DNA of 63,774 nt, counting the filler, from Basidiobolus ranarum (Eukaryota): the NCBI GenBank assembly GCA_040143965.1. It is 21 parts of 21 records of this genome, joined end to end, with 100 filler letters (N's around TTAATTAATTAA, not from the genome) between each part and the next. Parts side by side here need not be neighbours in the genome. Positions count along the whole stretch, not along the records: positions 24,391 to 27,334 come from JASJQH010002843.1; 20 more parts are not named here. One strand, written 5' to 3'. This document shows positions 1 to 63,774 of this stretch, one piece after another (within the stretch, counting starts at the first letter, position 1; the number at the start of each line of letters is the position of its first letter). Both the position numbers and the translations under genes were made by a program. Under the pieces are notes generated by a model, which saw only the letters and a program-made list of their open reading frames with translations, ran no database searches and was not told where the DNA came from.

Positions 1-66
1 TTCTAGCAATTTTCCTTAACTACTATATTCCTTTCCTTTATGGTTCCGGGAGAAAATGCTGAATTA

Positions 67-561
67 TCATCTCTTACCTACTCTGGAAGCTTTATTCTTT
101 TTCTTCTTCTTCTTTGGGGTGGAAGTTTCCCCAAGTTCAAGTTCCTCAAGAAACGCCACTTTATGGGTTGACCGTATAACACCTCGTTTTTCGAAAAGAC
201 TTCTCTTGGAAGGAGATAACGTTTCTAGGATAGCCGATAGGTTTTTCCTGGAAACTGATTTCTTGGGAGTGATTTCGCGATTTGGTTCTACACCTGTCGA
301 ATTTTTCTTTTTAGCTGAAACACCTAATATTAAAAGGGTGAGTGAGCCAAAAGTGCTAAACATGGACAGAACTTCTTCTTCTTCTCTCCTTCCTCTCCCT
401 ACAAAAGTGAGAGTCTGGTCTAGTCTCCACCGACTATAGATAAAACATACCTTCATGTCGAGACAAATCCTCTCTATGTTCGAACATGAATCATAAAACA
501 AGCGGAGGGTTTTATATTCGCGTGTGACTGGAGTTAATAGAAAAGAACTGGTATCGCTCAA
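67..561 (-). CDS. Possible exon(s) of an unidentified Lys-rich protein
   Basis: Open frame with TP/SP motifs and a PKKKKKK run (NLS-like). A GTAAGA donor-like site lies near the stop. No recognisable domain. Confidence 0.25.
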   Translation of the reverse strand: MSDTSSFLLTPVTREYKTLRLFYDSCSNIERICLDMKVCFIYSRWRLDQTLTFVGRGRREEEEVLSMFSTFGSLTLLILGVSAKKKNSTGVEPNREITPKKSVSRKNLSAILETLSPSKRSLFEKRGVIRSTHKVAFLEELELGETSTPKKKKKKNKASRVGKR

Positions 562-2072
562 GTGAGCACTTTCTTCACAATATTACCACGATATGATATC
601 AATAGAAGGCTAGGTTCGCAAGCTAGAGTAAATCTACTTTCGAATGAATAATATATTAAACTAAAATGAATGATGAATATGAAAATCGGGGTGACAAGAC
701 TAGATGTAAAATATCCTAATTGGAAATAAAAAGAGACAATGGTTAATAAATATTGGTTTCAAGAATGTTGACTGAATCTCACTTGATGATTGGAAAAAAA
801 CATCCCCCCCCCCCGATTATTTACCTTTTAGTGTTTCTTTTCTATTGGGGGAGGATGAAAATTTTTAGTGATGCTTATGGATTACGAGGATTCGCATGGA
901 ACAAAGTAGTGCTGGTATCTATGGTGACAATTATTTGGTAGGTGACCTGGACCAAAAAAAGCGGGTCAATTTTCATGTCAATGTGATGACAATACTAATA
1001 TACTTGGAACATCGTAGAGGGTTTTACTACCAAGAATATACAACCTTGATGGATGCTGAGTTTTATTGACTATAGCGGGGATTCCGCTATTTGTTGAACT
1101 AAATATCCTCATTTAGCGATACAGTTGTCGAGGCAAGAGAGTGTCGGTAAAGAAAATCGTTGTAGTCTACGGTATAACTTCTAAACGATACTTTAAAATG
1201 GGCCATCGCTATCATATACCAATATACATTAATCTTGGTTTTTCTCGCTTGTCTCACACGAGAAAAATATTTCATTTGTAAACCTGTCAAATTCAAACAA
1301 GCAAATGCTTGCATATTCCATCAACAACTCAATATATCCAAATTATTTTGTCATTTACTTGACAATAACCACCCAAAGATAATCTCCATATCTGCAAATA
1401 CTTTGTAGCTTGTGTGATATGTAAGTCCTACTCTTAGATAGTAGGGTACCTTCTTAGAACTACATAACTATGCCCAGTTTAAACTGTAAATTTGGGCCTT
1501 CCCCAGATAGAATCATATCACTAGATACACTCAATAAATTCTACTTGTGTAAATGCTATATTTTTGATAAACAATGAAATTCATAAGCCTGAGTATTCAT
1601 GTACTCAAGAATCGTATTTGAAGGATATATTTGGGGAATATTGAAAAAAGATGATATTTTCATTCTTGTTCAATCCTTCCTCCCCAAGCCTTCTCTGCAG
1701 CTTTATGAAAATACCCAAAAAAATCTCTGGCATAATTCAATTACTGTATTCAATTTTGAAAGTAATGTAGATCCTCAAATCTAATGCTCATTAGTACATA
1801 ATACTATCCACATATTATTCTAACCCACTTGGACACTTGCCTTCCATTCCAACACCGCTTCTCTTGATATTCACATAGTACTGTTGTTTAAAAACATTAG
1901 AATCATATGAGTCCATTAAGAAATGGGTCATATTTGATCCTAGTACCAGTGTAATATTTGATGAGAATATATCATTGCCAGGCTGTGAAAAAAATGATGA
2001 TTATTTACTCTTGGTATGCGCAAGTAGCTGGTAAACAATTCTCAAATATCTCAAGCTATTATTCACCAGATG

Positions 2073-2368
2073 TGTTGAAATTAGCATAGCCTGAACATCT
2101 ATATAGTTATATATAGCTTAGTATTTGGTTATTCCATATTGAACTAAGATATCACGAACTATTCGAAATCCAAATTTACTTAGTTCTCAGATATATAGAT
2201 TTTTCAATGAAACCCCAAATTTTGCACACATGTTCCTTGGACCTTCCTTAACACATTCTACACGCTTTTGTCTACATCTTGACAAAACTATGAATGGTAA
2301 CTTGCTACTCAATAAATCAATAAGTGAAAACCATCGATTCTTCTAGTTCCACAAACTACTTCCAACAA
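2073..2368 (+). mobile_element. Degenerate copia LTR-1 copy (solo)
   Basis: Starts TGTTGAAATTAGCA and follows the LTR-1 sequence (GCTTAGTA, GCACACATGTTCC, GACAAAACTAT, CTTCCAACA) seen at 33731 and 45743. Confidence 0.85.
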
Positions 2369-2379
2369 GATGAACAAGT

Positions 2380-2952
2380 AACGTGCCTACCAAATCAAGC
2401 CGAGGACTCTGGGGCCTTGGCTCAATAAAAATATGGAGTAGGCCAGTTGAAACTAATTCAGCTTGAGGGCACCAAATGGTGCCTAGCAGAGTCATGTATG
2501 TGTTAAATCACCTAAATTAATATCTCATCGGCCAGGCTCAACAGCATGGAACAAATCGGAATTTGTACCAACACATGTAGCAGATACTCTAAGTAATGGA
2601 ATATGTAGCATAGGCAATTCGTATGCGCAGAAGGTTATCACTACAAGAAGATCAGGTTTATGGAGCAGTTTGGAAACAGCAAGTTGGTGAGAAGAATTTG
2701 CATAGTTAGAAAACTGAGTACACATTCATTTAAAGAGGCTAGGGCACACAAAACATGGGGTTACACTTGAAGCATTGATGTTGATAAAACAACAATCCAG
2801 AAACTAGAATGGTATATAAATGATGGTGCTCAGTGACAGAGTTGAAAAGCAACTTTAGGTCAATGTATTATGGATGGCCATATTATATAGTGAGAGCAGA
2901 TAGCCTCGAAATATCTAAAGTTTTGATACAATAATTGGGTCAAGGGTCCCTT
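2380..2952 (+). mobile_element. Possible decayed Ty3/gypsy RNase H-integrase remnant
   Basis: Broken frames read ISHRPG ... HVADTLS, resembling the gypsy RNase H end motif. GTAGCAGATACTCTAAG recurs near 42378. Confidence 0.35.
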
Positions 2953-3052
2953 NNNNNNNNNNNNNNNNNNNNNNNNNNNNNNNNNNNNNNNNNNNNTTAA
3001 TTAATTAANNNNNNNNNNNNNNNNNNNNNNNNNNNNNNNNNNNNNNNNNNNN
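2953..3052. other. Artificial contig-joining spacer (N44-TTAATTAATTAA-N44); first of 20 identical spacers
   Basis: Identical 100-nt spacers start at 2953, 6005, 9056, 12106, 15155, 18202, 21247, 24291, 27335, 30377, 33418, 36458, 39498, 42537, 45575, 48612, 51647, 54681, 57714 and 60745. TTAATTAATTAA gives stops in all six frames. Intervening contig lengths never increase (2952 down to 2930). Confidence 0.99.
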
Positions 3053-3476
3053 TATCAGTACATGCTATTCATCAGTCATTTATCCGCCATTTATCCGCCA
3101 TTTATCAGTACATACCATGAATAATATCTGGCGTTATCTATCCACCATGTATCTATCCACCATATCAGCACTGATCAAAGGCCGTTTCATTATTTCTTTT
3201 ATCAGGATCTGGAGTTGGATCTAGATACCGGAATTATCTAATGAACACTTCAAACGCTCTCCTATTCGAGGATCATTTGGTGGATCATTTCGATTCAGAA
3301 TTGAAACATTGACCAACTATTCTCACTCAGAATTATATAAACCCTACCTGTTCCTAGGGAATGGCCAATTCTGCATTTCGTCAGAACCCTTCCTAACATC
3401 TTTGGTTCCCCTCTAACCTTGCTTCTTTGATTATCCATACCCATCTAATCATCTCTAAGCTGTATACAATCTCAAG

Positions 3477-4614
3477 ATGTCCCAACGTCGCCAATATATC
3501 AAATCAACCACACTTACTAAGAGCCGAATTCGCTCTAAAGAAGCGCTGATGATGTCCGAGTATTCTAATATAATGGCAGGGTTGGATTCTCTAACCGCTA
3601 ATTTGAAGCAAAACAGCAGTGGTTCAAGGAAGCACACGAAAAGTATTCTATTACCAAATAAACATCGCGCTAAGCACTCGGCAGTTAGACATGTGGTTAG
3701 TGAATTGGTAACTGCCTCTCTCACTTCTAAAATTTCTAATCAACCAGGTCCCCCTAAATCTCAAACTTACCAAACCCCTTCTGATAACGCTCAACTGGAT
3801 TTTTCTACATTAAGTTCACCTTACGACATGAGCCCGGTTAAGAAAGACCCGCTTGGTTCTACTTTTGATGCTTTTGATAATATTCCGCTGTCAACATTTT
3901 CATATCACGAAATCCCTTTCGAAGATGAGGATTTGCTACCAAATTATTCTCATCAGCTTCCCAGCTCTCCACCTCCATCCTACCCAAGTAGTGAATATCC
4001 TTTTCAAAGACCTACATCCACCCCCTCTATCTCCGCAGTACCACACTGGAAAATACTCGCGCAGGCAAGGGAGTCGATGAGTACTAAATTTCCTCCTACT
4101 CAGGTGCTATTCACGAAATATGTACATGAGTTGCTGAAAAATCGCCAAGATTCAAATGGAAGTAAGATCAAACAATCATCGAACGCCAGATGGCTTATCA
4201 AGGACCCACATGGTATTTGCTGGCCTTTAAAGGGAGAAAAACGGAATCGAAAATACCAATTTGAGCATTATTTGCCACCAAGATTATCCGGCGCTCGTGA
4301 GACCAGATCGAATAAAAACCATTTGAGAATTATGGCATTAGAGGCCAACATGTTGAAAGGCAAGTCATATCATCATTTGGTGAAACCCATGTTCATCTTA
4401 ATAACCGCATCTTTTCCTTATAGCCCAAAAGATCAGCCCTCCTTTACGGTCACGGTTTGCTCTACCGAAACGTGATGGTGTATTCAAAGTGAACACTCCA
4501 AGTGGTTTACAGCATTCGATCTCTTTGGAAGACCTTGTATGGGAGTCTTACTTGGAAGAGTTAGATATGATCAGCTCCTCTAAACCCAGCGACTCAGAAG
4601 CATCAACCCCATAA
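3477..4614 (+). CDS. Uncharacterised fungal protein with a Ser/Pro-rich disordered N-terminus and a C-terminal RETRSN..HLR..LE.NM...KI..PLR.R..LPKR motif; 2 exons (3477-4359, 4424-4614)
   Basis: Long ORF with an upstream TATAAA near 3335. Removing a 64-nt GC-AG intron (4360-4423) gives MLKAQKISPPLRSRFALPKRDG..., ending at TAA 4612-4614. Confidence 0.7.
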
Positions 4615-5896
4615 TTCCTAAAAGTAGTTAAGCCTCACCTTCATTAATTCCTTTCTAATCCTCACCTTGTACAAACATCTCCCCCGTCTACGATGTCTTT
4701 AATTCGTCGCCTTCTCCATGTAAATGTTTAATTGTTTATGTAAACTTCTCTTGTGTTGTTGTTGATACCTTATAAACTTCCCTTTTGAGATACAGTTTTC
4801 GAATGGCGCTATTTGCGTCATCCTTTCACTTCCATAAAGATGGTTTAGGACGGGCATAGATCCAGAAGCAGCAGAGGATTCCAAATATGGACGGAAGCAA
4901 TTGATACTACGATCAAATTGGAAATTAGTATATTCCAGATTGTGTATTCCGGAACAATCCCCAATATATTCCAGTGATGGATGGGGTAAATAGGAGAATA
5001 TTATGATTGGAGTATTTTCTATTATTCGCCACCAAGAATGCTGTCTGTTGGTCGTTATTGTCTGTGTGTGCAGTCAAGTTATCGCGCTAACCTTAACCCT
5101 TACCAAATCGTTACAAATATCATATTATTGGTTTCCACTAGGGTTGGTCTTTCTCTACCAATTATTGTTGCTGCATTGAATATGTGAAGCTAATTTACGT
5201 ATTACATTGACAATGTTCTCACCTATATTTCATGTTCAATTATTGGTTGTTAACTAATGATGTAAGAATAACTTGTTTGGTCGGACCTTAAATCACCTTA
5301 GATTGCTTGGCGGTTATGGTTCTTACCTGGTTCTTACCTGGTTCTTACCGTAACCCTGTCACTTATTGATGGACTACTTTTTGCACTCACTGTCCTCATT
5401 AGATCTCTCACGCTTTATCAGTGGAGTGCTATCCTACCGGTAATTCGGTGATTCGATCAATAGAATATGCCATATGCCAGTAATTACCAGGATTATATAA
5501 TCAATTCCAATGACCACGGTGGTACTATAAGCCGTTTGTTCGGATTCAAACTCCTCAGTATAGCAAAAGAGCCAACTTAGAAATCAAGATCAATATCATT
5601 CTAACAGATATGGCTTAGATGTGCAAAGGCACGGGCAAAATTTATGGTTGTAGAGTTATTGCGACCCTCAGATCAAAATGGCATAAATTTGATTCTCGAA
5701 AGGACTCAAAGCTCATATTATCACATTGCTAATATTGTTATGAGTAGCTGAGAAGAATTGAAAATGTTTAGGAGAATTAATAGAAGTATGTGATTTGTAC
5801 TTGTTGCTCTATTGAACAGAAAAAATGATACATATATATATGTAGGAAATGAGAAGTAGTAGCCAGATGGTGCTCCTAGGGTGATCAGGAAGTAAC

Positions 5897-6004
5897 TGTT
5901 GAAATTAGCATTGCCTAAACACCTATATAGTCATATATAGCTTAGTACTTAGTTATCTTATAACTCACTAAGATATTATCAATTATTCTCAATCGGAATT
6001 TACT
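5897..6004 (+). mobile_element. Copia LTR-1 5' part, cut by contig end
   Basis: TGTTGAAATTAGCATTGCCTAAACACCTATATAGTCATATATAGCTTAGTACTTAG matches the other LTR-1 copies. Confidence 0.9.
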
Positions 6005-6234
6005 NNNNNNNNNNNNNNNNNNNNNNNNNNNNNNNNNNNNNNNNNNNNTTAATTAATTAANNNNNNNNNNNNNNNNNNNNNNNNNNNNNNNNNNNNNNNN
6101 NNNNATAAGGTAATCTGGATGAACTAACACACGATTGCCATGAAGGGATGGCGCAGCAGATATGATGTCATAATCAAATAATAGAAGAGTTCTGTTTGCA
6201 GTGGATCAGTATGCTGAGATCAGAATCATGACAG

Positions 6235-6530
6235 GCTTCTTGATGGCATTCTTATGGTATTCATGCATATTAAATATTGATCCTCATATTTTGCATGCAT
6301 TATTCAATTTGCTGAAAATTTTGCAAAAATATAATTCTTGAATGGCAAATTACTGGGTTTACTGCTATAGGAATTTGAATTTAGATGCATGCCTTTATTT
6401 AGATACTCTTGGCTTTGTATTCTAGCCATAATGAGAATCAAAAAATACAAGAATCTTGTTGTGTTTAGTCTCTATATATGCATATACTTGACTGATCAGA
6501 TAAACTCAACAATATCAATATGGTTTACCT
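6235..6530. repeat. Unclassified interspersed repeat family C, copy 1
   Basis: Clearly alignable to about 17440-17735 (e.g. GCAAATTACTGGGTTTAC, ATGCATGCCTTTATTTAGATA, GCCATAATGAGAATCAAAAA, TCTTGTTGTGTTTAGTCTCTATATATGCA). Confidence 0.8.
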
Positions 6531-6549
6531 GCGACCTAATGGTGGAAAA

Positions 6550-9055
6550 ATTCTCTGTAAATTTTAATTGAGATTAATGGATAATATCTTGGTGAATTAT
6601 AAGATAACTAAGTACTAAGCTCTATATAACTATATAGGTGTTTAGGCAAAGGCTCAGGAACATATGTGCAAAGTTTGAGGCTTCTAGCGCCAGCTTAAAA
6701 AATCTATATGTCTGAGAACTTCTTAGTTAGTAAAAAATGTTCACGGTAAATTCTGATTGACAACAATGGATAATATCTTAGTGAAATATATGATAATAAA
6801 GAACTAAGCTATATATGACTAAATAGGTGCTTAGGAAAGGCTAATTTCAACACTTTCCCTCAGCTAAATAGTCATATAAACTAATCCTAAGCAAGGTCTG
6901 AATTTCTCAAATTTCTGTCTAGCTAATGGTTTAGTTAATATATCAGCAATCATGTCTTCTGTAGAACAATCAGTTAAGTCAATTAGCTTATTTTTATAGT
7001 CTCTCTAATGCAGTGATATCTAATATGTGTATGTTTGCTTCTATTATGAGATGTGATATTTTTAACTAATTTGATACAACTTTGATTAGCTTGAAATATT
7101 GTAGTTGTTGATTTTTTGAGAATAACCTAAATCTGTTAAGAGTTTTCTTAACCATATTGCTTCTTTTGTTGCTTCACAGGTGGCCATTTGTTCTGCTTCT
7201 GTTGATGAATGTGCTATGGTAGGTTAACTCTTTGAATTCCCAGAAATAGCTCCATTATAGCAAAAAAATCAGTGTCTGATGAAGTTTATTGTCTTTATCA
7301 TATTTGTTATCTCTATCTTTATACACCTAACTGTTTCATATATCACATATAAGTTAGTCAACATTACTTAGTCAAACATCACTTAACTGAAAATTGGAAC
7401 ATATAATACATATATACATGATTAATGTGAGAAATAGCAACTCCATATTGGAAATTTCAAACTTGTCTAAATTGCCCCAAATATAGCCCATTTTACTACC
7501 ACAGATGTTCTGAACACAACCCCAGTGTTAGTTTTCTCTATTTCCACCAAAATGTATAAATGCTTTATTTCTGGATAATAAGCAATTATCTCACAAAGCT
7601 ATTCACAACTCCACTTTTCTAAAGTTCCTCCAAACAGCCCATATTTTCCCAATAGTGTCTGGTTATAGATCTCCTGTCTTCAATGTCTCTTCACCAATTT
7701 ACATATTAATATCCCATCAGATCAAGGTTTGATCCAGAATATGTGTATTTTAAGTATAGATCTACAGTACCTTTGAAATATCTGAAAATCTGATTCACTG
7801 CTATGATTTGATCAGATCAATAACTTTTATGATATTGGCCCATAACTTCTACAGAATATACAATATCTGGCTCTTTTCAGCCTTGATATACATCAAAATA
7901 CCAACCACAGATGGATATGGAAACTTCTGGCTTTCATTTTAATCCAAGAACATTGGATTTGAGCCATTTTTTGTTGGGGTGAAATTTGCCTCCATTGGTG
8001 TAAATAACAGATTACATTCTTCTGTTCTAAACTTCTCTAGTATATCTAGGATACACTTAGACTGGTTTAAAGTTATTGTTTTGATAGATCTATGTATCTT
8101 AATTTGGCTTCCAAGATAGGTTGTCAGTTATTCAAGATTGGTCATTTTGAATTTGGCAGATAAGCTGGATTTGGTTTTCTCCAAAGTATTGTGTCCAAGA
8201 GAAAAGTGGATAAAAAGTCTTTAACTTTACTGAACCAAAGAAACAGTTAAGTGCAGAATCTTGGAACTGTTTAAGCAGGATATATCAGCAGAGCAGATCA
8301 AACTAATATATGTCTTGGGAATAGCAGTGGATTATTATATTATGGTAGAGAGTAGGTTTGCTTGGCAGCTAGGCTTGGAGTTCTCCAGGTGCTACTGGAT
8401 ACTAGGCTTGAATAGAAATGAGAGGGGAATATTGAATTAGTTAAGGCACACTGAGAAGCATTGAGATCCTATATTTGTTGAGACACACACTAAGCCAAAA
8501 GGTTCAGTTAGCTTTATTTATACATTTTGATAGCAAAGTGAATTAGTCAGCACCAAGATATTAGATGACTAATTCCAATAAAAGAAAATATGATTCAATA
8601 GATCTATAGATAGATAAGATAGTCATGCATCAGCTGAAGTCTTGGCAGTGAAAGATCATTGGTTATGAATCTTGTGACTCATATTGGCTTGTGTCTAGGC
8701 AGATGACTCAGAGGTTAATACTGATTGGATAAGGATCATATGCTTAGTCATATGATCTGATAGAAGGGATAAGCAAGTAGATATTTAGTCAGGTGATAGG
8801 TCCAAGCTCTTGGAGATTGTTTTAAGCCATAGAGTGTTTTCCAGAGTCTCCAAATTTTTTTAGGGTTTTTGGGGTCTGCAAATTCATCTGGATGATCCAT
8901 ATAGATCTCCTCAGCAAGCTCACCATTCAAAAAAGCAGTTTTAACATCCATATGATGTATAATAAACTGATATTTAGCTGAAATTGCTAAAGTCAATCTA
9001 ATTGAATTAAACTTTGCTACAGTCATAAAATTCTCTGTATAATCTATTCCTGGTA
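6550..9055 (-). mobile_element. Decayed Ty1/copia element, 3' half (RT, RNase H, PPT, 3' LTR-1)
   Basis: RT motifs MDVKTAFLNG and LYGLKQSPRAW (8748-9055). RNase H motifs SSTEAE and EDMIADILTKPL (about 6880-7270). Purine tract TGAGGGAAAG (6853-6862) lies directly before the LTR start TGTTGAAATTAG at 6852. Many stops and frameshifts. Confidence 0.9.
7277..7654 (+). mobile_element. Solo copia LTR-2 with 5-bp target-site duplication GTGTC
   Basis: TGATGAAGTTTATTGTC...TTTTCCCAATA is flanked by GTGTC at 7272-7276 and 7655-7659. Homologous to 14669-15047 and 23438-23815. Confidence 0.92.
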
Positions 9056-9155
9056 NNNNNNNNNNNNNNNNNNNNNNNNNNNNNNNNNNNNNNNNNNNNT
9101 TAATTAATTAANNNNNNNNNNNNNNNNNNNNNNNNNNNNNNNNNNNNNNNNNNNN

Positions 9156-9255
9156 TTCTGGTTATTATATGCTTGCTATCATAGCAGTTTTAACTAGTGT
9201 TATTAGTGCTGCTTACTATTTAAGAGTTATTAAAGTTATCTCATTTGATTCCCCT
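9156..9255 (+). pseudogene. nad2: Mitochondrial nad2-like fragment (probable NUMT)
   Basis: The frame from 9157 reads [33 protein letters not shown], matching the late transmembrane S.IS..YYLR.IK motif of ND2/NuoN. Codons are strongly A/T-ending, as in mitochondria. Confidence 0.75.
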
Positions 9256-9263
9256 CCCCTAAG

Positions 9264-9449
9264 GGTCCATTAAATCCTGAGGAGGTAAGAAATCAAGAAG
9301 AGATTCATCTAGAGGATGAAGCGCCGATTCAGCTGGACGAGGATTTTACGATCTCTACTCCGATGAAAATTATAACCTGGGTCGTTGCTATGATCATTGT
9401 TCTTCTGAACATGTTCTTGTTGATACAAGTTGCTCGTGGTCGATTCTAA
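9264..9449 (+). CDS. C-terminal exon of a membrane transporter, NRAMP/Smf-like
   Basis: [61 protein letters not shown]. An acidic loop is followed by a last TM helix with W...LN, as in fungal NRAMPs. Confidence 0.5.
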
Positions 9450-10676
9450 TGGTTTCATACATCCCAGTTTGAAGATATTGAATATCAATAGCATTTACTT
9501 CTCAGTGATGTTATTCCAAAATATTGCGTATTTCCCTCATGTAACGTTACTCCCTCTATTAGATTTTCTTGTTCTATGACTATTTTGCACTCTATTCGTA
9601 TCTCACTCAAGCCTCTTCCTCTCTTAGTAGACATATCTCTCTACCGCCTCACTATCATATGTAATCACTACATTCCTGTCTTCCGTCCATCGTACATAGA
9701 TTTTTCGATCTGTTATTTCTATAGTCTTCTATTGATATCTATCACTTAGTGTATTATGAATAAATAAATGTAACGAAAATATAGGTTCTCAGGAAGCTAT
9801 TTCTAAGCTAACAAAGCTTAAAAGGATAGGTATTCAAACTCAACCATATAGTAGTAATTTTATAAAAGAATGCAATAGAGTTAGAGACCAGCTAATTGTT
9901 CTAAAACCATAAAAGCCCATCTCTCTACGATAGTGACGCTAAATCATGAAAAAGTGAGTTATTTTTATATTTATCAAAAAAAGAATTAGAGGACTGATCA
10001 TTAATTGCTCAAAGATATCAAACCTGAAATAAGGCCTGCAATTTTCTACCTGCATTGCACTTGTAATATAAACCTGTACAACTAGTTGGATCCCATGGAT
10101 CTCTGTATTCTCAAGGTTTAGAAGGTTTTACAGACAATTTCTAGATCACATATATAATGTATAGAATCTACTGAATGTGGGAATGTTTTGCCAATACTTT
10201 ACTCATTGAATAAACAACACTACAAACATTAAACGCATCACACATTCATTCTAGGACATATTATTGGTGTGAATACATCTCTTATGTCGGTTAAAACATG
10301 GCTTCAATTCTCCCTTCATCAGGTCTAAGTCTCAAACAACACAGCCAATTGATATATTGGCGAATCATTTGTTTGGAATCCGTACTTGAAATGACCTCTG
10401 TACAGATAACAACCGAGGATTTCTTTCAAAGATCAATATGTTAGTTCGAATCATATTTAATATTTACCTATACATGATTCAAACACTATAAATCTAAATA
10501 CAACAAGTGTGAGAAATGTAAAAGTGTCAAAGATTCAGGAAATAAATGGTCGAAAGATAAATAAGTGAACAGAGGAGTGTGAAGATGGAGAGGAATCCCT
10601 AGCAAACATGATAAGGCAGCTTAACTCTACTCAGAAATAGTGTATGGGAGCTGAAAATACAAAAATGATAGACTAA

Positions 10677-11397
10677 CTACAGACGAAAGTGTAGTGTAGA
10701 CGATTTGGACTTGCCCTCTTTCGAAGTTTCACGATTAGAACGTGAGAGTTTACGAGGTTGTGGTGACGCCAATTCTGAGGAGCGTTTACCGGTACTAGCA
10801 CTTTTTGTATGAGTACTCTGAGAAATCATTAAAAGAACTATTAGAATTTTTGAAATAAGGAAGTACAACTTGAAATAAAAAAATAATTACCCTGAATAAT
10901 ATGTCTTTTCCTTGTGATGAACTCTTGAGTTTCCCAGTAGCCTTTGGCAATTTGGTGGAGATTTTCGTCTGAATGACCGAATAACAAGTAAAGTCAGTAT
11001 ATGGAGTGGGAAAAATAATTAAAGAGAGAATATGTACCAAGTTTTCTGTGGTATATGAGATGGAAAGTGGTAATGGTGAATGGTACAACTGATCGTGTGC
11101 CTCAGTAATATCAGCCAACGGTGAAGGAGTCAAATTGTTTTCCGACTTGTAACGTGTCGGATTGTTGGGCGTCTTTGAGGTTGAAGCTATATTGACCGAT
11201 TGAGTCATCTCCTTCTTTGCCAATTTGTTAAGATAGACCTTGCGAACAGGATCAAAGTTCTCTTTGTCAGCATTAGGACCAAGTTTGACTTTGCTCGGTT
11301 GCTTAACAGTATATGAATTGTTGATTGGAGCTTCAAACGAGTCTTCGTCAGAAAACACTGTAAAGGAAGAGCGTGTTTTTACTTTGAAAGAGGCCAT
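10677..11397 (-). CDS. Small disordered protein (about 192 aa) with ABBA-like, KEN and D-box-like motifs; 3 exons (11397-11038, 10968-10891, 10817-10677)
   Basis: ATG at 11397. GT-AG introns of 69 and 73 nt keep the frame and join two listed ORFs. Motifs are FTVFSD, DKENFDP, SPLADIT and C-terminal HFRL. Confidence 0.7.
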
Positions 11398-12205
11398 TTT
11401 GAAAAGAAATAAGAATAAAATTAAAGAAACCCTATATGAAAACAGAAATAAATGGTTAGTGAAAAAGAACCAACAAAACACCAGGAAAGAAGACAAGAAA
11501 GGAGTTGTAGTAGATTGCCAAGTGGTATATGACTTTATCAGAGTACGTGTAACCCAGAAAACCTCTTTTACGTGTTTGTTTTGAAAACGAGATTTGAGAG
11601 GAATCATTGGCTAGAAAGAATTCTCATTTCGAAAGAGTAACAATCTGTAGCCTAAATCGAAATTTATCCAAGGGGTTGTGAAGATACCATTGGCCGATGG
11701 CATTCATACTATTTATGTTTCAAAGTACCATTTTAGTTCGTAATTATTCAACAATTACCTCTACTTAATTGTTATAATAATTGAAAAAAATACAACACCG
11801 AATTCACGTGAATCATCTAATATCTTGGAGTTGGAGAAATATATTTATTGAAGATTGATATAGAAGCATATAATTAAACCTCCAGAGGTCAACATCTGTT
11901 ACTAATTAGTTATGTTACTTCATTATTTGTAATGCTATGATAACTTCATCAATTAAATAAAAGAATTATGATCACATGACCTATGTGGAGACTGCCACTC
12001 TATTGGAGTTACGTCTTCTCAGGTTCAGATTAATATTGGCCTTGAGACAGAGCGACAGATCGACATTGACAATACCCAGTAGTTTTGCATTAGCTACTAA
12101 AGTAGNNNNNNNNNNNNNNNNNNNNNNNNNNNNNNNNNNNNNNNNNNNNTTAATTAATTAANNNNNNNNNNNNNNNNNNNNNNNNNNNNNNNNNNNNNNN
12201 NNNNN

Positions 12206-12436
12206 TTTTACCAACTTAGAAGTTCTCAGATATATAGATTTTCAAACTTGTGCTAGAAGCCCCAAACTTTGCACACATGTTCCTGGGACCTTCCTTAACA
12301 TATTCTACACGTTAGTCTGTTTACATCTTGACAAAACTATAAATGTCAACTTTCTACTCAATAAATCAATAAGTGAAAACCACCAATTCCTTCAATTCTC
12401 CAAACCACTTCCAACAGGCTCCCAAATACTTTAACA
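12206..12436 (+). mobile_element. Copia LTR-1 3' part
   Basis: Ends ...CCAACAGGCTCCCAAATACTTTAACA, the LTR-1 terminus. Confidence 0.9.
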
Positions 12437-14668
12437 GTATCCAATCACAAGTGCTGACTTTAGAAATGACTAAGTTATTTTGTATTTCCATTTGTATGGA
12501 TTTCTACTTTTATTTCTGTAGGCCAATACAATAATACACAATTACTTTATTCTATCAATATATATCTGAGCAAAGTTTACAACCAGCATCAAGAGTTCAC
12601 AGAAGCATTTTAGTATACATTGCTATATTAATGTATCCTGAAATATGATACAATGGAACCATACAATACTAATTATAAGCAGTCTATAGTTTGAGAATGC
12701 TCTCACAATAGCAAGATCAGTAATGTTACTTTTTATACTTATATTTTTGATGATAACTTTAGTTGCATTTTGTTATCAAAACAAATGTATACAAACATCC
12801 ATCTATTCATATATATGCATTTAAATCTTCTGGTTTATCTACACCTGGTTTTATCTCATATCCTCATTGTCTTATATATCATGACATTTAATTCACAGCA
12901 ATATAACTATCAATGATGTTAATACCAAAGTAAATATAGCAATTTCTTATATTATGATAGAAGTCTATTTCATATATAGCAGGTTCTAACATAGAGGACA
13001 TCTTGCTAAGATCACTGATTGGTGAAAAAAATACTTCAATATAAAGCATCTATGCACAGTTAAACTCTCATATTGATCAATGAAATTATTATCTGGAAAT
13101 CAATAATGACAGATAGGGTTCTAGACAAAAAATACATCAATACATTAATTGTATTCCTATTAAACAAGTAAACTTTTTGTAGCGATAATGGCAGAACATT
13201 GATAGAAGCTAGTTAGCACAAAATCAACAGTGAGAGATATGTTAATTATCTTGGATAAATTTCTGATAAATCTGACTTGTTTAAAGCTGAACCAATTCCT
13301 GAGCAAATAGTCCAATAGAGCTTTCTAATATTGTACTATATCCATTTTTGATTTACTTTCTTTATTCTGGCTACTTTCTTGATTGCTTCCAAGCAAATGA
13401 AATAGAGAACATGGCCAGCCTTTGAGATCATGCACATGTCCAGATCATTGTTTATCTCTGAATTGAATTTGAGATTTCAATAGTAGAATTGCCAAGCTTT
13501 ATAGCTTCTGGAATTTTACAGGACTTTCCTTAGTGCAGGTTCAGAACACAAATATTGGTCATTAGATCTTCAACATTAATGACATATTACACTTCCACTA
13601 ACTTATGTTTGAGTGATTATTTTAGCTGATAAGTCAATGATTTATTTAATATATGATCAACTGTAGCTTTGGTAACTAGTGGATCCATATCTTCAACATA
13701 CTGGAACTTTTGCAGTCTTTTCTGATGCTGGTTATTTCAACTTTGGTTTTGCAGTGTTCTTCTATTGTGTTTATATGTCATAATATAAGTTGCTATCTCA
13801 TCAGTGGTTCATTGTATGTGAGATGGTATATTACCAAGAGCTAGCATCATACACTGTTGATTTTGCACGTAAGCACCTGAGACTAGCAAACTGTTGGTAG
13901 AAAGCTGAAACTTAGTCATACTTGTTGAATTATTACTACTTGATGATAGTTGACTAATCATGTAGAATATTATAATTCCCAAAGGTGAGAGTGATTGATA
14001 AATGATGCTTGTCTTGAAACCAAGCAAAGATCTCTTCTTTTTCCAAGCTAGGTAGATTCAATTGCTATTCTTCAGATATCATAAATATGGCAGTAGTTGA
14101 ATTGTAGGAGATTTATCAAGTGTTTCAAGCTTTCCTAAGCTTTGTCATAGTAGCTTAGAAAGATGGCTCAGATCATATTTGATGTTGAATTCTTCATTGA
14201 TTTTCCCAATATTTTATAAGGTAATTTTAGTTTTATATTGATTGTAATATAGTAGATGCTAATTTTTTAACTTGTTAATCAGTTGTCAATGGATGAGCCC
14301 CAATAAGTTAAAAGTCATTCATGTAGCTCTCTAAGCCATGCTATGAAAACTCTATTTCCACAAAGAGCTTATTTATCATCTTTGCTCTGTCACCTATATA
14401 CAGGTGTTTATATTTTTCTGATCTTCTAAATTTTAAACAATTTATTAGGCCACAGAGTGAGACAAACCACAGAATGCTATAAAATTATGAAATAAATTTT
14501 TATAATTTTATACTGATATTAAAAAATATTTGCTGGCTAGGCCAAGTTATAATGGGAGAGAAATGCACCAGGTGGTATGAATTTTATTTAGCTTATATAC
14601 CAATCTACACAAATTGACAATTGTAAAAATCAATCTTTTAAGATATTGTGACAAAGCTGGAACATATC

Positions 14669-15154
14669 TATTGGGAAAATATGGGCTGTTTGGAGGAACT
14701 TTAGAAAAGTGGAGTTGTGAATAACATTGTGAGATAGTTATTTATTGTCCAGAAATAAAGCATTTATACATTTTTGATGGAAATACAGAAAACTAACACT
14801 GGGGTTGTGTTCAAAACATCTGTTGGAGTAAAATGAGCTATTTTTTGGCCAATTTGGACAAGTTTGAAACTTTCAATATGGAATTGCTAATTCTCACAAT
14901 GTTCACATATATATATAATATATGTTCAAATTTCCAGCTAAGTGATATTTGACTCAGTAATGTTAACTAACTTATATGTGATATATGAAATAGTTAGATG
15001 TATAAAGATAGAGATAACAAATATGATAAAGACAATAAACTTAAACACTCCCACTCAACTAAATATTCATATATCTTAATCCTAACTTAAATCTTAATTC
15101 TTCAAATTTAGGCTTAGGTAATGGTTTGGTAAGGATGTCAGCAATCATGTCCTC
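14669..15154 (-). mobile_element. 3' end of a copia family-2 element (RNase H end, PPT, 3' LTR-2)
   Basis: The minus strand 15154-15059 reads EDMIADILTKPLPKPKFEELRFKLGLRYMNI*. PPT TTGAGTGGGAG lies at 15048-15058 and LTR-2 at 14669-15047. Confidence 0.92.
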
Positions 15155-15264
15155 NNNNNNNNNNNNNNNNNNNNNNNNNNNNNNNNNNNNNNNNNNNNTT
15201 AATTAATTAANNNNNNNNNNNNNNNNNNNNNNNNNNNNNNNNNNNNNNNNNNNNAAAGGAGCCA

Positions 15265-15810
15265 GTGAGTTTAGGCTCTACTGTCCCACATACCAAATTC
15301 TTCACACAATTACAAAGATCAGCATATCCAGAGTCAGATATACTGGCAAAAAAGCTTAAATTCACCATGGATCCAGCTCCACCAGTTGGAGGAGTGCTAA
15401 ATTTGGAAGTTTATCCTACACTTGGCACCTCTCAACAAGCCAAAACACCAGCAAATAAAACTCATGGCTCTCCAACCTCAACTTGTACTTTTCAAAGTGC
15501 TGAAATTTGCCCCAAAGGTAAAGGCAAGCAAAAAGCCACTCAAACACCACAAAGCACCCTTAATAGTGTCTCACTACAAGGATGTACAAAAATAGTCAAA
15601 GTGCTTGAGGAGTATTTTCAAAAGTATGAGGGGGAAAACGCAGCTCAAGTATGCAGAAAGTGGCCACAGAAGAAGAACATTCAACTTGACATTTGGTCTG
15701 GTGTTGACCATGCAGATATCTGGGAAGAACTTGATACAGAGTGGCACAATATTGCAGGGTATCCGCCAGATTGCTGGAAGAATGTTGATTCAGCAATGTT
15801 AATACAATGA
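15265..15810 (+). pseudogene. Open frame, probably a remnant of a transposon gene, adjoining repeat family B
   Basis: 181-codon frame in CpG-poor DNA that runs directly into repeat B. No recognised domain. Confidence 0.3.
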
Positions 15811-16190
15811 TGGGCTTTGATTGAGATATTGATACAAAGTTGTGTTGGGTATGAGCTAAACCTTGGGTATGAAGAACTCTATAAAAATATTCAGGAGAAC
15901 ATGTCAAAGAGACTAGGGATTTCAAAGGTGACAAATTAGCATTCAAGTGGTAATTGTGTAAAATTTGAGTTACGTTTTTTGCACATGGGTTGATCCATAG
16001 TTTACTAAGATTGAAGCCAATCATGCCCAACTATTCTGCGAGATCTTGAAATTTCACTCCTGAAACTGAAAAAATGATTAAAATCAAATCTAACTTGACC
16101 ATTTTATGATGGTAAGTGAACAATCAATCCCAAATGGATTAAAATTGTGACAGTTTTCCTACAATAACAATCCTCAAATTTCTGTTAGGG
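15801..16190. repeat. Interspersed repeat family B ending in ...TTTCTGTTAGGG (putative DNA-transposon end)
   Basis: Aligns with 51861-52251 and, inverted, with 48465-48611. All three copies stop at the same CCCTAACAGAAA terminus. Confidence 0.8.
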
Positions 16191-16199
16191 GGCTTTCTT

Positions 16200-16650
16200 T
16201 AGCACAATTTACAAGTTAGTTTGTCTACATGTTGACAAAACTATAAATCTCAACTTTCTACTCAGGATATTAGTAAGCAAAAGCCCCCAACTTCACTATT
16301 TTTGCCAACCACTTCCAACAGGATGCCACATATCTTAACAGAGGCTATAGATACATTGCTTTCTGCTTCTGATACATGTATGCTAAGTAAGAATTTCTAA
16401 GACATAGAATAAGATTAGTCATTCAACAGTAAGCATAATATCATGGAAAGTTTTTGTAACAGAGGTGCAGCATTTGGTGCTTCTAGCCAAATTTTGAAAA
16501 AAATATATATCTGAGAGTTGTAAAGTTGGTGAAAATTCTTTGGGTAAATTTTATTTGAGATAATTTTGAAGTATCATAGTAACATATAACAAAACTATAT
16601 ACCAACATATATACAAGTTGCTAAATGTTTAGACAATGCTAATATCAACA
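16200..16650. mobile_element. Two old LTR-1 fragments in opposite orientation
   Basis: About 16200-16340 matches the LTR-1 3' part (ends ATCTTAACA). About 16470-16650 matches the reverse strand (ends GCTAATATCAACA). Confidence 0.65.
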
Positions 16651-17439
16651 AGTTGAAAATTTTAACATATATTTTTTGTACATGTAAATTAGCAGAGAAT
16701 TAACAAGGTTATGCAGTAAATTGTGAGGTCCTGCAAATTTTCCTAACATAAAAGAAATGCTTGTCTATAATATTCTATTGCATTTCTGATCTTGTTGGAT
16801 GATTAATCTTTATTCAGCATCCTAGGTAACTTGAATCATGAGTAGTATATCAGAAAGAGAAAGCAATGTATCTATAGTGCCTATGTTCTAATCAGCAAAA
16901 TATATATCTATACAGTAAGTATGTCTTATTATCTCCACTGATTAATTATATCTTATTGTGCAAATTCCTGAATAATCAAGTATTCGATTTACTTTGCTAC
17001 TATGCAAGTCTCCATAGTTTTTGAAGAATAATGTAACCAAGACATTATCATAAGTTGCCTCTGATATTGAGACTCTGCCCTCATTATGTTGAGATCCTGC
17101 AAAGTGGTAGCAGCAAGTGAGTTATAGTCTTCTTCCCAAAGGGAGATTAAGAATATTTCAATGTTCAATGGTGAAGATTTCCATAAATGGAAGTTGAATA
17201 AGTAACTTGAGCTTGAGGGGAAACATGTCTGGGAAGTAGCTTGATCCAATGAAAAATGTCTAAGGCAGAGATCACAATAACTTAAACTAGTCAAAGATGC
17301 TGACTTGTCCAAGAATCCCTAACAAAAATAAAATCAATTTGATCTGGATTGTATCCACCCTTCTGGATTACAAAACTGTCAGAGAACCACCACAACATTA
17401 GAGGTTTGCATTCTGCCAGGGATTTTGAAGGTGTGATGG

Positions 17440-17735
17440 CAGCTTCTTGATGATATCTTGATGGTATTCATACATGTTAAAATATTGATCCTCAAATTTA
17501 GCATGAGTTTTTTAATATCAAGCAATCCTTGCAAAAATCTAATTTTCAAATGCAAATTACTGGGTTTACACTGCAGGAATTTGAATTAATATGCATGCCT
17601 TTATTTAGATATTTTAGGCTTTGTATTCCAGCCATAATGAGAATCAAAAATACAACAATCTTGTTGTGTTTAGTCTCTATATATGCACATACTTGACAGA
17701 GAAGACATAACTCAACAATATTAATATGCTTTACT
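17440..17735. repeat. Unclassified interspersed repeat family C, copy 2
   Basis: Homologous to about 6235-6530. Confidence 0.8.
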
Positions 17736-18417
17736 AGCAAACTAATGGTGCAAAAATTGATAAACATCTGAAATTTGAATAGCACTGACACTTGGCAAAC
17801 AGCTGACTCTTGTTACCATTCACAATGAGAATAAGCTCTTGGATTTTGGCCAATTTCTGTAAAGAATTCAGCCAATGTATCCCCAACTTGCAGTCAACAA
17901 ATGTCCTGCCACAAGTAGATGTGTCACTGCTTGAATAGATTACCCCATGGCTAAAACAATAATACTGCATATCTTCAGCTATCTCACCAAGAAGTCTGTC
18001 TAGCAGCTTTTGTCAAAATACCATCAGATCATTACTCAAACAAATTAGTCCAAAATATAGAGGTACTTACTTGGTGTCCATGGATTGGGCTTTGTTGCTG
18101 TTATTGTGCTCAAACAATGCAAAAATCTGTGAGCACATTGAAAAGAGCCGTTTACTGGACCAGGTTTATTACCAGGACTCCCATTACTATCCACTCATCT
18201 ANNNNNNNNNNNNNNNNNNNNNNNNNNNNNNNNNNNNNNNNNNNNTTAATTAATTAANNNNNNNNNNNNNNNNNNNNNNNNNNNNNNNNNNNNNNNNNNN
18301 NCTTTTATTTAGATTAAAAAATATTTTTCGGGATGAAGAATTTTTTGGAATTAATTTTTCAAATCTTAATTCGGATTTTACGAAATTATTTTTAAATTTA
18401 TTACGAAATTAAATTTT

Positions 18418-18618
18418 GTAGAATGTGTAGAATGTGTTGAGGAGGGTCCCAGGAACATGTGTGCAAAGTTTGGGGCTTTTTTGAAAAATCTATATATCTT
18501 CAAACTTCCAAGTAAATTCCTCATGAGAATAATGGGTGATATCTTAGTTCAATATAGCATAACTAAGTACTAAGCTACATATGACTATATAGGTGTTTAG
18601 GCAATGCCAATTTCAACA
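18418..18618 (-). mobile_element. Copia LTR-1 partial copy
   Basis: ...AACTAAGTACTAAGCTACATATGACTATATAGGTGTTTAGGCAATGCCAATTTCAACA is the reverse complement of the LTR-1 start. Confidence 0.88.
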
Positions 18619-19046
18619 AAACAACCACCTTTATTATTAAGTATATCACTAACCTTAACACTTTCAACCATCTAGCTACAATTTTTTACTAGGGATACCA
18701 AGGCAGAGTAGCAAGTTGTCTGAACAAATTCTCAAAATAAGCACCAATCATCCAGATGAACTTACCATCTTAGTTGGTACTTCGGTACTTACCACATGTG
18801 CTCGCTTTTGAATGGCAAGTACACATTCGATATTTTCATCTGAGCTCAAGTATAAATATCTCGAACTTGGAAAGAATGGCCGACTTACCCGCGCTCCAAG
18901 TTTGTCCACCAAATGGCTAAGCAACTCTAGCTCAACTTCATCAAGAACTACAAAGTCATATCTATCAATATACTTACAGATTGAAGTTAAGGTTTTCTTG
19001 AGTAAGATAGAAGCATCTGCAGCTGAAACTGAAATGCTGTGGCGCT

Positions 19047-20480
19047 CTAAAAAATAAATAAATCATTAGTTCTCGCTACATAATAATAGTTATACAAGGA
19101 ATTACCTAGTAAGTGTAGTCCAGGAAGCAAGAACCAAGGTTGAGTAACCAGCATATTTGCAATATCAAAATCTCTAAATACTTCGGCCACGTTTGCTCCC
19201 GCCTCTTCAAGAAGCAAGTACAATTGCCCAACATATTGTGGCACTGCATTATAAGAGTGCTCCGTACAGCATATTGGAGGGTCTTCTGTGAGGATATGAC
19301 GAAGCATTTCAGAAGCATTAAGATCAAGCTCATGGATATATTTGAATGCTTCTGACGAACGTGCATTTATAATATATCGCTGCAATTGCTTCTTGTCTCC
19401 GGTATCGAATTGCAAACTATATTCACTCAACAGATAGTCAGCAATACTAGTGCACTCAGTACAAGCGGCCTTAAAAGTATCCTTCAGCATATCGTCAAAA
19501 CCCTCAAATTGCAGCTGGCCATCTACATGATAAACCTCCTCAATTAGGAATCGAATTGACTCAAACTGGCTCCTAAACCAGTAGGTATCAAATCCCGCAA
19601 GTATGGGTAGGAGTTTTTTGCAAGTACGCATGGTATCTTGAGTAACAGAGTCTCCAAATTTGTATAACCATCGTAGACTCTCCGTACATAGGTTATATAT
19701 CAACTCAACCATATCGTCCTCTTCAAGTTCCAAACGTATATAATATAGACAAAACAAGTATAACTCTACCACACTTGTTTGCAAAGTTTTTAAGAGCCTT
19801 TCTTTTCTCTGTTCTGGATGCTCCTCTAGACGTTTTATCACTTTCAATTCTCTATTTGTAAATATGCCACAAGATATTCCTAAATTCTTCGCTCTGTCAC
19901 GTCGTACTTCATCTTTACGGTAGCTGCAGGCATAAATGATTAATCGAAGTGTACTTCTGTTACATTCCTGTATACGGCCTACCTCTACTTGATCTAGTAC
20001 ACAGTCTAAAAATGCAGGACCAGAAAGGTTGAAATTTTCCAAGAGTTGCTGCATAAGTAATTCAGAGTGGAGGGAAGTATGAGAAACTAACACGATACCA
20101 AGTTCCTCAATATCTTTACTTTTTTGGTTTTCCAATTTAGAGCAATTATCGAACTCATACTGAAAATTCAAGTGAGATAAAAATTGCACAATCACTCTTG
20201 AATCTTGAAGCCGATGAATATTCTGTAGAACTCGATGAAGTAAAATAATTGCCACTCTGGGAGTGATTAAAACATGAGGTTGAACAAGAGAGCTTGTCAT
20301 AGGAGAAAGGCCAAAAAAATCATGATGTCTCCAGAGCCAGTTTGCACGGATAATATTTTGCTTGGACAAATGGTAAAAGAAAGTGCATACACTAATGAGC
20401 TGGCGGGGAGTAGTGTGATAGTAGAAAATTAGGGCAAGAACTTCTTGTGGAAATACAGACATCTTGGGCTGACAATTCAT
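19047..20480 (-). CDS. Intronless protein with an N-terminal F-box-like motif and a helical-repeat body
   Basis: 477-aa ORF. The N-terminus FPQEVLALIF...LISVCTFFYHLS....RANWL fits the F-box pattern. The rest is Leu-rich and helical. Confidence 0.65.
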   Translation of the reverse strand: MNCQPKMSVFPQEVLALIFYYHTTPRQLISVCTFFYHLSKQNIIRANWLWRHHDFFGLSPMTSSLVQPHVLITPRVAIILLHRVLQNIHRLQDSRVIVQFLSHLNFQYEFDNCSKLENQKSKDIEELGIVLVSHTSLHSELLMQQLLENFNLSGPAFLDCVLDQVEVGRIQECNRSTLRLIIYACSYRKDEVRRDRAKNLGISCGIFTNRELKVIKRLEEHPEQRKERLLKTLQTSVVELYLFCLYYIRLELEEDDMVELIYNLCTESLRWLYKFGDSVTQDTMRTCKKLLPILAGFDTYWFRSQFESIRFLIEEVYHVDGQLQFEGFDDMLKDTFKAACTECTSIADYLLSEYSLQFDTGDKKQLQRYIINARSSEAFKYIHELDLNASEMLRHILTEDPPICCTEHSYNAVPQYVGQLYLLLEEAGANVAEVFRDFDIANMLVTQPWFLLPGLHLLGNSLYNYYYVARTNDLFIF

Positions 20481-21640
20481 TCGACATTCTCATGGCTTAT
20501 TTTATAATGCTAGTTAAAAGGAACTGTTAACTGCGGAATTCCGCATATGGACGTTGGGTGTGACTGAGTTTGAAACTAGATAGCCGCTCATGAAAATAGA
20601 TCAAGATTTGTGCAGCTTATCCTAATTGTGGCATACTAGACAGAGCTTAGCTTAATCTGGATTCACCATCCACTCTTCTATTTGGGATCTGGAACACTAT
20701 ATCTGAGCTAACCTTAGCGCTACATCTGAGCAGAGAATGATGCATTTCCAGATGCTCCTATTCACATATCCTAGTTACGATTCAAGCAAATAAGAAGGGA
20801 ACTGGCTTAAGCGCTTACATCTCCAAGCTATGATTCCGACGTTTAAAAAACCTTGAGATTGACACTCCATATATATATGCTAACCCATCTGAGTTTAATC
20901 ATGAGAACAAAGGATTGCATGTATATGTGGATTACTATTGTATTGAGGCTTGTTCTGCAAAAGTGTTATTATTTTGCATATGATTGGTACTAGCACATTT
21001 CATCCCCTGTTTTATTTTCTACAACCGTAGAGAGTATTTCCCAGATCAACTCTCAACAGATATGTGGTAGTGTAATTGTTCAGCATCACTTTATTTCTGT
21101 ATTATGTAATTGTAGATTAATGGTATATTGCTCACATTTGCTTAGTAATGACCACATATCTTAAGTAGTTCAGCATTATCAATCCATTTAACAAATTGGA
21201 TAGATAGTGAAAGAATATTAATATCATGGGGATTTAATTTTGATAGNNNNNNNNNNNNNNNNNNNNNNNNNNNNNNNNNNNNNNNNNNNNTTAATTAATT
21301 AANNNNNNNNNNNNNNNNNNNNNNNNNNNNNNNNNNNNNNNNNNNNTCGCCTTAAAAGTAAATTCGACCATTTATTACTAGCCAATTGCGCAGGTTTAAA
21401 ATCGAACTTCCACTGTGTTAATTGATGACTGTGGGGGGGGGGAGGTATATGGCTATCTCCAAATAGATCCGATAGGAGTTGTTACTTCGTTGTATCACGC
21501 GAAGCATTCCATGGGTTGAAGCGTCTTTACAGCAGATATAGGTTGAAATATCTCGATATAGAAACTGCAGCCACGTCCTCATGTTACATAAGGTGACTTG
21601 TAATGGCCTTAGGCAACAGAACCTATTCAACAATTACACT

Positions 21641-22090
21641 ATGAAATACCTGATTCCTACCATCTTCCTTTCTGCTATCCTCTTAGCTAGCAATGAAGCT
21701 AGTGAGAGCACCCGTTGTTGGGGATCATGTGATAGTAACAAGATTTGCCTGTCAAAATGTGATGAGCAGGTGATAGGTATTGGACAATGCAAGTCACAAT
21801 GTGACTTCACAAATCCACTTAAGGGAAGAGTGTGCATCGAGTCTTGCATAAAAAGCCATGTCTTCAATACTACGGGCTTGACCGAAGCTGCCACGTCCAC
21901 CGCAAGTACAACCATCACTAGTACTCAAGTGTTATCAAGTACGGCACAGACACTATCGTCCACTCCATCTACTATCGCAACCGGGAAGGCAACTCTGAAG
22001 TACCGTCAAGGAAATTGTTTTCAAAACTGCTCCAACAATGCGGAATGTCTCGCCCGATGTGGCCAAGAATTTGGAGAATGCAAAGAATAG
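21641..22090 (+). CDS. Secreted Cys-rich protein with two CX3C-array modules separated by a Ser/Thr linker
   Basis: Signal peptide MKYLIPTIFLSAILLA from ATG 21641. Module 1 has four CX3C pairs, followed by a Thr/Ser stalk. Module 2 is cut short by a TAG stop. Confidence 0.75.
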   Translation: MKYLIPTIFLSAILLASNEASESTRCWGSCDSNKICLSKCDEQVIGIGQCKSQCDFTNPLKGRVCIESCIKSHVFNTTGLTEAATSTASTTITSTQVLSSTAQTLSSTPSTIATGKATLKYRQGNCFQNCSNNAECLARCGQEFGECKE

Positions 22091-22651
22091 CTAATTCCGA
22101 ATTTTATAAATCTCGCTATCCTCAGAAGCAGATCTAATAAGAAGTACCAATAAAGCCTGACACTATGCTATAACCGGCGAATTACTCAAGCGAATTACTC
22201 ACTCAAGCGAATTACTCCATGGGTTTTAAGGTTTGATATAAAACAAAATAAATCAATATAGCCTTTCCCGATATGGCCATAGGCTCTGTTTCCATCGCAG
22301 TCTCACTCGTTTTAATCTCAATATATTAACTGAAAGCTGGAATTAAGCCGCATAATATGTACCACTTAAGTAACATTATTCAACAACCAGATATCATTCG
22401 TACATATCGCTCAAAATATGGCCGTTCAAATCAATACAGTTTGTCCTGTATTGATTGGGCTTCATTGCTACTCTAAGTAACCACTCCAAGCCTATATTCT
22501 CCTTAAGCTTGACCTCCAACTTTAAACGTTAGTACGAAATATATTAGAGCATGTTGATTGGAATCAATTTTGACTGGTTATAGATAATCGAAACTGCTGT
22601 AAATACGAGTTTGGTGAATGTAATTTTCCATGAGAAAATCCAATTAACGAC

Positions 22652-22942
22652 GTGATCGAAACCACCAGACTTTCTCCAAGCTTCACTCTAACTACTACCC
22701 AAGTGCTGTTAAGTAAGTCACAGACACCTTCGCTCACCTCATCATCTATCGTAACCAGAAAGCCAAATCAAAAAAAGCAAAAGAAGAATTGCTTTCAAAA
22801 CTGTGCCAAAAACAAGAAATGTTTCACTCAATGTGGTCGCCTATTTAGAAGGTGCAAAGCAAAATACAACTTCTATAATATAGCTTCCAGTCTGAGATGC
22901 ATCAAAAAATGCCGTAATAAGTTTATTGCTAGTTCTAGCTAA
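22652..22942 (+). pseudogene. Tandem paralog of the Cys-rich gene, N-terminus degenerate
   Basis: TTTQVLLSKSQTPSLTSSSIVT..NCFQNC aligns with TSTQVLSSTAQTLSSTPSTIAT..NCFQNC. No ATG or signal peptide in frame. Confidence 0.65.
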
Positions 22943-23437
22943 TGCACCAAGGATTTCACGAGATACACTTTAAGACAAGCATTAATTGATATACCCCAAA
23001 TTCTATTTGTCCTTCAGATTTGTTGATAACTCCCAACTCCATAAGCACCAATGTTGAATTTTCCTTCAATTTCAGGTGTGCGGTACGTACTTATCAGAAA
23101 CAGGATAGTGATAAATCGGACTTAACCAACTGAACCAAATACAATCTCTACTACACAAGTTGAATTTACAGTACCTGTGTAATCTTTATGAATTGTAGCA
23201 TCAGTTAGAAGTGAGTTCTTTGGCTTTAAGTAATTCCATGACCATACATTCAAATTACAAAACCTGACCAATACTTACAAGGTGCAATGTTGAATATAGG
23301 CTCTTAGTTGCTATTTCTTCATATTAGCTATGTAACGCCCTGGTTGGAATAAACCAAACTAAGAATAGTTTTCATGAATAAAAGTTGATATTGTTCAAAA
23401 TAGTTACAAGAATATTTAGTAAGCTCTAATCTGTTTT

Positions 23438-24290
23438 TGTTGAAGTTTATTGTCTTTATCATTTTTGTTATCCCTATCTTTATACACCTAACTATTTCAT
23501 ATATCACATATAAGTTAGTTAAGAATACTTAGTCAAATATCACTTAACTGCAAATTGGAACATATATTATATATATATGTGAATAATGTGAGAATCAGCA
23601 ATTCTATATTGAGAATTTCAAACTTGTCCAAATTGCCCAAAAGATAACTCATCTTACTCCCACAGATGTTCTGAGCATAACCACAGTGTTAGTTTTCTGT
23701 ATTTCCACCAAAATTTGTAAATGCTTCATTTCTGGACAATAAACAATTATCTCCCAAAACTATTCACAACTTCACTTTTCTAAAGTTCCTCCAAACAGCC
23801 CATATTTTCCCAATAGATTATGCATCCCTTGTTCTAACCTTTACAGCATGACAGAAACAGCTACTATTACTTTTATTAACTCAAGTGCTGAAAAGCTTCA
23901 TGGAGAAAATTACAATTTTTGGAATTTCAAGATGCAAATCATGCTGGAAGACAGGGAGCTTTGGGATATAGTCTCTGAAGATGAAAAGGAACCTTCTGAC
24001 CCTTCTTTATTGGAAGCTTACAAGAAAAGGGACAAGAAGGCCTTTAATATCATTTGTCAAAGTTTGAAGGATTCACAACTTGTGATTATTCAATATGCAA
24101 AGACTTCCTGTCTGGCTTTGACTATATTGGAAGTGTGTTATGAAGCAAAGAGTCTTGCTAACAGACTCTTTCTCAGACAAAAATTCTTCAATATAAAGAT
24201 GGAAAGGTCTGGCAGCATGGTTACTCATATTGCAAATGTGCAATCTTAGGCAAAACTACTGGAAAATATTGTTGCAACTTTACAGGAAGA
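23438..24290 (+). mobile_element. 5' end of a copia family-2 element (5' LTR-2, degenerate PBS, gag)
   Basis: LTR-2 at 23438-23815, then GATTATGCATCCC, then a gag ORF from 23848 (KLHGENYNFWNFKMQIMLEDRELWDIV; copia-type gag N-terminus) with a premature stop at 24249. Confidence 0.92.
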
Positions 24291-24390
24291 NNNNNNNNNN
24301 NNNNNNNNNNNNNNNNNNNNNNNNNNNNNNNNNNTTAATTAATTAANNNNNNNNNNNNNNNNNNNNNNNNNNNNNNNNNNNNNNNNNNNN

Positions 24391-24525
24391 TGACCAGGAT
24401 GAGCTCCACGAGCCAGAACCAGTTTTGGTGGCTCTGGTGTTGCCTCTACTAGTTGGTGCAGCCAGACTAAAGTTATTGCACATGAGAGCATAGCAGCCGA
24501 GTGAAAGAAGATTGTTAAAATGCAT
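24391..24525 (-). CDS. Secreted Ser/Trp-repeat protein, tandem copy A (3' part off contig)
   Basis: MHFNNLLSLGCYALMCNNFSLAAPTSRGNTRATKTGSGSWSSSWS, nearly identical to copy B. Confidence 0.8.
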
Positions 24526-25539
24526 GGTTAAGTGTAGTTGGAATTCTTGAATGTTCAGTATTGTGGTATTGTTATCGCTTTTGTCCTCACTTATAAATGT
24601 TTGCCTATGATAAGATTCAATGAGGCGAAGCAGATAATTGTATATAGTGTGAGTGGTATAAATCCATTCCTGATGAAGACTGGTAACCTAAACCTACTTC
24701 TTCAAGAGGAAAGGGAGCGTAGGGATAAAAGCAGCTGATATCTAAGACAGGATCTCAGTAGGTATGATTATTTTCGTGGATACTGTCAATTCATAGCTCA
24801 TCAATTGAAGCTATCTATCTCACTTTAGGGAAGATCCCTGGATTCTGGGTTACAAAGCAACAAGCATAGTTTGCATGGCGATAGGTGGCAGAGACTTAGG
24901 GCTGGGTTGTTTTGTGTTGCCTGGATCGAAAAGATACTAGCTACCATCCATCTCGATCACTACTCTAGGGCTTAGCTAATCAACTTGACTCAGGTCAGTG
25001 TTGGTGATTTAGAAATGGAGAATACAATTAGCTGTGAGTATTGCAGCGATTTGTCGACGGCACTTTCCATTATGACGTAAATTATTCCACGATGCACACA
25101 AAGTGAAGAGGTAAAATTGATGGTTAGGATTATTAGCAGTCATATTAGCAGTCATATTAGCAGGTAGATACTCAAACATCTCATCAAAGTCAACGAGACC
25201 CATCATTCTCGAAATAAACTGAACATAATCAAATGGAGAATCATCCCTCTCCTGATGATGCTTGCAGTAGAAGCAATGCCTCTCGGTGGAATAGAAATCT
25301 TCAATAATCCCTTTGTGTGTTCGATTTATTGAGTATTTAGAATTTGAAATAACTATTGTTGCTTTAATGGTCATTTTGGAATGACGAACTATAGAAACAT
25401 CATATTACTTGATTGGGATGAAATGGAATGAAATGAGGCATTGAAGGTCTCAATTTCCAGAGGTAACTAGAAATCAGTGTGGGTTGTATAGTGGAAGGGA
25501 TAAGAGAGAGGATATGTGGAGAGGTGAGATGGTAGTAAC

Positions 25540-25914
25540 TCAGTATGCAGTAGGTCTAGGTCTTGAATGAGTAGATCTACGAATAGACCAAGAGCTGGAC
25601 CATGAGGAGGAAGAGGAAGAGGAGGACCAACTGTATGACCAAGAGGGGGCTTTGGCATTGATGGTGTAGTGAGTTGGTCTGGCCGCAGATGACCAAGAAG
25701 ACGACCAGGATGAAGTCCAAGAGCTGGCTGGAGATGTCCAGGATGAGGTCCAAGAGCTAGTGGGAGACGACCAAGAAGATGACCAGGATGAGCTCCACGA
25801 GCCAGAACCAGTTTTGGTGGCTCTGGTGTTGCCTCTACTAGTTGGTGCAGCCTGACTAAAGCTATTGCACATGAGAGCATAGCAGCCGAGTGAAAGAAGA
25901 TTGTTGAAATGCAT
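25540..25914 (-). CDS. Secreted Ser/Trp-repeat protein, tandem copy B (complete, 124 aa)
   Basis: Signal-peptide-like N-terminus with likely cleavage at SQA|AP. (S/T)SSW repeats give 12 Trp. Ser codons vary at the third position in this frame. Confidence 0.85.
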   Translation of the reverse strand: MHFNNLLSLGCYALMCNSFSQAAPTSRGNTRATKTGSGSWSSSWSSSWSSPTSSWTSSWTSPASSWTSSWSSSWSSAARPTHYTINAKAPSWSYSWSSSSSSSSWSSSWSIRRSTHSRPRPTAY

Positions 25915-26967
25915 GGTTGAGTGTGGTTGGAAGTCTTGAATGCTCAGTATTGTGGTATTGTTATCGCTTTTGTCCTCACTTATAAATGTTTGCCTATGAT
26001 AAGATTCAATGAGGCGAAGCAGATAATTGTATATAGTGTGAGTGATATAAATCCATTCCTAGTCAAAACGGGTAAACTAAGCCTACTTCTTCAAGAGGGA
26101 AGGTAGTATGGGGATAGAAACATGTAGTGTTCAAGGGAGTAGGGTGATCGTCATTATTTTCGTAGACATTATCAATCTGTAGCTCATCTATTGAAATTAT
26201 CTATATCGCCATGATTTTAGCTGATGCGGTCAATTCATAGCTCATCGTGTGAAGCTCTCTATCCCTCTGTAGGGGAAATTCCTGGATTCGGGGCTACTAA
26301 GCAACACACATCTTTTGTATGGCAATAGTTGGCAGAGGTTGAGCTGATACTGACACTTTCATGTTACTCAGATAGGGTACCCAGATAGGATAGAAGAGAT
26401 ACTGGTTTGATCTCGCAATGCTATAGGGCTTAGCTATCTAACTTCACTCAGATCAGTGTTGGCACTTTAGAGATTGGGAAAATGATCAATGGTGAGTTAT
26501 GCAGTGGTTTGTCAATGGTACTTTTCATTATGTAATAAATTATTTGATGAGATACATAAAATGAAGAGATACAATGTGCTTATTAGTAGATGATCCCTAA
26601 ATGTCCCGAGTGTTATAAATATGCTACATCTAAACCCATTTTACGGCTCTTTTTCTCTATTTGAAGGAGTAAGCATGGCGGATTGAGTGAGATTGGTGAC
26701 TATAGCAGCACTACAATCATTTTCAGTGAAATAGAAATTTTTAATTTGTTAAGTATTTAGAGTCTCAATAACTGCTGTTACTTTAATGTTAATCTTGGAA
26801 TGATGAACTATAAATACAACATATGGCTAGATTGGAATGAGATGGAATGAAACGAGGTACTAGAGATCTCAATTTCCCAATGGAATTAGAAATCAGTATG
26901 TGTTATGTAGAGGAAAGAACAGTGTAAGGGATGTGCGAGGAGAGGAGGGAAGTGAAATGGTAGTAGC

Positions 26968-27334
26968 TCAGTATGTAGTGGGTGTGGGTCTTGAGCGGGT
27001 AGATCTACGAATGGACCAAGAACTGGACCATGAGGAGGAAGAGGAGGACCAACTGTATGACCAAGAAGAGGATTTGCCATTGTTGGTGTAGTGAGTTGGT
27101 CTGGCTGCAGATGACCAAGAAGAAGACCAACTGTATGACCAAGAGGGAGCTTTGGCGTTGATGGTGTAGTGAGTTGGTCTAGCTGCCGACGTCCAGGATG
27201 AAGTCCAAGAACTAGTGGGAGATGACCAAGAAGATGACCAGGATGAGCTCCACGAGCCAGAACCAGTTTTGGTGGCTCTGGTGTTGCCTCTACTAGTTGG
27301 TGCAGCCTGACTAAAGCTATTGCACATGAGAGCA
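26968..27334 (-). CDS. Secreted Ser/Trp-repeat protein, tandem copy C (first codons off contig)
   Basis: Same N- and C-termini as copy B, but with a duplicated AARPTHYT...SWSYSW module and fewer SSW units. Confidence 0.82.
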
Positions 27335-27434
27335 NNNNNNNNNNNNNNNNNNNNNNNNNNNNNNNNNNNNNNNNNNNNTTAATTAATTAANNNNNNNNNN
27401 NNNNNNNNNNNNNNNNNNNNNNNNNNNNNNNNNN

Positions 27435-28174
27435 GAAGTACTCCCACTCGGCCAAAACTTGTAAAGAAGCAAGTATCGTTTGACCCCTGCACCCTATTAA
27501 CTAGTAGCGCACGTCTTGGCGATCTCAATGAAGTTAAACGAGTGCTGGAGGAGGTTCATATTGATTGCCTAACACCTAACTACCAAACACCACATAGCCT
27601 GCTTTCACCTTTGCATCTGGCTGCGAGTTATTGTCATCTGAGTCTATGCAAGTACCTCGTCTCTGTTGGTGCCGATATTAACATACAAGATGCCGAAGGT
27701 TGGACTCCATTACATTGCGCAGCTGCTGAGGGTCATGTGAAGATCCTTCAATTTCTGCTGGATGTGGATGGGGTGGATGTTAATATACTGAATGAAGACG
27801 ATGAAACAATCATGGATGTAGTCGAAGAGGATACTATTCGCGAGTATCTTGAAGGTAAAGAAACCCAATTTCATCCTCAGTTCTTAGGCAATTTCTAATT
27901 ACCACTTTTCTTATGTAACATGACTACAGAGCAACTTGGGTTTAAGGACACATCATCTGTTAACACTGGCGTTTCTCAGGGTACACACGATAATGCTGAA
28001 GTAGAGCACGATGATACAATTGACGAAGACAAGGATCGGGGTAGTGATCGCTCTAATGGAAGTGAAGGCCGTTATGCTGGTGCTAGAGCACCTTATTCTC
28101 TGACCAAGTCTAGTCTTCAGCGAAATCGCTTAGGATACATGGTGAAGTCAAACGAGGTGACATCTCATGGATGA
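27435..28174 (+). CDS. Ankyrin-repeat protein with an RVxF-type PP1 docking motif (MYPT/PPP1R12-like arrangement), 5'-partial; intron 27855-27929
   Basis: Reads KLVKKQVSFDPCTLLTSSARLGDLNEVKRVL, then ankyrin repeats SPLHLAA and GWTPLHCAA. A 75-nt GT-AG intron joins ORFs 27542 and 27920 in frame. Confidence 0.8.
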
Positions 28175-29145
28175 TGTTACGGTATGGCTAATGAATTCAT
28201 ATGAACTTCAAACCAAATTCTCATGTTATCTTCCTCTTCCCTATAATTTGGAGTTTCTTTTGTGAGTTCAACATAGCTATCATTTAACTACCTGATTCCA
28301 AAGTTATCTATCAAAAACTCAGCCTTTTCCCGCCTCAATGTTCTCCTGTGCTTTTTAATCCATTATTATCCTACCATTTCACATGTGTACATTCCCCTTC
28401 TGAATCTTCGTCATCCATCTCTATATTTACTATTGACTATGCTACGAAGTACCACAAACCACTCCTCAAAATATTTCGCTTTCCACTCATATACAGAGTT
28501 TAATATATTCATTCTTTTTTTAAGAGATACATTAATATCTTCTTGCTCTCGCCTCGATTGTACTATCTTCACAGGGTTTGGGTTTAATTTATGTTCTAAA
28601 ATTGATTCGATCAGTATTTATAGCAGTTGAATGCTATTTTATTGTTGAATCCAGTTATCGATATATCATGCTAAATCATTTAAAAATATCCCGTTCGTCA
28701 CCAATTATATACGACATAGCATATCCAAAATGTACGAAGTTCTGCATTGGGCCAATGGATGAAAGTGTGCGATAGTTTCAAAAATCATCTTGTTAACTGA
28801 TTGACAGAAGGATAAAGCAAATGCGAATCTCTGAGTATTTAAGCTTAAGCAGAGTTTGTTAGCTAGTCTGGAGTAGATACGATAATCAATTGATTTTATC
28901 ATTATATGATACATCAATTCAGATCTGAACAATGGCATCTTTACAAATTTGGAAGTGGTCATCATTGAAAATTCACTCAAGCAGGGTCACCTGGTTCTCC
29001 CAGATCTATACTGATTTATCAAGAGTCATCCAGGGTAGTGGTACACCAACTTTAAGTAATGCACTCTAGGTGTTCTGATAAACATATTCATCAATATCAA
29101 CATGATCGATTTATGCTGTCCATACTCCAGGCAAAGTGCGTTTAC

Positions 29146-30222
29146 TGTTGAGGTATTTTGGGAGTTGTTGGAAGTGATTTGAAGAGCTAGAAGAATTGAT
29201 GCTTTTCACTCGTCGATTTTTTGAGTGCAAGTTGACATTTATACTTTTGTCAAGAACTGTTGAAGTTAGCATTGTCTAAAAACCTATATAGTCATATATA
29301 GCTTAGTACTTAGTTATCCTATATCGAACTAAGATATCACGAATTATTCTCAATCAGAATTTACTTAGAATATTGACACCAACTTAGAAGTTCTCAAATA
29401 TATAGATTTTGATAACTTGTGCTAGAGGCCTCAAACTTTACCCACATGTTACTAGGATCTTCCTTAACACATTCTACACGTGTGTTTGTTTACCTCTTTA
29501 CAAAATTATGAATGTCAACTTTCTCTCAACAAATCAGTAAGTGAAAACCACCAATTTCTCTAGTTCTCCAAACCACTTCCAACAGGCTCGCAAAATACTT
29601 TATCGAGAAAGGATATAGACAAAGTGACGCGCAGAATATAATTGGGAAGGTCACAACAACAAGTGTACAGAGTTTAGGATCTTGCGGACAAGTTTGAGAA
29701 AATCATATAATCTGAGAACTTCCAAGTAAATCCCTCGTGAAGATAGGGAATAATAGAGTGAAATTTAGGTAGCTAACTATATGACCATACAAGTGTTTAA
29801 AGGCATTTATTGTTTAAAATGACATAGCTTAAAGTATCCACAGCTAAAATTTAACCATCTGATGTATTTGTAACCCAGGTGATTAGAAATAGTGATTAAT
29901 TTACTACAGTATATGAATGTTGAAGTATTTTGGGAGTTTACTGGAAATGGTTTTTGTACTAGAAGAATTGGTGGTTTTCACTTATTGCTTTATTGAGTGA
30001 AATGTTGACATTTATAGTTTTGTCAATGTTGAAATTGTTGAAATTAGCATTGCCTAAACACCTATATAGTCATATATCAAACTTATGTTAGAAGCTCCAA
30101 ACTTTGCACATATGTTTCTGAGATCTTCCTTAACACATTATACACCTTGGTGAAATACGCAATAACTAAATACCAAGTTATATATGACTATATAGATGTT
30201 TAGGCTATGTTAATTTCAATAC
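29146..30222. mobile_element. Cluster of nested LTR-1 copies in both orientations
   Basis: Minus fragments at about 29146-29255, 29670-29800, 29918-30026 and 30160-30222. Plus copies start TGTTGAA at 29258 (near full length, to about 29601) and at 30027/30036. Confidence 0.85.
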
Positions 30223-31589
30223 ATGATACTATTGGCCTTGGGGTTGAGGATGCTCAGGTAGTCACTGGGTGGTTCGGCAGCATGATCACTCCAATTGGGC
30301 TGAGTGTTCATACAAGAGACGATTTCAGGGAAAGCAAGGCCCCACGTATAAGCATGTCCAGGGATATCAAACTCTGNNNNNNNNNNNNNNNNNNNNNNNN
30401 NNNNNNNNNNNNNNNNNNNNTTAATTAATTAANNNNNNNNNNNNNNNNNNNNNNNNNNNNNNNNNNNNNNNNNNNNGAGAACCCCAACTCTAGAACTGGT
30501 TTTATTGTGAAATCTCAATAGTAACAAATTTCTCTAGTATACATTGACCTCCAAGCTAACTAGTATAATCTAGAAAAATTCAAAGCTCATTATTCTTTAG
30601 GTTGGTCGAACAAGGGCTAGATGGGCATATTCGGAAACAGAGAGAATCTATTTTTTGTTGAGGGAATATCAGTGTCTACTTTCCCTCTTCCTTACTCCTC
30701 CATCGTGGCTTATTGAGGATCTAAATGAATCTGTAATTTATCCAAAACCTTGATCTAGAACATTCAGGTGAACTACTATTATAAATATACTGCTTCAAAA
30801 GATGATGGAATCTTAGCCAATTAAAACAATGAGAATACTGTGACTATGTAGGGGCAACTATGGCAATGGTCCTTTACGAATTCTCACAACTAAACCAGAA
30901 CGAAATCCTGTACAATTGACGGTGTTTCCGGTTGAAAGTGGATTAGACAAGGGGAAACCCTCTTTTCTTAGGATCTTCCTTTCTCATTAGAAATATTTAA
31001 TCCCTATCTAGTAAATATATGGTGCATTGATGAGCAATGATGTACGACTATCATTGATGATATACAAAGAAATGAAAAATGATTCACTACTCGACATATG
31101 AATGGGTAACATGATGCATACAAACCACTTTGGAGTTTCTTTTTACACTGAATATAGTGTAAACACTATTAATCAGTGACCAGAGCGACTACTTATCTGG
31201 AGGAAATCATGCTTGAAAACATATGAATTCTAGCCATTTCGCTTCATTTGTTAATTGAGAAATTCCATATGGTCACTTGGTCTTGATTGGCACTGCAATA
31301 GATGGCCGAATAGTATTCGATATGATTGTGTGCCTTGAAGTATGGATGTATGTACATGTTTGTTAGTACTCTTGGGATGTACACCCTCAATCTAAAGGCA
31401 CTCTAGGGGGCACATGCTTAAACGATTACTGTAATTCCTAAGGGGAGAGGGTGGCATATTATGTGCCGGTTGATATTCAACCGAAGTAATATAAATATAA
31501 TGGAATTCTCTCCAAGTAGATTAAATCCATATTCTTCGTTCGAATTTCTTCAATTTACACTCTCTTCTCCAACACACGTATCGACAGAT

Positions 31590-32453
31590 ATGATGGGACA
31601 AAGTGGAAAAACTTACGCGGAAGAGGTGGACTTGTATTCAAAGATATTTACCGATTCGGAGGAAGAGGAGTGGTTGAAGCGGCGTGATGTTTTAAATAGC
31701 TTAAAGGAATCCTTGCCAGAGGTTTATCAGATGAGTAACTATGTGGAGTTATGTGAAGTGGTGGGTGTAGGTATCGTAGAGTGTATCAGAAGTGAAAGAA
31801 CTCAGCTTTGCATCACAGCCATGGATTACATTGTTGAACTATCCGGATATTTAAAATCCGAGTTCGAGCCTTTAGCCAAGGTTTACCTTCCGGTCATTCT
31901 AAAGAACTGTGGACGTACAAACAAAATCATTCGAACCAAGGCTGTTGATTCTCTAGTAAGTATATTAAGCTCCTCTGGTCCTACAAGTTGGTTTGTTACT
32001 CTACTCGAAGAGAGGACGAGCGAAAACAAAGACGTGAGATTTGGTGTTATCAGGGCATTACAGTGTATTATCGACTTATACGAGTCCATCTTAAGTGAAG
32101 AAGTTGAGATAATAGAAGATACCATTGCTTCAGGTATCTCTGATGCCTCTCCAGAGGTTCGTGATATCGCCTTTAAAGCATATCGCGCCTACTTTTCCAG
32201 AATTTCCTCCAGAGAACTTGTCTTTCGCGAATCTCTAGATCCAGTCGCGCTCAAGACGTTGGAAAAACTGGAGTTTCGACAATCGAACACTGTCAACTCA
32301 CCTAAGAAGAGCATTCAACGACCTTCCATAGCTTCCTTGAAAAAACAATTAAGAGCTAAAATGCAGTGTGAAGAAGCTAAGAAGTCATGCGATAGCCATA
32401 CGATTATTACTGATTATCCATCACCCGCTATTAGTACAAAGTCGATTATATAA
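31590..32453 (+). CDS. CLASP-N/TOG (HEAT-repeat) domain protein, Stu1/CLASP-like, single domain
   Basis: Motifs W.KR, SERTQL, GRTNKIIR and DASPEVR are typical of CLASP TOG domains. A TATAAA near 31490 suggests the start is ATG 31590 rather than 31461. Confidence 0.75.
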   Translation: MMGQSGKTYAEEVDLYSKIFTDSEEEEWLKRRDVLNSLKESLPEVYQMSNYVELCEVVGVGIVECIRSERTQLCITAMDYIVELSGYLKSEFEPLAKVYLPVILKNCGRTNKIIRTKAVDSLVSILSSSGPTSWFVTLLEERTSENKDVRFGVIRALQCIIDLYESILSEEVEIIEDTIASGISDASPEVRDIAFKAYRAYFSRISSRELVFRESLDPVALKTLEKLEFRQSNTVNSPKKSIQRPSIASLKKQLRAKMQCEEAKKSCDSHTIITDYPSPAISTKSII

Positions 32454-32979
32454 CACAGGGATGAGCAGATCTTCTTCTACATAGAACAACTATAAATAAT
32501 AATAAACTAATCTTCTTAAGCGTGGTCTATGTGGTAATTGTTATGATCGATTTCTGCGAGTATGAAGCACGCCAATGTAAGGTGAACTTGACATACAATT
32601 TATTGTCACTGGTTTAGTGAGCCGAAATATTCATTAATCTAGGATTTGTGTAAGCTACAATTAGATCTGATGAGTTACAATACTAACCAAGTAGAATCAG
32701 ACATTTCTCACGCTATAAAGTAAGATATCGATTTGTTACAGCTTTACTGTTTGTTCAGTATGTAGCAAAATACAATAAAAGTTCGAGGACATATTGTATG
32801 CATAATTGAGAATTTTATTTGAAAATCTTAGACTTAGATGAGGGAATGTTTTTGAAAAGAATATGCATACATCTTACTACGAGGAGATATGAGCAAGGAC
32901 TTCTCACTCGTATGCTTGGTATTTAATTATGTGCTTTTGTGAGTAAAAACTTTTGAACAGCCTAAAAGTTGGATCGTTT

Positions 32980-33300
32980 TTATATGTTTGTTTTTCTCCT
33001 TCTGAAGCAGCTCGGCTTGGAGGAACTCCTCTTCTCAATTGCATCAAACGTAATGCCAGGTGTTTGCGTCTTTATCTTGTAGTGCATGCGTTTTCGGATG
33101 GCTAATTTGATGACCTCATTAACCACAAATAGGACTACCAGGGTGATGAGGATCTTTGCCCAACCAAAAGCAGGTACTGGCGTTAATTCGAGCCAGCCAG
33201 CTATTGGTGGAACGTAAATACCGATCAACATACATATCATGGAGAAGATGTATGCAGCAATCATGTATTTGTTACCCAGGATTCCTATTTTAAAGATTGA
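32980..33300 (-). CDS. C-terminal exon of a P-type II cation-transporting ATPase
   Basis: SIFKIGILGNKYM...IYVPP...W..I.....VVNEVIK matches the Cation_ATPase_C last TM helices. The upstream splice acceptor is unclear. Confidence 0.7.
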   Translation of the reverse strand, partial: SIFKIGILGNKYMIAAYIFSMICMLIGIYVPPIAGWLELTPVPAFGWAKILITLVVLFVVNEVIKLAIRKRMHYKIKTQTPGITFDAIEKRSSSKPSCFRRRKTNI

Positions 33301-33730
33301 TATATATCATTTGTCAGTAGTCTTAACTTACATACCTGCCGTTTCTTGGCACCATACCCTTTGGCATTTATCAATGGTCTTTAGCTGCTCGTAGACTCTA
33401 CTTTAAGTGTTTTCCATNNNNNNNNNNNNNNNNNNNNNNNNNNNNNNNNNNNNNNNNNNNNTTAATTAATTAANNNNNNNNNNNNNNNNNNNNNNNNNNN
33501 NNNNNNNNNNNNNNNNNTCTTATTTATGATTGATTGGTGCTAGGAGATTCAACTGTTGTGGCTTAAATTTTTTTTTATGAAACATGCAATAATAATGCAA
33601 AACCATAATGTATGCAATTTGAATCTTATGATATAAAATATTTGGAAATATAGCCAAAAGGTACAGTTTTAGTGCAAAAAACATAGGGTGAATACAGAAA
33701 TATTGTGATTTCCAAAATGCATGCAAAAGA

Positions 33731-34050
33731 TGTTGAAATTAGCTTTGCTTAAACACCTATATAGTCATATATAACTTAGTACTTAGTTATCTCATATTTC
33801 ACTAAGATATTGCCCATTATTCTCATGAGGAATTTACTCAGAAGTTCTTAGATATATTGATTTTTCAAAGAAGCCCCAAACTTTGCACACATGTTTCTGG
33901 GACCTTCCTTAACGCATTCTACATGTTAGTTTGTTTACATCTTGACAAAACTATCAATGTCGACTGAATACTCAATAAATCAATAAGTGAAAACCACCAA
34001 TTTCTCTAATTCTCCAAACCACTTCCAACAGGCTCCCAAATACTTTGACC
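33731..34050 (+). mobile_element. Solo copia LTR-1 with 5-bp TSD AAAGA
   Basis: TGTTGAAATTAG...CCCAAATACTTTGACC is flanked by AAAGA at 33726-33730 and 34051-34055. Confidence 0.9.
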
Positions 34051-34610
34051 AAAGAAGTGAATCAGTAATGAGTTCCAGTGTATAGACATGTGAATAAGTG
34101 GACTATAACAGTGTCACTACCAAAAGAAACAAAGTATTATAGCTTAATAAGCTACCAAAGAGGCTGTGTGGCTTAGGAATGTATTAATGTCATGGAGGCT
34201 CAGAATTGTAATGGTTTGGTCAAGAATCACCAATTTCATCCAAAAAATGGAAATATCTTAATTCAATATCACTTTGTTAGCAACGCTATTAAGAATATAT
34301 GTGAATCTAGTTAGAACGCTGTTCAATTAAGGAAATGATTGCGCATGTGCCAACAAAAATAGTAACAAAGCTCCAATCGGATGAATTTATCAGTAACTTA
34401 GGGTTAAAATATAAACATCATAAGTTGGGTGTTCAAGGTTAGTATCAATACCTCAATTATCATTTCTACCTTAATGAATCTGTCTACTCGAGATTAGCAG
34501 AATACGTGGTTAGCGTAATACGTTGAAATATGGGGATTACAGTAGCTCTTCTCCCGAAACACATGTTGCGATGCAAGTAGCGGTTATTGTTATTGTTATG
34601 ATAGGTTTAT

Positions 34611-35343
34611 TTAGTTGTGAATTTTAGTAACATTGCATTTAGTAATAGTAATACCAGATAATCGGACAGCTTGCAATAGTGCACGGCTGACCTCTTGCAA
34701 GCTAGCTAACTCATGTATTTCAAGGTTGACAAATATCATATTTAGTATGTTCACAGGAAGAGAGAATAGTGGACTTTCAATGGCGGCAGAAGAGAGTGGA
34801 GCTCTTTGATACGTAGGGAGGTCAACAGGATTGACTAAGGGGCTACGAATTAACCAGTCATAGTCAGAGGAGTATTTAAAGCGATCTTCCGCTGCTTCAA
34901 GTATGGGTTCATCCATAAAGTATGTCAGCCCCCCAATGGCTTCGCTTCGAGCGAATTTAATGCATTCGAATGGATATTGGTTGATCATCTAAATTCAACA
35001 TATTTGGCGTCCGAGTGTCTAAGAATTGATGTAATAAGTCGTAACAAACACTGTGGATTAGAGCACCATTGATCTGAGCTATGACCTGGTAGAAGATTTC
35101 GCTATATTCCTGGGATAAGGTATCAAGATGGTACACTATTTTTCTGCCAGGGTCGGTAACAGTTCCGTCAAATGCGTCAAACAATCTCGGGGTTTTGTCT
35201 ACTCCTTTGGGTTTATAATGAGTCAAGACGTAGATGCGTTCTTGAAACTCAATATCTTCAGGTTGTAATTTCACTTGGTCTTCAAGGTGAGAAATGATGG
35301 AGGTTCCTCCGCAGAGATGGCAATAGGTAGTAGTGTTAACCAT
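34611..35343 (-). pseudogene. Frameshifted F-box gene (N-terminal CxxCGG...HxxC region, then F-box)
   Basis: Two overlapping ORFs change frame near 34985. The second contains LFSLPVNILNMIFVNLEIHELASLQEVSRAL (F-box) and ends shortly after. Confidence 0.6.
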
Positions 35344-36557
35344 TGTGATATGACGGGAAATACTCCTTTATCATAGAGTACGTGTTACAGTGGTATGATT
35401 GGCCAGTGTTTAAATAAACAACGCTAAATTAGAATTAACAGTGGAGCAAGGATTAGAGTTGACTACATAACTTGGCAGGTTAGGATGAACAAAGCAAATG
35501 TATGGGATAGGGTGGGATAGGATGACAAAAGGGAATGATTCGTAAGGTTAAGGTAAATGATGCGATTGCTGACTTCAAGGAATAAGTGTCATGCCATAAG
35601 GGTCACCGCGAATGTTCTTATATACTGTTAGGATGAAGGGAGGTGTTCTTATAGGCTACAGATGTGTCACTGATATGATATCATTGATTCACAACTTTAA
35701 TACAGAATGCAAGAATTGGGGTTAGGGTTTATATCCTGGGAATAAATGGGATTGACTAACATGTACATGATGGGTAGCATTTTGCGGTAAACTACTCCGA
35801 CGTTCTTGTCACCTAGAAGCAAGGCAATAGCTTTTCAAATATAGGCTTAGAAATATACGTATTTGACTGGATTGTAGCTAAGCTGGATTGGGCTTATATA
35901 GATTTTTCCTTTTTTTGTTCGTCCATGGCAATTCAAGCTGTTGCAGGTGATGACGCTCAGCGGGTAACTTGACCTCTCAGAAATAACCCCAAATTAGGAT
36001 TTTGCCCAGATTCTTGTGGTATTTTTGGTGCTGATATTTGGATGTCCCAAGGAAAGGTGCATCCATCTATCGGTCATCATGAAAGTTTTGGTGAAATTGT
36101 TACCCGACCGATTAGGAATCTGTACGTTACAGACTACATGTGGAAACTTCTCTTGATGCAATAGAGAAGTGATCCAAAGTCAGGACAAATCATTGCCATT
36201 ATTGGAATAGAGAGGTATTTGGGAAGTGGAGTCAACTCTGCACATAGTAGTAGATCTACTAATGCAGGCATTAGAAGCACATGGTAAAGTCTAGCCTACG
36301 AGTGAGATTATTGCTTAAGTTATTGTTTGACATGAACAGTGTGGTATACTACGTTCAAGTATAGGGAACAATGGGGTAGTGATATATTCAAGTATTTGCG
36401 TTGACATCTCTATCAATATAGTAGCGGTTTGTCACGATAAGCAACAGTCACGATAAGNNNNNNNNNNNNNNNNNNNNNNNNNNNNNNNNNNNNNNNNNNN
36501 NTTAATTAATTAANNNNNNNNNNNNNNNNNNNNNNNNNNNNNNNNNNNNNNNNNNNN

Positions 36558-36677
36558 TTGTTTACATCTTGACAAAACTATAAATGTCAACTTTGGACTC
36601 AATAAATCAATAAGTGAAACGCACCAAGTCCTCTAATTCTCCAAACCACTTCCAACAGGCTCCCAAATACTTTAACA
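36558..36677 (+). mobile_element. Copia LTR-1 3' end
   Basis: Ends CCAACAGGCTCCCAAATACTTTAACA. Confidence 0.9.
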
Positions 36678-37466
36678 GCTTTCTGTTTCTGATAAATGTA
36701 TCATAACCAAAGTTAACTATGATGTTGAATGAAGATTAATTATCCAACAATACTTGAAATTTTCAAATAACCATAGTAGTATCAATGAAATAACATTTGA
36801 ACTTTTCAAAAAATGTATTGAAACAGCATGAATTCCAAAATGTAACTCTAGCTTTTTTCTTGGAGGGCTTTTTGTTGAGCTATGGAATATTCTAACATTG
36901 AAATGCTAACTTCTGTGCAAGTGAAACTGTGTAAAGATTCTTGAATTTGACAATGTTGTTGAAAAGTCAGATGTCTCTAAAAATGACAGCATTTGAATCA
37001 TGACTTTTTTGTACATAAAGGAGGACTTAGCAAATTGATAAAAGGCTTATCTGAGTAATATCTATAGTTTGTAAGATCTTCATTTATTTATCATAGTTAT
37101 TTTCACTCTCTGTATACTATCTATAAATAACCTCAAATTTCAGTCATCAAGATGATTGTTTAGAAATTGTATTCTTTCTCAAATATCAATATCTAAGTGG
37201 TCTGAAATTCCAAGATTCTCCTAATGACTATAGATAAGGAATATCATATGTTGGAAAATTGAGGAAAAAGAAGTTTGGTAAATACTTTTAGAAGTATGAT
37301 GAAATGAAGTATAAAATAGGCTAATAGTATTTATACACTTTATTGATTCAAGAGTTTTACTATAAGATTGCATTTTGCTAATAAATACTCTATATCCAAT
37401 TGACTTTTCATGAAGATTTGGGGTGTCAACAATGTTACCAATTTGGAGAAGTAATGAAGAGAAGCA

Positions 37467-39083
37467 TTAAGTTTCAAATAAAATATCCATTAAGGTAGTT
37501 CCAGTACCAATGACTAAGGCCAAAGTACCAAAAACAATCAATATAACTACCGAAATATCATAACTCCAAGTTCTTTGTAATGTGGGTGGTTGAATGGAAG
37601 TTAGAAGTGGAGTTACTTCATTAGAATTATTCACCAATTTAACATTCTCTTGAGTCCAAAATAAAGAAATATAGATAGCAGCCGGCATTAAATAGGCCAA
37701 TCCAGAGGAACAAAATGCACCAATTAATTCATAGGTTTTTCCCAAATTCGTAATGAGAACTGATGAAATCACACACAACATAAATAGACTTATGGTTGTA
37801 AAGAGATGTTCGTTACGTGTTGGTTGTTTCGATTCAGTTTCAAATCGGAATACAACATTCAGTGTGGATCGGGCTGGATAGAACTAGATTGGTTTGAGTA
37901 AGTGGTAATGGTAATGGTAATGATAATGGATGTGAAGGTGGATGAAAGGCTCTTACCATCATAGGAAATGTTAATATCATGGTAATTATCATACATAGTC
38001 TAGCGAAGTTGACATACGGATCACTGTAGGGAAAGCTCATAAATATGTTATCTCGTACTTGATCTCCAAACGAGACGTAACCAATGATTGCCAATGAAAG
38101 ATAGCATATAAGTGATCCGATAACTGCAAATCCAGTAGATTGTCCCCAACGCTTGGAGGTAGGCTTGGCCAAGCTAACATAGTTCATGAATGCAACCGGA
38201 GTGGCCACATAAGAGAAGCCCATAATACCTAAGAATCAGTTTTAGTAAGCTATCTATCACTAGACCAGTCTCTCGTATTTACCAATGGCGGGGAACACGT
38301 TATCTCCAAACCAATTGTACTCTGTGTGATGCTCTTCGGCATAGAGAGGAGCACGCATCGCAACAATAACGGCCATGATTGGTAAGCAAATCACCGAGAT
38401 AATAGATAGTTTGGCCAGTGGACTAGGGTTACGCCAGAAACATATCGGAAGTACAAACAGAAAGGAGACAACAATGATCATCCAGCTACGACTCTGAAGT
38501 ATCTGTACATCCGGAAAGTACATACGACTAAGTAAGGGCAAGGTATCTCCAATAACTAAACAATCACATTAATCACCCATGTATCAGGAACAGTTTAAAC
38601 CACCGTACTTACTCATAAGATAGGTGATGGCGCTTCCGAAACAATCCACCCAGTTAATGAAGTTCAACAGGTGAAAAGCAGATCTACCGAGAGAATGTTC
38701 GGCAAGCAGACTGTACTGGTAAATCTTGGCTTTTCTACCAGAATGCACGAGGATATTTAATGAGACGTGTGTAAGATAGGCGACAAAAGTGAGGACAAGG
38801 ATTCCAGTGAAGAAACCCGCCTCTTTTATCGCAAAGGGAAGTCCAAAGATACCCGACCCAATGATACAATTCAGTAGGTTGAAAGAAACTATATTTTGGA
38901 GACTGGTGAGTTATTAAGTTGGAATGCTAGTGTAGAACTCGGGTATTTACCTTCTGGCACCGACGAAGTACCCACATCTTCGGTCTCTGTCGCATGCAGT
39001 TCGGGTAGCTCATTAGACAATGAGCGAGAGTTTTTGGAAGTTTCCTTAGTTACAATTATCGTAGGATTAGCATTGCTGCTCAT
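37467..39083 (-). CDS. Amino acid transporter, Aa_trans/AAAP family (Avt2/SLC38-like), 5 exons
   Basis: The spliced product contains SFNLLNCIIGSGIFGLPFAIKEAG, IIGDTLP, GYVSFGD and ELIGAF. Four GT-AG introns lie at about 38890-38950, 38557-38612, 38229-38282 and 37885-37957. Confidence 0.9.
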
Positions 39084-39597
39084 TAGTAAATAGGAAGTTT
39101 CTTCCGAGGAAAGTAACTAAGTGCTGTTTTGGGCAATACTGATAGGAATATAAACCTCGATTTCCACTAAAAGAAAGTGATTTGTTGGTTAAGAATTTTT
39201 TAGTGTAAGTTAGATTCCACCCATCTTTGGTTAATAATGTATAACAGTGATGACTGTGTGACCGGAAAGTTCTCAGGCTTATCACAGTCTCGTTGTGTGT
39301 GTAAAGTTATACGTGATTTACAATGATCTGCTGTATATATATAGTATATTTATATGGATGAAATACTACGAAGAGTCATTTACAATACCTATAATCAAGA
39401 TTTACAATAATTCAACCTATAATCAAGATATTGATATCACCTTCAGTTCTTACATGTCAAGATTTGCACATCAAAAGTTTTCACCTGAACCCAATGCNNN
39501 NNNNNNNNNNNNNNNNNNNNNNNNNNNNNNNNNNNNNNNNNTTAATTAATTAANNNNNNNNNNNNNNNNNNNNNNNNNNNNNNNNNNNNNNNNNNNN

Positions 39598-41770
39598 GAT
39601 AAGAAGCAAGTGTTGTACGCGACTAACTACATCAAGGTAAGTAACCTCAGAACCATCGCCAGCTCTACTGCTATTACCACTATGGCTCACTTCCTGTGCC
39701 TAATTAGTGGAAAGTGGAAGGTCTCAGAGTCATGTTAACTAATCTATTTTTTTGTGTGCCACGTTGTACACTCTCACATGAATCAAATAGCAATGGCGTC
39801 ATTCCTATTATGCAAAGTACTGGGTATACGATATTGCAACGAAAAAGGTCACGCAGCTGACAAAGGATTCGGGTAAATCAGATATCTCCTATGCAACCTG
39901 GAGTCCCAGTGGTAGTCACCTCTCTTTTGTACGGAGTAACGATCTGTATGTCACAGACTTGAAGAAGGAGGTGCGAGTAACAAAGGATGGTACAGCTACA
40001 ATATTCAATGGTGTACCAGACTGGGTGTATGAAGAGGAAGTATTCAGCAACAATTATGCTCACTGGTGGTCACCTGGAAGCAAAGCAATTGCTTTTCTGC
40101 GATTGGACGAGACAACTGTGCCAGAGTTCCGTATGCCATTGAATCATCCAGGGAACATGAGTGATTCGTATCCAAGTGAAGTAGTCATCAAATACCCCAA
40201 AGCTGGCTATCCCAATCCTATTGTGTCGCTCCATATCCACCATCTCAACTCTGAAAGCGAACCTCTTGCAGTAAAATTCCCCAAGACAAATGGACTAAAT
40301 CCATCAGAGATGATCATTGGTGAAGTAAAATGGCTCACGAAGAAGAATGATTTCTTACTTGTTCGCGTGAGTAACAGAATTCAGAATAAACAATGGGTCT
40401 TCATTGTTGATGCTAAACTAGGCACGGCTAAGCTTACTCGTCATGAAGAGGCTACTGATGGTGGATGGCTAGATTGGCTCCAACCTGTAAGTTATATTCC
40501 TCCCAATAAAGCCACTGGAGTTCAAAAAGGTGGCTACATCGACATTGTGGAGCATAGTGGATATAAGCATCTCGCCCTATATACCCCAATCACCGCAAAG
40601 AAGCCAGTGTACCTCACTCGAGGACAGTGGGAGGTGAACAACATTCTCGGAGTGGATTCTGTCAGAGGAAATGTGTACTTCACCAGCACTGAGATTGATT
40701 CCACAGAGCCACATGTCTTCAGTGTGAATTTTGGTGGAAAGAAGAAGCAATTGTCGCCCAATACCAAAGGAGGAGCGTACAGTGCAACCTTCTCCAACAA
40801 CAAAGGATACTATATTCTGAAATTCCTCGGGCCACAGATTCCTTGGTCCAAACTCTACTCCATCGATGATCCCAAGTTTGAACGAGTTCTCGAAGATAAC
40901 GCTGGGCTACAGAAAATATTGGCTGGCTATGAGATCTCATCTCGCCGTTACAAGAAGATCACAGTTGGTGGTGTGGAGCTCAACACTATGGAGATCCTAC
41001 CTCCTGGGTTTAAAGAATCTGAGCGTAAGAAGTACAATGTGCTGTTCCATGTTTATGGTGGGCCAAATTCCAACTATGTCACGCGTAACTTCAGACTTGG
41101 GTTCGATGACTTCTTGACTGCGGCGCCTTGGTCAAACACCATCATTGTCAAGGTGGACGGGCGTGGAACAGCTTTCAAGGGTCGTAAGTTCCGCTCACCA
41201 GTGTGTCGCCGTCTAGGCCAGTACGAAACCATTGACCAAGTGAATGCCGGCAAGTACTGGAAGCAACTCCCATATGTCAACTCGACGAATGTTGCTATTT
41301 GGGGTTGGTCATATGGTGGCTACATGACTGGAAAGGTGTTGGAGGCGGACTCGCAAGTATTCAGTACTGGTATTTCTGTTGCTCCTGTCACTGACTGGAA
41401 ACTATACGACTCTGTGTACACTGAACGGTTCATGTCTACGCCACAGGACAATCCTGAAGGCTATGAAGCATCGAAGATTCGTAACATGACTGGATTCCAT
41501 CATGCCAATTATCTTCTGATCCATGGCACTGGTGATGATAATGTACACTTTCAGAACTCATTGAACCTCGTAGATACTCTAACCGCGGCCAAGGTTCACC
41601 GGTATCGATTCCAGGCGTTCACTGATTCAGATCATAGCATCAACATCCGAAACGCTACCGAGGGTATTTATTTCCGTATTGTAACTTACCTTGCCGATAA
41701 ATTCCATCTCTTCAAAACTGACGACATTGACGTCAAGATGGAAGAGGTTTTATATGGTATTAAACACTAG
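39598..41770 (+). CDS. Dipeptidyl aminopeptidase IV (peptidase S9B, Dap2/Ste13-like), 5'-partial; intron 39637-39790
   Basis: Motifs DWVYEEE, YPKAG, GWSYGG (Ser), HGTGDDNVH (Asp) and DSDH (His). Confidence 0.96.
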
Positions 41771-44179
41771 GGTAACATCAAATCTGAGCTATTTGCTAAA
41801 TATATGATTTTGTTGTAATTTCACTCTAAAAACGTTGTCTAATTGTAAGTAAATGCACCATTAGCGAAGTTCATTTACTATGGAAGATTTACTCTTCCAT
41901 AATATATTACTCCCTGCTCCATTCACGAACTTTTCAACCTCTGGTATCAATTTTGCATATTTATCGATCAATCAAATAAACACTTCCATCTGATTAATCT
42001 ATCAGCTGCGACATGTTGTGCATCCAAAAATTCTCCGACCGACTCATTTCAGGATATATTCTCCCGCAATTCAGGATGTGTATGTCAATAACTACAAATT
42101 GCATGCAAGTACATGCACCTCATTCTGTAAGCCTATATACTTAACTATGAAGATACTTGCAATCATGATGTCAATCCAAGCAAATTAGGTGGGGCCCAGC
42201 GTATGGAGTGGATGCCTTGGTAATCAAACCAAACAGGCCGGGTTTGGAAGTGGGACAGAACCCATATAGAAATTGGTAGTAGATTCTTATGAATGCAGCA
42301 ACCTAAATTGAACTCAAAAATACCCAGTATAGAATCCATCGCTTACTTAGCAACAATTGTCAGATGAGTCAGAATACGTAGCAGATACTCTAAGAATATT
42401 CCATCCCGATTTTGAAATGTTCCGTACCAGGATACAACTCTTCTCAGGTGGATTGACTAAGGCACATCTTTGGGTGGTTAGGTTTAGGCCCTCGAGCAAA
42501 TACCAACTCTCATCAGTAGGGATGTAGATGCTTAGANNNNNNNNNNNNNNNNNNNNNNNNNNNNNNNNNNNNNNNNNNNNTTAATTAATTAANNNNNNNN
42601 NNNNNNNNNNNNNNNNNNNNNNNNNNNNNNNNNNNNACTCTCCCTCTATTCAAGTCACCAATTTCCTAAGAAATTACTACAGTGAACAAGCAGTTGAACT
42701 TCATTCCCCACTAGACTTTGACATTCAACATCTGTGGGAAATAGCAACTGTATGGTAAGACACATAACTCTCTACGATTGAATAGAGAGGTTTATTCTAG
42801 TTTGTGGAGTTCACTTAATGGATCAATGAAATGATTTCTCACATTTCCATAGAGACAAAATATCACCACGAGTTAATAACCCAGCTCCAGTTGAAAGCTG
42901 GGGATAGATTACATTCAAAATAACCAGTTGCGCATAATACTGCTTTTTCAATTGAGTAAGAAATACTTCATAATGTAGCAAATCATATTAAAGGTTATTC
43001 TCTTGGCGTGGCCAGATATAAAATGTTACGTGTCACGGATATCACATTTATTAGTGGACTGGCGATACTTTAAGTACATATCTAACTTGAACTATTCACT
43101 GCAGCAATATACATTGAAATGAACTCCCCAGAATATGTCAACAGCTACAGGGAAAATGGAAGACAACGTGAAGAGCTCGAGACAAAAAGCGGAATCTTGG
43201 AGAGAGGAGCATTTTACTTCAAGAGATTTACTTGTTTCGGGGCCTGTTTTCGCCCTTAGATTTGTTTTGCTGGTTGTGGCTGAAGTTGCGTGTTGAGTCA
43301 AGCTCATTGACAGAGCTAGTTAATGGAGATGATGAATAGTGTCCTTTCTTTAAGGTTCCTTTTCTCGGACTGTATTTTATATAAAAGCTTCATATGTTTT
43401 GGAGGGTACTAGTGTCTTTCTATCCCTCGACCTACTTTCTCTTTTACACCCGCATCAATACACCTAGTGCAAGTGTAAATATCTTATCTATGTATTATAT
43501 GGAATTCAATCGTAACTATGAGCCCTGTGCAGCTGTATTTTATGCAATTCCTCCGGCTGGTAAGAAAGAAGAATAATTCAATGGTATGCTGAAAGGGTGG
43601 GATAGACTGCTTAGACCAAAATGAAAGAATACTCATGTGATTGTTAATAGTGACAAATATATACTATTTCTCCTTTCAGTCAATGTGGGGTGGATTATCT
43701 GTTTTTGTAACTGTCAGCCAACGTGGGATGGATTATCTGTTTTATTTAGACAGTCATCTCCTATCTCGCAATCAATATGTAACTGTTAGAATGAGAATGA
43801 AGCAAATGCTAGTTAGCAATAAAGCAACGAGTGAGTAGATATCTGAAGCTAACTTGGCCACCTTAGTGCATTTTATACTCTAGTTGATGATAAATCTGCT
43901 AATGAAATATTCAGATATGATAAGATTCCTAGACATACTTCCATACTTGAAAATATGATTATCTTTCTTTGAGTAAACAAAAATCTGATTATATTCTATA
44001 TTGGATTTTTATTTTATGAATGCCATTATTTCTCTAAGGTTATGTACAGATATGATTTGATTACGATTATGGTATCTGATTATCTGATCTGATGTTGCGC
44101 CAAGTTAGTACATGGGTTAGGGTCAGTGTAAAACTGGAATTGTTGTACAGTAGAGTGTTTATCTCTCTTGATATACCAT

Positions 44180-45574
44180 TCATATATATTTTGCGGCACG
44201 GAACCGTTTCAAATGAAGTGAGGAACAGATCACAGTCACTGAAGAAAGCACCATGGCTAAACCTGCTAGTTCAGGTGGGAAAGGTTGTAACCATAATGGG
44301 TAGAAGACACCAGCGGCTACTGGAATAGCCAAGAAATTGTAGAAGAAAGCCCAGGCAAAATTGTACCGAATTCTACGTAACACTTTTGCGGAGAGATCCA
44401 ACATAATAAGGAGTGATACGAGATTTGGAGTGTTGAGAATGATAGAGGCTGCTTCAATAGCAATATCAGTACCAGAAGAAGGTGAAATTCCAACGTCTGC
44501 TTGAGCGAGAGCTGGGGAATCATTGATACCATCACCAACCATGGCAACAACCGCGTTTCTATGGTTAGGCATTTCAGAACGCAACCAAGGGAAAAAGCGA
44601 CCCTTAAATGTACGAGAGGGATCAATTGACACTCCTTGCGCTTGTAGTGAAGCTACCTTAGATGCCTTCTCGTGAGGCACTACCTGAGCCATTACTCTTT
44701 CGGGTTTGATCCCAATTTCACGGGCAATCGCTGTGGCAGAAATACGGTGATCTCCAGTTAACATCCAAACCTGAATACCACGCTTTTCAAGTTCACGAAT
44801 GATCTCGGCGGTGTGTTGACGTGGACGATCAGCAACTCCAAGAGTAAGTACGATGAAACCATTAATGGCTACCTGAACAATTGAGGCACCAGTCTCTTGG
44901 AATGCCTCAATCTCACGATCTTCGGTTTGCTTATCTGTCACTGAAGTGGCATATTGACTACCAATGGATGTGATCCAACCGGGACTTCCGATTTGAACAG
45001 TAAGAGATGCAAACTGTACCTCAGCAGATTCTAAAGCCTCACCAGAGTAAATGAATTCGGGGAAGATTTTGGTTTCGGGATTATTGGATACATTGATTAT
45101 CGCTTCAATACCCTTACCAGGCACTTCCTGACAGGATTCCACCTCGAAAGGAATGATCGATGAGTAATTAGTAGCTAAATTGGAATTACCAGTGAGTTCT
45201 GAATCGGTGGTTTTCTTGTGATCAAAAGATGGGGAAATAACCTCAGTAGCATACTGTACTACCGCACGGGCAAGAGGATGCTCGGATCCATTTTCGAGTT
45301 TATGCACTAACTCCCATAAGAAACGTTCCGCGTCCGAGAGGATTAAGGTCTTCGTATCATCCTCTTTCTTTTCGGAATCAAAGTTAGCCACTTTAGAATC
45401 ATGGGTAATATGCTCACTACTCAAGTACATTCTGACTCCATTGACGATAGGCTTACCAATAGTCAAAGTTCCAGTCTTATCGAAGACAATAGCATCAAGT
45501 CTGTTGATCATTTCAAGAGCTAAACCTCCACCTTTGATCAATACACCATGTTTGGCGGCAACACCGGTTCCAAC
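44180..45574 (-). CDS. Copper-transporting P1B-type ATPase (Ccc2/ATP7-like), 5'-partial
   Basis: Motifs DKTGTLT, SEHPL, MLTGD and VGDGINDSPAL, plus TM motifs YN and MxxSS characteristic of Cu+ pumps. Confidence 0.96.
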   Translation of the reverse strand, partial: VGTGVAAKHGVLIKGGGLALEMINRLDAIVFDKTGTLTIGKPIVNGVRMYLSSEHITHDSKVANFDSEKKEDDTKTLILSDAERFLWELVHKLENGSEHPLARAVVQYATEVISPSFDHKKTTDSELTGNSNLATNYSSIIPFEVESCQEVPGKGIEAIINVSNNPETKIFPEFIYSGEALESAEVQFASLTVQIGSPGWITSIGSQYATSVTDKQTEDREIEAFQETGASIVQVAINGFIVLTLGVADRPRQHTAEIIRELEKRGIQVWMLTGDHRISATAIAREIGIKPERVMAQVVPHEKASKVASLQAQGVSIDPSRTFKGRFFPWLRSEMPNHRNAVVAMVGDGINDSPALAQADVGISPSSGTDIAIEAASIILNTPNLVSLLIMLDLSAKVLRRIRYNFAWAFFYNFLAIPVAAGVFYPLWLQPFPPELAGLAMVLSSVTVICSSLHLKRFRAAKYI

Positions 45575-45742
45575 NNNNNNNNNNNNNNNNNNNNNNNNNN
45601 NNNNNNNNNNNNNNNNNNTTAATTAATTAANNNNNNNNNNNNNNNNNNNNNNNNNNNNNNNNNNNNNNNNNNNNTGGAAGTTCCCAGATATATAGAATTT
45701 TTGAACGTGTACTAGAGGCCCGAAACTCTGCACACATATACC

Positions 45743-48445
45743 TGTTAAAGTATTTGGGAGTCTGTTGGAAGTGGTTTGGAGAATTAGAGGAATTGGTGGT
45801 TTTACTTATTGATTTATTGAGTGGAAAGTTGACATTTACAGTTTTGTCAGGATGTAAACAAACTAACATGTAGAATGTGTTAGGGAAGGTCCCAAGAACA
45901 TGTGTGCAAAGTTTGGGGCTTCTAGCACAAGCTTGAAAAATCTATATAACTGAGAACTTCTCAGTTGGTAATAATATATAAAGTAAACTCCAATTGAGAA
46001 TAATGAATAATATCTTAGTGAATTTTAAGATAACTAAGTACTAAGCTCTATTTGACTATATAGGTGCTTAGGCAATGCTAATTTCAACAGTCTGTAGGCC
46101 TTGGCTTGAGTACAATAACCCAGATATATGCATTTCTTACTTTTTAAATTAAATTTAGACCAATTTTTGATCATAATTTTGACATGAGCAATGAATCCAA
46201 AGATCCTCAAATGTTTAATATCAGGTTTAACTCTGAACCAAGCTTGATATGGTGTAGAGTTAGACAGACCTCTAGTAAAACTCCTATTCTTTAGATATAC
46301 AGCTGCAGCAACAGATTCTGCCTAAAAGTTTTGAGATACATTCTGTGCATTTGTCATAGATACTGCCATTTCTATTATAGTCCTGTTAGCTCTTTCAGCA
46401 ACTCCATTTTGCTGAGGTGAATAGGGGGCAGCAGTTTCTTGCTTGATTTCATGAGCTTTGCAAAAGTGCTTAAATAGTGTTGAAGTATACTTTCCACCAT
46501 TATCAGTACGTATTCTCATGATTTTAGTTCCAGTTTCAGTCTCCACAAGTGTTTGAAAGTCTCTAAAGATAGAGAGAGCCTCTTCTTCTCTCTCCATAAA
46601 GTAGACCCAAGTATATCTCATAAAATCATCAATAAATATGATTAAATATCTTTTTCCACCTATAGATAAATTTTGCAATGGTCCACACAAATCTGAATGA
46701 ATTAGATCCAGTTTTTTGACAGATTCGATTAAACCAGAGTTTTTAAATGATTTCCTGGCTTGCTTTCCACATATACAACCCTCACAAATTTCCATCTTGT
46801 TTGGGGGTTAATTTGAATTCCATAAATTAGGCAATTTTTGATCATTTTGCTCATATAGTCAAATCCAATATGGCCAAATCTTGTATGCCATAATTGAATA
46901 GCTTCTTGATTGGAATAACTTATATTTAAATATAAACCTCTTGGATTATATGTGAGTTTGTATAAGTTCTGATCCTTTTCTCCCAAAGCTCAATAATTTG
47001 CATTTTCATCAGTGATAGTGAATCCTGACTTATCAAAGTTGTATTTTAACCCTTCAGAGGTGGCCTTGCATACAGATATTAAATTCTTGGTAATATCTGG
47101 AACATGCAGTATATCCTTAAGAGTATATACTCTCTCTTCAGATCCACCAGTTAAATTGACTTGAATTGCTCTCATTCCAACAGCATCCAATGTGTGGTCA
47201 TCTCCCATGAAAACCTTGCTAATTAGGATTTCTTCATAATCCACAAAACAATGTTTTTCATTTGTGAAATATTGGGAAGCTCCAGAATCCATATACCATG
47301 TCTAAGAATCCATGTTGGTAGTCATAGATAGAGCTGATATGAACAAGTGCTGTTCTGTTGTAACCATACTTCCAGATTCAGTACATTTTTCTTCTTTTGC
47401 AATTCTTTCAAGGCAATCTTTGCTTAAATGTCCAGTTCTGTTGCAGCAATCACAGAATGCATTACTTCTCTTCTTAAAGTACTTTTGATCTTGATAGGAA
47501 GGTTTCCCATAGCCTATTAAGGCATTTTCTCCATTCTTTTGGTTCAATCCCAATTTGTGTAAATCTTCATTCAGATGTCTGCCAATTATATAATTTAAGG
47601 TCAAATTTTCAGTTCTTAATACTAGAGCCATTACTAGGCTCTAAAAGTCATGTGGCAGGCTACTCAGAATTGTAACTTTGATATCTTGATCAGTAGTAGA
47701 TATCCCAATGCATTGCATTTCATTCACTAAAATAGTGACTCTATTAATTAATGATTTAATGTCTTCTCCTGGCTCCATCTTTAAGATAAAGAATTGTCTT
47801 CTTAGAAACATCTTTTTGGTAGAAGAACTTGCTTGGTAGGTGTCTTCCAAGGGTTTCCATAACTTCTTAGCAGTATTAGCTCTTGAAAATTGAATCAGCA
47901 CTTTATCTTCAATATTAAGACATATTGTGTTAAAGGCACTTTTTTCTGTTTTAAGCTGAAGTAAAACTTTAGTTGCAGAAAATTTTCCATTGTTTTCTTC
48001 TCTTATAACAGTGTCCCAAATTTTTTTTTTGTGCAGCTGCTTTTCATTTTAATTTTCTAAGTTTGATAATTGATTGCATCCAATTTTTCAGAAGAGGCAA
48101 AAGTTCCATAAATTTGAGAAGTAGACATTACCGAGAGGGCAAGCTTGGGGCTCATAACCTGTTAAAGTATTTGGGAGCCTGTTGGAAGTGTTTTGGAGAA
48201 TTAGAGAAACTGTTGGTTTTACTTATTGACATATTGAGTTGAAAGTTGACATTTGTAGTTTTGTCTAGATTCAAACACACCAACATGTAGAGTGTGTTAA
48301 GGAAGGTCCCAGGAACATGTGTGCAAAATTTGAGGCTTCTAGCACAAGTTTGAAGAATCTATATATCCAAGAACTTGTAAGTTGGTGTCAATATTCTGAG
48401 TGAATTCCAATCAAGAATAATGGATAATATCTTAGTTCAATATAG
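45743..48445 (-). mobile_element. Decayed copia family-1 element: 5' LTR, PBS, gag, protease, integrase, then a full LTR-1 (45743-46089); no RT
   Basis: The gag ATG lies near 48128. Zinc knuckle CDCCNRTGHLSKDC, protease WYMDSGAS, integrase LWHTRFGH..CEGC, HSDLCGP, RTDNGG and QQNGVAER. Several in-frame stops and frameshifts. Confidence 0.95.
48148..48159 (-). promoter_or_regulatory. Primer-binding site GGTTATGAGCCC (tRNA-iMet anticodon-arm type)
   Basis: Directly follows the LTR end ...TACTTTAACA on the minus strand. Same type as the yeast Ty5 and Drosophila copia half-tRNA PBS. Confidence 0.85.
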
Positions 48446-48464
48446 GGTATAGATGTTCTGGTAA

Positions 48465-48611
48465 CCCTAACAGAAATTTGAGGATTGTTATCGTAGGAAA
48501 ACCATCACAATTTTAATCCATTTGGGATTGACCGTTTACTTACCGTCATAAAATCGTCAAGTTAGATTTGATTTTAATCAATTTTTTCAGTTTCAGGAGT
48601 GAAATTTCAAG
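48465..48611. repeat. Repeat family B terminus (inverted relative to the other copies)
   Basis: CCCTAACAGAAATTTGAGGATTG... is the reverse complement of about 16045-16190. Confidence 0.85.
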
Positions 48612-49997
48612 NNNNNNNNNNNNNNNNNNNNNNNNNNNNNNNNNNNNNNNNNNNNTTAATTAATTAANNNNNNNNNNNNNNNNNNNNNNNNNNNNNNNNN
48701 NNNNNNNNNNNGCCGAGTAAGCATAGGATTGGAAGAGACAGAACAAGGAATCTCATGGTAAACAATATTTGATGGTCTAGCTGTTTGCATCCATAGACTT
48801 TATATGTATCTCCATCTCAAACTCCAGGTTAACTGATTGGATTATTTGTCATGGTATAGTAAGTTACTGCTGACTAAACATCGAAAAGCCGGATGATTAC
48901 CTCGAAAAAGGAACATCAACGTATTCATAGTACATGGTTAGCAGAAAGAAAAGTTAACAGAAAGAAATGGAATATGTAATGTAAGCAGGTAAGGAGTCTA
49001 TACTAAGTAGTAATTTATGCTTGTTCCCAATAGAGAATATCAAAATAGGAAGTTACTCTTATTTGAAAGTGATCGAATCCACTAGCTACACAAAACCAGA
49101 AGTCTAGATTAGGTCAGTGCATGCAACTAGATACCAAACGCTTCTTTAGGAGCTAGGGTTAGGGGTTCGCAAAATGCCAATTTCATATGAAGTCAAGGGA
49201 TGAACATTCTTTATGATATCGTAAATGTAAATGAATGCATAAAAATTTAAAATAGACATTTGAACCCTCCCTTGCTGTAGCATATTTGAAGCTAACTAGC
49301 AGTTTTTATCGAGCCTCCATCAATATTCCACTCCATTGCCAAATGCCTCGTAGCAAAAATAGATCACTGATTTTCGAGGGGATAAACCTTTCGAGGGGAT
49401 AAACCTTTCGAGGGACTTGCTTACAAAATACTACGGGACACAAGTAAAACGAGTGGAATTTTTCGATCTGTTCTCATCTATCACTTCACAGCGATAATTC
49501 TATTTGTTACTTTTGGGTCAGAATCTCTATGGTTATAGCAATCATTCTTTCAAAACTACACACGATCACAAGTATTATGACTTTACTTCTGGATATATTC
49601 AAGAAGGAAACTTATTCCAAACCTAAGACCGATAATGAACTCAAATTAAAAACCTCACGAGAAACGAGCAAGTTCCGTATGAAAATGTTATCTCTCTATA
49701 GCGCATGACAATAATTGTATCGTTAAATCTAACTTTTATCGAATTCATTATCCAAGAATTTTGCAATTCCAGGTATGAATCGACTATATTGGCTAGCGTA
49801 AATTCCCGAGTACCAGTGCACAGTTTTCTGGGAGAATTTGAATAGTAGCAAGCAGTTGTAAATTGGCACATGGATGAAATCTGTCGGTTGTCAAAAGACC
49901 TTTTAAATGAATTGAAACTCATTTACTGGGTACAGAATAGACTTTTATTATTATTCAATAGAAAAAACAATATACTGTACAACTCAATAATTTAATC

Positions 49998-50519
49998 CTA
50001 TTGACGACCAGAAACACCACGTTCGTATTCGTTATCGTACTCGTCTTGTTCATATTGACGGCCATAACGAGAGTGGGGATGGTTTTGTCGTCCATTTCTG
50101 CCCGAGACACCGCGTTCGTATTCGTTATCATACTCGTCTTGTTCGTATTGACGACCATAACGAGAGCGAGGATAGTTCTGTTGACCATTTCTGCGAGACA
50201 CACCACGTCCATACTCGCTATTGTACTCGTCTTGCTCGTATTGACGGCCATAGCGGGAGCGAGGATAGTTTTGCTGACCATTTCTGCCAGAGACACCGCG
50301 TTCGTACTCGTTGTCGTATTCGTCTTGTTCGTATTGACGGCCATAGTGAGAGCGAGGATAGTTTTGTTGATCATTTCTGCCAGAGATACCGCGTTGGTAT
50401 TCGTTATCATACTCATCTTGCTCGTACTGGCGGCCATAGCGAGAGGTATTTTGCTGATCACTTCTGCGAGACAAACCTCTTTCGAAGCGGCTTTGTGATT
50501 GATGTTGGTTAGAAGGCAT
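49998..50519 (-). CDS. Hydrophilic tandem-repeat protein, five 31-aa (93-bp) units, 173 aa
   Basis: Unit RYGRQYEQDEYDNEYERGVSGRNGQQNYPRS. DNA differences between units are mostly synonymous in this frame. TATAAAA lies about 80 nt upstream (50596-50602, minus strand). Confidence 0.88.
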   Translation of the reverse strand: MPSNQHQSQSRFERGLSRRSDQQNTSRYGRQYEQDEYDNEYQRGISGRNDQQNYPRSHYGRQYEQDEYDNEYERGVSGRNGQQNYPRSRYGRQYEQDEYNSEYGRGVSRRNGQQNYPRSRYGRQYEQDEYDNEYERGVSGRNGRQNHPHSRYGRQYEQDEYDNEYERGVSGRQ

Positions 50520-51746
50520 GTTAGAGAATATTGGTTTTACTGGTTATCAAATGAATTAATATTCAAGTGTAGTGATATATTTACTCGCTGCTCGGTTTTA
50601 TAACAAAAAGTGGCTTAGAAGACTGACACGTGAAGGCTAAGCCACCACATTGAAGGATTACTCCTAAAGCAATACGCAATAATTTCAAAATATCATTCGT
50701 ATATTCTGGTATGGATGATTCTATTTCTAATATCTTCCCACTAGTATATAATTGTGTTGCCAGTATCACATCATAACATATGAAGGATTCATGATTAAAC
50801 ACTTTTCGTTAATGATGTGTAACTATATAATATTTAACACTGAATGGGAACGATAGAATTAAAATCCATGTATTTGGAGGTATCCTGCGGTGTATTTCTG
50901 TCAATGCATAGATATCTGATTCAACATATAGGTTCAGGTAAAGTCTGCACCCGAAAGAACCAATTTCAAATCAACATATGGACCCCTTTATCCTTTAAAC
51001 AACAAAAGCATCTCGGGTTTGCATTAGAAGATTTTATATCATATTCTAGGTTAGTTCTTCATAATGCATCACCAACACTCAATTATCTTTTAGTAAGCCA
51101 TTAATTCACACAATGTCAAAGTGAAGTTGATGAGATATTCTTTGGAGGCCTACTCCAAAATATTAATTTCCGTTTAGCTGATCAAGAGTAGGACTATACA
51201 ACTTGACTTCTATTTACATTTTGAAGGTGGATTAGTATGCCTGTGACACTTCAGCAAATAATGATACTTTAGATCAGTGGTAGTTGAGCTTTGCATCCTC
51301 AAACTCATGAAGCAGATTTGTTTAAAGGCTATAAAACTCTAATATATTGAATATGTTACATAGTTCGATACTGTTAAGAATAAGTAAGCTCATAAGATAT
51401 TGCACCTTTCTTTTAGTTCGTATTATGACTATGCATACTTTTCATTTATACTTTCAGTAGCAAAAAGAACTAGGAAATATCTCGACTATGAATTCATAAG
51501 CAAATATATAACCGGTAGCCTGGGTAGACATATTACAGGTGTAAGAAATCGTCTAGTCTAAATAAGCCCAAGTAACTTGGTATCGGTTGGTATCAGTTGG
51601 ATCAGTTATACACGCTATACAACACCAACTGGAGCATTAGCTCTTCNNNNNNNNNNNNNNNNNNNNNNNNNNNNNNNNNNNNNNNNNNNNTTAATTAATT
51701 AANNNNNNNNNNNNNNNNNNNNNNNNNNNNNNNNNNNNNNNNNNNN

Positions 51747-52433
51747 ATTCTAAGTAAATTCCAATTGAGAATAATTGATAATATCTTAGTGAGCTATAAG
51801 ATAACTAAGTACTAAGCTATATATGACTATATAGGTGTTTAGGCAATGCTAATTTCAGCAAATACAATGGTGGGCTTTGATGGAGATACTGATACAAACT
51901 TGTGTTGGATACAAGCTAAGCCTTGGGTATGAAGAACTCTATATAAATATTGAGAAGAATATATCAAAGAAACTAGGGATTTTGAAGGTGACAAATTAGC
52001 ACACAAATGGTAAATGTGTAAAGCTTAGGTTACATTTTTCACACATGTGTCAATCCATAGTTTTCTGATATTAAAGCCAATCATATGCAACTGTTTTGTG
52101 AGATCTTGAAATTTCACTCCTGTGATTGAAAAAATTGATTAAAATCAAATCTAACTTGACAATTTTATGACAGTTGGTAAACAGTCAACCCAAAATGGGT
52201 TAAAATTGTGATGGCTTTCTTACAAGAATCATCCTCAAATTTCTGTTAGGGAACATGTGGGCCAAGTATGGGGCTTCTTGAAAAATCTATGTATCTCAGA
52301 GCTTCTAAGTTGGTCAAAATATGCCAAGTAAATTCATCTCAAGAATAATGTGTGATATCTCAGTGACATATGGAATAACTAAATACTAAGCTACATATGA
52401 CTCTATAGACATATAAGCTGTGCTTATTTCAAT
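51747..52433. mobile_element. Nest: LTR-1 (51747-51860), repeat B (51861-52251), older LTR-1 fragment (52252-52433)
   Basis: The LTR terminus GCTAATTTCAGCA abuts repeat B, whose CTGTTAGGG end abuts LTR-1 internal sequence AACATGTGGGCCAAG. Confidence 0.85.
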
Positions 52434-53634
52434 AGTAACAAATTCATAATTTTTTGAAACTTTCTACAGCCATACCAGAGGTATGTTGTGAAAAGTCATG
52501 AAATGTTGTATGCAAGGTAAGTTTGAACATCTTTGAGATAATTTGACATTTGTGCAATATCTATAACTCTGAGTGATTGATAAATATCTTACAAAGCTAA
52601 TTTGTAACACTTTGTGTAAGTCTAAAAAAAAATAAAAAGGTGAGTAATTAGGTGGAATACTAATTATGTTCAATAAAAAGCCTCCAAAATACATTAGAGT
52701 TTGCTCACACCCATGTGAGCCATATTCAAATATAAAATATTTTAGTGATTTAAAATTTTCGAATACATGATTTTCCAAATAGGCCGAACCCAATGATCTC
52801 AACCCACATTGCTCAGACTATTTCTACGAATCATATATATCCAATACACGAAAACACTCGTATTGAAGCATTCTGTCACCGGATGAATATAGACTAGCCG
52901 ATCGGCTCGGCCAATTCGGCTATTTAGTGAATAATAAGATTGATTTATCAAATGTTTCAGATAGAGCGCCTACTATGTTCCACTGAAATTCGCCGAATAA
53001 CTAAACTTTTCACTGATGTGTTGTGTAGATCGTTCAACCCCTTAGAAATTCAAACGATTGCTGATATTTTAGCAAAATTCATCGATGCTACCACCAATAC
53101 AAAACATGCTCAATACTTCCTAGCAGCAAATTCTTCATTGTTGCTATCCGTAGATCCGCACTGTAGCAGGCCTTAGAGCCCAAGCAACAGCAATTGGTAG
53201 CAGATTAGTCTTAATCACGATCACCATGTCCATAGCCTGGGTAGGATCGAAGGGATATATTTGGAGAAGTGTATGATAGAGGGTTAGCGTTAAAACAAAA
53301 AAAACAAAAACTGAATGGCTTTTATCTAATCTATTTCCCATATATATCCAAAGCCACCAATCGCTACTAGACTTTTTGGAACATAAGTACCTCATATATT
53401 TACCAAACTGGGTAGGCTTAGGTCTGCTACCAGAGGTGTTATCTTATTGGTGGCAAGATACTTAGGGTTGAGCAAGCACGTATAGCAGAGACTGGAAGTA
53501 ACAATCGAGGTAAATCAGAGATTTGATACAAAAATTACTTTATTGGGAATATATTAGAATTAGTGAATAGGAAGAGACCAGAAATAGCATCCTACTGAAC
53601 GTTAGGAAGAGGCCAGAAATAGCACTGAATGGTA

Positions 53635-54680
53635 CTATTTTTCTTGGAAATTGGACCCGCCAATGTTTTCCTTATCTCTGGCAGTAAGCTCCTCAATACT
53701 CTGGCATTTGGTTTCATGGACAAAGAAGAGAATACCAAAGAAGCCGGCCAAACAGCAGCCGGTGAATATGAGGAAAGTGTAGCCGTGGATGGCACGTGAG
53801 ACAGTAGGAAAGAAGAGACCGATTATAAAGTTGGATAGCCAATTGAAGGCCAGGGCTGTTCCGGAAGTAACGGACACAGCATTGGTTGGCATTAGCTCCG
53901 ACATGATGAGGAAGATAATGGGCCCAAGACCGACCGCAAAGAACGCGACGAAGATCAAGATGGAGGTAACGGTCAATGCGGTGTTGTGGATCTCCAGACC
54001 AATGCACATGAGAACACAGAAGATGGCTGAACCCCCACTTGAAACGAGCAGAAGGAACTTTCTCCCCACGCGATCAATCAGAAGAATTGAGATGATGCTC
54101 ATGAACACGTTAAGTCCGCCAAGGCCGAGGGTAACATACTTGGCCTTTTCCCCGTAAATACTCCTGAAAATCGAGGTTGAGTAGTACATGATTCCATTGA
54201 TGCCTGACCATTGTTGGAGGGCCCCAAGACCGACGCAGACAAAGAAGTTCGTTCTACAGTGCGGATCCCGAATGATTTCCATCAGGCCTAAGTTCCGTGC
54301 CGATCCTTTGGCCTCCTCACGGGCCTTTACAATTTGTTGAAATTCATCCTCAACATCACGGTTGTTTCGCAGCTTAAGCAGTACCGACCTGGCTTCATCC
54401 AGGCGCCCCTTGGAAACCAGGTAGCGGGGGGTCTCCACGCAGAGAGGAATCAGCAGCATCTGGACAATACTGAACGCGCCTGGCAAACTAAGAAGCACTC
54501 TCCAGCCTATTGGAGTGGACATTCCCAGGCTCATACTCTCTACAACAAGCATGCCGACGGTAGTCAAGAATTGATTGAAGGCTCCGTAAGTGCCGCGGGT
54601 CTTGATTGGTGAGATCTCTCCAATATAGGTCGGTGCTACTACTGTACCGAAACCGCACCCAAATCCGATAAATCCACGAC
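53635..54680 (-). CDS. MFS sugar porter (GLUT-like), 5'-partial
   Basis: Motifs YIGEISP..RG, ETPRYL, QQWSGINGIMYYS, DRVGRK, GLGPI, NW and ETK. Confidence 0.95.
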
Positions 54681-54780
54681 NNNNNNNNNNNNNNNNNNNN
54701 NNNNNNNNNNNNNNNNNNNNNNNNTTAATTAATTAANNNNNNNNNNNNNNNNNNNNNNNNNNNNNNNNNNNNNNNNNNNN

Positions 54781-57071
54781 GATACAAGAGTTGCATATAT
54801 TCTGATTGCCCTCGTAAATATTTTTGATCGCCTTTTTCTCATGCTCAGTCTTCTTTATAGCTGTCTCCACTTGGCACATGCGTTCACGAAATTTCTTTTC
54901 AAGGTTTTCCTTCTCCTGGCATGCGGCTTCAATCTTTTGCTTAGCTAAGCGTTCGATAGCATGAAGTTCACGATCGGTGGCTTCAATTTTTTCCTGAGTG
55001 AGTTTTTCAATGACATGAGTCTCTTCAGCTAATCGTGCACGATTGTTTCGATTAGCTCTAGAGGCGGTCTCCTCCCGCGCAGCTTGCATCTCGGCTCGGG
55101 CATTGGCAATTGTGGTTTGAGCTTGTGCTAAAGCTTGGTGCCTTATGCTCTTCCACTCAGCCTCCTGTCTAAGGATACGACTATCCACGTTTTTCTTTTC
55201 TTGTTTGAGCCTTGAACAATCGTCTTTGAGATGTCTCTCCCTCTCAGCTAACCGCTCTTGCGCTTCCTCCAATATCTTCTTTTGCTTCTCTTTGGGGGAG
55301 TTTTGAGATTTATGAAAAACCGATTGGATATCAACACTGATGGTCGCGTCAATCGGGGATAAGGGTTTTGCTCCTGGCTTTTTGGTCATAGTAGTGCGAC
55401 GTTTGGGATTTCTTAGCTCCTCCATAAACAGATTCATATACTGACCGTTGCCCTCTATTGAGCTATCCTTTGCCATCAAGATATTGAAATAAAGATGAAT
55501 GAATTGCTCACTTCGCTCCAATCTCTTGCTCATCCGTTGCACTTGTCGCTCTATCAACTCGATTCCTTTATCTGATCTTCTTTTCTCACTCTCTATTTTA
55601 GCTTTCTGAGCAATAAGTCGACTTTGAACCTCCAATGACATTGGGGGCTTGGAAGATAACGAAATCGACATTGCTTCTACGCACTGGGTTAATTCGTCTG
55701 GACTAGGATCGGAAGGATTTGTTGCTCTATTGAAGGGGAACATTCCTACTTGTTTAGATTCTTCCATACTGAGAAGCTCCATCTTGGCCAAGATCAAATT
55801 ATCGTTTACATTTCTCGCCTTAATAATCAAATGTATTACCTCAGCATTTCTATTTCCGAATTCTGATTCCAATTGATAACGTTGTTCAGATAAATGGATC
55901 ATATCAGCGGTAAGTTTCTCGAAATTCATATCTGGTTGGGATTCTTCTACCGAATGAATCTCCGTTTGAAGTAAACGAATTTTAACTTTAAGTTGTTCAA
56001 TCTCTTCCCATTCTTTTTCCGAAGTATTCAAGTAGTGAAGTTCTTTAGAGATGGTGCAATTGTTAGAATTTACTTCATCTGACTTATTTGTACCACTTTT
56101 TTCTTCCTCAAGTTGAATAAGGTTGATTTCATTCGGATCCATTGACTCGGGGTTAGAATCAAGGTGAAGGTTAACCCATTTATCAACATTCGATGTATAC
56201 TTCCCCCTAAAATGGGAACCATCATCGGGTGGTTCTTTACTTGGAGATAATGAAACTAATTTAGAAAAGAATTCCCGAGTTAAAAACCAAAAATGAGAGT
56301 AAGAATGGAAATAGAATGGAATGTATTATTAACCTTCTACTTGGTTTTGTGGCTGTATGCTTACTGAAGTTAAGGAAACTGGTTCTTTGGGGTTTTCCTT
56401 ATCGATAGGTCGCTTGGAAAAAGTTAATATAGGTATGTTATATCTTGGAGAGTCCGTAAGTGTCTCCGATATCTCTCGGTTAGCTATTAAAATTTCCGGA
56501 TAAAAATTGGAAGGTAGAGTGGTTGGTAGTTCACTGGAGGAAAGATACAAGTCTAAGAAATGCACGAACAGCAAAAATTCCGGTAGACTAAGATGGCCAC
56601 TAGAATTGATATCACACAATGACCTATAAAAGAAAAGTGAGGTTATAAAAAGTGACTTGAAACTATCTAAAGAACTTGGACTGACCATAAATGAGTGAAA
56701 ATGCCTTGTGGCAAACCCAAGTACGAAAATAAATCGTATGTTGTTTGACCTAAAAAATACAATGAGATAAGTGGCCTGTTTCAAGAGAAATAGCAAGACC
56801 AAAAGTGAAGTACTTGAAAGTTGAGTGTTAGGGTCGGCCTTTTGATAATATATTTGAAGATACTTCTGGTACTTTTCCTCGCTTAAGAAAGGAAATTTCT
56901 CTGTGATAATAGCAACTTGGCATTAGACTAGAAGCTTGGGATGACAATTGTGTTCCCAGTTAAAGAAAGAAACGTACTGTAAATATCCACAGAAGTAGCC
57001 ACTGCCGATGTGTCAGCATACCGTGAATTGGAGGGCTCAGTGGAAAAGTGTAACTTATTGGAATAGTACAT
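54781..57071 (-). CDS. EH-domain plus long coiled-coil protein (Ede1/Eps15/Pan1-like), multi-exon, 3'-partial
   Basis: Short exons splice to EKFPFLSEEKYQKYLQIY...LGLPQGIFTHLWSLCDINSSGHLSLPEFLLFVHF (EH fold). A long Glu/Lys/Gln/Arg-rich heptad exon follows to the contig end. Confidence 0.7.
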
Positions 57072-57884
57072 ATTTAAGTACTTTGCCCAATGAAATGTAT
57101 AAGATGAGCAATTCAAAGGTGGTAAAGAAAGTATAGGAAGTGGAGTGTGTAGTATTGATAGAAGACAAGTGCGCTCGTAGTATGCACGGTGTCAGAGAGG
57201 ATGGTATTACAAAGCTGAAGGAAGCAATTATGATTAACATGCTCAATGAGAAAAAAAGTGTAAGAATAATCCATAACCATTAATTGGCATCTGCACTTGG
57301 TAAAACCGTATTATCTCATTATCATGTCATATCAACTTCCTCTCTGGGAATCTGCACATCAAGTTGAGATCTTTCTGGGCAGGTTCGAGATGACCTCTGT
57401 ATAATGAGTTTTACAAATGCTTAGAATTATATGACAGAATCGGGAGACACGATGAATGACAGTCATGTTACCAGTCCTACACCAAGAGAAATCGGGCTTT
57501 TTGGGTAACATGGCTCCATAGGTTACCATTATTGAGCAACCAGGTATGGCCCGTGAATTAACGGCGGCAATAGTAATCTATCCAGGTGATTTGCTGTCAA
57601 TGTTTGACCATGCACCATAATTGATCTCTATTTTTCCATATAGAAGTGGCCAAATCCACTTTCATTATTTGCTAATTTCCGCAGCCCCAATCAAACACGC
57701 CAACTTGCGAATANNNNNNNNNNNNNNNNNNNNNNNNNNNNNNNNNNNNNNNNNNNNTTAATTAATTAANNNNNNNNNNNNNNNNNNNNNNNNNNNNNNN
57801 NNNNNNNNNNNNNCTAAAGAGTAATACAGTCTCATTTGCAACGAGACAACTTTGGTTTGTTAAGTATACTTTGATAGCCTCATC

Positions 57885-58223
57885 ATGATTATCCCAGTTA
57901 GATGCTTCACATGTGGCAAGGTCATTGGTAACAAATGGGACAACTACCTTAGTTTATTGCAATCGGATTATACTGAAGGGTAAATATACTTTCTCACTAT
58001 TGCTCCAATATGGAATGTTGATTAATCCCTATGTGTAGAGAGGCCATGGATGCTCTTGGTTTAAAAAGATACTGCTGCAGAAGAATGGTCCTTACTCATG
58101 TAGATCTCATCGAGAAGTTATTGCACTACAATCGTAAGTTTGCTTCTTCTATGTTGAATTTATGCAAGTATACCTTTACTTACCTATTGGTTATTATCAG
58201 CACTTGAACGTAGTCGCCGTTAA
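57885..58223 (+). CDS. RPB10: DNA-directed RNA polymerases I/II/III subunit RPABC5; exons 57885-57979, 58039-58133, 58201-58223
   Basis: [18 protein letters not shown]...[33 protein letters not shown], with canonical GT-AG introns. Confidence 0.98.
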
Positions 58224-58585
58224 ATGGTTGGAGTTTTGTCGTTGCTATTCGACTTGTCCCAAAATATACATTCACCAACACTTTAATTTCTCTTCAACAT
58301 GCCTCTGTGACTCACAGATTTCACGGAATAGACCTATAGAATAAAAATATGTAATATTATTTCATGAGCAGCTAATGGTTGGCTTCAGACGCGATTTTTA
58401 TTGGTATTCATACACTTGACAATCCCATATGGCTTGGATGTTTTCTTGTTTCAATTATAAGAGCATTCACATGGATTCCACCAAAAATAGTGCATATAAT
58501 ATAAGTAAGATTCGTTGCTTTCAAGTAATGGTTGAAAGTTGGTGTTGGTACTTTTTCGGTTTATTTTAATAGAAGTTGAGGGCAA

Positions 58586-59170
58586 CTAAGCGATCAAAAC
58601 CTTTAAAGTTTGTTCCAAGTCCCCAGCGTTATCACGTAGATGTTTCTCAGCCACTTGCTTGGATAAATCGAACTCTTTCATCTAAAATATCAAAGAATGG
58701 TTAATATTGGTATTACTACTTCATGTAATATACCAAGGAATACAATAAACATACAATAAGTTCCACGTTTTCTTTAGGAAGAGCGATCTTTTCTTGCTCA
58801 GATCTACGAAAACAAAAGTGAAAGAATGATTTAATACATTTCCAAAGTTGATCTTAAGAATATAGTTTACTTGAGTGAGGCTTCGTCCTTCTGTTTCTTA
58901 TTAACAGCACTTAAGGAGGAGACGATCTAAATATACCAAGGTAAATAGTCCATTTTTTTCTCGGATACGTACAAGTAACTAATATTTTACCTCGTCAAGC
59001 TTTTTCTTATCAAGGCCGGTATCGAAATCAGCAATATACTTGCTTACATTTTGCATATCTTTAGTGGCTTGTCCAGAAGCACCTTTTTGGTCTTCTAATT
59101 CTTCTTCATCCTCACCATTGCCTGCTTTTTTAGGCTCTTGTGTAGGTTTTTCTTCGTTAGTTGGGGCCAT
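58586..59170 (-). CDS. HYPK-like protein (NatA regulator, C-terminal UBA-like domain), 4 exons
   Basis: The spliced C-terminus IALPKENVELIMKEFDLSKQVAEKHLRDNAGDLEQTLKVLIA* matches the HYPK UBA pattern. The N-terminus is charged. Confidence 0.8.
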
Positions 59171-59564
59171 CTTTTTTTTACCGTAACCAAAGGATAGAAT
59201 GCGTCAACGACAATAGAGGATAAGTAATTACTCTCTAAATTTCACTGATTCTAATTGGAGTTTTTTTTTGTTATCACTTTTTGATTAATTTTGGCAAACA
59301 TTTTTTATGAATGAAGTTAATTTATTAATTGGTTAAAAATGAGCATTATTTCTATGTGTTGAGGGATAATTTAAACCATTTGCGAGCCATTACATGTGAC
59401 AAACACCAAGTATTAGTTGGTTTCATCTAGTATTTCGGGTAAATAGAGGGAAGAAGTAGGGGAAACAAATAGTGATTTAATATTTGTTGACGGAGAAATC
59501 TACTCATTCCCTAGTCTAGTATAAAAGGGACTCCCACTGAGTTTTGTATAGCATTCATGTTTAT

Positions 59565-59864
59565 ATGATGTTGATGCACTCTGTATTAACTTTTGCACTA
59601 CTTTTGGCAAGCTTTGGTGTTATCCATGGCTTTGCTATCCCACAAGAACAATCGATTCCCTCACGTACTGTTCCATGGAGAGTCACAGCTGATCAAGCAC
59701 CATTAGATTGGGTGGACGACGATGGTGGAAGCAATTGTGATCTAGCTGGAAGTTATGAATCACTTGGTGCGACTAGTAAGGATGTATTTGGTAGCAGTGA
59801 GGATATCCCATATGAAAGCTCAACTGGCAATGATAATAATATCTATGATATCACATATCCTTGA
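59565..59864 (+). CDS. Small secreted acidic protein of unknown function
   Basis: TATAAAA near 59520. Signal peptide MMLMHSVLTFALLLASFGVIHG. The mature part is Asp/Ser/Gly-rich. Confidence 0.55.
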   Translation: MMLMHSVLTFALLLASFGVIHGFAIPQEQSIPSRTVPWRVTADQAPLDWVDDDGGSNCDLAGSYESLGATSKDVFGSSEDIPYESSTGNDNNIYDITYP

Positions 59865-60137
59865 GGAATCTCAGTTGTTCTGCCGAAGATTTCCATGATT
59901 TCCGTTATTGGGACCTAAATTTATGATTATACCTTGGTATATATTCTCTTTTGTTGATAGTTTGAGTTATACCAGTATTCACCTGAATTTCTATATTACT
60001 ATCTTATATTCTCTCTCTCTCTATATATAATAAATCAAGTTATCCAAGTTTTAGATCATTTATTTACATTCATTGCTCTCTAACAAGTTTACCCACCCAC
60101 CACTTGAGGTATTAGTATGGTGGACTTGGAGGCCGAT

Positions 60138-60744
60138 TTACTCCCCATGTTTCAAGACGCGAACGAATTCTCGATAATTAAAGTTATTGTGATGATCTAC
60201 GAATGGTCCTTTGTACATGATATCCACCTAGAGAGAAGATGGTTAGTAACTGATTTCAACTAAGTTACAATATTTAATTTACCTCTTCATCAGTAAACCG
60301 ATCTCCTATAGAAGTGAGAAATTCTCTAAGGTCATCGGCATTAATATAACCGGAGTTATTATCATCGAAGCAAGAGAAGGCCATCAATATATCATGTTCA
60401 GGGTCGGTGCCACTTAATTTCTCTCCCATCAAAGTAAGGAACATGGTAAAATTGATACTTCCTGGTGCTTCATTGATCATATCTTCGATGTCTTGATCAG
60501 AATGGGTTTGTCCTAAGGAGATTGAATGAGCATAAGCGTTATGACATTCACTATATATTCTACCAGTTTACAAAGGTAGTACAAAAAGCAATACTGTGAG
60601 TTTAACATACCAAGGTGAAATAGCATATCCTTTAAATCCTCTTTATCAATGAACCCATCAGAGTCATGGTCAATCATAGAGAACGCCTCTTTGAACTCGG
60701 CTATCTGTTTTTGGTCGAAGATGGCGAATACGTTGGAGTTCTGA
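60138..60744 (-). CDS. Myosin regulatory light chain (EF-hand), 5'-partial, at least 3 exons
   Basis: Motifs [68 protein letters not shown] and F.RVLKHG. Confidence 0.95.
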
Positions 60745-60845
60745 NNNNNNNNNNNNNNNNNNNNNNNNNNNNNNNNNNNNNNNNNNNNTTAATTAATTAA
60801 NNNNNNNNNNNNNNNNNNNNNNNNNNNNNNNNNNNNNNNNNNNNC

Positions 60846-63774
60846 GTTTATGACGGTTGGTCAAGAGGCCATATTGTGACGTATTTACTCACAGCATATC
60901 AAGATCTAACTATGACTACAAGACCATCTTACAATGTCTATATCGATTACTTACTATCGCTGAACAAGGATAAGATGCTGGATTATTGGAAGAATGCACT
61001 CTCCGAGGTATCTGCCACCCATCTGGCTGGAAACCATCTTGTTACAGGAGATACTCTAATGATCGGAATGGTCACCGAGAGGTTTCAGGTGGATTTCGGT
61101 CCTTTGACTACTGCTCACGATCTAACAATAGCTACTATTGTTAACTTTGCTTGGGCACTGGTATTGAAGTTTCATACCGGAAGTTCGGACATTCTATTTG
61201 GAAGCGTCAATTCAGGAAGAAATATTTCATTACAAAACATCCAACAAATTTGTGGCCCTTGCATCAATACATTACCAACTCGAATACTTTTAAAGGATGA
61301 AGTTACGCTTTTGGATTCGATGATGACTATACACAAGGCACAGGTTGAGCAATTGCCCCACCAGTCTATCGGTTTATCAAATATCATTAATGGATGCGGT
61401 ATAAAGGATATACATTCACTCTTCGATACACTTTTAGTGATTCAGAATCTGTCTGAGACCACAGCAACTGACGATTTGAGCGCAATAGGATTAGAAAATG
61501 ACCAAACAACAATGCCTCTTGAATATCCAATAGTGGTAGAATTATTTACGACTGATGTGGATTACAAACTAACGCTCAAGTACAACTCTAATCTAATTAG
61601 CAACGATAAAGCTAGTTGGATACTCAGTCATCTTAGGACAGCAATAATTGAGATTATCGAAGCACCTGGAATATTGATCAAAGAACTCAGTATCATATCC
61701 TCAGATGAAGCCGCCCTAGTTGAAAGCTGGAGTGACGTTAACCGTGATCAGCCAACTCCTACTTGTTTACACTCCATATTTGAACATGTGACTACGCAGT
61801 ACCCTGAAAATATAGCCGTACAGTTTGAAACATCAGAATATGTCACCTATGCTGAACTTAATCGTCGAGCAAACCAATTGGCTCACCATTTGATCAATCT
61901 CGGAGTCGGACCGGAATCGATGGTGCCACTCTGCCTCGACAAGTCAGTCTTCATGATTGTAGCTATCCTGGCTGTTCTTAAAGCTGGTGGTGCCTATGTT
62001 CCACTTGATCCAAACAACCCATCGACGAGAAACGACTTCATTATGGAGGAGACAAATGCTCGGATGGTAGTTACCATTGCGCAATATAAGCAGATGTTCA
62101 ATGACGTTGCCTTGGTACTGATGGATGGTGATATAGAGAGTATTGAACGCAACTCAGCCAACAACCCTTTCGTAAGTGGCCTTACCGAGTCCAACTTATG
62201 CTACGTATTGTATACTTCTGGTTCTACAGGGACACCGAAAGGTGTGATGATTGAGCATAATTCGGTAGTAAACCTAATGTATGGCTTACGTGGTATTTGG
62301 GATTTAACTACCAAGGATGTGGCTTTGCAATTCGCAAACTATACTTTTGATGCATCAATCATACAAATCTTTCCAACTTTGCTATCTGGAGCTTGCCTAG
62401 CTTTAGCAGATCGTGAAAGGCTGCTTACAGATCTTGAATACTGTATTCAGATGATGGATGTTACATGTCTAGATTTAACTACAACAATAATTAACAGCAT
62501 CGTCCCACAGAACGTACCATCCGTGAAAAAGGTAGCGCTGGGTGGAGAGATGATGACATCCCAGGTGCGCAATGCTTGGGCACCCATGGTCACGCTGAAC
62601 AACGGTTACGGTCCCACTGAAGTAACTGTGGCATTTTTGATTAACCCAATCGTGAATGAAAAAACCTCGTGCAGTAATGTTGGCAAGCCGATAGGATGCA
62701 ATAGGATCTACATCTTGGACTCCGATATGCGCCCAGTTCCACTAGGAGTATGTGGTGAGCTTTGTGTCTCTGGTCCACAGCTTGCACGTGGATATCTCAA
62801 TCGGCCAGATCTTACAATGAATGCATTTTTGCTGAGCCCTTTCATACCAGGAGAAAGACTCTATCGCACTGGTGATCTTGCACGGTTCAATCCAGACGGA
62901 TCTGTAGAATTGATTGGTCGCAAAGACAATCAAATCAAACTGAATGGCTTGAGAATCGAATTGGATGAGATAGAATATGCACTTCACGAAAACCCAGCAG
63001 TCGCCAGAGCTTGTGTAGTTTCCGTAAACACAGATACGGATTCGAGTCATAAAAATCTGACAGCATTTATCTCATTTTACGATCTGGTCGAAAGCGATCC
63101 CGTGACAAAACTTCTAAACAGTTCAACTACGAATGAGGTAGGGCGATATATTGAAGAGGCTAAGTGCTCGCTTCGCAAAAAGCTACCACCCTATATGATT
63201 CCGACCATATGGATTCCTCTTAACAATATTCCGACCACTACAAGCGGCAAGATCAATCGCCCATACTTGCTTACTTTTTATAAATCTCTGAATGAGAAAG
63301 AACTGCTGTCTCTGGGTTCTGGAAATGGTAGGGGTTACGTTTCACCCAGGACGAAAGAAGAAGAGTGTTGGGTAGAGTTATGGTCAGGTGTACTTAAGGT
63401 CCCGAAGAGTAAGATTGGTATCTATGATTCATTCTTTGCCCATGGAGGGGATTCAATATCAGCCATAAGGCTTGTAGCAGCAGCAAATAAGATTGGTTAC
63501 AGTATAACGGTTAAAGATATCTATGAATATACATCTGTCGCTGGTATCTCTCAGACTAGTACACAAATAGATACTGACCAAGATATTCACCAAATACTAG
63601 AGCCATTCTCGCTACTCCATTTAGACTCAGATGAGTTGGACCATTTACTAAATTGTGATGTAACACAAAACGGAATCGACTTGGCTGATGTTGAGGACAT
63701 ATATCCTTGCTCTCCGATGCAAGAAGCACTGATGGCCCTTGGCATGAAGGAGGACTCGAAGTATCTAAATCAGC
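60846..63774 (+). CDS. Non-ribosomal peptide synthetase internal fragment (C-A-T-start of C), open at both ends
   Basis: The frame from 60846 has the C-domain tail VYDGWS. A-domain cores are YTSGSTGTPKG, FDAS, NGYGPTE, GELCVSGPQLARGY, YRTGDL, RIELDEIE, LPPYMIP and SGKINR. The T domain reads FFAHGGDSI, and the next C domain starts DIYPCSPMQE. Confidence 0.96.

Follow-up and report, generated by a model that had tools for sequence, protein, structure and literature searches.

The 63,774-nucleotide stretch of Basidiobolus ranarum DNA analyzed here (hereafter the window) contains members of a gene family, coding for a protein dominated by Ser and regularly spaced Trp residues, that is real, coding and under purifying selection rather than a product of chance. 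Judging from their sequences, the encoded proteins would form, with a probability of about one in two, a lineage-restricted family of small, secreted, and non-enzymatic surface proteins, in which the Trp residues act as stickers for both self-association and adhesion.

The window is a series of contigs of about 3 kb with N spacers between them, and the contig of interest, C2843, is one whole contig of 2,944 bp (24391-27334) with such artificial spacers on either side. Its minus strand carries one complete gene, copy B (25540..25914), an intronless ORF of 124 aa (P0001), and two copies cut by the contig edges: copy A (26968..27334, minus strand), which lacks its 5' end and shows 121 codons with two Thr-His-Tyr spacer modules, and copy C (24391..24525, minus strand), of which the first 45 codons are present. 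On the same strand, the spacer between A and B (25915..26967) comprises a duplicated 3' flank and a promoter, and a second spacer separates B from C (24526..25539). A preliminary description of this DNA had proposed three head-to-tail units of about 1.4 kb with duplicated flanks, in an array that might extend beyond the contig. The spacings are exactly as claimed, with 1,389 bp from ATG to ATG (25914 to 24525) and 1,428 bp from stop to stop (26968 to 25540), and the flanks are 75-79% identical across 600-800 bp, but only one of the three units, copy B, is complete in the window. The array is also longer, with about six close copies in two arrays genome-wide.

Other features of the window are a Copia-type gag remnant (PF14223; 23743-24249) on the neighboring, unlinked contig and a fragment of an ankyrin-repeat gene (27437-27898) on the next, equally unlinked one. 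Two ORFs at 21542-22942 encode small Cys-rich proteins with repeated C-x3-C-x5-C-x3-C units and no Pfam match, the first of which has an apparent signal peptide. At 49998-50543, on the minus strand, an ORF without Pfam match contains about 4.7 copies of a 93-bp (31-aa) repeat rich in Arg, Tyr, Gln, Glu, and Asp, with Arg-Gly/Arg-Tyr pairs in each, and resembles a hydrophilin or else a repeat precursor.

Genome searches detected related DNA on seven contigs, the close copies being represented by six 5' halves and six 3' halves. Two array starts (C7131 and C7007) and two array ends, which face each other on C2325, were found. These pieces suggest two convergent arrays with six close copies in all, the single exact join being that of C13359 to copy A, whose missing start lies on C13359 with an exact overlap of 85 nt. 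The copy on C7007 has a TAA at codon 8, owing either to pseudogenization or to an error at the contig end. The seventh member is a divergent 93-aa paralog on C7362, upstream of which a 300-bp direct duplication of 80% identity is seen (L021:722-1332). Between the facing array ends of C2325 (L020) lie two housekeeping-type genes, one for a HECT_2 protein and one with a Lys/Arg/Glu-rich repeat tail. On C7007 (L019:8037-9269), 669 bp separate the start of the copy with the early stop from a divergently oriented gene, whose product is a secreted-looking Ser/Thr/His repeat protein of 410 aa, without Pfam match and containing seven Trp-Ser modules, each of them single.

All seven family promoters, including that of the divergent paralog, share an upstream box, located at about -186 in copy B (26072..26100, minus strand) and conserved in copy C (24683..24711, minus strand), which is a candidate site for a regulator. 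Between B and the divergent paralog, this box is 80% identical, against 48-66% in the neighboring 50-bp windows. Its pattern occurs seven times genome-wide, each time ahead of a family gene, with no match for the control; since the pattern was derived from these very promoters, these seven occurrences show only that no further copy is assembled. In addition, a TATA-like element is present at -70 in copies B (25979..25984) and C (24590..24595), both on the minus strand, being located at -70 in the promoters of five close copies and at -62 in that of the divergent paralog.

The coding nature of the family is supported by pN/pS values of 0.20-0.40 in the Ser/Trp frame for 10 of 10 pairs among five copies, these pairs sharing their history and hence not being independent, and the alignments of the repeats being approximate. 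Differences between copies are concentrated at third codon positions (for instance 7/8/19 over the three positions for A vs B), and all six Ser codons are used, which bears out the initial argument that synonymous variation of Ser codons favors this frame. Further evidence comes from the only homologs found in a 5.8-billion collection, the hypothetical proteins ORX88781.1 and ORX88778.1 of B. meristosporus CBS 931.73, both retrieved by each of two word-seeded searches in which the best 8,000 candidates were scored. These two proteins, encoded on the same 66-kb contig, resemble the query in the signal region (27% of the query aligned, at 70% identity), depart from the Ser/Trp frame after about 34 residues, and are annotated from there in two other frames, the Ser/Trp protein itself being unrepresented. 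The B. meristosporus orthologs may therefore be broken at that point, and the apparent mis-framing may be due to an assembly error, a model error, or a real frameshift. Nevertheless, the two orthologs can accommodate the Ser/Trp core at 23 of 23 and 19 of 23 residues, a fit reached by none of 500 shuffles in either case. For the RR-containing tail, the corresponding values are 16 of 19 (1 of 500 shuffles) and 15 of 19 (none of 500). At the position homologous to the stop codon of the family, a stop is possible in one ortholog and forced in the other. The front of ORX88778 can moreover be read, with the same frame shift, as a further copy, which makes this locus look tandem too.

It could be argued that the array is non-coding, or that its true product is read in the overlapping Pro/Leu/His frame in which ORX88781 is annotated. 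Indeed, none of the copies seen interrupts this frame, which also has an ATG, and the B. meristosporus models at NCBI both run on in frames other than Ser/Trp. However, most substitutions fall on third positions of the Ser/Trp codons, and thereby on second positions when the DNA is read as Pro/Leu/His, and the latter frame is rejected on this ground; besides, the two NCBI models part at a common point, each into its own frame, and both still fit the Ser/Trp core. This alternative as a whole is thus extremely improbable. Two further readings were discarded, namely the third frame, which has stops in C2843, and an acidic Asp/Gln/Glu reading of the plus strand, which has in-frame stops.

Since the orthologs are annotated in wrong frames, the family is invisible to protein-level surveys. 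Pfam returned no family for P0001, P0002, P0005, P0009, and P0010, a profile search against 1.84 billion representative proteins gave no match at E<=0.001, a sequence search of the PDB gave one chance match (E 4.7), and none of the 58 pattern matches of a metagenome scan was confirmed. The initial impression that the protein belongs to no recognized family thus holds in these four resources. Both queries are present in identical form in the ESM Atlas, possibly as entries derived from this same genome, and the best feature scores there (0.80 and 0.87) point to unnamed clusters, which are leads only. No published account of the Ser/Trp family or of the composition of the adhesive droplet was found in the searchable literature, in which few subscription journals are included. 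The family is apparently restricted to the genus, undescribed, and characterized by a new short module.

At the protein level, copy B contains 45 Ser, 12 Thr, and 12 Trp, and neither Asp nor Glu, acidic residues being equally absent from A and from the paralogs D and K, as first described. Residues 1-22 (25849..25914, minus strand) form a probable signal peptide, called by eye and from hydropathy, with a putative cleavage point after which the predicted mature protein has 102 aa, 11.1 kDa, and a pI of 11.9, with no acidic residue and no Cys. The 9-residue Kyte-Doolittle peak of the N-terminus reaches 1.9 in B and 2.3 in the divergent paralog, and the signal region is conserved in B. meristosporus; the proposed secretion is thus retained as a prediction from the hydrophobic N-terminus. 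The Ser/Trp core (residues 37-109; 25588..25806, minus strand) harbors the 12 Trp at spacings of 4,4,7,4,7,4,4,18,4,9,4, of which 7 out of 11 are exactly 4, in agreement with a Trp at mostly every fourth residue. Gain or loss of whole modules, also announced earlier, is seen between A and B, and across copies the number of modules and the length of poly-Ser vary while the Trp spacing and the tail are kept. The sole dibasic site of copy B, RR at residues 112-113 (25576..25581, minus strand), is invariant in the family and precedes an 11-residue basic tail. In 4 of 4 copies examined, there is one dibasic site per protein, RR followed by a tail of 10-12 residues. The RR pair is a candidate Kex2 site. 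The earlier statement that regular KR sites are lacking is therefore correct as far as the stretches between modules are concerned, but has to be completed by this invariant RR just before the tail.

AlphaFold2 predicted no folded domain, with uninformative pLDDT values of 41 and 28, and a four-copy complex prediction scored 0.01, which gives no answer either way. No consistent long-range helix or strand register was detected (1 of 24 periodicity tests significant), the two-residue steps in poly-Ser length not being counted in favor of a strand register because they can be explained by 6-nt slippage. The C-mannosylation motif W-x-x-W is absent from all seven proteins checked.

The short module W-[ST]-[ST]-[ST]-W (W-[ST]3-W) is found again in three further groups (single proteins or families) of secreted, Ser/Thr-rich proteins encoded by this genome; those seen in full length have an apparent signal peptide as well as acidic residues. 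A strict pattern, which omits some Ser codons, gave 35 matches in the genome, 24 of them in the four groups including the Ser/Trp family; as the reversed control also gave 35 matches, the raw count is not enriched. Of the 11 matches outside these groups, nine were read; eight of them encode the motif only in stop-bounded frames of 11-79 codons and one contains a stop, so that none of the nine is a W-[ST]3-W inside a long ORF. A looser Trp pattern returned mostly noise and was abandoned. The first of the other groups has up to seven copies, on C2131 (twice, in tandem), C4203, C5018, C5255, C6675, and C8685 (L089-L093, L095), four of them being contig fragments without starts; they are Ser/Thr-rich with W-[ST]3-W at the C-terminus, and the C8685 copy has 186 aa. 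The second, on C6945 (L094:4019-4693), is a secreted protein of 224 aa with seven motifs and 14-residue Trp-Thr repeats, whose single homolog among 528 candidates is B. meristosporus K493DRAFT_298863 (55% identity). Aligned Trp residues are conserved at 16 of 17 positions in this pair, against 123 of 204 positions overall (p=0.003), which is modest evidence given that Trp changes slowly in general. The third, on C6913 (L102:968-1681), is a secreted-looking protein with one motif and no Pfam match; it shows an acidic middle, a Lys run, a Thr tract spaced by Trp or Tyr, and then a C-terminal Cys pair.

Two readings had been put forward at the outset, a repetitive RiPP-type precursor and a self-assembling structural or adhesive protein; the second fits best and the first is poorly supported. 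According to the RiPP reading, Trp-containing cores would be excised and cross-linked, as in dikaritins or burpitides, by enzymes encoded elsewhere. The Ser/Trp protein resembles Kex2-processed repeat proteins and dikaritins of the UstA type in combining a predicted signal peptide, internal repeats with aromatic residues, and one invariant RR. B. meristosporus is moreover rich in Kex2-processed repeat proteins, 43 being listed in one survey (PMC7329392), and a class V aminotransferase gene adjoins the divergent paralog. ORX88781 and ORX88778 are not in the published KEP table, in which such mis-framed models could not have been caught. In dikaritin precursors, however, Kex2 cuts between the cores and clustered DUF3328 enzymes cyclize them (PMC9233826), whereas the Ser/Trp protein has neither Kex2 sites between its repeats nor a DUF3328 neighbor. 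Its modules are also fused in overlapping runs, and are embedded as well in mucin-like, acid-containing secreted proteins. The RR fits Kex2 at P2-P1 and has Ser at P4, where an aliphatic residue is preferred (PMC8528282).

The same conclusion emerges from the flanks read, namely C7131 (19 kb), 18 of the 26 kb of C7007, C2325, and C7362, the array interior being fragmented. There, 13 ORFs were scanned by Pfam and the others by eye, and no tailoring gene was recognized beside the paralog or at the starts and ends of the two arrays. The DUF3328/UstYa, BURP, P450, tyrosinase, or peptidase neighbors expected of a RiPP locus were thus not encountered. The flanking genes, mostly of housekeeping type, include those for a mechanosensitive channel, a P4-ATPase, a WSC protein, a DHH phosphoesterase, coatomer gamma, a HECT_2 protein, an FAD-binding oxidoreductase of the cytochrome b5 reductase type, an MFS transporter, a polysaccharide deacetylase, and the class V aminotransferase. 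Neither UstYa nor BURP was detected by genome searches, the controls of which were likewise silent. As regards burpitides, Pfam detected no fused BURP domain and none was recognized in the flanks. Borosin precursors carry an N-terminal methyltransferase domain fused to the core, and the 124-aa ORF of copy B has no such domain. Yeast has a single Kex2; kexin-type P-domain genes were found here at four loci (C6895, C2655, C6903), and these matches indicate that family searches can work on this genome. Overall, the RiPP reading appears quite improbable. No DUF3328 proteins are reported outside Ascomycota and Basidiomycota in PMC7329392, and a pathway to Trp-cross-linked peptides in Zoopagomycota that dispenses with DUF3328 would be more improbable still.

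A possible, though rather unlikely, alternative is that of a linear, cationic, and Trp-rich bioactive protein, antibacterial, membrane-binding, or signaling, which would be trimmed at RR and act on gut or litter microbes. The herptile-gut lifestyle of Basidiobolus (PMC9391592) would suit such a role. The proteins are small, multi-copy, and free of acids, with a pI of 11-12 and 8-10% Trp, and the kexin-type genes could supply the protease. Nevertheless, their charges are located at the ends and in the spacers, whereas those of Trp/Arg antimicrobial peptides are interleaved with Trp; the module is also shared with acidic proteins of 186-224 aa, and there is no Pfam match.

It is doubtful, too, that the family consists of non-catalytic binders of wall polysaccharides, in which the row of Trp would stack on chitin, chitosan, or glucan rings and thereby tether or mask the wall without any self-assembly. 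Regularly spaced Trp in Ser/Thr-rich secreted proteins are in line with this proposal, as are the polysaccharide deacetylase gene two genes away from the divergent paralog and the secreted Ser/Thr/His repeat gene, with its single Trp modules, adjoining one array start. However, such neighbors may be there by chance, and no match to a carbohydrate-binding domain was obtained; known carbohydrate-binding modules use folded scaffolds.

In the model of a self-sticking surface coat or glue, which we favor, the Ser/Trp protein would enter the secretory pathway, where a Kex2-type protease would cut at the single RR and so remove the short basic tail. The remaining Ser/Thr chain, unfolded and perhaps O-mannosylated, would then display the short W-[ST]3-W stickers. 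Trp residues four positions apart would lie on one face, of a strand or of one helical turn, so that stickers could stack on one another and on hydrophobic surfaces, while the basic ends would bind anionic ones. Spores or hyphae would thereby be covered with a coat or an adhesive film, for which the additional gene copies would provide bulk protein, with a module number free to vary. About six tandem copies plus a paralog, sharing the TATA-like element and the upstream box, are what would be expected where dosage matters. In the same line, the variable number of modules, their reuse in mucin-like proteins, and the lack of processing sites between them point to a material rather than to a precise peptide. 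The capilliconidia of Basidiobolaceae are tipped with adhesive material (PMC13370150), and hydrophobin candidates are reported in only one of six Zoopagomycota proteomes (10.1101/2022.08.19.504535), in a text that does not mention Basidiobolus by name; together, these two observations make the coat or glue idea plausible.

A precedent is provided by the repellents, secreted repeat proteins forming adhesive amyloid coats (PMC3133707). Like Ustilago maydis Rep1, the Ser/Trp protein is a repetitive fungal protein, predicted to be secreted, with a proposed role in surface properties or adhesion; unlike Rep1, whose 12 repeats are cut by Kex2 into peptides of 34-53 aa (same source), it has contiguous modules of 4-14 residues, one RR, and no detected sequence similarity. 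With this single RR, release of the repeats as separate Kex2 peptides does not apply to it. Known repellents also appear to be much more hydrophobic. The family probably works like a repellent-type surface protein without being one. It shares with hydrophobins the small size, predicted secretion, multiple copies, and a proposed interfacial role, but not their eight-Cys pattern, as its mature part lacks Cys, and it has neither a Pfam match nor a predicted fold; a search of the genome for hydrophobins was empty, with its control likewise silent. Finally, ALPS-type amphipathic motifs have sparse bulky aromatics in an uncharged Ser/Thr background, which is reminiscent of the 4/7 spacings in the first Trp block of B. 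The Ser/Trp protein differs from them by its predicted secretion, by a Pro in each 7-residue spacer, and by a helical register that is non-significant in most copies.

A bolder proposal, which the sequences make conceivable but unlikely, is that W-[ST]3-W is the sticker of an undescribed class of Cys-free adhesive or coat proteins, with the Ser/Trp family as a main component of the capilliconidial glue or spore coat and the three other groups joining it. Should the family merely be a lineage-specific, mucin-like secreted protein, its value would be that of an annotation fix. A protein of about 100 residues built on a four-residue module can be tested at low cost and is attractive as a biomaterial. 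If it does form a coat or glue, it would be a first candidate adhesive for the carriage of Basidiobolus spores, and would inform on how an early-diverging fungus, possibly without hydrophobins, handles surfaces.
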